From Eubacteriales bacterium (GTDB taxonomy: Bacteria > Bacillota > Clostridia > Oscillospirales > CAG-272): a stretch of DNA of 52,471 bases. The position numbers and the translations under genes were made by a program. The stretch lies in contig JBGVLA010000108.1 in assembly GCA_045124015.1 (NCBI GenBank), positions 1 through 52,471 of the forward strand, given 5' to 3'. This document shows, piece after piece, positions 1 to 52,471 of this stretch (its first letter is position 1; each line of letters begins with the position of its first letter). The notes below the pieces were generated by a model. That model saw only the letters and a program-made list of their open reading frames with translations. It ran no database searches and was not told where the DNA came from.

Positions 1-20
1 AGGATGACGTTTAATTTCAT

Positions 21-53
21 AAAAAGATCGACAGTGAGAGCTGTCGATTTTTT
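21..53. terminator. Bidirectional intrinsic terminator
   Basis: ATCGACAG-tgagag-CTGTCGAT stem with an A-run before and a T-run after; lies downstream of the minus-strand MFS gene. Confidence 0.7.
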
Positions 54-147
54 ATTTATATAAATTCAACGAGTTCAAATTTTTATTTTTGAAAGAAAAA
101 AGTTGCAAAAAGAAAAGGCGGTCAAAGACCGCCTTAAAAAAATCATA

Positions 148-1410
148 TCAAAGTACGTTTCTCGTGGTTTCGGTGCGTTTCGCAAGGATCGAACCGACGA
201 AAGAGATCACAATGGACACGACCGCAACCGACGCGACCACAAGCAAAACCGTCTGCCAGTTTGCCTTTTCCGCGATAAGACCAAGTCCGTATGTACTGCA
301 AATACTGCCAACGTAGCAACAAGCATCCAGAAGTGCGGAGATGCTGCCGACGTTGCCGTACTGACGGATGCTGAAGGGGATCACGCTGGTCGTCAGATTG
401 ATGATACAGCAGATCATAAGATACATGAGCGCAAAGCAAAGGATCGTAACAGCCGTCAGCTTATACGGATACAGCGCGATGATGGTGATCAAAAGCGCGG
501 AAGCGATCAAAAAGAAGAGCGATTCCAGGCGAAGATGCCCTTTGATCTTTTGATTGAGCTTTCTGACGAGCATTGCACCGAAAAGCGAAATGACGGGCAA
601 GATCATCGTCAAAACAATGGAAAGCGATTCACGGACACCAAATTCTTCTTTGAGAATGGTAGGAAGCCACGTTACGACGCCGTCGCGGATGAACGCGCAA
701 AAGGCGGCGCAAACACAAGCAAAAACGAAAACAAGCGTGAAATAACGGGTAAAAAGATGGATCTTTTGCGCGCTTGTCGCGTTTGCTACAGGAACAGGCT
801 CATCCACTTCGATCGCACCAAAGGAATGGAACGCGACCTCTGTATAACGAACACCTGCATACCAAAGAACGGCAACACCGATGAGAAGTGCAGACGCTAC
901 GTAGAAAAGCATACGCCACGTGATACCAAGCTCGGTGAAAATCGCAGAAAGTCCGTAACAAACGAGCGTACCGATGGCAAGCGTCATACAGTTCCAAACG
1001 ATGGCGCGGCTGACCTCTGCCTTGGAAAGATATTTCGATTGGATATTCAGGATGCTGCACCAAAGCGTACTCTGCACAAGACCGTTGACGAGCCAAACGA
1101 TCTGCATCGCGGCGATGCTATCAAGAAGTCCAATGCCGAGGTTACAAAGCCCCGAAACAGTCATGGAAAAAGCAACGACATACTTGGGGTTATAATAACG
1201 GGACAAAAATGCGTTCAGGAGCTGACCTGCCGCATAGCTGAAAAAGAAGAAGGAGCTGACCATACCGCCTTCATCCTTGGTAATACCGAAATCCGCAATG
1301 ATGGATACGAGATTTGCTTGATAACCAAGTCTGCCAACGTATGCCATGGAATACGTCAGACAGCAAAGCAGAATGAGCATTGTCGATCTCTTTCTGTCAA
1401 GAACTTTCAT
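148..1410 (-). CDS. MFS transporter (sugar-phosphate/organophosphate permease-like)
   Basis: 420 aa, about 12 hydrophobic segments, MFS-like N-terminal pattern (YSMAYVGRLGY...SSFFFFSYAAGQLLN); AAAGGA RBS upstream. Confidence 0.85.
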   Translation of the reverse strand: MKVLDRKRSTMLILLCCLTYSMAYVGRLGYQANLVSIIADFGITKDEGGMVSSFFFFSYAAGQLLNAFLSRYYNPKYVVAFSMTVSGLCNLGIGLLDSIAAMQIVWLVNGLVQSTLWCSILNIQSKYLSKAEVSRAIVWNCMTLAIGTLVCYGLSAIFTELGITWRMLFYVASALLIGVAVLWYAGVRYTEVAFHSFGAIEVDEPVPVANATSAQKIHLFTRYFTLVFVFACVCAAFCAFIRDGVVTWLPTILKEEFGVRESLSIVLTMILPVISLFGAMLVRKLNQKIKGHLRLESLFFLIASALLITIIALYPYKLTAVTILCFALMYLMICCIINLTTSVIPFSIRQYGNVGSISALLDACCYVGSICSTYGLGLIAEKANWQTVLLVVASVAVVSIVISFVGSILAKRTETTRNVL

Positions 1411-1453
1411 AGTTTATAGATCCTTTCGGGTATTTTGAAATCAAGTACCTTAT

Positions 1454-1482
1454 ATTTTATCATATCAAGAATCAAAAGTCAA
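1454..1482 (-). promoter_or_regulatory. Sigma-A promoter of the MFS gene
   Basis: TTGACT-17 nt-TAAAAT with TG extension. Confidence 0.6.
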
Positions 1483-1577
1483 CAAAATCACCCGTTTGTT
1501 TTACAGAAAAGGCAAGATTTCTCTTGTTGTATCCCCAAAAATATGGTAAAATCATCATGATAAAGGAGAGGATCGTC

Positions 1578-2273
1578 ATGTATACAGAAATCGAAAAACG
1601 AGTACAACAAGAATTATTCGCCCTTGCTGATGAAGCCTATCGGGATTTTCAAGCCCTTCTCGTTCCCAATGTTGAAAAAGAACGTATCCTCGGCGTGCGC
1701 ACGCCCATTTTGCGTAGATTTGCGGGCGCTTTTGCCAAAACAGACGATGCGTCGGCGTTTTGCTCTGCGCTTCCGCACCGCTATTATGATGAAAATAATC
1801 TCCATGCGTTTTTGGTGGAAAAGATACGGGATATCGATGCTTTGGAGGCGGCGCTCGACCGCTTTCTCCCTTATGTAGATAATTGGGCGACGTGCGACTC
1901 GATGAATCCGAAAATTTTTGCCAAATATCCCGAAAAACGCCTCATGATAGCGAAAAAATGGATCGCTTCCAATCATACTTATACCATTCGTTACGGCATG
2001 GGTATCCTCATGCGATATGACCTTGGAGAAACCTTTACGCCCGACATTCTGACGCTCATCACATCGGTCAGATCGGAGGAATACTACGTCAATATGATGC
2101 AGGCGTGGTTTTTGGCGACTGCGCTTGCAAAGCAATGGGATGCCACGCTCCCCTATCTCACGGAGAAAAGGCTTCCCGTTTGGATACATAACAAAACGAT
2201 ACAAAAAGCCATAGAAAGCTATCGCATCACGGCAGAGCAAAAGGATTTTTTAAGAACGCTGAAGATCAAATAG
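1578..2273 (+). CDS. DNA alkylation repair protein (AlkD-like HEAT-repeat glycosylase)
   Basis: Motifs ILGVRTP, FLPYVDNWATCD and EEYYVNMMQAWFLATAL typical of the DNA_alkylation family; start moved to the ATG after the AGGAGAGG RBS. Confidence 0.88.
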   Translation: MYTEIEKRVQQELFALADEAYRDFQALLVPNVEKERILGVRTPILRRFAGAFAKTDDASAFCSALPHRYYDENNLHAFLVEKIRDIDALEAALDRFLPYVDNWATCDSMNPKIFAKYPEKRLMIAKKWIASNHTYTIRYGMGILMRYDLGETFTPDILTLITSVRSEEYYVNMMQAWFLATALAKQWDATLPYLTEKRLPVWIHNKTIQKAIESYRITAEQKDFLRTLKIK

Positions 2274-2516
2274 ATTCATCGGGCGATTTATGAATCGCCA
2301 CTATTCTGTAACACTACACAAAAGCCCTTTTTTGGGATTTTTGCATCAAAGGCATACAATTCTCGGAAAACGAGAGAGATTTTCGGTTTATGGGGTGGAA
2401 AATCCTCACTCGATATGCGAAAATAAAGACAGAAAAAGGGCACCGCCCCAGCATATCTGCGCCAAAGCCGGCTTGGCACAGATCTCAAAAACGCCGTATT
2501 ACGGCAGGAGGTACTT

Positions 2517-3830
2517 ATGGAAAAGAAAACGATCGGCGCATTTATCGCCGTCTTACGAAAAGCAAACGGTATGACCCAGCGTGAGCTTGCGGAAAAGCTC
2601 AACGTATCCGACAAAGCGGTCAGCAGATGGGAGCGCGACGAATGTGCGCCCGACCTTTCGCTGATCCCCGTGATCGCGGAGATCTTCAATATTACGACAG
2701 ACGAGCTTCTCCGTGGAGAACGCAAAACAAAAAATGCGGAGGAAACCGAAGCCCCTGCGGAAGCATCCGTTTATATCCGCGAAAAAAGCAACAAGCAATT
2801 TCAAAATCTCTTACGCACGAAGCTCATGCGTCTGCACGAGCGCAGTATGATCTCCTATGGTCTGATGTTCGTGGGATTTATCGTCGCGCTCATTTGCAAT
2901 CTTGTATTCACCAAAGCCGTCCTCGGCTTCTTCCTTGCGCTCGTTTGTTATGCGGCGGCGCTCATTACGGAGATATGCTTTTTGCGCCGCGCAAAGCTCG
3001 ACGAGGACGATGCTTTTGACTATGGAAAATGGCTGACCTATCAAAACGATATCGTCCGCATCGGCGAAAGATCCTTTTTCGTCCTTTGGATGTTCCTCGG
3101 CGTTACGCTTCCGTTCCTTATTGCGATCGGCATCAGCGGTGTCAACGCAGGACTTGAGTTTGGGGCATATCTTCTTCTCGCTTTGATCTTCGGCGTGATA
3201 TTCTTGATCGTGGGCTATATGCTCCTTACGTTCATGGTCCAGCCAAAGCTCATGCAAGCGGGATTGCTCTTTTTGACCGACTCCGAAAAGGAAAATCACA
3301 AGGCAAAACGCAAGCTCCTCAAAAAGACCGTCCTTGCTTCGGGTATTTCCGCTCTTTGTCTGGTGCTTTGCGCGGCGTTTCTTTTGGAATCCATGACCGC
3401 TTTGTCCACGGTCTTTGCCGAGCGTATCCGTTTTGATGATTACGAATCCTATAAGGCATTTATGGAAACGCCTGCGGGGAGATTTGAGGATTGGGACGGT
3501 GGCTTTGAAATCAGCTATACCCAACCCGTTTCGCCTTCTGATGAAGAATGGGTCGATGAGGATTACACTTATTATCCGAAAGATACCGTAACCGACAAGG
3601 ACGGCAACGTCCTTTGCGAATATGTCCGCCGAAACGAATCCGTTTGGGTAACGGAATATTCCTTTGATGAAAGCGCGGACGGTCTACCCATCTTCGTTAC
3701 CACACGCGAAGCACACCGCGCCGTTGCAAATGTCGTTGAATGTATCGCCATCGCGCTCGGTATCCTTGCCGCGGCAGATGTACTCCTTGCCATCGTGATC
3801 TATATCAAAAAAGCAAAAAAATACGCTTAA
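2517..3830 (+). CDS. XRE-family HTH protein fused to a multi-pass membrane/extracytoplasmic domain
   Basis: N-terminal IGAFIAVLRKANGMTQRELAEKLNVSDKAVSRWE HTH followed by several TM helices; GGAGG RBS. Confidence 0.85.
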   Translation: MEKKTIGAFIAVLRKANGMTQRELAEKLNVSDKAVSRWERDECAPDLSLIPVIAEIFNITTDELLRGERKTKNAEETEAPAEASVYIREKSNKQFQNLLRTKLMRLHERSMISYGLMFVGFIVALICNLVFTKAVLGFFLALVCYAAALITEICFLRRAKLDEDDAFDYGKWLTYQNDIVRIGERSFFVLWMFLGVTLPFLIAIGISGVNAGLEFGAYLLLALIFGVIFLIVGYMLLTFMVQPKLMQAGLLFLTDSEKENHKAKRKLLKKTVLASGISALCLVLCAAFLLESMTALSTVFAERIRFDDYESYKAFMETPAGRFEDWDGGFEISYTQPVSPSDEEWVDEDYTYYPKDTVTDKDGNVLCEYVRRNESVWVTEYSFDESADGLPIFVTTREAHRAVANVVECIAIALGILAAADVLLAIVIYIKKAKKYA

Positions 3831-3866
3831 ATATAAAAAACGGGCATTTTTGCCCGTTTTTTATAT
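3831..3866. terminator. Bidirectional terminator between convergent genes
   Basis: ATATAAAAAACGGGCA-tttt-TGCCCGTTTTTTATAT perfect inverted repeat. Confidence 0.85.
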
Positions 3867-4559
3867 TTAAGCATCATTTTCCTGTCTCTTGCGCATCTTC
3901 TTCCATTGAATAAAACCATAAAGGTCATTGCAGAGAAACATGAGAAAGCAAGCGATCATCGGTGCAGACGAAGGATCCTCAAACGCCGCCATGACCCAAA
4001 GCGTAATGAGCACGATATCGTTTGCCGCATATGCCAACGCATACATGGGACTGCGAAAGATCAAAAGCGCGGAGGCAAGAAAGCTCGTCGCAACGGAAAA
4101 GGTGCTGACGATCAGATTCGCCGTACCAAGCGCACCCAAGATATAGTAAAATGCCCACGTGATCGCACCCGTTACCAAAAAGAGAACGACGGTCTTCCCT
4201 TTTGTCAGCCTTGCAACCTTGACCTCGGCAGATTTTTTATAAGGGTTGCGGATCCAAGAGATCGTAGCAACGAGCGCCGCAGGCGCACTCATGCCGAGAT
4301 AGGTGATCATCTCTCCGTAATATCTGGCGGAGAACGAAACGATTCCATAAAAAACCGCGAAAATGATGCACAAGATCTGTCCCAAAACATAACCCTTTGC
4401 AACAAAAATGAGCGCCGTTACGCCGATAAACGAAGCGATCATGGAAAGCACATCGGGCTTTGGCACGACGAGCGAGGACGTAATGATGACCGCCACGGAG
4501 ACGAGCCACAAGCCCCATTCAAATTTCGTCAAAGCACGAAAAGAATCTTTAATATTCAT
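3867..4559 (-). CDS. pnuC: PnuC-family transporter (likely the guanidine-IV-associated subgroup)
   Basis: About 230 aa with ~7 TM helices, PnuC-like motifs (GVTALIFVAKG, YYGEMITY, YAANDIVLI, NDLYGFIQW); AAGGAG RBS 7 nt before ATG 4559. Confidence 0.82.
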   Translation of the reverse strand: MNIKDSFRALTKFEWGLWLVSVAVIITSSLVVPKPDVLSMIASFIGVTALIFVAKGYVLGQILCIIFAVFYGIVSFSARYYGEMITYLGMSAPAALVATISWIRNPYKKSAEVKVARLTKGKTVVLFLVTGAITWAFYYILGALGTANLIVSTFSVATSFLASALLIFRSPMYALAYAANDIVLITLWVMAAFEDPSSAPMIACFLMFLCNDLYGFIQWKKMRKRQENDA

Positions 4560-4575
4560 CAAAATACTCCTTTAC

Positions 4576-4665
4576 AAAAGAAAAACATCCGAAAATACAT
4601 CTTCTATGACCTAACGATGTATTCGGATGCTTACGCATTTTGTTACCCGGTGGCAACTTTATATA
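4576..4665 (-). ncRNA. Guanidine-IV (GGAM-1/mepA-type) riboswitch with integral terminator
   Basis: P1 GTTGCC-ACCG-GGTAAC, AAAATG linker, then terminator hairpin CATCCGAATACATC/GATGTATTTTCGGATG whose loop carries AGGT (complementary to the P1 loop ACC), followed by TTTTTCTTTT; sits upstream of a PnuC-like gene, a typical guanidine-IV context. Confidence 0.78.
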
Positions 4666-4673
4666 ATGATATC

Positions 4674-4701
4674 ATTGTAGCATATTTTTGATAAATTGCA
4701 A
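4674..4701 (-). promoter_or_regulatory. Sigma-A promoter for the riboswitch-pnuC transcript
   Basis: TTGCAA-16 nt-TACAAT with TGn extended -10. Confidence 0.6.
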
Positions 4702-4805
4702 GAGCTTTTTGAAAATTTCTTCTTTTTCATATAGGTTCAAAACATATTTTATCATATTTTGTGCGAAAGTGTTAAGATTCGTTTCAATTTTTTTACGAAT
4801 AAAAA

Positions 4806-4857
4806 AATCAATATCCTGTGTTTTCATATTGACAAAAGCACAGGATATTGATATAAT
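4806..4857 (+). promoter_or_regulatory. nrdD promoter overlapped by two NrdR boxes
   Basis: Perfect TTGACA(4829)-17-TATAAT(4852); boxes AATCAATATCCTGTGT (4806-4821) and GCACAGGATATTGATA (4838-4853), 32 bp apart, match the NrdR consensus acaCwAtATaTwGtg. Confidence 0.85.
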
Positions 4858-4934
4858 ATGTAAACAAAGCCCAAAATCATGCAATCCATCAAACATTTAT
4901 GATATAAAATTTTGTAAAAGAAAAGGAGACCGCT

Positions 4935-7109
4935 ATGAAAATCATCAAGCGCAACGGTGCAGAGGTTATATTCGACCCCAACAAGATCATTATCGCCGTT
5001 ACCAAGGCAAACGAAAGCGTTGTTCCAAGCGCTCGTCTCACCCCTGTGCAGATCAAACGTATCGCAGAAGACGTGGAAAGCGCCGCACTCAATATCAACC
5101 GTTCCCTCAGCGTTGAAGAAATTCAAGACATGGTAGAAGATCAGATCATGAATCTCCGCGCGTTTGACGTAGCAAGACGTTACATCACCTATCGCTACAA
5201 CCGTGCGCTCGTTCGTAAGTCCAACACCACCGACGAACAGATCATGACCCTCATCGAATGTAACAACGAAGAGGTCAAGCAGGAAAACTCCAATAAAAAT
5301 CCGACCGTCAACAGCGTTCAGCGCGACTATATGGCAGGTGAAGTCAGCAAGGATATCACGAGAAGAATCCTTCTACCCGCAGACGTCGTTGCCGCACACG
5401 ATCAAGGCATCATCCATTTCCATGACGCGGACTATTTCGCACAGCATATGCACAACTGCGATCTCGTCAATCTCGAGGATATGCTCCAGAACGGCACCGT
5501 TATCAGCGGCACCATGATCGAAAAGCCTCACAGCTTTTCCACCGCGTGCAATATCGCAACGCAGATCATCGCGCAAGTCGCATCCTGTCAGTACGGCGGT
5601 CAGAGCATCAGCCTTACCCACCTCGCACCCTTTGTTGACGTCAGCCGTCAGAAGCTCCGCCGCCGCGTACGCGAGGAGCTCAAATCTCTCGACGGTATCA
5701 ACGAAGAAAAGATCAATGAAATCGCCGAAGTTCGTCTCCACGAAGAGATCGAACGCGGTATTCAGATGATCCAGTATCAGGTCGTAACCCTCATGACCAC
5801 AAACGGTCAGGCACCCTTCGTTACCGTTTTCATGTATCTCGGCGAAGCGAAGACCGAGCAGGAAAAATACGATCTCGCACTCATCATCGAGGAAACGCTC
5901 AAGCAGCGTTATAAAGGCGTTAAAAACGAAAAGGGCGTATGGGTAACCCCCGCATTCCCGAAGCTCATTTACGTCCTTGAGGAAGACAACATCTACGAGG
6001 ACAGTCGCTACTATTATCTCACAAAGCTCGCTGCAAAATGCACCGCAAAGCGCATGGTTCCCGATTACATCTCCGAAAAAATCATGCTTCAGAATAAGAT
6101 CGACAAAAACGGAGAGGGACACTGCTATACCTGCATGGGCTGCCGCAGCTTCCTCACACCTTACGTTGATGAAAACGGCAAGCCGAAATATTACGGCAGA
6201 TTCAATCAGGGCGTCGTTACCGTCAACCTTGTCGATATCGGTCTTTCCGCGGAAGGCGATATGAATAAATTCTGGCAAATTTTCGATGATCGCATGGAGC
6301 TTTGCCATAAAGCGCTCCAGTGCCGTCATGAACGACTCACAGGCACACTTTCCGATGCCGCGCCCATCCTTTGGCAGCATGGCGCACTCCTTCGTCTTGA
6401 AAAAGGCGAGACCATCGACAAATATCTCCACGGCGGTTATTCCACCCTCTCTCTCGGTTATGCAGGTCTTTGGGAATGTGTTTATGCGCTCATCGGCAAA
6501 AAGCTCACCGAGCCCGCAGGCGAAGAGCTTGGTCTTGAGATCATGAAAAAGCTCAACGAATACACCGCAAAATGGAAAGCGGCAGAAAACATCGACTATT
6601 CCCTTTACGGTACACCGCTTGAAAGCACGACCTATAAATTCGCAAAATGTCTCCAGAGCCGCTTCGGCATCATCAAAAACGTAACCGACAAAAATTACAT
6701 CACGAACAGCTATCACGTTCACGTTACCGAGCCTATCGACGCATTCGACAAGCTCGCGCTCGAAGCAAAATTTCAGGCGCTCTCCCCCGGCGGCGCGATC
6801 TCCTATGTAGAAGTTCCCAATATGCAGAACAACCTCGATGCCGTTATGTCCGTGATGCGCTTCATCTATGACAACATCATGTACGCCGAGCTCAACACCA
6901 AGAGCGACTTCTGCCAAGAATGCGGCTACGACGGCGAGATCGAGATCCGAAGCGACGAGGACGGCAAGCTCGTTTGGGAATGTCCGAACTGCGGAAACCG
7001 CGATCAGAGCAAGATGAACGTTGCCAGACGAACCTGCGGTTATATCGGCACACAGTTCTGGAACCAAGGCAGAACGCAAGAGATCAAAGAACGTGTTCTT
7101 CACCTCTGA
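4935..7109 (+). CDS. nrdD: Anaerobic (class III) ribonucleoside-triphosphate reductase
   Basis: N-terminal ATP cone (MKIIKRNG), CMGCRSFL, C-terminal CxxC...CxxC and RRTCGYIG glycyl-radical motif. Confidence 0.97.
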   Translation: MKIIKRNGAEVIFDPNKIIIAVTKANESVVPSARLTPVQIKRIAEDVESAALNINRSLSVEEIQDMVEDQIMNLRAFDVARRYITYRYNRALVRKSNTTDEQIMTLIECNNEEVKQENSNKNPTVNSVQRDYMAGEVSKDITRRILLPADVVAAHDQGIIHFHDADYFAQHMHNCDLVNLEDMLQNGTVISGTMIEKPHSFSTACNIATQIIAQVASCQYGGQSISLTHLAPFVDVSRQKLRRRVREELKSLDGINEEKINEIAEVRLHEEIERGIQMIQYQVVTLMTTNGQAPFVTVFMYLGEAKTEQEKYDLALIIEETLKQRYKGVKNEKGVWVTPAFPKLIYVLEEDNIYEDSRYYYLTKLAAKCTAKRMVPDYISEKIMLQNKIDKNGEGHCYTCMGCRSFLTPYVDENGKPKYYGRFNQGVVTVNLVDIGLSAEGDMNKFWQIFDDRMELCHKALQCRHERLTGTLSDAAPILWQHGALLRLEKGETIDKYLHGGYSTLSLGYAGLWECVYALIGKKLTEPAGEELGLEIMKKLNEYTAKWKAAENIDYSLYGTPLESTTYKFAKCLQSRFGIIKNVTDKNYITNSYHVHVTEPIDAFDKLALEAKFQALSPGGAISYVEVPNMQNNLDAVMSVMRFIYDNIMYAELNTKSDFCQECGYDGEIEIRSDEDGKLVWECPNCGNRDQSKMNVARRTCGYIGTQFWNQGRTQEIKERVLHL

Positions 7110-7140
7110 TCATACATAAATACATTTTTGATTACATATT

Positions 7141-7704
7141 ATGAATTACGCAACCATCAAAAAATTTGATATTGCCAACGGTGTTGGGGTCCGCGTGTCG
7201 CTTTTTGTCAGCGGATGCCGCCACCATTGCAAGGGATGCTTCAACCCCGAGCAATGGAGCTTTGATTACGGTACGCCCTTCACAGAAAACACCGTAACGG
7301 AGATCGTAAACGCGCTCGATCATGATTATATCACAGGGCTTTCTCTCCTCGGCGGTGAGCCGATGGAGCCCGAGCATCAAGAAGGACTTCTCCATCTTGT
7401 GGAAACGGTAAAGGCAAAGCTCCCCCAAAAGACGATCTGGTGCTATTCGGGCTTTTCCTTCGAAAACGATCTGCTCCCCGGCAGGGTCGGCAATCCCGAA
7501 ACGCTAAGGAAATTACTTTCACACCTGGATGTTCTCGTGGATGGGAAATTCGTGGAGGAGCTCAAGGATCCTTCGCTTCTCTTCCGAGGCTCATCCAATC
7601 AAAATATCATCGACGTCCCGAAATCTCTCGCGCAAAACAAGCTCGTTCCGCTCGAGGGTACGTGGAAACGTGCGATGGGAAGCGGCGATATTCACGCCGA
7701 TTAA
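7141..7704 (+). CDS. nrdG: Anaerobic RNR activating protein (radical SAM)
   Basis: NGVGVRVSLFVSGCRHHCKGCFN, LLGGEP, FRGSSNQ; follows nrdD. Confidence 0.96.
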   Translation: MNYATIKKFDIANGVGVRVSLFVSGCRHHCKGCFNPEQWSFDYGTPFTENTVTEIVNALDHDYITGLSLLGGEPMEPEHQEGLLHLVETVKAKLPQKTIWCYSGFSFENDLLPGRVGNPETLRKLLSHLDVLVDGKFVEELKDPSLLFRGSSNQNIIDVPKSLAQNKLVPLEGTWKRAMGSGDIHAD

Positions 7705-7743
7705 CAACTTGCTATTTCTTCTGATAAGTATATTGTCTCCCGA

Positions 7744-7780
7744 AAAATGACCGATGTGATCAGCATCGGTCATTTTCCTT
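7744..7780 (+). terminator. Terminator after nrdG
   Basis: AAAATGACCGATG/CATCGGTCATTTT 13-bp stem. Confidence 0.7.
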
Positions 7781-7910
7781 TGCAAAAATTCAATATTTTT
7801 TGCATTTTTCGTGATTTTTTCAAAAAAATTATTAAAAAGCCATTCATTTTTTGTTGGTTTTACTATATAATATATTTATGATAGAAAAATTGCGCATGGA
7901 GGAGCTTGAT

Positions 7911-9404
7911 ATGAAAAAATATATCCTAGCCCTGGACGAGGGCACGACCAGCACCCGTTCCATTCTCTTTGATCAAAACGGAAAGATCGTTTCCAAGGCG
8001 CAAAAGGAATTCACACAGTTTTATCCCACGGCAGGCTACGTCGAGCATGATGCGCTTGAAATCTACGCTTCTCAATACGCGACCATGACGGAAGCCGTCA
8101 TCACAGCAGGCATCGCGCCCGAGGAAATCGCCGCCGTCGGCATCACCAATCAACGCGAGACCACCGTCGTTTGGAACAAACGAACGGGCAGACCCATTTA
8201 TAACGCCATCGTTTGGCAATGTCGCCGTACAGCCGATTTTTGTGAAAAGCTTCGCGCAGGCGGCCATGCCGAAACGATACGAAATATATCGGGGCTTCCC
8301 ATCGATGCGTATTTTTCCGGCACCAAGATCCGCTGGATCCTTGACCACGTGTCAGGTGCGCGAGAGATGGCAGAAAAGGACGAGCTCCTCTTCGGCACGA
8401 TCGACACATGGCTCATCTGGAAGCTGACGGGCGGAAAGGTTCACGCAACGGATATCACAAACGCTTCCAGAACCATGCTTTTCAATATCCATACGCTTGA
8501 TTGGGACGACACCTTACTTTCTCTTTTGGATATTCCGCGCTCGATGCTCCCCGAGGTAAAGATGAGCGGCGATGATTTCGGTACGCTTTCCCTTCTCGGT
8601 GCCGAAATTCCGATCCGAGGTGTCGCAGGCGACCAACAAGCCGCCCTTTTTGGACAAGCCGCCTTTGAGGTCGGCGATGCCAAGAATACGTATGGAACAG
8701 GTTGTTTTCTCCTCATGAACACAGGAGAAGCGCCTTGTGAGGATAACGGCGGACTCATCACCACCCTTGCCGCCACAGAGAAAGGACACGCCGTGCAATA
8801 CGCGCTGGAAGGCAGTGTATTCGTCGGCGGTGCGGTCATCGGATGGCTCCGCGATGAGCTCGGTTTTCTCAGAGATTCCGCTGATTCTGAATATTTTGCA
8901 AAAAAAGTACCCGATAATGGCGGTGTATACGTCGTTCCCGCGTTCGCAGGACTCGGCGCACCGTATTGGGATATGTACGCCAGAGGTACGATCGTCGGAC
9001 TCACACGCGGAAGCGGAAGAAACCATATCATCCGTGCGGCGTTGGAATCCATCGCATATCAGACAGAGGATATCCTTTCCGCGATGCAAAACGCCACAAA
9101 AACACCGATGAAAACGCTCAAGGTGGACGGCGGTGCATCCAAAAACCGTTTTTTGATGCAATTTCAAGCCGATATTTCCCGCGTTGAAGTGCTCCGATCC
9201 GACGAAACGGAAGCAACAGCGCTCGGAGCGGCGTATCTTGCAGGCCTTTCCGTCGGACTTTGGAAGGATCGCACGGAGCTATGCGGTCTGCATCAGACAG
9301 ATGAATGTTTTTCGCCCATGATGGACGAAGATACCAAAAATAAATATCTCGAGGGCTGGCATCGAGCAGCCGCGAGAGCAATGAATTGGGAGGTGCCCGT
9401 ATGA
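7911..9404 (+). CDS. glpK: Glycerol kinase
   Basis: [50 protein letters not shown]; start after the GGAGGAG RBS. Confidence 0.96.
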
Positions 9405-10345
9405 CCCCGATCACATATACCGTCGAATCCATAGAAGTTCCCTCCACAGACGGCATCCATACCTTGCGCGGCGTCGTCTATATCCCTTCCTGTAATATTC
9501 CCAAAGGGGTCTTGCAGATCACACACGGAATGGCAGAGCATATCGACCGTTATGCGGATTTCATGGCAAGCGCCGCTTGCGCCGGCTTTGTTGTTTGCGG
9601 TCATGATCATCTCGGCCATGGCAAAACAGCGGAAAACGAGGATGAGCTTGGCTTTTTCGCAGAAAAGGACGGTTGGCGCATCCTGACGAAGGATATTCAC
9701 GCTTTCGGAGAAGCCGTTTCGGAAAATTACATCGGGATCCCTCACTTTTTGCTCGGGCACAGCATGGGCTCTTTTCTTGCCCGTGCGGCGGTAGCCCTGT
9801 ATCCGGGAGCCTTTGATGCGCTCGTCATCATGGGAACGGGCGGTCCCAACGCCCTCTCCACAACGGGTCTTATGCTGACCGCCGCCATCCGCCGTTCTAA
9901 AGGGGATAAGCATATCTCAAAGCTCACACATACACTCACCTTCGGCTCATACAACAAACGAACAGGAAGCCGCGACCCCTTCGCTTGGCTCACCTGCGAC
10001 GAAGAGCTACGGCAAAAGCATAACCAAGATCCGCTTTGTCTCTTCCCTTTCACCGTTTCTGCCATGAATGACCTGATCGCCGTCCAAAAGGCGGTCAACC
10101 AAAAATCGTGGTTTGCCTCGGTGAAAAAGGACCTGCCCATCCTTATCGTTTCCGGCGAGGAGGATCCCGTCGGCAATTACGGAAAAGGTGTCAAAGCCGT
10201 CTATGACGGTTTGATCGATGCAGGCTGTACCAACGTTTCGCTAAAGCTCTACCCCTATATGCGCCATGAGATCTTAAACGAGGTCGAAAGAGAGACCGTA
10301 TATCTCGATATTGAAAATTTTCTTCTTTCTTTGACAAATGATTAA
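9401..10345 (+). CDS. Alpha/beta hydrolase, lysophospholipase/monoglyceride-lipase-like (Hydrolase_4)
   Basis: HGMAEH, DHLGHG, GHSMG nucleophile elbow, GEEDPV, RHEILNE; ATGA overlap with the glpK stop. Confidence 0.9.
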
Positions 10346-10427
10346 AATTTTTCCAAAGTTTTTGTCCCTTTTGCCCCTTCGTGTTCGTTATAGTATTTAA
10401 GAATTGTTTTGAACTTGGAGAATATAT

Positions 10428-11393
10428 ATGAATCAATATAAAATCATCACAGACTTTTGTTCCGATCTTACGCCCGAAATGGCTGAAAAGCTCGACGTAG
10501 AGATCATCCCCATGGAGGTCATCGTAGATGGTGAAGCACCCGTTTCCGGCTTCGATATCGACATTTCCGACTTTTATGCAAAGCTGCGCGCAAAAAAGAC
10601 CGCGCAGACCTCCTCTGCAAATCTCGATGCCTTCCTTACCGTATTTGAAAAATATCTTGCCGCAGGCGAGGATATCATCTATATCGGCATCGCCGCAGGA
10701 CTCAGCTGCACCTTTGCTGCCGCGAAGCTCGCAGCCAAGGAGCTTTCCGAAAAATATCCCGAACGCAAGATCTTCCTTGTCAACTCTCGTAGCGGCTCCA
10801 TCGGCGAAGGCCTCATCGTATATTTTGCCGCTCAGAAAAAAGCTGAGGGCGCGACTGCTCGAGAAAACTACATCTATCTCAAGGATATCGTCAAGCGCTT
10901 CCACTCTGAGTTTACGCTCAACGACCTTTTCTTCTTGAAGCGCGGCGGCAGACTCAGCACGGCGACCGCCGTTCTCGGTTCTGTTTTGGCACTCAAACCG
11001 CTCATCACACTCGGTGAAACTGAAAAGCTTGAAGTTTCCGGCAAAGCAAGAGGACGCAAAAACGCATTGCTCTCTCTCGTGAAATCTCTTGAGACCATGG
11101 TAGACGATCCCACGGACAGCATCATCGCCATCGGTCATAGCGATTGCCTTGAGGATGCGATCAACCTTGAAATGATGATTCGCGCAAAATGGGATGTCAA
11201 AGACATCATTCTCGCTGATATCGGCCCTGCCATGGGCGCACATTGCGGCCCCGACACGGTTGCCATCTTCTTCGTAAAATCCGAGAAAAAGGAAGAACCC
11301 ATCGCAGAAGAGGAAGAAGTCCTTCCCGAAGAAGAACAGATGACGATCGAGATCATCGAAGAACCCACCGAAGAAAACGCCACTGAAAATTAA
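10428..11393 (+). CDS. DegV-family fatty-acid-binding protein (FakB-like)
   Basis: IITDFCSDL, QTSS, LKRGGRLS, LKPLI, GAHCGP; extra acidic C-terminal tail. Confidence 0.92.
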   Translation: MNQYKIITDFCSDLTPEMAEKLDVEIIPMEVIVDGEAPVSGFDIDISDFYAKLRAKKTAQTSSANLDAFLTVFEKYLAAGEDIIYIGIAAGLSCTFAAAKLAAKELSEKYPERKIFLVNSRSGSIGEGLIVYFAAQKKAEGATARENYIYLKDIVKRFHSEFTLNDLFFLKRGGRLSTATAVLGSVLALKPLITLGETEKLEVSGKARGRKNALLSLVKSLETMVDDPTDSIIAIGHSDCLEDAINLEMMIRAKWDVKDIILADIGPAMGAHCGPDTVAIFFVKSEKKEEPIAEEEEVLPEEEQMTIEIIEEPTEENATEN

Positions 11394-11431
11394 GTATATC
11401 CACCGAATTTACGAAAGGATCACTCTTTGTT

Positions 11432-13072
11432 ATGACAGAAATTTCGAATCTTAGCGGAAAAGCTTTTCATGAAGCGCTGATCTCCGCGGCGAATAGCCTT
11501 GAAAACAACAAACAGAAAATCAACGATTTGAACGTTTTCCCCGTTCCGGACGGCGATACCGGTACCAACATGGGTCTCACGATCGGCGCAGTCCGCGACA
11601 TCAAGCCTACCGATGACACCGTTTCCGATTGTGCGGCAAAAGCCGCAAGCGCAGTTCTTCGCTCCGCAAGAGGCAACTCCGGTGCGATCCTCGCACTCTT
11701 CTTCCGTGGTTTTTCCAAAGCGGTCAAGGGCATGGAAACCGCCGATGCAGACGCCGTTGCTGCAGCCTTCACCCTCGGTAAGGAAGAGGCTTACAAAGCC
11801 GTTATGAACCCCGCAGAGGGCACGATCCTCACCGTTATCCGCAGATGTGCGGAGGATGCTGTCGCATTCAAGGATACTTACAAGACCGACCTTGTCGGAT
11901 TTTTCACCGCGATCCTCAATACCGCGGAAAAAACATTGGACCAGACTCCCGAAATGCTTCCCATCCTCAAGGAAGCACACGTTGTTGACGCAGGCGGCGC
12001 AGGCTTCGTTATGATCCTCCGCGGTATGCTTGCAGCTTTGCGCGGCACACCCGTAGCCTCTGCAACCAACGTAGAAACCACCACCACAAACAAAGCGGAA
12101 TTTTCCGATTTCAACACCGAAGATATCAAATTCAGCTATTGCACCGAATTCATCGTGGACAAGAGTGAGCACTATCTCGGCGAAGGTACTGCAAGCGCAT
12201 TGTACGAAAGAATCGTGGACCTCGGTGATAGCATCGTATTCGTCGATGCAGAAGACATCGTAAAGGTTCATATCCACACCAATCATCCCGGAACCGTCCT
12301 TGAGATCGCCGCAAACTACGGCGCGTTCGCAACCGTCAAGATCGAAAACATGAAGATCCAGCATTCTTCCCTTGCTGCGGAAGAACCCACCTCTGTTGAA
12401 AAGATCGCCTCCCCCGAAAAGCAATACGGTTTTGTTTCCGTTTGCATGGGTGATGGCATCCGCGATATGTTCCGCGATTTCAACGTAGACGAGATCGTAT
12501 TTGGCGGTCAGACCATGAACCCCAGTATGCAGGATATCTTGGATGCAGTCAACAAGACACCCGCCGAAATCGTTTTTGTTCTGCCGAACAACAAGAACAT
12601 CGATATGGTTGCAATGCAGGCAGCCGATGCTTCCACAGAAAAGAAAGTTATCGTTATCCATACAAAGAGCGTTCCCGAAGGCATTTCCGCACTTCTGAAC
12701 TTTGACGAAAACGTTTCCCCCGAAGAAAACACCGAGGCTATGTCTGAAGCTATCGCTGTTGTCAAATCCCTTTCTGTTACCCATGCGGTAAGAGATGCCT
12801 CCATCGACGGCGTTGCCGTTCGTTCGGGTCAGGCAATGGGTCTTGTCGGCGGAAAGATCCGTACCGTTGGTAAGGATGCCACCGAAGCGGTTGAAAAGAT
12901 GCTTCCTCTTATGAAGGATGCTTCCTATATCACCATCTTCTATGGCGAAGACGTTTCCGAAGTAGACGCAGAAAAAGTCGAAGCCATGGTTGCCGACACC
13001 GCAACAGATGCAGAAGTTGTTCTTGCGCGCGGCGGTCAGCCTCTCTACGATTACATCATTTCTGTTGAATAA
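11432..13072 (+). CDS. fakA: DAK2-domain fatty acid kinase catalytic subunit (FakA/YloV-like)
   Basis: INDLNVFPVPDGDTGTNM, ARGNSG, EGTILTV, VVDAGG, YCTEF, KVHIHT, GGQTMNPS, GGQPLYDYIISVE. Confidence 0.93.
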   Translation: MTEISNLSGKAFHEALISAANSLENNKQKINDLNVFPVPDGDTGTNMGLTIGAVRDIKPTDDTVSDCAAKAASAVLRSARGNSGAILALFFRGFSKAVKGMETADADAVAAAFTLGKEEAYKAVMNPAEGTILTVIRRCAEDAVAFKDTYKTDLVGFFTAILNTAEKTLDQTPEMLPILKEAHVVDAGGAGFVMILRGMLAALRGTPVASATNVETTTTNKAEFSDFNTEDIKFSYCTEFIVDKSEHYLGEGTASALYERIVDLGDSIVFVDAEDIVKVHIHTNHPGTVLEIAANYGAFATVKIENMKIQHSSLAAEEPTSVEKIASPEKQYGFVSVCMGDGIRDMFRDFNVDEIVFGGQTMNPSMQDILDAVNKTPAEIVFVLPNNKNIDMVAMQAADASTEKKVIVIHTKSVPEGISALLNFDENVSPEENTEAMSEAIAVVKSLSVTHAVRDASIDGVAVRSGQAMGLVGGKIRTVGKDATEAVEKMLPLMKDASYITIFYGEDVSEVDAEKVEAMVADTATDAEVVLARGGQPLYDYIISVE

Positions 13073-13097
13073 CGACTGATTTCTTCATTTTATAGAC

Positions 13098-13143
13098 AAA
13101 AGTAACGCACGGGTTCCCTCCTTTCCCCCGTGCGTACTTTTTT
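13098..13143 (+). terminator. Terminator after fakA
   Basis: AAAAGTA-ACGCACGGG...CCCGTGCGT-ACTTTTTT. Confidence 0.7.
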
Positions 13144-13145
13144 GT

Positions 13146-13254
13146 GCGTACTTTTCTTTTCGAAGAAAGAAAAGTAGCCAAAAGAAAGAGCTCGCGCACT
13201 TTTTTGCCGCCAAAAAAGTGCCAAAAAACCGCAAGCGTAACACGCTTGACCGAA
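13146..13254 (+). repeat. ~105-bp multi-hairpin intergenic repeat, copy 1
   Basis: Homologous to the reverse complement of 17622-17724; hairpins TACTTTTCTTT/AAAGAAAAGTA, GCACTTTTT/AAAAAGTGC, CAAGCG/CGCTTG. Confidence 0.85.
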
Positions 13255-13307
13255 TTTATTTACGACACAAACCAAAACAGGAACTTTCGTTCCTGTTTTT
13301 TGTTTTA

Positions 13308-14615
13308 TCAATGCTTCCAAGCATAAGGGTCATGGCCCTCATAGCTCGGCTGATTTACGCCATACAAAGGCTCTTCCCTGTTGGTTTCTTCCACCGCCGT
13401 TTCGGGAACGGTTTCCACAGGTACGTAAGGCTTCGATTCGGTCGTTTTGTGAGGATCATAGGATGGGGTCATAAGACCGTACGGCGGTTGTTCTTCCGCC
13501 GTTTCCAAAACACCTTGATATCCTCCGCTTGTTTCGGGCATATCCAAGTTGCCAGAAAATGCAGACTTTTCAATCACTTCGCGTTTTTCGGTATAAATTT
13601 CCACGCCAGCATATTTATTTTTTTCCACGTCAGCAATGATTTCTTGTGCGGAATCCTTTCCAATATCAAAAATACGAAGCGTACCATCCAGATTGGTTAT
13701 GAGATAACCGTCTGCAAACACCTGCAAACCACCGCTACGTACAAACTGTGAGCCGTGGATAACCTTGATACCAATGCTTTTCGCCATATCGCAAGCATCT
13801 GTAAATTCCTCTTTGGTACAAGCCTTGCCATCAAGTGCCAAGATCATGGCTTTCAAGGGAGCAATGCTATTCATTTCGCTCAAGGATTCGGAGCGGTCCG
13901 CCATGGTATACGTAACCAAGACTTCTCCCATATAGATCTCGGTATCGAGCGAATATGCCGTTTTGAAATCTGCAAATGTATCAAATGTAACGTCAGGATT
14001 TCGGAAAACACGATAATCATACTGCGGATATTTGACCGCGACCGCGCATTTCGTATCTACACCGACAATGGCAAAAAGCTCTGCTTCCTGCGTTCTGCCG
14101 TCCTTACCGCACATCGTCAATGCGCCAAGGCTTTCACCGACGTAATTCGGCGCGACCGCTTTTTTCGTCAGCTCATAAGACGAAAACTCACCCATGATAT
14201 ACGGATATAATACATCGGGTGTATGTTTTCCATCGCTTCCCTCTGCTGTCGTCGTAGCCCCTGTGGTCAAATTGTGTTCAGGATTATATGGAATCTCCTC
14301 GTTATCAGTCGCACCCTCTGCGGTGAGCGTAAACACACCCTTTTCGGAATCCCAAACGCAATCCGCATATAAATACACGAAATTCTCCGTTTCATTCATC
14401 ATTTCATTTTTCGTTTTATCCGAGATTTCGGGTCGATTCCCATTTCCCCAAAACGGAAACGTACCGATCGCCGCCACAAGCGCAAGACTCGCCGCGATAC
14501 CGCCCACACGCTTCCAAATATTTTTTTGAGGCAAAAAACTTGCATTTTCTGCTTCCTCAATGTATGTTTCATCGATATCATTCATCATTTCCAGTAATTT
14601 CTGATTCTTTTTCAA
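13308..14615 (-). CDS. Putative membrane-anchored anti-sigma factor
   Basis: LLEMMNDIDETYIEEA N-terminus plus a single TM (WKRVGGIAASLALV), typical of clostridial ECF partners; overlaps the ECF sigma gene. Confidence 0.7.
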   Translation of the reverse strand: MKKNQKLLEMMNDIDETYIEEAENASFLPQKNIWKRVGGIAASLALVAAIGTFPFWGNGNRPEISDKTKNEMMNETENFVYLYADCVWDSEKGVFTLTAEGATDNEEIPYNPEHNLTTGATTTAEGSDGKHTPDVLYPYIMGEFSSYELTKKAVAPNYVGESLGALTMCGKDGRTQEAELFAIVGVDTKCAVAVKYPQYDYRVFRNPDVTFDTFADFKTAYSLDTEIYMGEVLVTYTMADRSESLSEMNSIAPLKAMILALDGKACTKEEFTDACDMAKSIGIKVIHGSQFVRSGGLQVFADGYLITNLDGTLRIFDIGKDSAQEIIADVEKNKYAGVEIYTEKREVIEKSAFSGNLDMPETSGGYQGVLETAEEQPPYGLMTPSYDPHKTTESKPYVPVETVPETAVEETNREEPLYGVNQPSYEGHDPYAWKH

Positions 14616-15174
14616 CGTAGTTCCCTCCTAAACCTTGTTTTCTGAGATAGATCGCCAATTTTTTTCTGGTACGAAAAAGCGAAGAACGCACTGCGCCTTC
14701 CTGCATATGAACTCTTTTTGCAATTTCCGCCATCGATTCACAATGGAAATATCTTCGTACGAAAATGACACGGGAGCGTTCTTTCTCTTTGCTCAAAAAG
14801 GAATTCAAAGCGCTCATAATAGCACCGCCGTCAGCTTCGACATCCATCGTTTCATCCGGCAAAATTTCAGCAAGTTCATCGAGAACCATGTCTACGCTTC
14901 CATTTCGGCAAGATGCTGTATTATAATCAAATCGAGTAAGGGCAATATTTCTTGCAATTTTTCCGATAAAAGCACGAAAAGAGCTCGGTTTCTCAGGTGG
15001 AATTCGATTCCACACGGCAAAATAGGTGTCATTGACACATTCCTTGGCATCTTCATCATTGCCGAGAATGTTTTTCGCAATGGTATGACATAAAGCGCCA
15101 TATTTTTCCGCCGTTTTTCCGATTGCATCTTCCGCGCGTTCAAAATACAATCGGATAATGTCTTTGTCGTCCAT
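14578..15174 (-). CDS. ECF sigma-70 family RNA polymerase sigma factor
   Basis: MDDKDIIRLYFERAEDAI, DAKECVNDTY, IPPEKP, region 4 SMAEIAKRVHMQEGAVRSSLFRTRKKL; start after the GAAAGGA RBS. Confidence 0.92.
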   Translation of the reverse strand: MDDKDIIRLYFERAEDAIGKTAEKYGALCHTIAKNILGNDEDAKECVNDTYFAVWNRIPPEKPSSFRAFIGKIARNIALTRFDYNTASCRNGSVDMVLDELAEILPDETMDVEADGGAIMSALNSFLSKEKERSRVIFVRRYFHCESMAEIAKRVHMQEGAVRSSLFRTRKKLAIYLRKQGLGGNYVEKESEITGNDE

Positions 15175-15286
15175 GATGTAGTCCTTTCTTTCGGATTTCA
15201 AGATATCTTTCACCCTTATAGTAGGTTTTTGAGAGAAATCGTTGCGTTTTTTATCATATTTTTCTCAACTTTTTTCTTACAATAAG

Positions 15287-15325
15287 AAAAAAGCCGAAGA
15301 ATCCGTAGATTCTTCGGCTAAAAAA
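15287..15325 (-). terminator. Terminator after tpiA
   Basis: AGCCGAAGAATC-cgta-GATTCTTCGGCT with a U-tract on the minus strand. Confidence 0.8.
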
Positions 15326-15338
15326 CACAACTCTAAAA

Positions 15339-16106
15339 TTACTGTGCAGCTTTTACGATAACGGTGAAGTCATCGGATTTGAGAGAAGCACCGCCGATAA
15401 GACCGCCGTCGATGTTTTCCATGGAAAGGAGTTCAGCAGCGTTCTTAGCGTTCATAGAACCACCGTACTGAATGGTGATCGCTTCAGCAGCATCAGCGCC
15501 GTAAAGATCAGCGATAACGCCACGGATCTGAGCGCAAACTTCTTCAGCCTGAGCGGAAGTAGCAGTTTTACCTGTACCGATAGCCCAAACGGGTTCGTAA
15601 GCGATGATAACGTTCTTGAGTTCTTCAGCAGAAACGCCGAGAAGAGCAACCTTGGTCTGTCTTGCAACAGTTTCATAAGTGATGCCCTGTTCACGTTCGG
15701 TGAGGGTTTCACCAACGCAAAGGATTACGTTAAGACCGTTAGCAAGACCTGCTTTGGTTCTGCCGTTAACGGTAACGTCAGTTTCACCGAAGTACTGACG
15801 GCGTTCGCTATGACCAACGATAACGTATTTAACGCCACATTCCTTGAGCATTTCGCCGGAGATTTCGCCGGTGTAAGCGCCCTTAGCTTCCATATGGATA
15901 TTTTCAGCGCCGATTTCGATGTTTGTACCCTTTGTAGCTTCAACAGCAGCAGCGATGTCTACGAAAGGAACGCAAAGAACAACCTTGCAACCGTCAAGAC
16001 CTGCAACCTTAGGAGCGAGCTCGTTCATGAAAGCAGTGGTCTGAGAGGGGGTCATATTCATTTTCCAGTTACCCGCGATAACAGCGGATCTTTTAGCCTT
16101 GTTCAT
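15339..16106 (-). CDS. tpiA: Triosephosphate isomerase
   Basis: AGNWKMN, GHSERR, AYEPVWAIGTG, YGGS, LIGGASL. Confidence 0.98.
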   Translation of the reverse strand: MNKAKRSAVIAGNWKMNMTPSQTTAFMNELAPKVAGLDGCKVVLCVPFVDIAAAVEATKGTNIEIGAENIHMEAKGAYTGEISGEMLKECGVKYVIVGHSERRQYFGETDVTVNGRTKAGLANGLNVILCVGETLTEREQGITYETVARQTKVALLGVSAEELKNVIIAYEPVWAIGTGKTATSAQAEEVCAQIRGVIADLYGADAAEAITIQYGGSMNAKNAAELLSMENIDGGLIGGASLKSDDFTVIVKAAQ

Positions 16107-16137
16107 TGTACTGATACCTCGTTTTCTATTATTTTAA

Positions 16138-16165
16138 GTAAGGGCGACCCTATGTGGTCGCCCGT
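16138..16165 (+). repeat. GTAG-type REP-like palindrome
   Basis: GTAA-GGGCGACC-ctatgt-GGTCGCCC: GTA(G/A) foot plus a GC-rich hairpin with no U-tract, between pgk and tpiA. Confidence 0.55.
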
Positions 16166-16179
16166 ATAGAGTCTATCGC

Positions 16180-17487
16180 TTATTTGTCAAGAAGACAAGC
16201 AATTCCGGGGAGTTCCTTACCTTCAAGGAATTCGAGGGAAGCGCCGCCACCTGTGGAGATGTGGGTGATGCGGTCAGCAAAGCCGAGCTGTTCGCAAGCA
16301 GCAGCGGAGTCGCCGCCACCAACGATGGTGATCGCTTCGGATTCAGCAAGAGCTTCTGCAACAGCGATCGTACCCTTTGCGAGAGTGGGGTTTTCAAATA
16401 CGCCCATAGGACCGTTCCAAACAACAGTCTTTGCGCTCTTTACAGCGTCAGCAAAGAGAGCTCTGGTGTTTTCACCGATATCAAGACCCATCTTGTCAGC
16501 GGGGATTGCATTGGAGGGAACAGTTTCAACAGCGATTTCAGCGTCGATAGGATTCGGGAAATCAGCAGCGATAACGGTATCGATGGGAAGAAGGAGCTTT
16601 ACGCCTGCTTCTTCAGCCTTTGCCATCATTTCCTTGCAGTAGTCAACCTTTTCTGCATCGAAAAGGGATGTACCGATGGAATAGCCCTTAGCAGCGAGGA
16701 ATGTGTAAGCCATACCACCGCCGATGATGAGGGTGTCAACCTTGGTAAGGAGGTTGTTGATAACGTTGAGCTTATCGGAAACCTTAGCACCGCCGAGGAT
16801 TGCAACGAAGGGTCTTGCAGGATTTTCAAGAGCCTTACCCATAACGCCGATTTCTTTCTGAATGAGGTAACCGCAAACAGCGGGGAGGTAATCAGCAACA
16901 CCTGCTGTGGTAGCATGTGCTCTGTGAGCAGTACCGAATGCGTCGTTTACATAAACTTCTGCGAGAGATGCGAGTTCTTTTGCAAATTCAGCATCGTTCT
17001 TTTCTTCTCTTGCGTCGAAACGAACGTTTTCGATGAGAACTGCTTCGCCTGCGTTCATAGCAGCGATTTTTGCTTTTGCATCTTCGCCGATGATATCGGT
17101 AGCGAAAGCAACTTTGCCATCGAGGTATTCATTGAGACGGTCAGCAACGGGCTTAAGACTGAGTTTTGTTCTGTCTTTGCCTGCTTTAGCGAGAAGCTCA
17201 GCCTTTGCAGCTGCCTGTTCTTCAACAGGGAGAGCTTCTACTTTTTTCTTTTCTTTCTTTGTAAGACCAAAGCCTTCTGTGAGAACGTTGTGAGGCTTAC
17301 CCATGTGAGAGCAAAGAATAACCTTGCAGCCCTTACCAAGAAGATACTTGATTGCGGGGAGAGCTTCTACGATTCTCTTATCACTTGTGATCACACCGTC
17401 TTTGAGCGGTACGTTAAAGTCGCATCTAACGAGGACTTTTTTGCCGGCAAGATCGATGTCTTCGATTGTTTTCTTGTTATAGTTCAT
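16180..17487 (-). CDS. pgk: Phosphoglycerate kinase (with a ~35-aa insertion)
   Basis: [60 protein letters not shown]. Confidence 0.98.
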
Positions 17488-17621
17488 CGGTTTATACCAT
17501 CCTTCTATAATATTTTACATTTTCAGTATACCACCAAATACATGGTTTTGCAATATTTTTCTTGTAATTTATGTGGTTTTTATCGTGTTTTTTCGTTTCT
17601 ATTGCTGTTGTATTCCCATAT

Positions 17622-17724
17622 TTCGGTCAAGCGCGTTGCGCTTGCGGTTTTTGCGCACTTTTTGCCGTCAAAAAGTGCCCTGTTTTTCTTTTGGCTACTT
17701 TTCTTTTTGCAAAGAAAAGTACGC
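17622..17724 (-). repeat. ~105-bp multi-hairpin intergenic repeat, copy 2
   Basis: Reverse-complement homolog of 13146-13254; begins 5 nt after the U32 gene stop. Confidence 0.85.
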
Positions 17725-17729
17725 CCAGC

Positions 17730-18956
17730 TCAGTTTGCGCCGCGCATGATATCCCCTGCGTGAACCTCAAAGGGAACAGGAACAGTGAACACCATGAACG
17801 GATGCGGAGCGGATTCTACCGCCTCACCTGCTTCGTTTACCATGGAAGCAATGGTAAAGCCCTTACCAAATTCGCCGGGCGTAATGATCTCCACTGCATC
17901 ACCGACCTTCGCTTTGTTGCGCTGAATGAAGGTCGCCGTACCGCTTTCCGCATCGTAAGAGGTGCAGACCGCGAGATACGATTTTTCGCGCAGATAACCG
18001 GGCTGTGTGCAGGTCTGTGCATTCTGCATCGGGTCATCGAAATAATAGCCTGTGCAGTATTCTCTGTGGCTGACGGAGTCAAGCTCGCGGAGCCATCTTT
18101 CATCAAGCTTGTAGTCGGCGCCATTCTTTATGTAGCCGTCGATCGCCGCGCGATAGGCGTTGGTAACGACAGCCGTATAATAAGCGCTCTTCATTCTGCC
18201 CTCGATCTTAAAGGAAGCGATACCGCTTTCCATGAGCTCAGGAACATGCTCCAGCATACACATATCCTTGGAGCTCATGATATATGTTCCCTCCTTGTAT
18301 TCCTCGATCGGGAACGGCATATCGGGACGTTTTTCTTCACGAATGGTATAATTCCAACGGCAAGGCTGAGCGCAAGCGCCTCGGTTGGCATCTCTGCCCA
18401 CAAGCGCATTGGAAAGCAAGCATCTGCCCGAGAACGAAACGCACATCGAGCCGTGAATAAACGCTTCGATCTCGAGTTCCGCGGGGATATTTCTGCGAAT
18501 CTCCTTGATTTCCGCCATGGAAAGCTCACGCGCAAGCACGACGCGGGTCGCACCGAATTTATGCCATGCGATGGCGTCTGCGGAGCTGACGATACCCGAC
18601 TGGGTGGAGATATGAAGCTCTGTTTTCGGAAGAAGCTCTTTGACGAGCGTCATCACGCCTATATCCGCAACGATCGCCGCATCGGGCGCACCGTTCGGGA
18701 GATCTGCCAGCGCCTTCAAAAATTCCTTCAGCGCAGGATATTCATATTCACGGGGCATGGTATTGAGCGTGATATAGATCTTTTTACCACGCGCATGGGC
18801 ATAGCCGATCGCCTCGTTCATTTCTTCCAAAGTAAAATTATCAGCGGCGGCACGCATACCGAAGTTCGTACCTGCCAAATAGACAGCGTCCGCACCGTAA
18901 AGGAACGCCATTTTCATTTTTTCAAAATTGCCCGCAGGCGATAAAAGCTCTGCCAT
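17730..18956 (-). CDS. U32-family peptidase (TrhP-like tRNA hydroxylation protein)
   Basis: ELLSPAG, YGADAVY, HISTQ, RVVLAREL, HGSMCVSFSGRCLLS, NRGACAQPCRW, FKIEGRMKS; follows mltG as is common in Bacillota. Confidence 0.92.
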   Translation of the reverse strand: MAELLSPAGNFEKMKMAFLYGADAVYLAGTNFGMRAAADNFTLEEMNEAIGYAHARGKKIYITLNTMPREYEYPALKEFLKALADLPNGAPDAAIVADIGVMTLVKELLPKTELHISTQSGIVSSADAIAWHKFGATRVVLARELSMAEIKEIRRNIPAELEIEAFIHGSMCVSFSGRCLLSNALVGRDANRGACAQPCRWNYTIREEKRPDMPFPIEEYKEGTYIMSSKDMCMLEHVPELMESGIASFKIEGRMKSAYYTAVVTNAYRAAIDGYIKNGADYKLDERWLRELDSVSHREYCTGYYFDDPMQNAQTCTQPGYLREKSYLAVCTSYDAESGTATFIQRNKAKVGDAVEIITPGEFGKGFTIASMVNEAGEAVESAPHPFMVFTVPVPFEVHAGDIMRGAN

Positions 18957-18986
18957 AAATCATTTTCCTTTCAAAATTGCAATTAT

Positions 18987-20039
18987 CTATGAGCGCAGAC
19001 TTGCAACTGCGCGTAAATGTTCCGCATAGGTGCGCGAAAAGATCGTGCTTTTGTCGCTTGCGGAAACGAAATAATAATAATCGGTATCGGCGGGATAGAT
19101 CGCCGCCATGATGGCTTCCTGCCCCGGAGAACAGATCGCACCGGGCGGAAGTCCCTTATTTTTATAGGTGTTATAAGGGCTTTCGATGGTATCAAGGTCA
19201 TCTGCCGTCAGCGTTTCCTTGTTCCCTGCCGTTTCCTTGGCGTATTTCACCGTCGCATCGCTTTGCAAATAGGGGAAGCCGCGGTTTTCCAGACGATTGT
19301 GGAAAACCGATGAAATACTCGTCATATCCGAGCGATAATAGGCTTCGCTTTCGATGACGGACGCCAAACACAAAATTTCATCGACGGTATACCCTCGCCT
19401 TTTCGCCTCAGCACGCAAATTTTCATCAAATTTCCGATTAAAATTGGAGAGAAGCTTTGCGAGGATCTCCGTTTCGCTCGAATCGGAATACACGAAATAG
19501 GTATCGGGGAAAAGATAGCCGTCAAGACGATAGGTTCGTCCCTCATTTTCGGGGATATTTTCGAGAAAATCATACCCGAAATCACCGTTTTCGATCGCCT
19601 CAATAAAGCCATCTCTCGTGCCAATTCCCTCGGAAACGAACAGATCGATGATCTCATCTGTCGTAAAGCCCTCGGGAATCGTGATCTTTTGTTGCAAACG
19701 CACACCTTTTTTGGGAGAAAGCATATATCGAAGCTCATCATAGCCCATTGCATGATTCAGCGTAAATTCTCCCGTTAAATATTCATCGTTCCAGTTGCGG
19801 AAATTGCCGTAGAGCCGATATAAAAACGGGAAACGAACAAGACCGTTTCTTGCCAGAATCGATGAGACCTCTTTCCCATCGGCATTTTCGGGGATCACGA
19901 CTGTAATTTCGTCTTTTTCTCCGCCGACAAGAGCAAAAACATCGTCCGCCATGCATATGATCGTCGCGGAAATCACGATGGAAACGAGAAAGGATATCCA
20001 AACCACCCTGAGTATCGGATGGGATTTTTTCTTTTTCAT
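18987..20039 (-). CDS. mltG: Endolytic transglycosylase MltG
   Basis: N-terminal TM, ITIPEG, LDGYLFPDTY, LASVIESEA, LQSDATV, SPYNTYKNKGLPPGAICSPG. Confidence 0.94.
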   Translation of the reverse strand: MKKKKSHPILRVVWISFLVSIVISATIICMADDVFALVGGEKDEITVVIPENADGKEVSSILARNGLVRFPFLYRLYGNFRNWNDEYLTGEFTLNHAMGYDELRYMLSPKKGVRLQQKITIPEGFTTDEIIDLFVSEGIGTRDGFIEAIENGDFGYDFLENIPENEGRTYRLDGYLFPDTYFVYSDSSETEILAKLLSNFNRKFDENLRAEAKRRGYTVDEILCLASVIESEAYYRSDMTSISSVFHNRLENRGFPYLQSDATVKYAKETAGNKETLTADDLDTIESPYNTYKNKGLPPGAICSPGQEAIMAAIYPADTDYYYFVSASDKSTIFSRTYAEHLRAVASLRS

Positions 20040-20191
20040 AAGTTATCTTCCTTCAACACTTTTTTACATAGTGTCTGCGGAAAATCGTTTTTTATGCTAA
20101 GGTCATTCAAGATGACACGCGGAGGAAAACTCAAAAATAAAGTTTTATTTGTTACAACATACTACACCATACGATCTTCTCCATAACCGGT

Positions 20192-21109
20192 TCAAACAAA
20201 AAGCCTTACGACCGCAACGATGAGATAAGCACACAAGAGCATCCAAAGCGTCGGTGCGGTCAGCATATCAAAAAGCACCCAAATATGCTTATGTTTCGGG
20301 GCGCGAACGGGCGCATTTTCTTCTGTTTTTGCGCGCTCACGGAGTATTTTTTCTGCGAGATGGAGAAACAAATACAGCGAGATCCCCCAAAAAACTACAC
20401 ATAGCACGCCAAAAAGCGTTCGGCTCTCGCTTGAGATCGACATGAGCCATATATATTTTTCAAAAGTAATGGTGTAAATACCGTATGCGATATGCATAAG
20501 CATCGGTATCGCAAGATTCCCCGTTAAAAACCGAAGGATCGAAAAAAAGAGCGAGCTTACGAACACAAGCGGAAATACGGCAAACGAAAAGCTCAAAAGC
20601 GAAGCAAGAAGCGAGGACATCACGGCGCTCGTAAGCACGCCCGCCATACGATATTCATAATAGACCGCACCGCGAAACGTAAGCTCCTCCATGATCGCAG
20701 GAAGAAGCGCCACGGCAAAAAACGCAAGCAACCATTCCCCGACAGACGCGGGAAACGAAAGGACAAAGCCATACAGAGAAATTTCCCGATAATCAAATTC
20801 TCCGCCGAAAAGCGCGTATTTGATCGCCGCCGTCAAAAAGATCAACGTCAGAAAGCCCGCAAGCGCGAGAAGCAAATCTTTCTTTTTCGGCGCTCGCATG
20901 GGAAAAAGCTCCGCAAATTTCGCACCGCGCAGAAAGCAAAAAAGCAAAAGCGGAACGCCAAACGCCAAAAGCGTAAAGATCAAGACAAGCGCAGAGGTTT
21001 TCGCGCCGCCTTCGCCCTCCAAAAAGCCAAAAACGAGCAAAAGCACCAACACGGCAAGCGCCAGTGCCGGTGCCAGAAGAAACGGATTTTTTCTGTTATT
21101 TGCAGGCAT
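20192..21109 (-). CDS. CPBP/Abi-family intramembrane glutamic endopeptidase-like protein
   Basis: Highly hydrophobic, PAIMEELTFRG motif and a downstream MLMH; start after the AGAGG RBS. Confidence 0.75.
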   Translation of the reverse strand: MPANNRKNPFLLAPALALAVLVLLLVFGFLEGEGGAKTSALVLIFTLLAFGVPLLLFCFLRGAKFAELFPMRAPKKKDLLLALAGFLTLIFLTAAIKYALFGGEFDYREISLYGFVLSFPASVGEWLLAFFAVALLPAIMEELTFRGAVYYEYRMAGVLTSAVMSSLLASLLSFSFAVFPLVFVSSLFFSILRFLTGNLAIPMLMHIAYGIYTITFEKYIWLMSISSESRTLFGVLCVVFWGISLYLFLHLAEKILRERAKTEENAPVRAPKHKHIWVLFDMLTAPTLWMLLCAYLIVAVVRLFV

Positions 21110-21683
21110 AGATTCCTCTTTCGCTGACGATGACGTCCACCGTGATATCATATCTGCCGTGAGGCACGTTTTTCAAAATAAATTCCTCATACACGATGCC
21201 GATGGAGGCAGGTCTTGTTTTTCCGAAGAAGCGATCATAATAACCGCCGCCATAGCCAACGCGATATCCGCGTCTGTCATAAACGATGGCAGGAACAAGG
21301 CAAAGCACATTCTGCGTTTCCACAGAGGCGGTGTCGAACGATTCAAGCGTCGTTTTCGGTTCCATGATGCCGTATGAACCCTTTTCAAAATCCTCTTTCG
21401 AGTTCACGAAATAAAAGATCATGGAATGATCCTCCGCGTTACAGCGCGGAAACGCCACGCGTTTCCCTGCCGCAAGCGCGGCTTCCATAACGGGAAGGAT
21501 ATCCACCTCCGCTTTCATGGGATAAAACATCAAAATCACATCTGCATAACGGTAAACAGCGCTGGAAAGGATATTGCGGCAAATTTTTGCGTCTCGAGCC
21601 GCGCGCACCTCCAAAGGAAGCGCCGTGCGCTTCTCAAGATATTTTTTTCGAAGCTCGATCTTGTATTTTCTGGTTTCGTACAT
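21096..21683 (-). CDS. 5-formyltetrahydrofolate cyclo-ligase
   Basis: KIELRK, EVD, GKRVAFPR, YGIMEP, VPAIVYDRRGYRVGYGGGYYDRF. Confidence 0.94.
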   Translation of the reverse strand: MYETRKYKIELRKKYLEKRTALPLEVRAARDAKICRNILSSAVYRYADVILMFYPMKAEVDILPVMEAALAAGKRVAFPRCNAEDHSMIFYFVNSKEDFEKGSYGIMEPKTTLESFDTASVETQNVLCLVPAIVYDRRGYRVGYGGGYYDRFFGKTRPASIGIVYEEFILKNVPHGRYDITVDVIVSERGIYACK

Positions 21684-21717
21684 CTGACAAAGCCATCCCT
21701 TTCACAGTATTTCTTTC

Positions 21718-22263
21718 TCAATCGGCAATGACCGCACTGCGGAGCGAAGCTGCCTTTTCCGCGCCGAAGAGAACCTCTGCAAGCGTAAGCGAAAAATCAA
21801 GCGCCGCGCCCATGCCTGCGCCGGTAATGATGCTACCATCCACACAAACGCGCTTTCCGAGAAGTCTTGCGCCCTTGAGATAGGATTCAAAGCCGGGATA
21901 GCAGGTCGCATTCTTACCAATGAGATAACCGCGCTTGCCAAGCACGAGCGGTGCTGCACAGATCGCGGCAAGATATCCGCCCTTTTCATGAACGGCAGAA
22001 AGTGCGCGTTCCACGATCTCGCTTTCGTCAAGATGTGTCGTTCCGGGGAGTCCGCCGGGAACAACGACCATATCATAATCAAACGAAGTCAGCGCTTCGG
22101 CATCGATATCCGCGGTGATACGGATGGCATGGGAACCGATCAGCTCCTTACCGCCGACACCGGCAACGGTTACGTCAGCACCTGCGCGGCGAAGAATATC
22201 GACAACGGTAAGCGCTTCGATCTCCTCCGTTCCGTTTGCAAAAAACAAAAGTACCTTTTTCAT
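21718..22263 (-). CDS. DJ-1/PfpI-family protein (YajL/ThiJ-like glyoxalase/deglycase)
   Basis: GTEEIEA, VDILRRAG, VPGGLPG, AAICAAP, ATCYPG. Confidence 0.93.
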   Translation of the reverse strand: MKKVLLFFANGTEEIEALTVVDILRRAGADVTVAGVGGKELIGSHAIRITADIDAEALTSFDYDMVVVPGGLPGTTHLDESEIVERALSAVHEKGGYLAAICAAPLVLGKRGYLIGKNATCYPGFESYLKGARLLGKRVCVDGSIITGAGMGAALDFSLTLAEVLFGAEKAASLRSAVIAD

Positions 22264-22286
22264 CGTTTATATTTCCTTTCTTTCTA

Positions 22287-22961
22287 TCAGCCAATATCCA
22301 GAAGCTTCGTTACTTCTTCCAAGATCTTTCCCGCGATGATCTCTTGGGAAAGGGGTTTTTTACCCTCATAGCAAATGATATTGCGCCAACCAAGCTTGTC
22401 CGAGGCATATGCCGCCGCCTTATAGCAACGTTCCATATAGTCCGCGTCCAGCTCATGAATATCTTTTTTCTGTCCTGTTGCCTCGCTGCGTCCGCTGACA
22501 AGATCCATTGCGATCTCATATTTCATATCGAGATACAAAACAAGATCGGGATGCGGAATACCCAGCTTTCCATATTCAAATTCCTCGACCCAATCCAGAT
22601 AATCCGTCCAATCTCCGCGGTCAAGCTTTGCCAGCTGATGGATCTCATTGGAGGAAACGTAGCGCGTCGCAATGATGACGCTATCGGGTCTTTCATAAAA
22701 TTCTTTCCAATGCTGAACGTAAGATGCATAGCGATCCACCGCATAAAAGCTGGAAGCGGCGTATGCATTGACGTCCCCGGGCTTTTTTCCGAATGCACCG
22801 CCAAGATACATACGAACGAGCATGGAGGAATCGCTCGCATAATCGGGGAAGGAAACGACGTGAACGTCCTTTCCCTGCCCTCTCAGCTCATCCGCCAGGA
22901 TAGGAGTCTGCGTAGATTTTCCCGAGCCGTCAAGCCCTTCTATTACAATCAGTCTTCCCAT
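22287..22961 (-). CDS. tmk: Thymidylate kinase
   Basis: LIVIEGLDGSGKSTQ P-loop, SFPDY, FYAVDRY, PDLVLYLD, DIHE. Confidence 0.85.
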   Translation of the reverse strand: MGRLIVIEGLDGSGKSTQTPILADELRGQGKDVHVVSFPDYASDSSMLVRMYLGGAFGKKPGDVNAYAASSFYAVDRYASYVQHWKEFYERPDSVIIATRYVSSNEIHQLAKLDRGDWTDYLDWVEEFEYGKLGIPHPDLVLYLDMKYEIAMDLVSGRSEATGQKKDIHELDADYMERCYKAAAYASDKLGWRNIICYEGKKPLSQEIIAGKILEEVTKLLDIG

Positions 22962-23003
22962 ATATAGACTTCCTTTCTGTTACCACGAAGCGAGCGCCGT
23001 CCG

Positions 23004-26000
23004 TCAAAGATCGAACGGCGGCTCATCCTCCGCACCTGCGGCGGCTTCGCTGTCATCATGATTCATTTTCATTTCTAAATATTGCTCACGGGAGATCAGC
23101 ACCGCACGGGGCTTCTGACCCTCAGGGGGGCTGACGATACCGCGTTTTTCCATCACGTCTATGAGCTTTGCCGCTCTGCCATAGCCCAAAGACAAGCGTC
23201 TCTGGATGAGCGAAGTGGAGATCTTACCCGATTCCACGGCAAGCTCGATGGCGGCATCCAGCATCGGATCGACGTCCTCGCCGTCGTCCATTGCGGCATC
23301 GGCAGCTGCAGCAGATGCTGCCGCTTTGCCCTTTTTCTGTCCGCAAACGGCGGCATTCTTTTCGATCTCTTTGATGATATCGTCGGAATACGTCGCTTCC
23401 GTGCTCTGCGCCTTGATAAAATCGATAACATCTTCAATTTCCTTTTCGGAAACGAACGAGCCCTGAACACGGATAGGCTTGGACGAACCGACGGGCGAGA
23501 AGAGCATATCACCCTTACCGATCAGCTTCTCAGCACCCTGTGTATCGATGATGATACGGGAGTCGATCTGGTTGGAAACGGTGAAGGCGATACGAGACGG
23601 GATATTGGCCTTGATCAGACCCGTAATAACGTCTGTGGAAGGGCGCTGTGTACCGATAATGAGGTGCATACCTGCGGCACGCGCCTTCTGTGCGAGACGG
23701 CAGATCGAGGTTTCCACATCGTCGGGCGCGCTCATCATAAGATCGGCAAGCTCATCGATGATGATGACTACCTGCGGAAGCTTTTCCTTGAGCGGATCAT
23801 CCGCGATCGCCGCATTATACTGCGCAATATTACGAACGTGCTGTGCTTCGATGAGTTCAAAACGGCGTTCCATTTCCTGCACCGCCCAGTGGAGCGAGCC
23901 TGCCGCCTTTTTCGGATCGAATACGACAGGAACAAGCAAATGCGGAAGTCCGTTATACACGTTCAGCTCGACCTTTTTCGGGTCGATGAGGATAAGCTTG
24001 ACTTCGTCGGGGCGTGCCTTATAGAGAAGGCTGATGATCAAGCTATTGATACAAACGGATTTACCCTGACCTGTCGCACCCGCGATGAGAAGGTGGGGCA
24101 TTTTGGCAATATCCAGATAAACGGGAGCACCCGAAACGTCCATACCGAGAGAAGCGGTCAGCTTGCTCTTTGCCGATTCAAAACGGCTGTCCTCGATCAG
24201 CTCGCGGACAAAAACGGTATTGGTCTTCTTATTCGGTACTTCGATACCGATCGCACTCTTACCCGAAATGATACCGTCGCTTCGTACGCCGCTCGTGGCA
24301 AGGGAAAGCGCGATATCGTCAAGCAGATTGATGATGGAGCGCACGCGCGTACCGGGCGCAGGCTCGATCTCATAACGAGTGATCGTCGGACCGCGGGAAA
24401 CGTTGGAAATACCGACGCGAACGTTGAAGCTATCCAGCGTTTGAATGATCCTATCTGCGTTTTCTCGAAGCTCGGCAGAAACGTCTCCGCCTTTATCCAC
24501 CTGCGGCTTTGCCAAAAGATCGATGGGCGGGAATTCATATTCTCGAGGCTTCGGAATATCGTCAACGGTATCCTCATCCGCCTCAGTCGAAGGAGCGGGA
24601 ACGCTCATTTCAGGCGGACGAATGGAAATCACATCCGACACGGGAGCTGGCTCGGGCTTTGTGGGCGGAACAATCTGAATCGGTGCCTCCGCAGGCGTCT
24701 GCTCTGCTTTTTTCGGTTCTGTATATACGGGGGCAGGACGCGCCTTGGGTGCCTCCTCGACCGCCGTTTTTTCCACAGGCGCGGATCGATACATCGGCTC
24801 ATACGCCTTCTTTTCCTCCGCGACGGGCGCGGACGTAGTTTGCGGCTCTGTTTTTGTCTTTTTCACAGGAATGAGATATTGCATATCTTCATCCGCATCG
24901 ATCTCATCGGGAGAAACGAATGCAGTACCCGAAAGTGGTTTTTCTCCGGGCTTGAGCTCCATATGTGCTTCGGTTTGATATGCTTCTGCTTCTTCATCCG
25001 TTTTTGCGCCATGGGCATAGCGGGAAAGAACCTCTTCATCCTTCTTTTGATCAAAGATCGACTCGAGAGAGACCTTTTCCTCTTCGGGTTCGATCACGCT
25101 CACGGGGCGAAGCTTTTCCTTTTTTGATACAGGTGCAGGTGCCTCTTCCTCGAAAGCAGAGTCTTTCTCGAAAGCAGGCTCGGTGGGATCGTTTCCGAAT
25201 GCGGCATCATCCGCAAAGATATCTCGGTCGATATTATCTGCACGTTTTTTGGTGTTTTGGGTATTCGTTTCGGCTTTTTTGCGATTATCCGCCGCTCTTT
25301 TCGCGGCTTCGTATGCCTTTTGCTCTGCCCTTGCGCGCGCTTCGGCTTCTCTTTCCTGCTTTTCGCGCTCCTCACGCTTGGCATCGCGTTCGTCCTTTCG
25401 CGCTCTTTGTGCCGCACGATTTCTTTGACGATAGAAGCGGTATCTCTGCAAGCACTCGATGGGGGTAAGTCCGAAAAGCGCCATCGCAAAGCCGATCAAA
25501 AACAAGCTTCCGAATAAGATCGTTCCCGGATAACCAAAGGCACAGATCAGCGCACTCGCAAGCAGACCGCCAAAAAAGCCGCCGCCATGATAGTCAACGC
25601 CATCGGTAAAGAAGCCCTTGATCGAATGCCAAGTGAATGCCATCTCCACCGTAGATTTCGGAACGTCCGCCGCGATGCAATAGATCGTATGCACCATGAC
25701 GGAGGAAAAAAGCAAAACGAAGATCGCTACGAGATATTTGAATTTGACGGCGCCGGAGAGCACATCGCGGCGCCAGAACAAGGCAATCTGCAAGAGCAAA
25801 AACGGCACGAGAAACGCCGCCGCGCCAAAAAGCCCGAAAAGGCAATAGTTGATGGCGTATCCGATAATACCGACATCATCACGAAATGCATAACAGATGC
25901 CGATAAAGATCGAAAACACGATCAAAAGCACCATTGCAAGCTGATTGCCGACGGACGAAGGGTTTGGCTCCTTCTTTTCCTTCTTCTTTTTTTCGGATGC

Positions 26001-26207
26001 AGGAGGCGGAACCGCTTTCGTCTGCTCCTTCGGCTGTTCCTTTGCAGTCTTGCTTCGGGAAGACGTTTTCTTTTTCTCCTCCGTATGCATCTGCTCCGCA
26101 TCGTTTACCGTCTTTTTCTTTTTTGCGGTGGTCGTTTTTTCGCCGCTCGCACCGCCTGCGGCGTTTTCACGGGGCTCCCCCGTTCTTTTCTTTTTTTCTT
26201 CCGACAC
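23004..26207 (-). CDS. ftsK: DNA translocase FtsK/SpoIIIE
   Basis: N-terminal TMs, long linker, MPHLLIAGATGQGKS, IIIDELADLM, RLAQKARAAG, gamma domain STSLIQRRLSLGYGRAAK; start uncertain (GTG 26207 or ATG 26258). Confidence 0.96.
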   Translation of the reverse strand: MSEEKKKRTGEPRENAAGGASGEKTTTAKKKKTVNDAEQMHTEEKKKTSSRSKTAKEQPKEQTKAVPPPASEKKKKEKKEPNPSSVGNQLAMVLLIVFSIFIGICYAFRDDVGIIGYAINYCLFGLFGAAAFLVPFLLLQIALFWRRDVLSGAVKFKYLVAIFVLLFSSVMVHTIYCIAADVPKSTVEMAFTWHSIKGFFTDGVDYHGGGFFGGLLASALICAFGYPGTILFGSLFLIGFAMALFGLTPIECLQRYRFYRQRNRAAQRARKDERDAKREEREKQEREAEARARAEQKAYEAAKRAADNRKKAETNTQNTKKRADNIDRDIFADDAAFGNDPTEPAFEKDSAFEEEAPAPVSKKEKLRPVSVIEPEEEKVSLESIFDQKKDEEVLSRYAHGAKTDEEAEAYQTEAHMELKPGEKPLSGTAFVSPDEIDADEDMQYLIPVKKTKTEPQTTSAPVAEEKKAYEPMYRSAPVEKTAVEEAPKARPAPVYTEPKKAEQTPAEAPIQIVPPTKPEPAPVSDVISIRPPEMSVPAPSTEADEDTVDDIPKPREYEFPPIDLLAKPQVDKGGDVSAELRENADRIIQTLDSFNVRVGISNVSRGPTITRYEIEPAPGTRVRSIINLLDDIALSLATSGVRSDGIISGKSAIGIEVPNKKTNTVFVRELIEDSRFESAKSKLTASLGMDVSGAPVYLDIAKMPHLLIAGATGQGKSVCINSLIISLLYKARPDEVKLILIDPKKVELNVYNGLPHLLVPVVFDPKKAAGSLHWAVQEMERRFELIEAQHVRNIAQYNAAIADDPLKEKLPQVVIIIDELADLMMSAPDDVETSICRLAQKARAAGMHLIIGTQRPSTDVITGLIKANIPSRIAFTVSNQIDSRIIIDTQGAEKLIGKGDMLFSPVGSSKPIRVQGSFVSEKEIEDVIDFIKAQSTEATYSDDIIKEIEKNAAVCGQKKGKAAASAAAADAAMDDGEDVDPMLDAAIELAVESGKISTSLIQRRLSLGYGRAAKLIDVMEKRGIVSPPEGQKPRAVLISREQYLEMKMNHDDSEAAAGAEDEPPFDL

Positions 26208-26250
26208 TTTCTTTTTCCTCTTCCTTACAAATACTCTACGGCAAAGCGCT

Positions 26251-27072
26251 TCACGCAAGCATCACAGCAAAAAGCCCTGCCGCCATACAATAATATGCAA
26301 AAAAACCGAATCTCGATTTTTTGGATATGTAAAGCAAAAATTTCATCGCGCAAAATCCCGAAAGCATGGCGACCGCCATTCCGATCAGATAGTATCCCAC
26401 CTCTGCGCTTGCAATAGGCGTGCCAATTACATCGGGAACGCTCATCACGTTCGCGCCGAGGATGGCGGGAACAGACAGGATGAACGAAAACTTGACCGCA
26501 TCCTCGCGGGAAAGACCAACAAGCATCCCGCCGGATATCGTGGAGCCGGAGCGAGATATGCCGGGGAACGTTGCCGCAAGCTGAAAAACACCGATGCCAA
26601 GCGCACAAAGCGGCGATAGCTCTCGTTTTTGCATATATCCCGTCATACGGTCCGAAAGAAGCAATACGATACCGTTCACGGCAAGCAGCGCACCAACGAT
26701 CTTAGGATAAGCGGAGAGCATCTCCACCTGATCCTTCCAAAGCATCGCCGCCGCAAGGGGCAGCGTTGCCACGATCAAAAAAAGTACAAAGCGTTCATTT
26801 TTTGACCACGATGAAATATGGATCCTTCCGCGTACGAGCTTAGCTGACATCGTAAAAAATGCAGGCACGAGCGAAAAGATCTCTTTATGATAAAACACGA
26901 AGACGACGATCAGCGTTCCGAGATGCAAAAGCAGATCGAACGCAAGACAGCCCTCAGGCGTTCCCACATGAAAAAAGGAGTGGGCAAGCGCCAGATGACC
27001 CGAGCTTGATATCGGCAAAAACTCCGCAAGCCCCTGAATGACACCGCACACGACGGCTTCCGTCAAAGTCAT
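26251..27072 (-). CDS. uppP: Undecaprenyl-diphosphate phosphatase
   Basis: GVIQGLAEFLPISSSGHL, LHLGT, PGISRSGSTI, FSFILSVPAI; GGAGG RBS before 27072. Confidence 0.95.
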   Translation of the reverse strand: MTLTEAVVCGVIQGLAEFLPISSSGHLALAHSFFHVGTPEGCLAFDLLLHLGTLIVVFVFYHKEIFSLVPAFFTMSAKLVRGRIHISSWSKNERFVLFLIVATLPLAAAMLWKDQVEMLSAYPKIVGALLAVNGIVLLLSDRMTGYMQKRELSPLCALGIGVFQLAATFPGISRSGSTISGGMLVGLSREDAVKFSFILSVPAILGANVMSVPDVIGTPIASAEVGYYLIGMAVAMLSGFCAMKFLLYISKKSRFGFFAYYCMAAGLFAVMLA

Positions 27073-27254
27073 GTATTTCCTCCGTTTTCGCTTTGCTCCG
27101 ACGTATAGTTTGGCGATAAACGGCACAAATTATAGATCAGAAGCCAAGCATATGGTTTCACGTTTGATTTCGGTTCAGACCCAAACAAAACAATTACCCC
27201 ATATTAAAATTATTATATCACACAAATTTCAAAATTACAAGAATTTATCTCCAC

Positions 27255-27647
27255 ATGAATCCATTTCCCAAAAAATTTTTTTCCTTCTTTTTGCCGGTCA
27301 TCTCGCTCTCTCTTCTCGCAGGCGTTGTCGGCGGACTTTTCGGAACGGGCGGCGGCATCCTCATCGTCTTTCTTTTTTCACGCGTTTGCAAAGATTCCGA
27401 CGAATTTGACCGCAAGGATCTTTTTGCCATGACGGTCATGACCGTTGCCATCATGTCGCTTTCCTCGCTGTTTTTATATATGAAAAACGGCGCCGTTTCC
27501 TTCTCCGATATTTCTCCAACGCTTCTGCCCGCCGCCATCGGCGGTCTTTGCGGTGCTTTTTTGCTCGATAAGATCAACACCACATGGCTGAATCGCATTT
27601 TTGCCGTTTTGATCATTTACGCAGGTGCAACGCTGATCTTTCGGTGA
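27255..27647 (+). CDS. TauE/SafE sulfite-exporter-family half protein
   Basis: AGVVGGLFGTGGGILIV, GGLCGAFLL, FAVLIIYAG. Confidence 0.8.
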   Translation: MNPFPKKFFSFFLPVISLSLLAGVVGGLFGTGGGILIVFLFSRVCKDSDEFDRKDLFAMTVMTVAIMSLSSLFLYMKNGAVSFSDISPTLLPAAIGGLCGAFLLDKINTTWLNRIFAVLIIYAGATLIFR

Positions 27648-27709
27648 ATACAGAAAAAAATGCGTATTCGTCGTTTTTTGAAAAACAACAAAACTATACG
27701 GAGACCTTC

Positions 27710-28069
27710 ATGCCTATCCTTGATTTTCTCGTCGCCGTCTTCACAGCCACCCTCTCGGGCACGGGGATCGGAGGCGGCGGACTTTACGTCATCTATCTGA
27801 CGCTTGCGCGGAACGTACCCCAGCTCACCGCACAAGGCATCAATCTTGCGTTCTTCATCGCAGGCGCACTTTCATCCATGCTGATCCATTTGAGAAAACG
27901 CCGATTTTCCTTTCGCCTCGTTTTGCTCGCCGGCGTTTTGGGGGCGATCGGGTCGCTTTTCGGCGCTTTCCTCGCAAATCGTCTGGATACCGTTTTGCTT
28001 TCCAAAATCTTTGGCGGTCTGCTCGTTCTCTGCGGACTTCGCACACTTTTCTCGAAGGTCAAAAAATAG
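27710..28069 (+). CDS. TauE/SafE sulfite-exporter-family half protein
   Basis: LSGTGIGGGGL, QLTAQGINL, GSLFGAFLA, LSKIFG; GGAG RBS before 27710. Confidence 0.82.
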   Translation: MPILDFLVAVFTATLSGTGIGGGGLYVIYLTLARNVPQLTAQGINLAFFIAGALSSMLIHLRKRRFSFRLVLLAGVLGAIGSLFGAFLANRLDTVLLSKIFGGLLVLCGLRTLFSKVKK

Positions 28070-28208
28070 TTACAAATTCAGCGCGAAGAAGTCCTTTCTA
28101 CATCTTGAAAAATCGCTTTTCCTGTGATATACTGAATATGTATATATTCAAAAACAGAAATTGACGCAAATGTAATTGTCTATAAAAATCAGAAAGGACT
28201 TTTCATTT

Positions 28209-30683
28209 ATGAAAAAATCTTACCGTATCATCGGTGCCCTTGCCGCCGCAACGATCGCAGCCGCTTCCCTCGCGCTTTCGGGCTGTAACGATGCAGGCGA
28301 ACCCAACGAAGAGGTCTCCATCGATACCGAGGGTCAAATTTACCTCAGCGACAACTCCCTTTTTAGCTATACACTGAACAAAAATGACGGTACCGCAACG
28401 CTCGTTTCATACAACGGCGATGCCGCAAGCGTTATTTTGAACCGCATCGACGGCAGATATACGATCAGCGCGATCGCAGAAGGTGCGTTCGCAGGCAACC
28501 AAAATCTCACCAAGATCGAGTTGGGCGAGGATATCCGCGCGATCGGCGAAGGTGCTTTTTACGGCTGTATCAAGCTTGAGACCGTCGTTTTCCGCGGAAA
28601 ATCCAAGCTGCAGCTCATCGAAAACAACGCCTTTGAATCCTGCGTCAAGCTGAAAACCTTTGCGATCCCCGCTTCTCTCAAGACCATCGGCGCCGAAGCC
28701 TTTCTCGATTGCACCTCCGCTACGATCGACTTCTCTGAGGCAACAGGACTTACGACCATCGGTGAATATGCGTTCTCCTTCTGCGGCACGGCATCCGCAT
28801 CCGAGCTCACCGTAACCCTGCCCGAAAATCTTTCCGACATCGGCACAGGTGCTTTCTACGGCTCCACCAATATCGGTGCCTTCAACGTTTCGGAACACAA
28901 TCCCAATTATTCCGCAAAAGACGGTATTCTTTATAACAAATCGGGAGACACCTTGGTTCTCTATCCCGCGGCGCTCGGCATCGGAGAAGAATTCACCGTT
29001 CCCGAAGGCGTAAAAACGATCTCAGGCGGTGCTTTCGCGGGCGCTGGCATCACCGGCATCACCCTTCCCGAAGGCTTCACCGCCATCGGCGGAAGCGCAT
29101 TTTACGATGCGTATGCACTGAAATCCGTTTCCATTCCCGAGTCCATCGAATCCATCGGCAGCTTTGCTTTCTTGGATTGCTCGGCGCTGAAGGAGATCTC
29201 CATCCCCGACGGCACTGCACTCGGCTCTTATATCTTCCGTGCTTGCTCGGCGCTTGAAAGCGTAAAGCTTCCCGCAGATCTCACCGAGATCCCTGACGGA
29301 CTTTTCGACTCCTGCGCAAAGCTTGCGACTGTCGACATCCCCAAGGGCGTTACCGAGATCGGTCAGTTTGCATTCAACTACTGCACCTCTCTTACCGAGA
29401 TCGATGTTCCCAAAACCGTTCGCACCATCAAGAGCTACGCGTTCCGTAACTGTGCATCGCTGAAAACGATCGACGTTTCTACGGCAACGACGATCGGCGA
29501 TTTCGCTTTCCAATACTGCGCGAAGCTCGAATCTGCTGATATCAGCGGCATTTCTGAGATCCCCGCGTATATGTTTGAAAGCGCGGCGCTCCTTTCCGAC
29601 GTCAAGATTTCCGACTCCATTACGCAGATCGGCAACTATGCATTCTTCGGATGCGATCATCTGGCAAGCTTTTCGATCCCGCAAAGCACGACCGCCATTG
29701 GTGATTTTGCGTTTGGCAAGTGCCTTGGTCTGAACACGATCACCATTCCTGCATCGGTAACCACACTGGGAGACGGTGTCTTCTATTCGTCCGGCATCGC
29801 AAGCGCTGTTATCGAAGCAAAGATCCAAACGCTTCCTGCGTCTTTCTTTGATAGCTGCAAAAAGCTCTCTTCTCTGACCCTTCCTGCTTCTCTTGAAAAT
29901 ATCGGCATGGGTGCTTTTGCTGAATGTGTCATCCTCAAGAACATTCCCTTTGCCGCCCCCATCAAGCACGTCGGCGACGGTGCCTTTACAGGCTGTCGTT
30001 CGCTCGAAAATATCATCATCGGAACCGAAGATACCGTCATCGGCGCAGGCACCTTCTACGGATGCGATGCGCTGACCGACATCGTCATTCCCGAAGGCAT
30101 CACCACCATCGGTGCATCCGCCTTTGCAAACTGCGTCTATATGGAATCGGTATCCTTCCCCACCACGCTCAAAACCATTGAAAGCGGTGCATTCTCCGCT
30201 TGTGCGAAAATTGCACGCGCCAACCTTCCCGAAGGACTCACGGTCATCGGCGATGCCGCGTTCTCTGCTTGCACCAAGCTTACGAAAATAGACATTCCGC
30301 AAACGGTTATTTTTGTTGGCGAGGGCGCTTTCACAGGCACACAATGGCTCCGCAGTAACAAGGATGATTTCCTCGTCGTCGGAGACGGCGTGCTCATCCA
30401 ATATACCGGAAATGCAACCAACATCATCATTCCGAGCACAGTCAAGCGCATTCCCGATTTCCGCTTCGCAAGCCTCAAGACCGAGCCGACCTCGATCACC
30501 ATTCCCGAAAGCGTGGAATACATCGGCAAGCAAGCCTTCGTCAAGCTCGTATCTTCGACAGACTCCTCCGGCAACGCTACGACCTCTTATAAACAGCGAT
30601 ATATCAAGATCATCGGTGTCAAGGGCTCTTATGCTGAAACCTATGCGAGATATGAATATTATACGTTTGAAGAACTCAAATAA
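28209..30683 (+). CDS. BspA-type leucine-rich-repeat (LRR_5) surface lipoprotein
   Basis: Signal peptide with lipobox LSGC; many IGxxAFxxCxxLxxIxIP repeats. Confidence 0.92.
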   Translation: MKKSYRIIGALAAATIAAASLALSGCNDAGEPNEEVSIDTEGQIYLSDNSLFSYTLNKNDGTATLVSYNGDAASVILNRIDGRYTISAIAEGAFAGNQNLTKIELGEDIRAIGEGAFYGCIKLETVVFRGKSKLQLIENNAFESCVKLKTFAIPASLKTIGAEAFLDCTSATIDFSEATGLTTIGEYAFSFCGTASASELTVTLPENLSDIGTGAFYGSTNIGAFNVSEHNPNYSAKDGILYNKSGDTLVLYPAALGIGEEFTVPEGVKTISGGAFAGAGITGITLPEGFTAIGGSAFYDAYALKSVSIPESIESIGSFAFLDCSALKEISIPDGTALGSYIFRACSALESVKLPADLTEIPDGLFDSCAKLATVDIPKGVTEIGQFAFNYCTSLTEIDVPKTVRTIKSYAFRNCASLKTIDVSTATTIGDFAFQYCAKLESADISGISEIPAYMFESAALLSDVKISDSITQIGNYAFFGCDHLASFSIPQSTTAIGDFAFGKCLGLNTITIPASVTTLGDGVFYSSGIASAVIEAKIQTLPASFFDSCKKLSSLTLPASLENIGMGAFAECVILKNIPFAAPIKHVGDGAFTGCRSLENIIIGTEDTVIGAGTFYGCDALTDIVIPEGITTIGASAFANCVYMESVSFPTTLKTIESGAFSACAKIARANLPEGLTVIGDAAFSACTKLTKIDIPQTVIFVGEGAFTGTQWLRSNKDDFLVVGDGVLIQYTGNATNIIIPSTVKRIPDFRFASLKTEPTSITIPESVEYIGKQAFVKLVSSTDSSGNATTSYKQRYIKIIGVKGSYAETYARYEYYTFEELK

Positions 30684-30727
30684 TGTAAGACAGTAAGACT
30701 GATTTTACACAAATTTTCAGAAATCAT

Positions 30728-30819
30728 AAAAGCTCCCGCAACACGCAGTTTTCTGCGATCCGTTGCGGGAGCTTTTGAATCGTTATGCCCTTGTGTTATA
30801 CAACACAAGGGCATAAAAA
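30728..30819. terminator. Pair of terminators between convergent LRR genes
   Basis: AAAAGCTCCCGCAAC/GTTGCGGGAGCTTTT and TTATGCCCTTGTGTT/AACACAAGGGCATAA stems. Confidence 0.75.
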
Positions 30820-30823
30820 GCGG

Positions 30824-32791
30824 TTAATTCTTATAATAATTGACCTTGATCTCCTGCGCGATGCCACCGAGAATGGTGTAGATATGCGGTCTTGCAGAAG
30901 GATCGACGTTAAGCGTCGTAAGAGCAGCACATTCGTAGTTAAAAAGATCTACGCCGGGGAACGTAAGCCCCTTCGGCAAGGTAACGCTCTTAAGCGAGCT
31001 ACAACCGATGAAAACGCCATAACCGATCGATTTTGTGTTCGAGGAGATTTGGAAAGCAGGAATACTTGCACAATAACTGAAAGCATAGTTGCCGATCGTT
31101 TCCACATTGAAACCGCCCGAGATAGAAGAGAGCGCCGTGCAGAATGCAAAAGCATCGGCATCGATCTTCTTCAGCGAATTCGGAAGAACGACCTTTTCTA
31201 CGCTGAGCATACGGTAAAAGGCACTGTTGCCGATCTCAACCAAGGTTTCGGGAAGCGCGAGCTCCTTCACGTTGTAGCTGATATTGTACTTGGAACGGCC
31301 CGATTCACTAAGACCCGAAGTATCCGTAGGAACATATGCAATATCCCAACCGCTGAGCGCGGAGCCTGCGATCTTTTTAACACCATCGGGAACGGTGATC
31401 TTCGTCTGTCCATCCGCAACATATGCGGCAAGGAGGATGTGGTCGCCCGTAATGAAATAACGGTCAGCCTCCGATTCCGCTTTGGATGCTTCCTGCATAA
31501 AGCTTTCATAAGCACCTGTACCGGCAAACGCATACGCGCTGACAGTTTCTACGCTGACAGGAAGCGCCATCGATTCAATGCCATAGCATCCCTGGAAGGC
31601 GTAGCTGCCAACGCTCTTCAAATTGGAACACTTGGAAAAATCGACATTCGCCGTGGTTTTGATGGTCTCATCTTCAATATAAATGTTGAAGGCACTGTCT
31701 CCAATGGTCGTAACGCCTGCAGGGAGCTCGACATACCGGAGATTATAACAGCCTGCAAATGCAGATGTGCCGATCGCGGTAACGGTTTCGGGAAGAACGA
31801 GCGTCTCCAGCTCAGCTGCGTATTTATAGCCGTATTCTGCCGCCTGATCTTCGTTTTCTGCATTCCAAAAAGCCGTGCCGCCAATCGCTTTGATCGGCTT
31901 ATCGGAGATATCCAAAAAATTGGGATGGACTGCACATTTGATCAAAACACCATCGCCCACGATCAAATAATCCTCGTCATTTTCCTGATACCAAGGTGTA
32001 AAATTGAATGCGGCATAATCGACCATCTTGACCGAATCTGCGATCGTTACGTCAGAAAGACGTGTGCAATTATAAAACGCAAGCTTACCGATCAGCTCTA
32101 CCCCACTCGGGATCGTAACAGAGCGAAGCATCGCACAGCCCATAAAAGCGTAGTCGCCTATGGTTTTCAGCGCACGAACCTCGGAAAGATTTGTTTCGGA
32201 AAGATTGACACATTGCGCAAACGCCCACACACTAAGCTGTTCAAGCTCCTCGGAAAAGGTTACGCTTTCCAAAGCAGAGCAATACCAAAATGCGCCGTCA
32301 TCAATATAACGGATATGTTCCATAGAGATGCTTTCCAATGCCGTACAGCCGTAAAACGTATACTGTCCGATACGATCGATTGAGGAAGGCAATGTGATCT
32401 CCGTCAAAGAGGTACAATCATAAAATGCATACGAGCCAAGCTCCTGCACGCCATCTTCGATAACGACCTTTTCGAGAGAAGTGCATCCTTGAAAAGCACC
32501 GGAGCCGATAAATTCGACATGAGAGCCGATCACGACCTCCCTAAGACTTTCATCTCCGGAAAATGCGCTTTCCGCAATTGCCGTGATCGTTTCGGGAACG
32601 ACGTATACACCGTTTTCGTCCGCCTGACCAACGCAGGAAACGAGCAAGCCGTCATCGACGTGATAGGATTTCGGATAAGATTTGTCTGTGTTCGTCGAGG
32701 TTGTCGTTTCATTGACGCTCGGCGTATCGCAAGAGGTAAAAGCTACGGCAGAAATACACGCCGCAAGACATAATGCAATCAGTTTTTTCAT
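30824..32791 (-). CDS. BspA-type leucine-rich-repeat (LRR_5) surface lipoprotein
   Basis: MKKLIALCLAACISAVAFTSC lipobox; IGxxAFxGCxxL repeats. Confidence 0.92.
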   Translation of the reverse strand: MKKLIALCLAACISAVAFTSCDTPSVNETTTSTNTDKSYPKSYHVDDGLLVSCVGQADENGVYVVPETITAIAESAFSGDESLREVVIGSHVEFIGSGAFQGCTSLEKVVIEDGVQELGSYAFYDCTSLTEITLPSSIDRIGQYTFYGCTALESISMEHIRYIDDGAFWYCSALESVTFSEELEQLSVWAFAQCVNLSETNLSEVRALKTIGDYAFMGCAMLRSVTIPSGVELIGKLAFYNCTRLSDVTIADSVKMVDYAAFNFTPWYQENDEDYLIVGDGVLIKCAVHPNFLDISDKPIKAIGGTAFWNAENEDQAAEYGYKYAAELETLVLPETVTAIGTSAFAGCYNLRYVELPAGVTTIGDSAFNIYIEDETIKTTANVDFSKCSNLKSVGSYAFQGCYGIESMALPVSVETVSAYAFAGTGAYESFMQEASKAESEADRYFITGDHILLAAYVADGQTKITVPDGVKKIAGSALSGWDIAYVPTDTSGLSESGRSKYNISYNVKELALPETLVEIGNSAFYRMLSVEKVVLPNSLKKIDADAFAFCTALSSISGGFNVETIGNYAFSYCASIPAFQISSNTKSIGYGVFIGCSSLKSVTLPKGLTFPGVDLFNYECAALTTLNVDPSARPHIYTILGGIAQEIKVNYYKN

Positions 32792-32945
32792 AAATTCACA
32801 TATTCCCTTTGCTTTGAATATTCTTTGATATCGTACTTTATTATTATATAACATTCAGCCAAATATGTCAACCGCGATTCGATGAAGTTCACAATCTTGT
32901 AAAAATCTATTTTCGTTTTCTTCAAGATCGCTTCATTTGACAAAA

Positions 32946-32974
32946 GAAAAACGCGCTCTATTGAGCGCGTTTTT
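32946..32974 (-). terminator. Terminator after tRNA-Gly
   Basis: AAAAACGCGCTC-tatt-GAGCGCGTTTTT directly after the CCA. Confidence 0.75.
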
Positions 32975-33050
32975 TGGAGCGGATTACGGGGCTCGAACCC
33001 GCCACCTCGACCTTGGCAAGGTCGCGCTCTACCAAATGAGCTAAATCCGC
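32975..33050 (-). tRNA. tRNA-Gly(GCC)
   Basis: 76-nt cloverleaf GCGGATT...AATCCGCTCCA, anticodon loop TTGCCAA; own TTGACA-17-TATACT promoter at 33107-33079. Confidence 0.97.
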
Positions 33051-33168
33051 AGATGGTGTCTTTTCAATCGACTTCGACAGTATAACACAAGTTTATGTCG
33101 TTGTCAATAGTTTTTCGGAATTTTCTAAAAAAATTTTTGACCTCCGCATTGCGGAGGTCAAATTTGAT

Positions 33169-33837
33169 TCAATTGTCAATCGGATGATTGATCTTTTCCA
33201 AAGCGGGCTCAACGATACGTGCGCCCTTTTTGAATTTTTTATAGATTTTTTCGTCATGATGAACGTCGCTGCCGACGGCATAGACCCAACCGTTTGCCAC
33301 CCAACGTTTTGCACGAGAGCGTTCACGGAAGCTACAGATATCTTCCATATTGAGCTGAAGCTTTGCACCGAGCATCACCATGCGCTCTACAGATTCCGTC
33401 GGATAACGATTCGGATGCGCCATAAATAGCGTATAACCGTTTTCGATCAAGCGTTCTGCTGTTTCAAAAAGCTCATCCGTATGCGCGGAAATATCAAACG
33501 GCATCTCCCAAAGGATAATATTCGTACCCTCAAGCGTAAGCTTTTCGATGCCCTGCATCTGATCAATGCCTTCACAAGCAAGAACCTCTACACCAAGGAG
33601 CACCTTGGGAGTATCCTCTCCGCAAAGCTCAGCAATGCGATGATATGCCGCTTCTCTGCGCTTCAAAAAGTCCTCCACACGATGTCTGTGCGGATAAAAA
33701 TGCGGAGTCGCCGCGATCGTTTCAATGCCTGCCGCACGGGCTGCACGCAAGATCGTCATCGCTTCGTTTCGATCCGAGGCGCCGTGGTCGGCACCGGGAA
33801 GGATATGAGAATGAAAGTCAAATGTGATCGTAGCCAT
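33169..33837 (-). CDS. PHP-family phosphotyrosine phosphatase (CpsB/CapC/YwqE-like)
   Basis: DFHSHILPG, ATPHFYP, AHPNRY, GSDVHH; translationally coupled to the BY-kinase. Confidence 0.9.
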   Translation of the reverse strand: MATITFDFHSHILPGADHGASDRNEAMTILRAARAAGIETIAATPHFYPHRHRVEDFLKRREAAYHRIAELCGEDTPKVLLGVEVLACEGIDQMQGIEKLTLEGTNIILWEMPFDISAHTDELFETAERLIENGYTLFMAHPNRYPTESVERMVMLGAKLQLNMEDICSFRERSRAKRWVANGWVYAVGSDVHHDEKIYKKFKKGARIVEPALEKINHPIDN

Positions 33838-35342
33838 TATTTTGTTTTACCCGCGCTCTTATTACCGGTAGTCGGCATAGAAATTTTTTCATGTTCATCT
33901 TCATTTGAACCATAGTAGCTATAGCTACCGTACTTGCCGTACTTGCCATATTTGCCGTACTTGCCATATTTACCGCCGCCATAGGATGCGGATTTGGGAT
34001 CAACGCCAGCAAGAACGACACCGAGGACCTTACCTTCGACCTGTTCAAGAGAAGCAAGCGCTTCCTTGAGACCGGAAACGGTAGAATAACCGGAGAAGGA
34101 TACCATGATATAACCATCAACAAGCTTCGTGATGATCGCCGCGTCCGTAACGATGTTAAGCGGAGGCATATCGAAAATGATATAATCGAAACGATCTTCG
34201 CAAGCCTCAACGATAGATTTCAAGCGAGGAGAAGAAAGAAGATCTGCCGCATTATCACTGGTCTTACCGGAAGTCATAACGAAGAGGTTCTGATATGCAG
34301 TCTTATGAACGGGGATATCGCTGCAAATACCGGCAATGCATTCAGAGAGACCGTATTTTGCTTTTACCTGGAACATTTTGCCCGCACGAGGCTTTCTCAT
34401 ATCGGCGTCGATAAGCAATACGTTTGCACCATTCTGTGCAAGTGCGATCGCAAGATTGCAACAAGCTGTGGTCTTGCCTTCGCCGGAGAATGCACTGGAA
34501 ACAGCGATCTTTTTACAACCATCACCGATAGGAAGATATGTAATATTGGTTCTCGCCATGCGGTATGCTTCTACTACGTTGAAGGGCGTGCTGTCGCTGA
34601 GAAGTCTCATACGGTCTTCTTCAATCGAGGCATGCGCATGCTTCGCATCGCGTTTTCTTGTCTTTTGACCCGCAACCGCGTTATCGGGGATAACGCCGAG
34701 CGTCGGGATCTTGAAGTTGGTGGCAAGATCTTCTCTTGTATAGATCTTATTATCCAACATTTTAATAAGGAACACAACAACAAACGCTACAACAACAGCG
34801 ATCATTGCGCAAAGAACGGCGTTTCTCATCACAGGATGATCTTCCGTAACATATTCTGTCTTCGCAGTGTCGATAACTTCAACATAACCCGCTTTGGTAA
34901 TACGGATGAGCTCCTCAGGAAGGATCTCAACGAGCTTGTTACAAATATCGACTGCCATAATAGGATCGTTGCAAGTAATGGAAAGGCTGAAAACTTCTGT
35001 ATTGTTGAGGGATGCGCCATTAAGCATTTTAGAAACATTCTTTACTGTAAGTACCGGATACTTTCCCTTCAGACCTTCTACAATCTGTTCAGAAATGGTC
35101 TTGCTCTTAATGATTTCAAGATATGTGCTTACCAAGCTTTTGGAATATGTAAGCTCTGCACTCGTCTGGCTACCTTCATCGTCGCTTCCTACATACATGG
35201 ACGCAGAGGCAGTGTACTGCGGATCCACAGCGAACGTTGTCCAAAAAAATCCAAGAAGACCGCCGCAGAGTGCTACAACGATAAGCAAAATGAGATTCTT
35301 TTTGAGTAGTTGCAAAATGTCCTGAATCGAGATTTCTTCCAT
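33837..35342 (-). CDS. Fused Wzz/CpsC-CpsD polysaccharide-biosynthesis tyrosine autokinase
   Basis: Two TM segments, EAYRMARTN, Walker A SGEGKTT, LIDADMRKP, IIFDMPP, C-terminal Tyr cluster. Confidence 0.92.
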   Translation of the reverse strand: MEEISIQDILQLLKKNLILLIVVALCGGLLGFFWTTFAVDPQYTASASMYVGSDDEGSQTSAELTYSKSLVSTYLEIIKSKTISEQIVEGLKGKYPVLTVKNVSKMLNGASLNNTEVFSLSITCNDPIMAVDICNKLVEILPEELIRITKAGYVEVIDTAKTEYVTEDHPVMRNAVLCAMIAVVVAFVVVFLIKMLDNKIYTREDLATNFKIPTLGVIPDNAVAGQKTRKRDAKHAHASIEEDRMRLLSDSTPFNVVEAYRMARTNITYLPIGDGCKKIAVSSAFSGEGKTTACCNLAIALAQNGANVLLIDADMRKPRAGKMFQVKAKYGLSECIAGICSDIPVHKTAYQNLFVMTSGKTSDNAADLLSSPRLKSIVEACEDRFDYIIFDMPPLNIVTDAAIITKLVDGYIMVSFSGYSTVSGLKEALASLEQVEGKVLGVVLAGVDPKSASYGGGKYGKYGKYGKYGKYGSYSYYGSNEDEHEKISMPTTGNKSAGKTK

Positions 35343-35387
35343 GAGTATTTTCTCCTTAAAATTTAATAATAATCAGATTTTTCAGTG

Positions 35388-36506
35388 TCAAAACGTCATT
35401 CCCGCAATTTCGGCAATGATCTTGTTCATCTCACCCATACGCTCATACATCTCTTCTGCCAATTTGAGCTGGCAACGGGTACGAACCAAGTTATGACCGC
35501 GATAACGCGTCTTAAAATACTGGTCGCCCGTGATATAGTCGTCAAGGAAGCGCACGGCAACCTCGACAGTCATTACGAAAGCACCAAGTGCCATCGTCTT
35601 GATCTCAATGGGTGTCAAGATCGGAGCAACCTCGGGAACAAAGCCCTCCGCAAAGGCACGGAAGCGTTCGATATCAAGGCTGACCTTGGAAAGGTCGGGT
35701 TCGTCCTCTGCCGCGGTATTCGCCGCAAAGCGGATCGCATCGCCAAAGTCATGCGCCACAAGCCCCGGCATAACGGTATCCAAATCGATGACCGTTTTCG
35801 CCTCACCCGTATCCTTATCAAAGAGAATATTATTGATCTTCGTATCGTTATGTGTAACACGAAGCGTCATTTCCTGAGAATCGATCAGTTCATTGAAGCG
35901 GACCGCAAGCGGCTTGAGACGCCTGATCTGCGCAAGCTCTTCCTGTACCTCATCCACTCTGCCGCAGGGATCCTCGTTTGCATGACGCATCAAAACGGCA
36001 ATGCGGCTACGGGTATTATGGAAATTCGGGATCGTTTCGTAAAGCTCTGTCGCATCAAAATCAGCAAGCATCATTTGGAAATTACCAAACGCCTTACCTG
36101 CGGAACGGAGTCTATCGAGATCATCACATTCGTTATATGTAACGGAATTCGGAACGAATTCCGAAATACGCCAAAAGCCTTGATCATCCACGAAATAATT
36201 CTTTCCGTTTTCACGATGCGCAAAATGCATCACAAGGTCGCGGCTCTTGCCTTCTGCTTCGAGTTTGTTTGCAATATGCGTCGTGATCTTTTCGATATTG
36301 CTCATGATCTGCTTCGGGTTTTTGAAAACGAAAATATTAATCTTTTGGAAAATATATCGTTGTTCCTTACCCTCATGCTCCATCAAAACATCGTAAGTAC
36401 CGTTGATATTGCCATGACTGATGGTTTTAATTACTTTGATTTCACCGGGGATACAAAACATTTTTGCAAGCTCTGCAAAATTATGCTGTGGCACATTCAC
36501 TGTCAT
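35388..36506 (-). CDS. APH-superfamily sugar kinase (N-acetylhexosamine 1-kinase-like)
   Basis: GNINGTY, YETIPNFHNT, VTHNDTKINNILFD, VIDLDTVMPG, DFGDAIR, RFLDDYITGDQYFK. Confidence 0.82.
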   Translation of the reverse strand: MTVNVPQHNFAELAKMFCIPGEIKVIKTISHGNINGTYDVLMEHEGKEQRYIFQKINIFVFKNPKQIMSNIEKITTHIANKLEAEGKSRDLVMHFAHRENGKNYFVDDQGFWRISEFVPNSVTYNECDDLDRLRSAGKAFGNFQMMLADFDATELYETIPNFHNTRSRIAVLMRHANEDPCGRVDEVQEELAQIRRLKPLAVRFNELIDSQEMTLRVTHNDTKINNILFDKDTGEAKTVIDLDTVMPGLVAHDFGDAIRFAANTAAEDEPDLSKVSLDIERFRAFAEGFVPEVAPILTPIEIKTMALGAFVMTVEVAVRFLDDYITGDQYFKTRYRGHNLVRTRCQLKLAEEMYERMGEMNKIIAEIAGMTF

Positions 36507-36696
36507 AACACCGCCTTTTGAAAAATTATCGTAATTTTTATATACTTGAACCAAAAAATGATATCATCATGAAAGAAATGATAGTTTGACAGACCAATAT
36601 CATACATATTTATTATACACGCTATTTTGTCAAATGTCAATAGAAATAAAAAAATGAGGATTGCCATTTTCGGGCAATCCTCATAAACTGACAATA

Positions 36697-37098
36697 TTAT
36701 TTTTTTTCGTAAACCGAAATACGGGCAAGCGCACGCGCAAGCTTTGCCTTTGCAATACGCTCCGATTTATCATCCTTGGCAGAAGCGATCGCTTGTTCCG
36801 CGCGTTCCATCGCGGCTTTGGCACGGTCGATATCGATCGTGTCTGCAAATTCAAAAGTAATGGCGCAAAGCTTCACTTCCCCACCCTTGACAGAGAGAAA
36901 ACCGCCCGAGCAGGAAGCCATACGGCTTTGACCGTCCGCAAGGATACGCGCTCTGCCGACGCCGACAGAGGCAAACATATCCGTATGACCGCGCATGACC
37001 TCTACGTCGCCCTCGCCTGTACGGACAAGAAGGCTTTCCGCGTCTCCGTCAAAAAGAAGTCCTTCCGGCGTTACGATTTGCAAATGAAACGGTTTCAT
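36697..37098 (-). CDS. atpC: ATP synthase F1 epsilon
   Basis: LQIVTPEG, GEGDVEVMRGH, IDIDRAKAAMERAE; last gene of the atp operon. Confidence 0.94.
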   Translation of the reverse strand: MKPFHLQIVTPEGLLFDGDAESLLVRTGEGDVEVMRGHTDMFASVGVGRARILADGQSRMASCSGGFLSVKGGEVKLCAITFEFADTIDIDRAKAAMERAEQAIASAKDDKSERIAKAKLARALARISVYEKK

Positions 37099-37125
37099 AG
37101 ATTCACCGATCCTTTCGTCAAACGT

Positions 37126-38568
<1,443 letters not shown>

Positions 38569-38576
38569 TCATGGAT

Positions 38577-39413
38577 TTACAGCGCTTCCGCGCCCGATAC
38601 GATTTCCGTGATCTCCTGCGTGATGACAGCCTGACGCGCACGGTTATATTGCAGCATGAGACTATCGATCATCTCGCCTGCGTTTTTGTTCGCGGCGCTC
38701 ATGGCGCTTCTTCTGGCACCCGATTCCGAAGCGACCGATTCGCTGATCACGGAATAGAAGATACCGCCGACATAGTCGGGAACGATATCCGCAAGAAGAA
38801 CTTCGGCATCGCCCTCGAAAATGGGATCGCTCTCGCTCTTTCCCGAGGGAAGCGCGAGAGGAAGGATATCCTCATAAACGGGGACCTGAGAGATCATGGA
38901 AACGAATTTTGTGTAAACGAAAACGACCTTTGTGATCTCGCGAAGGCGGAAGCTTTCACAGATCGCTTCTGCCAAAGCCAGCGAATCGCCAACGCCGAGC
39001 GTTGCGACGTATTCGCACGCCTCGGAATAGAGCGGATATCCTCTGTGTCGGCAGTATTCCAGCGCCTTTTTGCCGACGGGAAGATACAGTGCATCCTTTC
39101 CCTTTGCAAGCTGCTCGGTCATGCGGAAAATATTGGCGTTATAGCCGCCCGCAAGACCGCGGTCGCCCGCGATCATCACGAAAAGCGTTTTGCCCTCGGC
39201 GGATTTCGTCCAAACGGATTCACGCGCCTCGGGAATTTCGGAAAGCGCGGTGATGGCGTTTTCCAAAACCTCATAAAAAGGACGGGTCTTTTCCGCGCGT
39301 TCCTTGGCGCGGCGCAGCTTGGATGTGGCAACAAGCTCCATTGCCTTTGTGATCTGCATGGTGCTTTGCACGCTTTTGATGCGCGCTTTCACATCGTTCA
39401 TGGATGCGGACAT
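38577..39413 (-). CDS. atpG: ATP synthase F1 gamma
   Basis: QITKAMELVA, DRGLAGGYN, YNRARQAVITQEITEIVSGA. Confidence 0.97.
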   Translation of the reverse strand: MSASMNDVKARIKSVQSTMQITKAMELVATSKLRRAKERAEKTRPFYEVLENAITALSEIPEARESVWTKSAEGKTLFVMIAGDRGLAGGYNANIFRMTEQLAKGKDALYLPVGKKALEYCRHRGYPLYSEACEYVATLGVGDSLALAEAICESFRLREITKVVFVYTKFVSMISQVPVYEDILPLALPSGKSESDPIFEGDAEVLLADIVPDYVGGIFYSVISESVASESGARRSAMSAANKNAGEMIDSLMLQYNRARQAVITQEITEIVSGAEAL

Positions 39414-39427
39414 ACGATCACTCCTTT

Positions 39428-40942
39428 TTACGCTTTATTTAAGAATTTATCTTTGCAAGTGAGAATGGCTTCTTTCAGCTCTGCCGTGGTCTCGTCTGTG
39501 AGAACGCCCGTTTCGCGGATATTTTTCAAAAGCTCGTCCTTTGTGGCAACGAGATATTCAAAAAGCTCTTTCTCAAAGCGAGAGATCTGTGCCACGGGAA
39601 TTTCGCGGAGAAGATTGTTTACGACCGCGTAGATAATCGCGATCTGAAGCTCAACGGCAAGCGGAGAGTTTCTATCCTGCTTGAGGACCTCCACGATGCG
39701 TTCGCCCTGCTCGAGACGTGCCTTGGTATCGGCGTCAAGATCGGAGCCGAACTGCGCGAAGCTCTGAAGCTCGCGGTACTGCGAATAGAGAAGCTTCAAA
39801 GTACCCGAAACCTTTTTCATCGCCTTGATCTGCGCGCTGCCGCCGACACGGGAAACGGAGATACCCGGGTTTACCGCGGGGCGTACACCGGCATGGAAAA
39901 GCTCGGTCTCGAGGAATATTTGACCGTCCGTAATGGAAATAACGTTGGTCGGGATATAGGCGGAAACGTCGCCCGCCTGTGTTTCAATGATGGGGAGCGC
40001 CGTAAGCGAACCGCCTCCGCACTCGGGAGAAAGACGCGCCGCACGCTCGAGAAGTCTGGAATGGAGATAGAAAACGTCGCCGGGGTATGCTTCTCGGCCC
40101 GGAGGACGACGGATAAGCAAGGAGAGCGCACGGTAAGCCACCGCGTGCTTGGAAAGGTCGTCGTAAATGATCAGAACGTCCTTGCCCTTATCCATGAAAT
40201 ATTCACCCATCGCACAGCCCGAATAGGGCGCGATGTACTGGAGAGGCGCGGAATCGGATGCCGTCGCGGCAACGACGATGGTATAATCCATCGCGCCGTT
40301 TTTATAAAGGGTATCCACGACGTTCGTTACGGTCGACTGCTTCTGACCGATGGCAACGTAGATACAAATAACGTCCTTGCCCTTTTGGTTGATGATGGTA
40401 TCGGTCGCAATGACGGTCTTACCCGTCTGACGGTCGCCGATGATCAGCTCACGCTGACCGCGTCCGATCGGGATCATGGAGTCGATCGCCTTGATACCCG
40501 TTTGAAGCGGAACGGATACGGATTTTCTTTCGATGATGCCGTATGCCTTTCGTTCGATGGGGCTATATGCCGATTCCTTGATGGGACCCTTGCCATCGAT
40601 GGGCTGACCCAGCGCATCGACAACTCTGCCAATCATATTTTCGCCGACGGGAACGGAAACGACGCGTCCCGTACGCTTGACAAGGCTTCCCTCGCTGATG
40701 CCGACGTCGTTACCGAGAAGGACCGCGCTGACGGTGGTCTCCTCAAGGTTGAGCGCCATGCCGTAGGTGCCGTTGGCAAATTCGAGAAGCTCGTTTGCCT
40801 TGCATTTTTCAATGCCGTGCACCTTGGAGATGCCGTCGCCGACGGAAATGACATAGCCGACCTCGTCCTGCTTGGTCTGTTTATCGTAATTTTTGATTTG
40901 TTCTTTTATGATCTTGCTGATGTCATCGATTTTTGACTTCAT
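39428..40942 (-). CDS. atpA: ATP synthase F1 alpha
   Basis: [38 protein letters not shown]. Confidence 0.98.
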
Positions 40943-40992
40943 CTTTGTATTTATTCCTTTCAATAAAGCAAGATTTTGGGGTAATGATCAAA

Positions 40993-41526
40993 TTAGATCA
41001 CAAGTCCCTTGAGGCTCTTTTCGAGCGTTTCAAGTCTTGTTTTCACCGAGCCATCAAGCTGAACGCCTGCATAGCGGAGCGTTACGCCGCCAAGGATCGA
41101 GGCATCCACGATGTTTTCGATGAAGATATGTTTTCCTGTTTGAAGCTCCAGCTTTTTCGTCATAGCATCAAGCTGTTCTCGGCTCATGGGGATCGCCGTG
41201 ATCGCCTGCACGCGCAGATTTCCGCGCGATTCATCATAAAGAGCGGTGAAAACCTCCGCAACCTTTGGCATATCGTGGGTCGCGTGCTTTTCACAGAGGA
41301 TCTTCAAAAGGTTTTTCACGTTCGCGTCAATCTCTGCGAACGCTTCGTCGATCAGCCCAAGCTTTGTTTCCACAGGGAGCGCAGGCGTATCCAAAAGTGT
41401 TTCATATGTCGGATTTTCATGCATCGCATCCTTCACGAGAAGGATATCACGCATAGCGTTTTCCGTTTTTCCTTCTTCTTCTGAGAGAAGAAAGATGGCT
41501 TTTCCGTATTCTTTCGCGTCGATCAT
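40993..41526 (-). CDS. atpH: ATP synthase F1 delta
   Basis: AKEYGKAIF, VDASILGG, LDGSVKTRL; operon position. Confidence 0.93.
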   Translation of the reverse strand: MIDAKEYGKAIFLLSEEEGKTENAMRDILLVKDAMHENPTYETLLDTPALPVETKLGLIDEAFAEIDANVKNLLKILCEKHATHDMPKVAEVFTALYDESRGNLRVQAITAIPMSREQLDAMTKKLELQTGKHIFIENIVDASILGGVTLRYAGVQLDGSVKTRLETLEKSLKGLVI

Positions 41527-42041
41527 GCTTTTTCACCCATTTGGCGGATGAAATCATCGATCATCGCCGCGTGTTCTTGTTTGTCAACGTCTCGTTCAAT
41601 GACAGCGGCAGCAATGCCGATCGCCATATCGGAAACCTCGTCCTTGACCTCGTTGATGGCGCGTTTCTTTTCAAGCTCGACCTGCTCCTCTGCGCGCTTT
41701 AGCGTGCGAGCGGCCTTTTCATTTGCTTCCTGCAAAATCTCTTCCTCGCGGAGCTGTGCCTTACGCACTGCCTTTTTGAGGATATCCTCGCTTTTTTCCT
41801 CCGCGTGCTTCATTTTTTCTTCGTATTCCGCTTTCATAAGGGCGGCATCACGACGCGAGGATTCCGCTTCGTCATACATATCGTCGACTTCCTTTTGACG
41901 GGAATCGATCATATTTTTGATGGGCTTAAAAAGAATTTTGCGAAGAACGAGATACAGAACCAAAAGGTTTATCCAGGCGAAGATCATCGTCCAGAAATTC
42001 ACGCCGACAAAGCCTTCAAATGCATTCAGAAAGTCGTTCAT
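41523..42041 (-). CDS. atpF: ATP synthase Fo b
   Basis: N-terminal TM INLLVLYLVLRKILFKPI followed by a charged coiled coil. Confidence 0.94.
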   Translation of the reverse strand: MNDFLNAFEGFVGVNFWTMIFAWINLLVLYLVLRKILFKPIKNMIDSRQKEVDDMYDEAESSRRDAALMKAEYEEKMKHAEEKSEDILKKAVRKAQLREEEILQEANEKAARTLKRAEEQVELEKKRAINEVKDEVSDMAIGIAAAVIERDVDKQEHAAMIDDFIRQMGEKA

Positions 42042-42084
42042 AAAACTCTCCCTTTTTCAAGTTTTTTCGGTTGTGATGGGAAAA

Positions 42085-42381
<297 letters not shown>

Positions 42382-42443
42382 TTATTTTTTGATTTTTATT
42401 TGCACAAAAGCGAAGCTTTTGAACCATTTCTTTTCTCTGAAAA

Positions 42444-43217
42444 TCATTCTGCTTTTTCAGAAGGATTTTCCTCAGCCGGGGGCGGACACGCGCCTCCGAC
42501 GTAGACCATCGTGAGAAGAGAGAACACGAGTGCCTGAACGAATCCCGAGAAGAGGTCGAAATAGATCGACAAGAACGCGGGGATACCTGCTTGGAAGATA
42601 GGAGGCATCACCGTGGCGATCGCCTCGGGAAGCCAAGAAAACAGCAGGTTTGAAAGTGCGGCAAGCGCGGCGTAGATAAGAGCCGTCAGAACCGAACCGC
42701 CCGCGACGTTACCGAAATGACGGAACGCCATGGAGATGGGCTGTGCGATCTCGCTGACGATATTCATCGGCGTCATGACGACGATAGGCTCCGTGAAGCC
42801 CTTGAGCCATGCCAAAAAGCCGAAATTTTTGATGTTATGATACCATACCAGCCCCGTCGTTACGAGCGCCCACGCAAGCGTTACGGAAAGATCCGCCGTC
42901 GTGGAACGGAAAAGCTGCGTCATACCGATGAGCGTACCGAAGATGGAGCAAAGGAAAAGCGTTCCGATATAGGGCGCAAATTTCAGATTATGCTTGCCCA
43001 TCGTATCCTCCACGAGGTTATAGAGCATCGTTACGAGCTTTTCCACGACAACCTGCGCCCTGCCGGGGCGTTTCGTGAGCTTTCGCGTCAGAAAATACGA
43101 AAGCGTGATCAGTAAGATCGTTACGACAAGGAGCGATACCGTGGTTTGTGTGATCTTGATACCGCCGAGAATCGGAATTTCAAAATATATTTTAGGGCCT
43201 GTTACCGAAAGATCCAT
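42444..43217 (-). CDS. atpB: ATP synthase Fo a
   Basis: TTADL, PISMAFRHFGN, QALVFSLLTMVY. Confidence 0.95.
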   Translation of the reverse strand: MDLSVTGPKIYFEIPILGGIKITQTTVSLLVVTILLITLSYFLTRKLTKRPGRAQVVVEKLVTMLYNLVEDTMGKHNLKFAPYIGTLFLCSIFGTLIGMTQLFRSTTADLSVTLAWALVTTGLVWYHNIKNFGFLAWLKGFTEPIVVMTPMNIVSEIAQPISMAFRHFGNVAGGSVLTALIYAALAALSNLLFSWLPEAIATVMPPIFQAGIPAFLSIYFDLFSGFVQALVFSLLTMVYVGGACPPPAEENPSEKAE

Positions 43218-43232
43218 ATATAGTCCCCTTTC

Positions 43233-43679
43233 TTATGCTTTTTTCTTACGAAATGCTTCTCGCGCCATCAAGATGGGGCGGAAAAGCAAGAGCGGAATGA
43301 CTGCCGGCAAGATCAAAGCGACCTTCAAAAGAACCGCCGCGACCAAAGCACCGAGCATCAAGATCTGGCGAAGAAGATACGAGGATTTCACAGCCTTCTG
43401 AATCTCCGCGGAATGCTGCAAAGCAAAAGCATCCGCCTCTTCTTCCGTCATCTCTTTGTTTCCGCGCATTTCCATCACGCGGTCGACCGCACGATTGACG
43501 GAAAACGAAAGAATCGCAAAATTCAGAACCGTTACCGCACTGCCGATCGCAGCACCTGTCAACACACGCCACTCAAATGCGCCAATTATAAGGTATACGC
43601 CGACAATGATGAGCGACGCCAAAAGCTCACCTGCGGCAAGAAACACAATATCGCCCAAAGGCATATTTTTCTTTTGCAA
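43233..43679 (-). CDS. atpI: ATP synthase protein I (UncI-like)
   Basis: Four hydrophobic segments directly upstream of atpB; TTG start after the AGGAAGG RBS. Confidence 0.7.
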   Translation of the reverse strand: MQKKNMPLGDIVFLAAGELLASLIIVGVYLIIGAFEWRVLTGAAIGSAVTVLNFAILSFSVNRAVDRVMEMRGNKEMTEEEADAFALQHSAEIQKAVKSSYLLRQILMLGALVAAVLLKVALILPAVIPLLLFRPILMAREAFRKKKA

Positions 43680-43713
43680 ACTTTGCCTTCCTTTCTCAAG
43701 CAGAGCGTCATGC

Positions 43714-43980
43714 TTACTTTTTTCTTTTCTTCGCTCGTTCTTCCTGTTCCTTTTCCAACCGCTCCAGCCCCGCAAGCGCGGTCAGTAAGAAGCGTATCAT
43801 GGAATAAAACCCGACGGCTACACCCAAAATAATCAAAACGGCATAGATCCAACCGTCCATTCCCGCTTTCTCCACCAAAAGCCACGAAACAAGGATCGAA
43901 AGCCCGATGGGAGTCAAAAGATTAAAAAAAGATTGTATGACAATATTCAAGGCTTGCATCGCATTCATAAATGAATTCAT
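43714..43980 (-). CDS. AtpZ/AtpI-family small membrane protein
   Basis: Two TM helices (PIGLSILVSWLL; LIILGVAVGFYSM); first gene of the atp operon. Confidence 0.72.
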   Translation of the reverse strand: MNSFMNAMQALNIVIQSFFNLLTPIGLSILVSWLLVEKAGMDGWIYAVLIILGVAVGFYSMIRFLLTALAGLERLEKEQEERAKKRKK

Positions 43981-44149
43981 CGCGTTACCTCTCGTATTTG
44001 TTTTATCATAATAGAATTAGTTTACCATATAACAAGCAAAAAATCAAGCATTTATGCACGAATTTGATAGAAAGTTTTACACATTATTCATTTCTTTTGT
44101 TCCTTTTTGACAAAATGAATCAAAATGGAATCCAGAGGAAATTCGAATG

Positions 44150-44180
44150 CAAAAAGCCGACGGATTTTTCCGTCGGCTCA
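44150..44180 (-). terminator. Terminator after GH43
   Basis: AGCCGACGGA/TCCGTCGGCT stem with a minus-strand U-tract. Confidence 0.7.
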
Positions 44181-44241
44181 AGATCATTTGTTTTTTCAAA
44201 TGTCATCCATATTCTTCGAGCAAACACAGGAAGAAAGGACT

Positions 44242-45756
44242 TTACAAAAGTGCTTTTGCCGCAACGCGAGTTACGGCGATCTCGCCATTTTCGCTGAAAA
44301 TTCCCCAATACGTTCCCGTAAAGGTCATGGTGTGTGTGATCTCTGTGCAAAGCAATGCCGTCTTACCACGTCCCAACTCCACGAAATCGTCATTTTTTTC
44401 ATAATAAAACGCATAACATTCTTCATCGCTCGTAATTTTCAGTTGGATCGATCCTTGATAATCGATCGCATGACGTGCAACAATGACGTCAATATCCGCG
44501 ATGCGCTTACGCAGGCATACGTAATGCTGACCATCGGCTTCTTTCGTGAGCAGAACGTCGTAATGATAATCACTGTTATAAAACGCGGTCAGTCCCGAGC
44601 ATTGACCGATCTGCACATCGCCTTCCAGCTTCGCAACCATTTCCATGCAAAAAGCCTGCTGGCGAACGGCGATCATGGTCGGATGTTCACGAAACGCAGA
44701 AATTCCGATCTCATCGCCCATCAGCACCAAGCGTCCACGCTCTAAGCGGTAACGATCACGTCTCGGATTGCGAACAAAATTCCAACGCAAATGCAATTTG
44801 TCATCCTCGAAATCATCCTCGAAATCAAGGCTCACGGGACACGGCGCAGGACCGGGAAGCTCACCTTCCATTTCGAAGTCGAGCACACCGCCCTCCCCTA
44901 CCGTCGGCCAACCGTCCTCATGCCATGTGAACGGCGCAAGGAACGTTTCTCGCCCGAGATTGTGGAGCATGACTCTCGGCAGCGGACGAACGCCAAGACA
45001 TACGAGCCACCAGTTTCCGTTTTGGTCCTCCACGATATCGGCATGACCCACTGCCTGAATGGGACGGGCAGGTTCATCACGATGCGAAAGTATCGGATTG
45101 TGCGGACATTTTTCATAAGGTCCGTAAATATCCTTTGCGCGTTGCATCGTTACCATATGACCATATTCCGTTCCGCCCTCCGCCAGCATCAGATAATACC
45201 AGCCATCCCGCTTATAAAGATGCGGTGCTTCGGCACATCTTCCGCCGCAACCGACAGAAATAAGGCGCGAATGTGAAAGCATCTCACCCGTAAAGGGATC
45301 GATCGCACAAAGGAAGATTCCCCATCCATCCTCACGATTTTCCGAACCGTTGGAAACGAAATAGCAAGTGCCGTCATCATCCCAGAAAAGAGAGGGATCG
45401 ATACCGCCCTGCTTGACCCACGCAGGCTCGCTCCACTTACCGTAGATATCTTTGGTATGCACGATAAAATTTCCGCCGCGGGTTACGTTCGTCGTGGTCA
45501 TAAAAAAGACGCCGTCATGATATCGAAGCGTTGGCGCATAAACACCGCTTGAAGGCTTGCCATGATGCAGAGAAAGTTGGCTATCCTCGGTCAAGCAATA
45601 ATGGATCAGCTCCCAGTTGATCAGATTTTTGCTGTGATAAATCGGAACGCCGGGAAAAAACTCAAACGTAGACGTGATGAGATAAAAATCCTCACCAACA
45701 CGGCAAATGCTCGGATCGGGATGAAAGCCCGAAAGAATCGGATTTTCATATTTCAT
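44242..45756 (-). CDS. GH43 beta-xylosidase/alpha-L-arabinofuranosidase
   Basis: NPILSGFHPDPSICRVG, APTLRYHDG, GIDPSLFWD, EAPHLYK, AEGGT, GHADIV, LGRETFL plus a C-terminal ConA-like domain. Confidence 0.94.
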   Translation of the reverse strand: MKYENPILSGFHPDPSICRVGEDFYLITSTFEFFPGVPIYHSKNLINWELIHYCLTEDSQLSLHHGKPSSGVYAPTLRYHDGVFFMTTTNVTRGGNFIVHTKDIYGKWSEPAWVKQGGIDPSLFWDDDGTCYFVSNGSENREDGWGIFLCAIDPFTGEMLSHSRLISVGCGGRCAEAPHLYKRDGWYYLMLAEGGTEYGHMVTMQRAKDIYGPYEKCPHNPILSHRDEPARPIQAVGHADIVEDQNGNWWLVCLGVRPLPRVMLHNLGRETFLAPFTWHEDGWPTVGEGGVLDFEMEGELPGPAPCPVSLDFEDDFEDDKLHLRWNFVRNPRRDRYRLERGRLVLMGDEIGISAFREHPTMIAVRQQAFCMEMVAKLEGDVQIGQCSGLTAFYNSDYHYDVLLTKEADGQHYVCLRKRIADIDVIVARHAIDYQGSIQLKITSDEECYAFYYEKNDDFVELGRGKTALLCTEITHTMTFTGTYWGIFSENGEIAVTRVAAKALL

Positions 45757-45869
45757 ATGTCAGTCCTCCTGAAGTAAATTCTTTTTTCTATATTTTATCA
45801 AAACTACAAATGGAAGTCAAGAAAAACGCGAAATCTCGTATTCGATGAAAACATTTTTCGCATCCGTCT

Positions 45870-46538
45870 TCAATTTCTTTTTCCGACAAGCTTCATGAGC
45901 GTTTCTCCGGAATCGATATATTCCGTTGCGATCTCTCGGATCTTCTCTTGACCGAAATTAAAGCGGTCATAGACACCCACCGTCGGCATGCCGATCTTCA
46001 CAGCCGTTTCGATCGCCACCAAGGAATCCTCAAACACCCATGTGTTTGCAATATCTTCCCCCAAAAAGTCCGCCGCAAGCAAGAAAACATCCGGCTCGCT
46101 CTTGCCTTTTCCAATCGTGCCACAAGAAAAAATCTTCGAAAAATAGTTCTCTATTCCGCAATGCACGAGTGCAAGCTCAATCAGATCGGGGGCGGTTGCG
46201 GACGCAATACACATTTTGACCCCTTGGCTTCTGCAATATTCCAAAAAGTCCAAAACGCCGTCCTTTAATTCCACCTCTTCATTATAAAAATCGATCATCA
46301 CCTGAGTTGCGCGCATAAACAAGGCATCCGCGCTTTCCCCAAGTCCGTAATTTGCATGAATCAACGCCATCGCATCCTTCAAGGTAAGTGTCCGAACCTT
46401 TTTATCGTCCTCCGCACTGGGAAGAAACTGCGGATCGCCCAAGTATTCCGCTCCAACTTTTGCCCACAATACGTTCCAAACCTTCAAGGAATCGACAAGT
46501 GTTCCGTCCATATCAAAAATTGCCGCTTTGAGTTCCAT
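45870..46538 (-). CDS. HAD-superfamily phosphatase
   Basis: AIFDMDGTLVDS, IASAT, GKSEPDVF, VFEDS; TTGACA-17-TATCAT promoter upstream. Confidence 0.92.
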   Translation of the reverse strand: MELKAAIFDMDGTLVDSLKVWNVLWAKVGAEYLGDPQFLPSAEDDKKVRTLTLKDAMALIHANYGLGESADALFMRATQVMIDFYNEEVELKDGVLDFLEYCRSQGVKMCIASATAPDLIELALVHCGIENYFSKIFSCGTIGKGKSEPDVFLLAADFLGEDIANTWVFEDSLVAIETAVKIGMPTVGVYDRFNFGQEKIREIATEYIDSGETLMKLVGKRN

Positions 46539-46654
46539 ATGCAATCTCCCTTTATTGAACTTTATATTTTATAATCATTATCATCACAGCCCACTGCCTA
46601 TTTAGATTTTATGATATCACAAATTTGTGGATTTGTCAATGAAGCATTCGCTCC

Positions 46655-46724
46655 GCGGTCGGTTCGAGGGATAGGGGGTGCCTCCAAAACGAAAAAGCAC
46701 CCCTTTCGGGATGCTTCGTTTTGG
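46655..46724. repeat. 70-bp direct repeat (terminator + inverted tRNA-Cys 3'-end copy), copy A
   Basis: Differs from 47534-47604 by only 2 substitutions and 1 indel. Confidence 0.9.
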
Positions 46725-47381
46725 CACGAGTTGACGAAAAAGATGCCTATGAATATTTAGTTTCGTCAAGCGGTGTTAGATCAAAATGGTGATGCTCGAT
46801 TTTTCCATAAATAGACCAGGTCTGATCAATTTTATCTGCCGGAAGCTCTGTCGGATTTCCATCACTGTCAGTTGTTGCCCAAATTAATCGCTCAGCTTGT
46901 ATCCAAGAGGATTCCTTTTTGAGTTCATCAATATGGTCAATGCTTTGATCTCCCCATTTGTCATCCTCAATCCACAGAAATTGCCCATTTTCAAGCAAAA
47001 GCAATACACTGCCCATAATCTCACTTACAAACCCCATGGCAACGCGAATGTTTATATCCATGTGGTGTACGGCAATAAAACGGAGAATAACACTACCCTC
47101 TAACTCATCATACTTTAAGAAAAGTTCCGCAGTATAACGATCGGGCATATAATTAACACGTTCAATTTTGAAATCGTGAAAATGCCAATTGCACTCCATA
47201 AAATTTTGAATACCTTTTTCTGAATGCTCAACTTCATACCAAACAGCCATGTCATCACTCCTTTCCAAAAATTATATCACATGTTCTGATATTTTTCAAT
47301 ATTTACCGCAAAAGTTAAATGTTAAAGGTTCACATCTACTCCCTTGCCCAAAAATGCCCATTGGCATCTTTTTTGTCAACA
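46725..47381. mobile_element. Putative non-autonomous single-gene cassette inserted at a tRNA-Cys 3'-end copy
   Basis: 18-bp inverted repeats GTTGACGAAAAAGATGCC (46730-46747) / GGCATCTTTTTTGTCAAC (47363-47380) and flanking 8-bp direct repeat CGTTTTGG (46717-46724, 47382-47389); AT-richer cargo; no recombinase inside. Confidence 0.65.
46747..47250 (-). CDS. Hypothetical protein (cassette cargo, ~167 aa)
   Basis: GAAAGGAG RBS, own TTGAAA-17-TATAAT promoter (47299-47271), stop codon overlaps the left inverted repeat; no recognised family. Confidence 0.8.
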   Translation of the reverse strand: MAVWYEVEHSEKGIQNFMECNWHFHDFKIERVNYMPDRYTAELFLKYDELEGSVILRFIAVHHMDINIRVAMGFVSEIMGSVLLLLENGQFLWIEDDKWGDQSIDHIDELKKESSWIQAERLIWATTDSDGNPTELPADKIDQTWSIYGKIEHHHFDLTPLDETKYS

Positions 47382-47533
47382 CGTTTTGGAGGCACCTCCT
47401 CCCCAATCGCATAGTCGTTTCACGCGCGAAGACAAGCTTCACTTCTGAAACTCCTTGCTTTGTGGGGTATCGCGTCGAGAAAACGCCATAACATGGCGTT
47501 TTCTCTTGCTCACTCAGAATGAACTGCCGCTTT

Positions 47534-47601
47534 GCGGTCGGTTCGAGGGATAGGGTGGTGTCTCCAAAACGAAAAAGCATCCCTTTCGGGATGCTTCGTT
47601 T

Positions 47602-47604
<3 letters not shown>
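47534..47604. repeat. 70-bp direct repeat, copy B (tRNA-Cys terminator + inverted 3'-end copy)
   Basis: Starts at the CCA of tRNA-Cys on the minus strand; AAGCATCCC-GAAA-GGGATGCTT hairpin extended by GGAGACACCACCC, which pairs with the tRNA 3' strand. Confidence 0.9.
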
Positions 47605-47676
<72 letters not shown>

Positions 47677-47795
47677 GGAATATGGCTTTTTCGCCATATA
47701 AAGATATGAAAAAGAAAAAAGTGAAAAGCATCAACACTCTCGGGGGGAGCTTTACTTTTCACCGTGAGCATTTTCACCTGCTCCAAGAATGATAA

Positions 47796-47871
47796 TGGAG
47801 CGGATTACGGGGCTCGAACCCGCCACCTCGACCTTGGCAAGGTCGCGCTCTACCAAATGAGCTAAATCCGC
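47796..47871 (-). tRNA. tRNA-Gly(GCC)
   Basis: Identical to 32975-33050. Confidence 0.97.
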
Positions 47872-47877
47872 ATAAGA

Positions 47878-47953
47878 TGGTGCCTCCGATCGGAATCGAA
47901 CCAACGACACGGGGATTTTCAGTCCCCTGCTCTACCAACTGAGCTACAGAGGC
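47878..47953 (-). tRNA. tRNA-Phe(GAA)
   Basis: Anticodon loop CTGAAAA, TTCGA T-loop, CCA end. Confidence 0.97.
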
Positions 47954-47996
47954 AAACCTTACATAAAAAATTGACCTTTCGGTCAGTCTTTTATAT

Positions 47997-48073
47997 TGGC
48001 GACCCGAAGGGGACTCGAACCCCTGACCTCTAGCGTGACAGGCTAGCGTTCTAACCAACTGAACTACCGGGCC
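47997..48073 (-). tRNA. tRNA-Asp(GTC)
   Basis: Anticodon loop CTGTCAC, CCA end. Confidence 0.97.
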
Positions 48074-48077
48074 AAAA

Positions 48078-48153
48078 TGGTGGGAACAATAGGGCTCGAA
48101 CCTATGACCCTCTGCTTGTAAGGCAGATGCTCTCCCAGCTGAGCTATGCTCCC
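48078..48153 (-). tRNA. tRNA-Val(TAC)
   Basis: Anticodon loop CTTACAA, CCA end. Confidence 0.97.
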
Positions 48154-48187
48154 ATTTTGCTTGGGCTGTTGCCCTTGCGTGATACCT

Positions 48188-48216
48188 ATCATACCACAAC
48201 TTTTTTTATTTGTCAA
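48188..48216 (-). promoter_or_regulatory. Promoter of the Val-Asp-Phe-Gly-Cys tRNA operon
   Basis: TTGACA-17-TATGAT with TG extension and an A-rich UP element. Confidence 0.8.
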
Positions 48217-48433
48217 TACCTTTTTGAAAGTTTTTTCGTTTTTTTCAAAAAAGTTTTTCACCCCAAAATCAGGGAAAAATCCATATGATCTCCCCCCTGT
48301 TTTGCATGAGCAAAATGAGTATTTCCTTTGGTCATTCTAAATCGATTTTTCTCTCATTAAATGTGAAAAACATCCCCCCCTAAAAAGCCGATCAACTTTT
48401 TTCGAATTTTTTCAACTTTTTTCAAAAAACCTA

Positions 48434-48462
48434 TTGACAAATGCAAAACACCGTGATATAAT
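48434..48462 (+). promoter_or_regulatory. Promoter of the Met-Glu tRNA operon
   Basis: Perfect TTGACA-17-TATAAT with TG extension. Confidence 0.85.
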
Positions 48463-48503
48463 AGTCGAGCAATCAACCGAACAGCAGTGTTCAAGAGATG
48501 TAT

Positions 48504-48580
48504 GGCGGAATAGCTCAGTTGGCTAGAGCGCTCGGTTCATACCCGAAAGGTCGTGGGTTCAAATCCAACTTCCGCTACCA
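48504..48580 (+). tRNA. tRNA-Met(CAT), elongator type
   Basis: GGCGGAA...TTCCGCTACCA, anticodon loop TTCATAC; lacks the initiator GGG/CCC anticodon stem. Confidence 0.92.
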
Positions 48581-48604
48581 TGGCAACTACGGTTGCCATC
48601 GTTT

Positions 48605-48679
48605 GGCCCGGTGGTCAAGCGGCTAAGACACCGCCCTTTCACGGCGGTAACACGGGTTCGATTCCCGTCCGGGTCACCA
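48605..48679 (+). tRNA. tRNA-Glu(TTC)
   Basis: Anticodon loop CTTTCAC, CCA end. Confidence 0.97.
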
Positions 48680-48721
48680 AAACAAAAAGACAGGTACGTA
48701 AGTATCTGTCTTTTTGTTTTT
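48679..48721 (+). terminator. Terminator after tRNA-Glu
   Basis: AAAACAAAAAGACAGGTAC-gtaa-GTATCTGTCTTTTTGTTTT. Confidence 0.8.
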
Positions 48722-48735
48722 ATGAATCAGAAAAT

Positions 48736-48798
48736 GAGGGGAATCGAAGAAAGCGGTAGTGAATGACAGCCTAAATGGCTGTCAGAGCCGCGACGACC
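48736..48798 (+). repeat. tRNA-associated REP-like hairpin element
   Basis: GGGAATCGAA (antisense to the tRNA-Glu T-arm), then GCGG...TGACAGCC-taaat-GGCTGTCA...CCGC. Confidence 0.5.
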
Positions 48799-48910
48799 AA
48801 ATTCTCGCTACTACTTTTTCCGTTATTTTTTCAAGAAAACGCTTTACTTTTTTATGTTCTTCCTATATAATATGGGCAAAGAAATTTTTTATATAAAGGA
48901 GAACTTCAAA

Positions 48911-50044
48911 ATGTTAGCAAAAACACCGCCGATGGGTTGGAACTCATGGAACACGTTCGGAGAAAAGATCAACGAGCAGATGATTATGGAAATGGCTGAT
49001 TTCATGGTCGAAAAAGGACTTTTGGATGCAGGCTATGAATATCTCGTCATTGACGATTGCTGGTCGGAAAAGAAGCGCGACGAAAACGGAAATCTCGTGG
49101 CTGACCACGAAAAATTCCCTCACGGTATGAAATATGTTGCCGATTACGTTCACTCCAAGGGTCTGAAATTCGGTATGTATTCCTGCTGCGGTCCGCTCAC
49201 CTGTGCAGGCTATCCCGGTAGCTTCGGTCATGAATTCGAAGATGCAAAATTCTTCGCTGAGGTCGGCATCGATCTTCTCAAATACGATAACTGCTATCAT
49301 CCCTCCGCATCCAACAGACTTGGTTATAACCGTATGTCCATGGCGCTCAAGGCAAGCGGCAGAGAGATCCTCTTCTCTGCTTGTAACTGGGGCAACGAAA
49401 AGGTTTGGGAATGGGCACGTTCCGCAGGCATCCATATGTATCGCTCCACAGGTGATATCTTTGATTCCTTTGAATCCATTTGCCGTCTTTCCGAAAGCCA
49501 AAAGCCCAATCTCGGTTATTCGGGTGTTGGTTGCTTCAACGACATCGATATGCTCGTCGTTGGCATGAAGGGCAAAGGCAACGTCGGTATCGAAAGCGGT
49601 TGCACCGATGCACAGTATCGTTATCATTTTGCGATCTGGTGTATGTTCATGTCGCCGCTCATGATCGGTTGCGACATTCGTGAGCTTTCCGATGAGACCT
49701 ATGCGCTTCTCACAAACAAGGATCTTATCGCCATCAACCAGGATGAAGAAGCGCGTCCGCCTATCTTCGTGCGCGATAACCGCGGTCAGCATGATAATAC
49801 CATCTGCTTTAAGCACCTCGCAAACGGTGAATACGCCATCGCATTCTTTAACCCCTCCGAAAAGCGCAGAAAGATCATGCTTCCTTATTATGAAATCGGT
49901 CTTGATCCGCTTTGCGGTTATGGTTTCGAGGTCAAGGATTGCTTTACAGGCGAAAATCTCGGCGTACACAAAGAATATCTGGATATGTATGTCGAGGCAG
50001 GCGATTGCCGCGTATTCCGTGCTAAGCTCGTTTCGGTGAAATAA
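48911..50044 (+). CDS. GH27 alpha-galactosidase
   Basis: AKTPPMGWNSWN, YLVIDDCW, HSKGLKFGMY, LLKYDNC, RSTGDI, FNDIDML; AAGGAG RBS. Confidence 0.95.
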   Translation: MLAKTPPMGWNSWNTFGEKINEQMIMEMADFMVEKGLLDAGYEYLVIDDCWSEKKRDENGNLVADHEKFPHGMKYVADYVHSKGLKFGMYSCCGPLTCAGYPGSFGHEFEDAKFFAEVGIDLLKYDNCYHPSASNRLGYNRMSMALKASGREILFSACNWGNEKVWEWARSAGIHMYRSTGDIFDSFESICRLSESQKPNLGYSGVGCFNDIDMLVVGMKGKGNVGIESGCTDAQYRYHFAIWCMFMSPLMIGCDIRELSDETYALLTNKDLIAINQDEEARPPIFVRDNRGQHDNTICFKHLANGEYAIAFFNPSEKRRKIMLPYYEIGLDPLCGYGFEVKDCFTGENLGVHKEYLDMYVEAGDCRVFRAKLVSVK

Positions 50045-50235
50045 TGCTCTTTTGTATGCAATGTGAAAAGCGGCTCACCTCAGATGAAATTGCCATCTAT
50101 CGCCGTTTGATCTACCGCGATGCGGAAGAATATCTCTGCAAAGCCTGTCTTGCCGAAAAGATGAAGACCACGGAAACGGAGATCGAACGCAAGATCGAGC
50201 ATTTCAAAAGCATTGGTTGTACCCTTTTTTCATAA
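50044..50235 (+). CDS. Small Cys-rich (putative Zn-binding) hypothetical protein
   Basis: CMQC...CKAC plus a terminal GCTLF; TAATG stop/start overlap with GH27. Confidence 0.78.
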   Translation: MLFCMQCEKRLTSDEIAIYRRLIYRDAEEYLCKACLAEKMKTTETEIERKIEHFKSIGCTLFS

Positions 50236-50354
50236 ATGAAACACATGAGGTCAAGGAGGCGATGCCTCCTTGCACTTCTTTTTGCATCCTTTTTCTTGGT
50301 GGCAAGAAAAAGGATGTGTTCACAGAAAATTTGAAAATGAACGCATACCGCCTC

Positions 50355-50383
50355 TTGACTTGTATTGCAAGTTGGAGTATAAT
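50355..50383 (+). promoter_or_regulatory. Sigma-A promoter
   Basis: TTGACT-17-TATAAT upstream of the hypothetical gene and rnpB. Confidence 0.65.
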
Positions 50384-50514
50384 AGATATGTTAACATTTT
50401 TCTTGTGAAATCAGAAAAAGAATATATCTGCGCAAGATCCATTCGACTACGCAATGACAGCGCGCGGAACATATTTTCACGCAATGCGAAGCATTGCACA
50501 ATGGAGGTGGTTAT

Positions 50515-51462
50515 ATGGCGGAAACATGGGAAGATTTCGGTGAACTTGCCAAAGAAGAGCGATATCAAGCGAAATCAAAGCTCGGCAAATTCTTCAGTTT
50601 CCGAACACTCAAAAAATTTCTGAAGCTTCTGATATATATACTCGTTCTTGTGGTTTACGGACTTCTTTTCTTCCGACTTTGCACAGGCAAACCGCCGAAA
50701 ACACTCTCCGAGATCCTTTGGACCGAGTCTGTTCATCAAGCATATACCGAAGACAAAGAAAATTTCTTCGTTTACGAACAAGAGCCTATCGAAAGCATGG
50801 CAAAGGACGGCTATTTCAGCATCTCCGATATTCGTTATATCCCGAATGCAAGCTCCTTCCAGCTCACAGTGCGTTATAACAACAGCTCCATTGAAGCGCT
50901 CGAAAAAGCTTTGATCGAAAAAGAAACGGTTGCTCGCAGAAATGCCTTGAAGGAAGCATATCCGTCTCTCTCTGAAACGGAGCTGGAAGAAAAGCTTTCT
51001 GCTTCTCTTGCGGAAGATCCCATCGTCATCGATGACCTTGGAACACTTCCGTTCGTATTCGTTCTTCGTGATGATTACGGCAATGTGTATTCGGAATACA
51101 GCTATATTCACGATTCCAAGACCGTATATCAATATATGCGTATTTCTTATGAAAACGTAGCGCTTTTCGGCTCGGGTGAACAGATTGCCCCCGAAAAGAA
51201 TTATCCAACGCCCGACACTTCTATGCCCGGTTATATTTATAAGGGCACGAACGAAAGCGACGGCAAAGAGGTCCATTATCTCTATTTGGATATGTATTAT
51301 GCAAATGACGTTGATGTATACAGTGAAACCTTTGCATATCCGCTTCAGGTCTATACGGAAACCTCCGATCTTACGCATTATGAGTATGAAGATGAGATCA
51401 AGAGCGCACCCGTAAGTGATTTGACCGTGGTCAATATCCCGAGCAAAGCAAAAGAAAACTAA
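50515..51462 (+). CDS. Hypothetical membrane-anchored protein
   Basis: GGAGG RBS, one N-terminal TM (LLIYILVLVVYGLLFFRL), large soluble domain. Confidence 0.8.
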   Translation: MAETWEDFGELAKEERYQAKSKLGKFFSFRTLKKFLKLLIYILVLVVYGLLFFRLCTGKPPKTLSEILWTESVHQAYTEDKENFFVYEQEPIESMAKDGYFSISDIRYIPNASSFQLTVRYNNSSIEALEKALIEKETVARRNALKEAYPSLSETELEEKLSASLAEDPIVIDDLGTLPFVFVLRDDYGNVYSEYSYIHDSKTVYQYMRISYENVALFGSGEQIAPEKNYPTPDTSMPGYIYKGTNESDGKEVHYLYLDMYYANDVDVYSETFAYPLQVYTETSDLTHYEYEDEIKSAPVSDLTVVNIPSKAKEN

Positions 51463-51470
51463 ATATCAAA

Positions 51471-51844
51471 GAACTGACCGCGCCGAACAATCGCGTGATA
51501 TGTTGCCGAAAGGTATTATCATGAGGAAAGTCCGGGCTTCATAGGGCAGGATAACGGATAACATCCGCCGGAGGCGACTCCCGGGAAAGTGCAACAGAAA
51601 TAAACCGCCATACTCCGTATGGTAAGGATGGAAAGGCGAGGTAAGAGCTCACCGACGTTCAGGTAACTGCGCGTGCCATGTAAACCCTATCCGAAGCAAC
51701 ACCCTGCAAAATTCGGTTGGCCCGACCGAGCGAAAGCTCTATGCATGGTGGCAGTATGGGTCTTCTCATACGAGCCGTTTGGTAACAAACGGCAAAGATA
51801 GATGATTGTTCTCGACAGAACCCGGCTTACAGGGCGGTCAGTCC
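51471..51844 (+). ncRNA. rnpB: RNase P RNA (bacterial type A)
   Basis: GAGGAAAGTCCGGGC (CR-I), AGTGCAACAGAAA, GGTAAGAGCTCACC, GTAAACCC, ACAGAACCCGGCTTA (CR-V); P1 ACTGACCGC/GCGGTCAGT. Confidence 0.96.
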
Positions 51845-51855
51845 TAAGATAAAAC

Positions 51856-51885
51856 AAAAAAGAACTGCGATGAGCAGTTCTTTTT
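51856..51885 (+). terminator. Terminator after rnpB
   Basis: AAAAAGAACTGC-gatga-GCAGTTCTTTTT. Confidence 0.8.
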
Positions 51886-51916
51886 CAACTGATGCGATAT
51901 CATAATCTGATTTACG

Positions 51917-51961
51917 CCCTCTCACCCGACTTTCGTCGGGAGCTCTCCCGAAGGGCGAGCC
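51917..51961 (+). repeat. Clostridial REP-like double-hairpin repeat
   Basis: CCCTCTCA-CCCGAC-tttc-GTCGGG-A-GCTCTCCC-gaa-GGGCGAGCC; resembles the CCCTCTCAGTC...GACAGCTCTCCC...GGGAGAGCC repeats I recall from Clostridia. Confidence 0.6.
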
Positions 51962-52072
51962 TCAGGGCTCGTGCAACCTTAGGGGTATGGGCTTTGCCCT
52001 ATGCCTTTGTAATACAAAGGAAAAACTGGCGCGATAAAACAGAACGATAAATAAGAATTTGACGAGGTGACT

Positions 52073-52471
52073 ATGAATATTACTCCTACCGAAAACGAAA
52101 TCAAATATATACGAGAAGAGCTCAATCAATTCAATAATGAGAGAGTCGGCGAGGATGGTCATACACCTCTAAACATCGTGGAATATGACACCAACGGCAA
52201 TATTATTGGTGGTATTCTCGGTGGAACTTATTGGGGGTGGATGTATGTAGATATTCTTTGGGTACACGAAAACCACCGCTATAAAGGCATTGGATCAAAG
52301 CTCTTGCGTGAAGCTGAAAAAGAAGCTGTCCGCAGAGGTTGCCATCACGTTCATCTTGATACAATGAGTTGGCAAGCTCCCGAATTTTATCAAAAGCACG
52401 GGTATGAAGTGATTGGCATTCTTCCCGATATTCCGAATGGCAATCAAAAATATCTGCTTATGAAAGCATTG
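52073..52471 (+). CDS. GNAT-family N-acetyltransferase (runs off the window end)
   Basis: Not in the ORF track; hand translation MNITPTENEIKYIREEL...WGWMYVDILWVHENHRYKGIGSKLL...LDTMSWQAPEFYQKHGY shows the acetyl-CoA-binding motif; GAGG RBS. Confidence 0.9.
   Translation, partial: MNITPTENEIKYIREELNQFNNERVGEDGHTPLNIVEYDTNGNIIGGILGGTYWGWMYVDILWVHENHRYKGIGSKLLREAEKEAVRRGCHHVHLDTMSWQAPEFYQKHGYEVIGILPDIPNGNQKYLLMKAL

Follow-up and report, generated by a model that had tools for sequence, protein, structure and literature searches.

At the end of a tRNA operon of a Eubacteriales bacterium (Clostridia; Oscillospirales; CAG-272), four copies of the tRNA-Cys 3' end that alternate in orientation form the junctions of a small, non-coding and modular element that we call the R1 unit after its conserved core, R1. 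The unit is best read as a low-copy, modular and probably mobile element that duplicates the 3' ends of stable-RNA genes, and by analogy it resembles the tRNA-linked repeats (TLRs) of Escherichia coli. The stretch of DNA that was analysed (52,471 nt of contig JBGVLA010000108.1, assembly GCA_045124015.1; hereafter the window) contains one full R1 unit (47382-47601) and the first third of a second one (46649-46724). The R1 family is linked to the 3' ends of tRNA, tmRNA and RNase P RNA genes, and its arms were shown, by sequence matching, to copy the 3' end of the local gene.

Organisation of the tRNA-Cys locus

The tRNA-Cys(GCA) gene (47602-47676, minus strand; called by ARAGORN and scoring 64.6 bits with the Rfam tRNA model) is the final gene of a Val-Asp-Phe-Gly-Cys tRNA operon, and its 3' end, GGGTGGTGCCTCCA, is sense copy number 1. 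On the same strand it is followed by T1 (47567-47601), an intrinsic-terminator-like hairpin recognised from the sequence and its folds, with the stem 47575-47583 / 47588-47596 and a GAAA loop; as this stem is bordered by complementary A and T tracts, termination is predicted to be possible both ways. A 36-nt copy of T1, 100% identical, lies elsewhere in the host genome (contig C147, 2208-2243). Antisense arm A (47534-47566, minus strand; inverted repeat I2) carries TGGAGACACCACCC, which is complementary to the last 14 nt of tRNA-Cys at 13 positions; a degenerate antisense T-loop, TCGAAC, comes next. With 95% complementarity over 21 nt in the inverted repeat 47553-47573 / 47595-47615, the last 14 nt of tRNA-Cys pair with 47553-47566 across the terminator hairpin (13/14).

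Behind arm A, the apex hairpin CCGC-AAA-GCGG (47527-47537, minus strand) makes the turn between the antisense and sense T-arm pieces; in genome G017 it is replaced by a compensatory version, TCACC-GAA-GGTGA. The partial sense T-arm copy (47514-47526, minus strand) was read from the sequence as CAGTTCA-TTCTGA against CAGTTCGATTCTG in tRNA-Cys, and the same piece is present in G017, G014, G225 and G264. It is followed by the 115-nt R1 core (47399-47513, minus strand), which is conserved, structured and multi-copy, and by sense copy number 2, GGAGGTGCCTCCAAAACG (47382-47399, minus strand; direct repeat D4), which comprises the tRNA-Cys 3' end and the 5 nt that directly follow it and matches 47597-47614 at 17 of 18 nt (94%). 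In gene direction, an R1 unit of ~215 bp is thus composed of T1, the antisense 3' copy, the apex hairpin, the partial sense copy, R1 and a sense copy of the extreme 3' end of the gene, after which a further terminator follows. In the window this terminator is T1' (46687-46724, minus strand; direct repeat D1, 94%), and it leads into antisense arm B, TGGAGGCACCCCC (46649-46686, minus strand; direct repeats D1 and D3). Arm B carries the antisense T-loop and the beginning of a second apex, where the unit is truncated before the promoter of a HAD hydrolase gene.

The first-pass annotation had listed four tRNA-end copies in alternating orientation, a terminator running into an inverted tRNA copy, a hairpin in the spacer, a second sense end and a near-identical copy of the terminator and anti-tRNA module, and all of these were recovered at the positions that it gave. 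The module 46649-46724 is 94% identical to 47528-47604, so the duplication holds; it is no plain tandem, since 657 bp including an ORF lie between sense copy 2 and the module copy. The exact 10-mer GGTGCCTCCA occurs seven times in the 2.47-Mb genome, three of them inside this 930-bp stretch.

The predicted fold-back is strong both as RNA (47520-47680, -73.2 kcal/mol, z -7.7) and as single-stranded DNA (47534-47640, -33.5 kcal/mol, z -9.75), and as neither value was matched by any of 200 shuffles, a chance origin is unlikely. Over 47380-47570 (-83 kcal/mol, z -7.3) arm A pairs with sense copy 2 and closes the unit. For the two roles that the first-pass annotation had put forward, a recombination substrate or a hairpin that could sequester the 3' end of read-through pre-tRNA, the fold is what is shown. 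The plus-strand GGGTGGTGTC was considered as a T-box, but it is merely the complement of the tRNA end, and the Rfam scan gave no T-box.

A gene cassette within the second copy

A 0.66-kb cassette (657 bp), overlooked in the first-pass annotation, has been inserted between sense copy 2 and its terminator T1'. It is bounded by inverted repeats (I1; 46726-46758 / 47352-47384, 33 nt, 82%), the left arm containing the motif GTTGACGAAAAAGATGCC at 46730-46747 and the right arm the motif GGCATCTTTTTTGTCAAC at 47363-47380 and a small hairpin at 47354-47367. The 8-nt word CGTTTTGG is found on both sides (46717-46724 and 47382-47389), and the cassette thus has the terminal inverted repeats and target-site duplication of a MITE or transposon. 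Its cargo is an ORF of 167 aa (46747-47250, minus strand) with its promoter region adjoining the right arm. The product is a conserved hypothetical protein with no Pfam family and with 66 homologue clusters, all unnamed, and the ORF is covered by RNA-library contigs from two studies.

A second cassette with the same ends and insertion point and another cargo is present in the host genome (C147, 130-2205); no transposase was identified. Further copies of the GGCATCTTTTTTGTCAAC motif occur in the host genome, and a homologous junction was found at locus L121. As judged by eye, this motif is not a sigma-70 promoter (TTGACA plus -10 box), as the -10 spacing and sequence vary between copies, and GTCAAC / GTTGAC misfits the consensus of the attC core site.

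The conserved R1 core

The part that the first-pass annotation had called a spacer is the key part of the unit, a conserved and covarying fold. R1 consists of GTGAGCAAG, the hairpin H1 (47477-47505; arms 47477-47489 / 47493-47505, 13 nt, 100% complementary) and a long irregular hairpin made of P1 (CCCCA/TGGGG), P2 (GCAAG/CTATGC), a tandem GA/GA internal loop, P3 and P4. Compensatory changes were seen in 13 of the 17 predicted pairs, P1 and P3 covary among 100 unique R1 cores, and the GA/GA loop is conserved. When compared with the 4227 covariance models of Rfam, R1 gave no family at E up to 1 in the window or at seven further loci, and none at the gathering score at 40 loci. A literature search on RNA motifs downstream of tRNA genes gave no match, and the integrase and hairpin literature, judged by title or abstract, contained no work on such elements.

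Seven copies of R1 were found in the host genome with nhmmer. A strict R1 pattern was present in 41 of 301 genomes of the family and 21 of 97 genera, at 1-6 copies per genome (the reversed-pattern control gave none), and in at least 121 stretches of public ruminant-gut MAGs. The R1 of the window is 97-98% identical to that on C147, and for 15 of 25 copies from MAGs with more than one locus, the closest relative was another copy of the same MAG. A nearest-neighbour test by type of linked gene (4/30 matching) is uninformative, because many of the 450-nt flanks are too short to hold the gene.

Link to stable-RNA genes and copying of their 3' ends

More than half of the R1 loci (43/80) lie within 450 nt of a stable-RNA gene, 40 at tRNA, two at tmRNA and one at RNase P RNA genes; as background, 1.5% of the host genome is within 450 nt of a tRNA or tmRNA gene. 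Some units are located away from stable-RNA genes. Loci at Cys, Met, Ser and Pro tRNAs, at tmRNA and at RNase P RNA all show this architecture. R1 can point either way relative to the gene, roughly one copy in four being opposite, and at tmRNA and RNase P RNA it is always on the opposite strand. A unit followed by a partial unit, as in the window, was seen also at a Ser locus (L136) and at the Cys locus of G017, and G225 has two full tandem units.

For 23 copies a same-strand tRNA ends less than 260 nt upstream of the core, and 16 of these carry an exact copy of at least 10 nt of the 3' part of that tRNA, antisense and/or sense. Antisense arms of at least 10 nt were found for 9/23 cognate against 14/424 non-cognate pairs, and sense arms of that length for 10/23 against 13/424. 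The arm therefore tracks the adjacent tRNA, as the first-pass annotation had anticipated, and at tRNA-Cys it follows four acceptor variants (TGGTGCC, TGTCGCC, TGACGCC and TGGCGCC) in different genera, with T1 sequences that are unrelated. Met loci have a perfect 24-nt antisense arm and sense copies of 15-21 nt, Ser loci have sense copies of 21-23 nt, and tmRNA loci combine a 16-nt sense copy with inverted copies of 12-13 nt. At the RNase P RNA locus there are three tandem units, in each of which a copy of 21 nt is accompanied by an inverted one of 11 nt. R1 gives way to the sense copy in the anticodon loop for Met, in the T-loop for Ser and at the junction of T-stem and acceptor stem for Cys, and the sense copy is shorter or degenerate at several Cys loci. 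At L121 a perfect 35-nt inverted repeat flanks R1, and in G225 the second antisense arm perfectly complements the tRNA, yet mismatches the adjacent degenerate sense copy. Pairing of the R1 flanks reached z below -2 relative to non-cognate controls in just 8 of 74 copies, since terminators with generic A/T tracts will find a pairing partner in any sequence.

The survey proposed in the first-pass annotation shows that tRNA flanks do not in general carry antisense arms, as one was found at 1 of the 46 tRNAs tested in the host genome (score 13 for tRNA-Cys against 8 or less for the other 45). The pattern GCCTCCA N20-60 TGGAGRCNNC matched 31 of the 301 family genomes, no better than its reversed control; only the hairpin-type matches at tRNA-Cys, picked by eye and present in about 10 of the 301, carry meaning. 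R1 was present at 6 of 10 inspected tRNA-Cys fold-back loci. A terminator with an antisense arm and no R1 was seen in G197, G043, G136 and G041, and plain direct repeats of the tRNA-Cys end, again without R1, in G034.

Comparison with known systems

TLRs have been known in E. coli since 1978. A published account (PMC8144298) places them, including the rrA, rrB and rrF small RNAs, directly behind tRNA or rRNA genes and between two terminators, describes their end as the 3' end of the upstream gene (18-19 bp), allows for tandem repeats and calls their function and origin largely unknown. The R1 units likewise stand behind a stable-RNA gene and between terminators, end in a copy of the gene end and form tandem arrays. 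The unit of the window begins at the tRNA CCA and 23 other copies lie downstream of a same-strand tRNA; the terminal copy matches at 17/18 nt in the window and measures 21-23 nt at Ser, 15-21 nt at Met and 16 nt at tmRNA loci. Unlike TLRs, the R1 units have an antisense gene-end copy that extends the terminator stem, share one covarying core among tRNA-Cys, Met, Ser and Pro, tmRNA and RNase P RNA, and occur in either orientation, also away from stable-RNA genes, in Clostridia. The likeness is one of architecture, the sequences having been compared through Rfam scans only.

In integrative elements that target tRNA and tmRNA genes, the repeat can begin in the anticodon loop, in the T-loop or at the acceptor end, and the non-autonomous remnants include att-flanked islands and cis-mobilisable elements. 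With these the R1 units share direct repeats of the 3' part of the gene (47382-47399 / 47597-47614 in the window, and at Ser, Met, Pro and tmRNA loci), tandem accretion and variable cargo nearby. They differ in their size and in having no integrase nearby, no recombinase being found in or beside the insert, and their antisense copy and single-strand fold are not needed by ordinary double-stranded att sites.

Folded sites offer another comparison. The attC sites of integrons and the attP of CTX phage are imperfect palindromes, with structure conserved over sequence, in which inverted target-like copies fold to imitate a duplex; after integration of such folded single-strand sites the order is site, loop and inverted site, with variable gene cassettes between. 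The R1 units resemble them in being folded and in separating variable cassettes (L121, C147 and the window), whereas what they imitate is a stable-RNA gene's 3' end, a target that differs from locus to locus. A check by eye for attC core sites (GTTRRRY / RYYYAAC) revealed none.

The first-pass annotation had proposed a REPIN-like element with arms templated from the host tRNA. A dispersed repeat family with arms taken from the neighbouring gene was indeed found, and R1 is, like REPs and REPINs, a dispersed, hairpin-forming, non-coding repeat; the REPIN class itself had to be given up. The host genome (97.9% complete) gave no match to the Y1/RAYT transposase (PF01797), a search that was positive in 6 of 14 reference genomes used as control, so that the unit is no REPIN. 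In addition, R1 is present in 1-10 copies per genome rather than hundreds (seven in the host genome), and the unit is a composite, multi-part module with locus-specific arms rather than a simple REP pair.

Origin and function of the R1 unit

We infer, with a confidence a little short of even, that the R1 unit is a non-autonomous insertion module or a derivative of one. It would enter the 3' part of the gene and supply a replacement 3' end and terminator, and the displaced native 3' end would remain behind R1, a topology that would be that of tRNA/tmRNA-targeting integrative elements; the units would multiply afterwards by accretion or duplication. The antisense copy would allow a single strand to fold into a stem that reconstitutes the target duplex and from whose junction R1 is extruded as a loop, and one top-strand exchange between the folded circle and the gene would give exactly the observed part order. 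Among congeners with 97-100% identical tRNA-Cys the unit is present or absent, and those without it have different flanks; the contig of a relative joins the flank of sense copy 2 straight to a real tRNA-Cys variant (joint 47396 to 47628). The repeat family, its link to stable-RNA genes, arms that follow the local gene, the recurrence of a unit with a partial unit, close relatives within one MAG and the closing fold also favour such a module. Within a single species, the assembled sequences showed neither a circular form nor an empty site.

No integrase, transposase or other recombinase was found beside R1 at any copy inspected. Between 28 and 52 kb, the ORFs of the window encode housekeeping proteins or glycosidases, with no site-specific recombinase among them, the R1 loci of G005 are flanked by housekeeping genes, and the six tyrosine recombinases of the host genome are all on other contigs. 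One reverse transcriptase gene (C188), considered in view of a possible retroelement primer-binding site, is also present in that genome. A single fixed att architecture does not predict the either-way orientation of R1, genes for RNase P RNA are not known as classic integration targets, and the covariation and the conserved tandem GA loop point to a functional RNA no less than to a DNA site. The low copy number, the loci with a terminator and antisense arm and no R1, and the second antisense arm of G225 also count against insertion.

By analogy with the TLRs of E. coli, R1 could instead be a small RNA or processing element that resides in stable-RNA operons, which we consider possible but rather unlikely. 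Transcription would either read through T1 or start at a promoter of R1 itself, and the copies would arise by local duplication and not by transposition. With a copy of the upstream gene's 3' end at its terminus, the transcript would be handled by the same 3' maturation machinery, and the antisense arm would form a long stem with either this copy or the tRNA end, which could serve as an RNase III processing stalk or as protection. The compensatory changes across 21 genera, the tandem GA/GA loop, the position between two terminators with a tRNA 3'-end copy at the end, the low copy number and the same-strand bias, with 23 copies close behind a same-strand tRNA, all speak for such an RNA. So does a promoter-like TTGACT...TATGAT with a hairpin, which precedes both R1 and tRNA-Ser(tga) on one strand at C16 of the host genome and in G005. 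An RNA-library contig (X18, 1484 nt) covers 47363-47603, although such contigs are assembled only and show neither transcript ends nor strand; in the run X16 the ORF and the tRNAs were covered and 47267-47572 was without a contig, a lack of cover that proves nothing. G-U pairs equalled A-C pairs on the R1 strand in 23 sequences (6 vs 6) and exceeded them in 100 cores (46 vs 28), an excess that would fit an RNA on that strand but makes for a weak strand call. A resident RNA is harder to reconcile with the quarter or so of copies that lie opposite the gene, including all at tmRNA and RNase P RNA, with the near-identical copies at different loci within genomes and with the patchy presence among congeners, and it gives no reason for an antisense copy able to unfold its own tRNA.

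It is less probable still that the arrangement is a functionless by-product, in which the terminator palindrome behind a highly transcribed gene would cause replication or break repair to switch templates or to prime on a fold-back. The gene end would be copied inverted and then direct, in a zig-zag, unequal crossing-over would yield the tandem copies, and R1 would be an unrelated intergenic repeat that prefers terminators. A zig-zag of sense, hairpin, antisense, hairpin and sense is the product of serial template switches at hairpins, as established for quasi-palindromes, and it is the part order observed here. The antisense arms of the window each match best the sense copy across their own hairpin, and the loci with only a terminator and antisense arm, as well as the direct repeats without R1 in G034, are as such copying would leave them. 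However, antisense arms are rare (1 of 46 tRNAs in the host genome, about 10 of 301 family genomes at tRNA-Cys), and R1 is nevertheless present at six of the ten fold-back loci. The recurrence at Cys, Met, Ser and Pro tRNAs, tmRNA and RNase P RNA and the perfect 35-nt inverted repeat around R1 at L121 also count against a by-product, and the conserved fold of R1 argues for selection.

Returning to insertion, a more speculative form of it, to which we give little credence, would make R1 the constant scaffold of a nucleic-acid-guided system whose arms direct a host or trans-acting recombinase to stable-RNA genes. The arms would pair with both strands of the gene, or form a fold imitating it, and the module would be inserted behind the gene together with the cassettes strung between modules, the arms being re-templated for each target; the window would then be a small tRNA-anchored cassette array with junctions acting like integron attC sites. 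Two further ideas were considered and rejected, the bridge RNA of IS110, as the sole IS110-type transposase (C124) has neither R1 nor the motif in its flank, and the omega-RNA of TnpB, as no TnpB was found.

That a chimeric or collapsed contig produced a false duplication, one of the refutations named in the first-pass annotation, is hardly credible, because the same junctions appear in independent metagenomes: although the genome is a MAG of 213 contigs and the repeats did break its assembly, as the start of C147 inside an R1 copy of 97-98% identity indicates, unitigs from two other studies cover 46559-46676, 46694-47415, 47407-47558 and 47386-47547, on either side of each part, with 0-6 differences and breaks only within that repeated terminator, the assembly runs through both module copies, which can be told apart at several positions, and independent MAGs of other genera have matching architecture. 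The R1 units in turn explain the recurrent contig breaks behind tRNA genes in these MAGs.

Implications

The R1 units extend the tRNA-linked-repeat phenomenon to a second, unrelated lineage, in a form richer than that of E. coli: a single conserved core stands behind many stable-RNA genes, accompanied by forward and reverse copies of their 3' ends. With dozens of loci, four tRNA-Cys acceptor variants and the tmRNA and RNase P cases, they offer a comparative handle on the origin of such repeats, which bears on whether these are mobile DNA, functional RNA or both. If the arms are target guides or a folded recombination site, the units would direct insertions to stable-RNA genes in a new way; should R1 be an RNA, it would be an uncatalogued structured RNA family of rumen Clostridia.

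Anatomy of the tRNA-Cys locus

The minus strand of the window carries a tRNA operon (Val-Asp-Phe-Gly-Cys) whose last gene, tRNA-Cys(GCA), lies at 47602-47676. On the same strand it is followed by T1 (47601-47567), a terminator-like hairpin whose GAAA-loop stem is flanked by complementary A and T tracts, and 3' of T1 by arm A (47534-47566), in which TGGAGACACCACCC is complementary to the last 14 nt of tRNA-Cys at 13 of 14 positions. TGGAGACACCACCC is followed by a weak antisense T-loop (TCGAAC), a CCGC-AAA-GCGG hairpin at the apex, part of a sense T-arm and a 115-nt core, R1 (47399-47513), which opens with the hairpin that the first-pass annotation had noted at 47477-47505. The unit closes with a second sense copy (GGAGGTGCCTCCAAAACG), consisting of the tRNA-Cys end and 5 nt of tRNA flank.

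Repeat detection, together with a search across the own genome, recovered the four alternating copies of the tRNA-Cys end that had been described from the sequence alone; an exact 10-mer of this end occurs seven times in the 2.47-Mb genome, three of them at the window locus. The tRNA-proximal hairpin was also exceptionally stable, both as RNA (z -7.7) and as ssDNA (z -9.75), with 0 of 200 shuffles equal in either case. The near-identical copy of terminator and anti-tRNA module was found at 46649-46724 (94% to T1 plus arm). Both copies of the module are real, but the annotation had missed that 657 bp with a 167-aa open reading frame (ORF) lie between the second sense copy and the duplicate. Elsewhere, at 28176-32854 of the window, opposite strands encode two large BspA-type leucine-rich-repeat proteins in an ordinary context, with capsule genes (CpsB/CapC, Wzz-ParA type) and an ATP synthase operon as neighbours.

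The R1 family and its predicted fold

With nhmmer we identified seven R1 copies in the own genome, and R1 was also found in congeners and other genera. A strict two-block pattern matched 41 of 301 sampled family genomes, representing 21 of 97 genera, with 1-6 matches per genome; the reversed pattern gave 0 matches in the same 301. At least 121 stretches of public metagenome-assembled genomes (MAGs) matched as well, labelled Eubacteriales, Clostridia, Oscillospiraceae or Ruminococcus and originating from ruminant and other animal guts. One copy opens contig C147 (C147:1-131), which begins inside the unit, and has 97-98% identity to the window R1; it represents either a separate locus or the window locus of another strain, carrying other cargo.

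Based on 23 copies, RNAalifold predicted a long irregular hairpin (P1 to P4) with compensatory changes in 13 of 17 pairs. Among 100 unique cores, P1 and P3 showed at least four pair types per position, and P2, which the search pattern keeps constant, is uninformative on covariation. The fold also has a conserved tandem GA/GA internal loop. As a guide to the strand of R1, counts of G-U against A-C were 6:6 in the 23 copies and 46:28 in the 100 cores and did not clearly favour one strand. R1 matched no Rfam family.

R1 units adjoin stable-RNA genes and copy their 3' ends

Among 80 R1 loci fetched with flanks from MAGs, a tRNA was located at most 450 nt from R1 in 40; the other 40 included two with a tmRNA and one with RNase P RNA, giving a stable-RNA gene at 43 of 80 loci against a background of only 1.5% of own-genome bases within 450 nt of a tRNA or tmRNA gene. 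Most commonly R1 and the tRNA share a strand, with the tRNA 3' end about 135-165 nt ahead of the R1 core; in about a quarter of cases R1 is opposite in strand to the tRNA. The linked tRNAs are Cys, Met (after Leu), Pro, Ser, Lys and Asn. At C16:6900-7250 of the own genome and at L067 (genome G005), R1 was observed within the leader of tRNA-Ser(tga), preceded by a promoter-like TTGACT...TGTGATATGAT and a terminator-like hairpin, with all parts on the same strand.

The flanks of R1 copy the gene that they adjoin. Exact matches of at least 10 nt were detected in antisense in 9 of 23 cognate tRNA-R1 pairs versus 14 of 424 non-cognate pairs, and in sense in 10 of 23 versus 13 of 424; 16 of the 23 cognate pairs had one or the other. 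Antisense copies measured 24 nt (perfect) at Met loci and 10-11 nt at Cys loci, and sense copies 21-23 nt at Ser loci. That the arm tracks the adjacent tRNA, as had been suggested, was borne out across genera, where the tRNA-Cys antisense arm matches four acceptor variants (TGGTGCC, TGTCGCC, TGACGCC and TGGCGCC) in mismatch-free runs of up to 15 nt, and the terminator between the tRNA-Cys arms is of unrelated sequence in each genus.

In three public MAG loci (L146, L153 and L177), R1 units adjoin the 3' ends of RNase P RNA and tmRNA genes, always opposite in strand to the gene and with copies of its 3' end. The tmRNA loci have a 16-nt sense copy and inverted copies of 12-13 nt. At RNase P RNA three units stand in tandem with a 206-nt period, each with 21 nt copied from the gene 3' end and an inverted piece of 11 nt. 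The order in the frame of the gene is the same throughout: gene, terminator, R1 in either orientation, copy of the extreme gene 3' end, terminator. Where the copy begins depends on the tRNA: at the anticodon loop for Met, at the T-loop for Ser and at the T-stem/acceptor-stem junction for Cys.

Possible movement or turnover of the units

Antisense arms are not a general trait of tRNA flanks, being seen at only 1 of 46 tRNAs of the own genome. In congeners whose tRNA-Cys is 97-100% identical, the terminators are plain and of unrelated sequence. Hairpin-type fold-backs at tRNA-Cys were present in about 10 of 301 family genomes, a count made by visual inspection, since raw pattern hits were as numerous as those of the control; R1 was found in six of the 10 inspected loci and terminator plus arm only in four. 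A unit followed by the first part of a second one was seen again at a Ser locus and at the Cys locus of G017, and G225 has two full units. In MAGs with at least two R1 loci, the nearest relative of 15 of 25 copies was in the same MAG. On another organism's contig, the sequence flanking the second sense copy of the window is fused directly to a real tRNA-Cys variant, which makes this flank look like a displaced native tRNA end.

Other repeats were also observed. L039 (G034) has a repeat of about 105 nt in direct tandem copies, each closing with a tRNA-Cys-like 3' end and terminator, a plain array of the E. coli tRNA-linked repeat (TLR) type without R1. Tandem GGAGGCACCTCCATT repeats, whose word resembles the tRNA-Cys end, occur at G266:C86:9842-9889 (L087), a locus without an ARAGORN tRNA. 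Behind the tRNA-Cys terminator of L035, L037, L045 and L049 (G003, G026, G007 and G028) there are arrays of short GC hairpins, each hairpin flanked by a repeated word (ATGAAGC, GTGATG, CTTCA), which may represent arrays of protein-binding sites or a further class of repeat.

Gene cassettes between R1 units

The window cassette (46726-47384) has 33-nt inverted repeats at its borders and the 8-nt word CGTTTTGG on either side. Its 167-aa ORF (46747-47250, minus strand) has no Pfam family and 66 homologue clusters, all unnamed, and is spanned by RNA-library contigs. The border motif of the cassettes is an inverted GTTGAC(A/G)AAAAAGATGCC, with further copies in the own genome. The same two ends enclose 2 kb with a TetR regulator and an RsgI_M-like lipoprotein at C147:130-2205. 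Both cassettes share one insertion point, between the tRNA-like end behind R1 and T1 (100% identical in C147), and no transposase was identified for either. At L121, a MAG locus, a protein gene stands on either side of the R1 unit, which is enclosed by a perfect 35-nt inverted repeat composed of the cassette motif and tRNA-Cys-type arms and is followed by a promoter region homologous to that preceding the window's ORF. One RNA-library contig has yet other cargo behind T1.

Two further own-genome contigs carry the motif. C95 (2641 bp) has a second, different tRNA-Cys (2540-2614, minus strand), downstream of which are short hairpins spaced by GATGAAATC-like words and then three small ORFs, with conserved inter-ORF junctions (cassette motif, hairpin, promoter TTGACACC...TAGAAT). 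At C51:1-1600 a direct copy of the final ~45 nt of tRNA-Met lies roughly 100 nt downstream, forming a repeat of the classic att type; a 379-aa ORF and two cassette-motif copies follow.

Discussion

With the anatomy, the R1 family and the locus-specific arms established, we infer an origin of the arrangement. Our favoured, still tentative reading is that the R1 unit is a non-autonomous insertion module: the constant order in the gene frame, the positions of the junctions, the accretion of units in tandem, the neighbouring cargo and the association with tRNA and tmRNA genes all match tRNA-targeting integrative elements. Against it count the low copy number, the occurrence of both R1 orientations, the RNase P RNA gene among the targets and the failure to find a recombinase near the R1 copies inspected, or RAYT or TnpB. 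A reverse transcriptase gene was noted at the start of C188 (10-546), and an IS110-family transposase gene at the start of C124 (65-535) has no R1 or cassette motif in its flank. The REPIN-like identity put forward by the first-pass annotation was not upheld, as no RAYT was found and R1 copy number is low.

It also counts against an insertion module that the covariation of R1 suits RNA equally well, and the main rival, which we regard as possible though rather unlikely, is a TLR-like small RNA produced between two terminators. PMC8144298 places the E. coli TLR small RNAs between two terminators, and E. coli TLRs are the closest known class to R1 units, which share two of the defining traits, position and the copy of the upstream gene's 3' end. 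R1 units differ in their antisense arm, their shared covarying core, their occurrence in either orientation and their Clostridial host. In selected literature on tRNA-linked repeats, on RNA motifs behind tRNAs and, by title and abstract, on integrase and hairpin topics, we found no description of R1-type elements. A neutral origin, in which the copies would have arisen via template switching, seems improbable. The window arrangement is not an assembly artefact, and false duplication is by far the least probable explanation, since independent unitigs of two studies, broken only within the repeated T1, carry the same junctions (46559-46676, 46694-47415, 47407-47558 and 47386-47547) with 0-6 differences, and the stretch is present in ruminant-gut metagenomes from about 10 studies.

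If R1 units are insertion modules, the antisense copy would pair with both sense pieces in a folded single strand, with R1 looped out at the junction, and such a fold would explain the parts that are superfluous to a double-stranded att site. One strand exchange between the folded form and the gene would then yield the gene with a new 3' end, T1, the antisense copy, the apex, the partial sense copy, R1, the old 3' end and the old terminator. Taken together, the cassette loci show R1 units alternating with variable cassettes.
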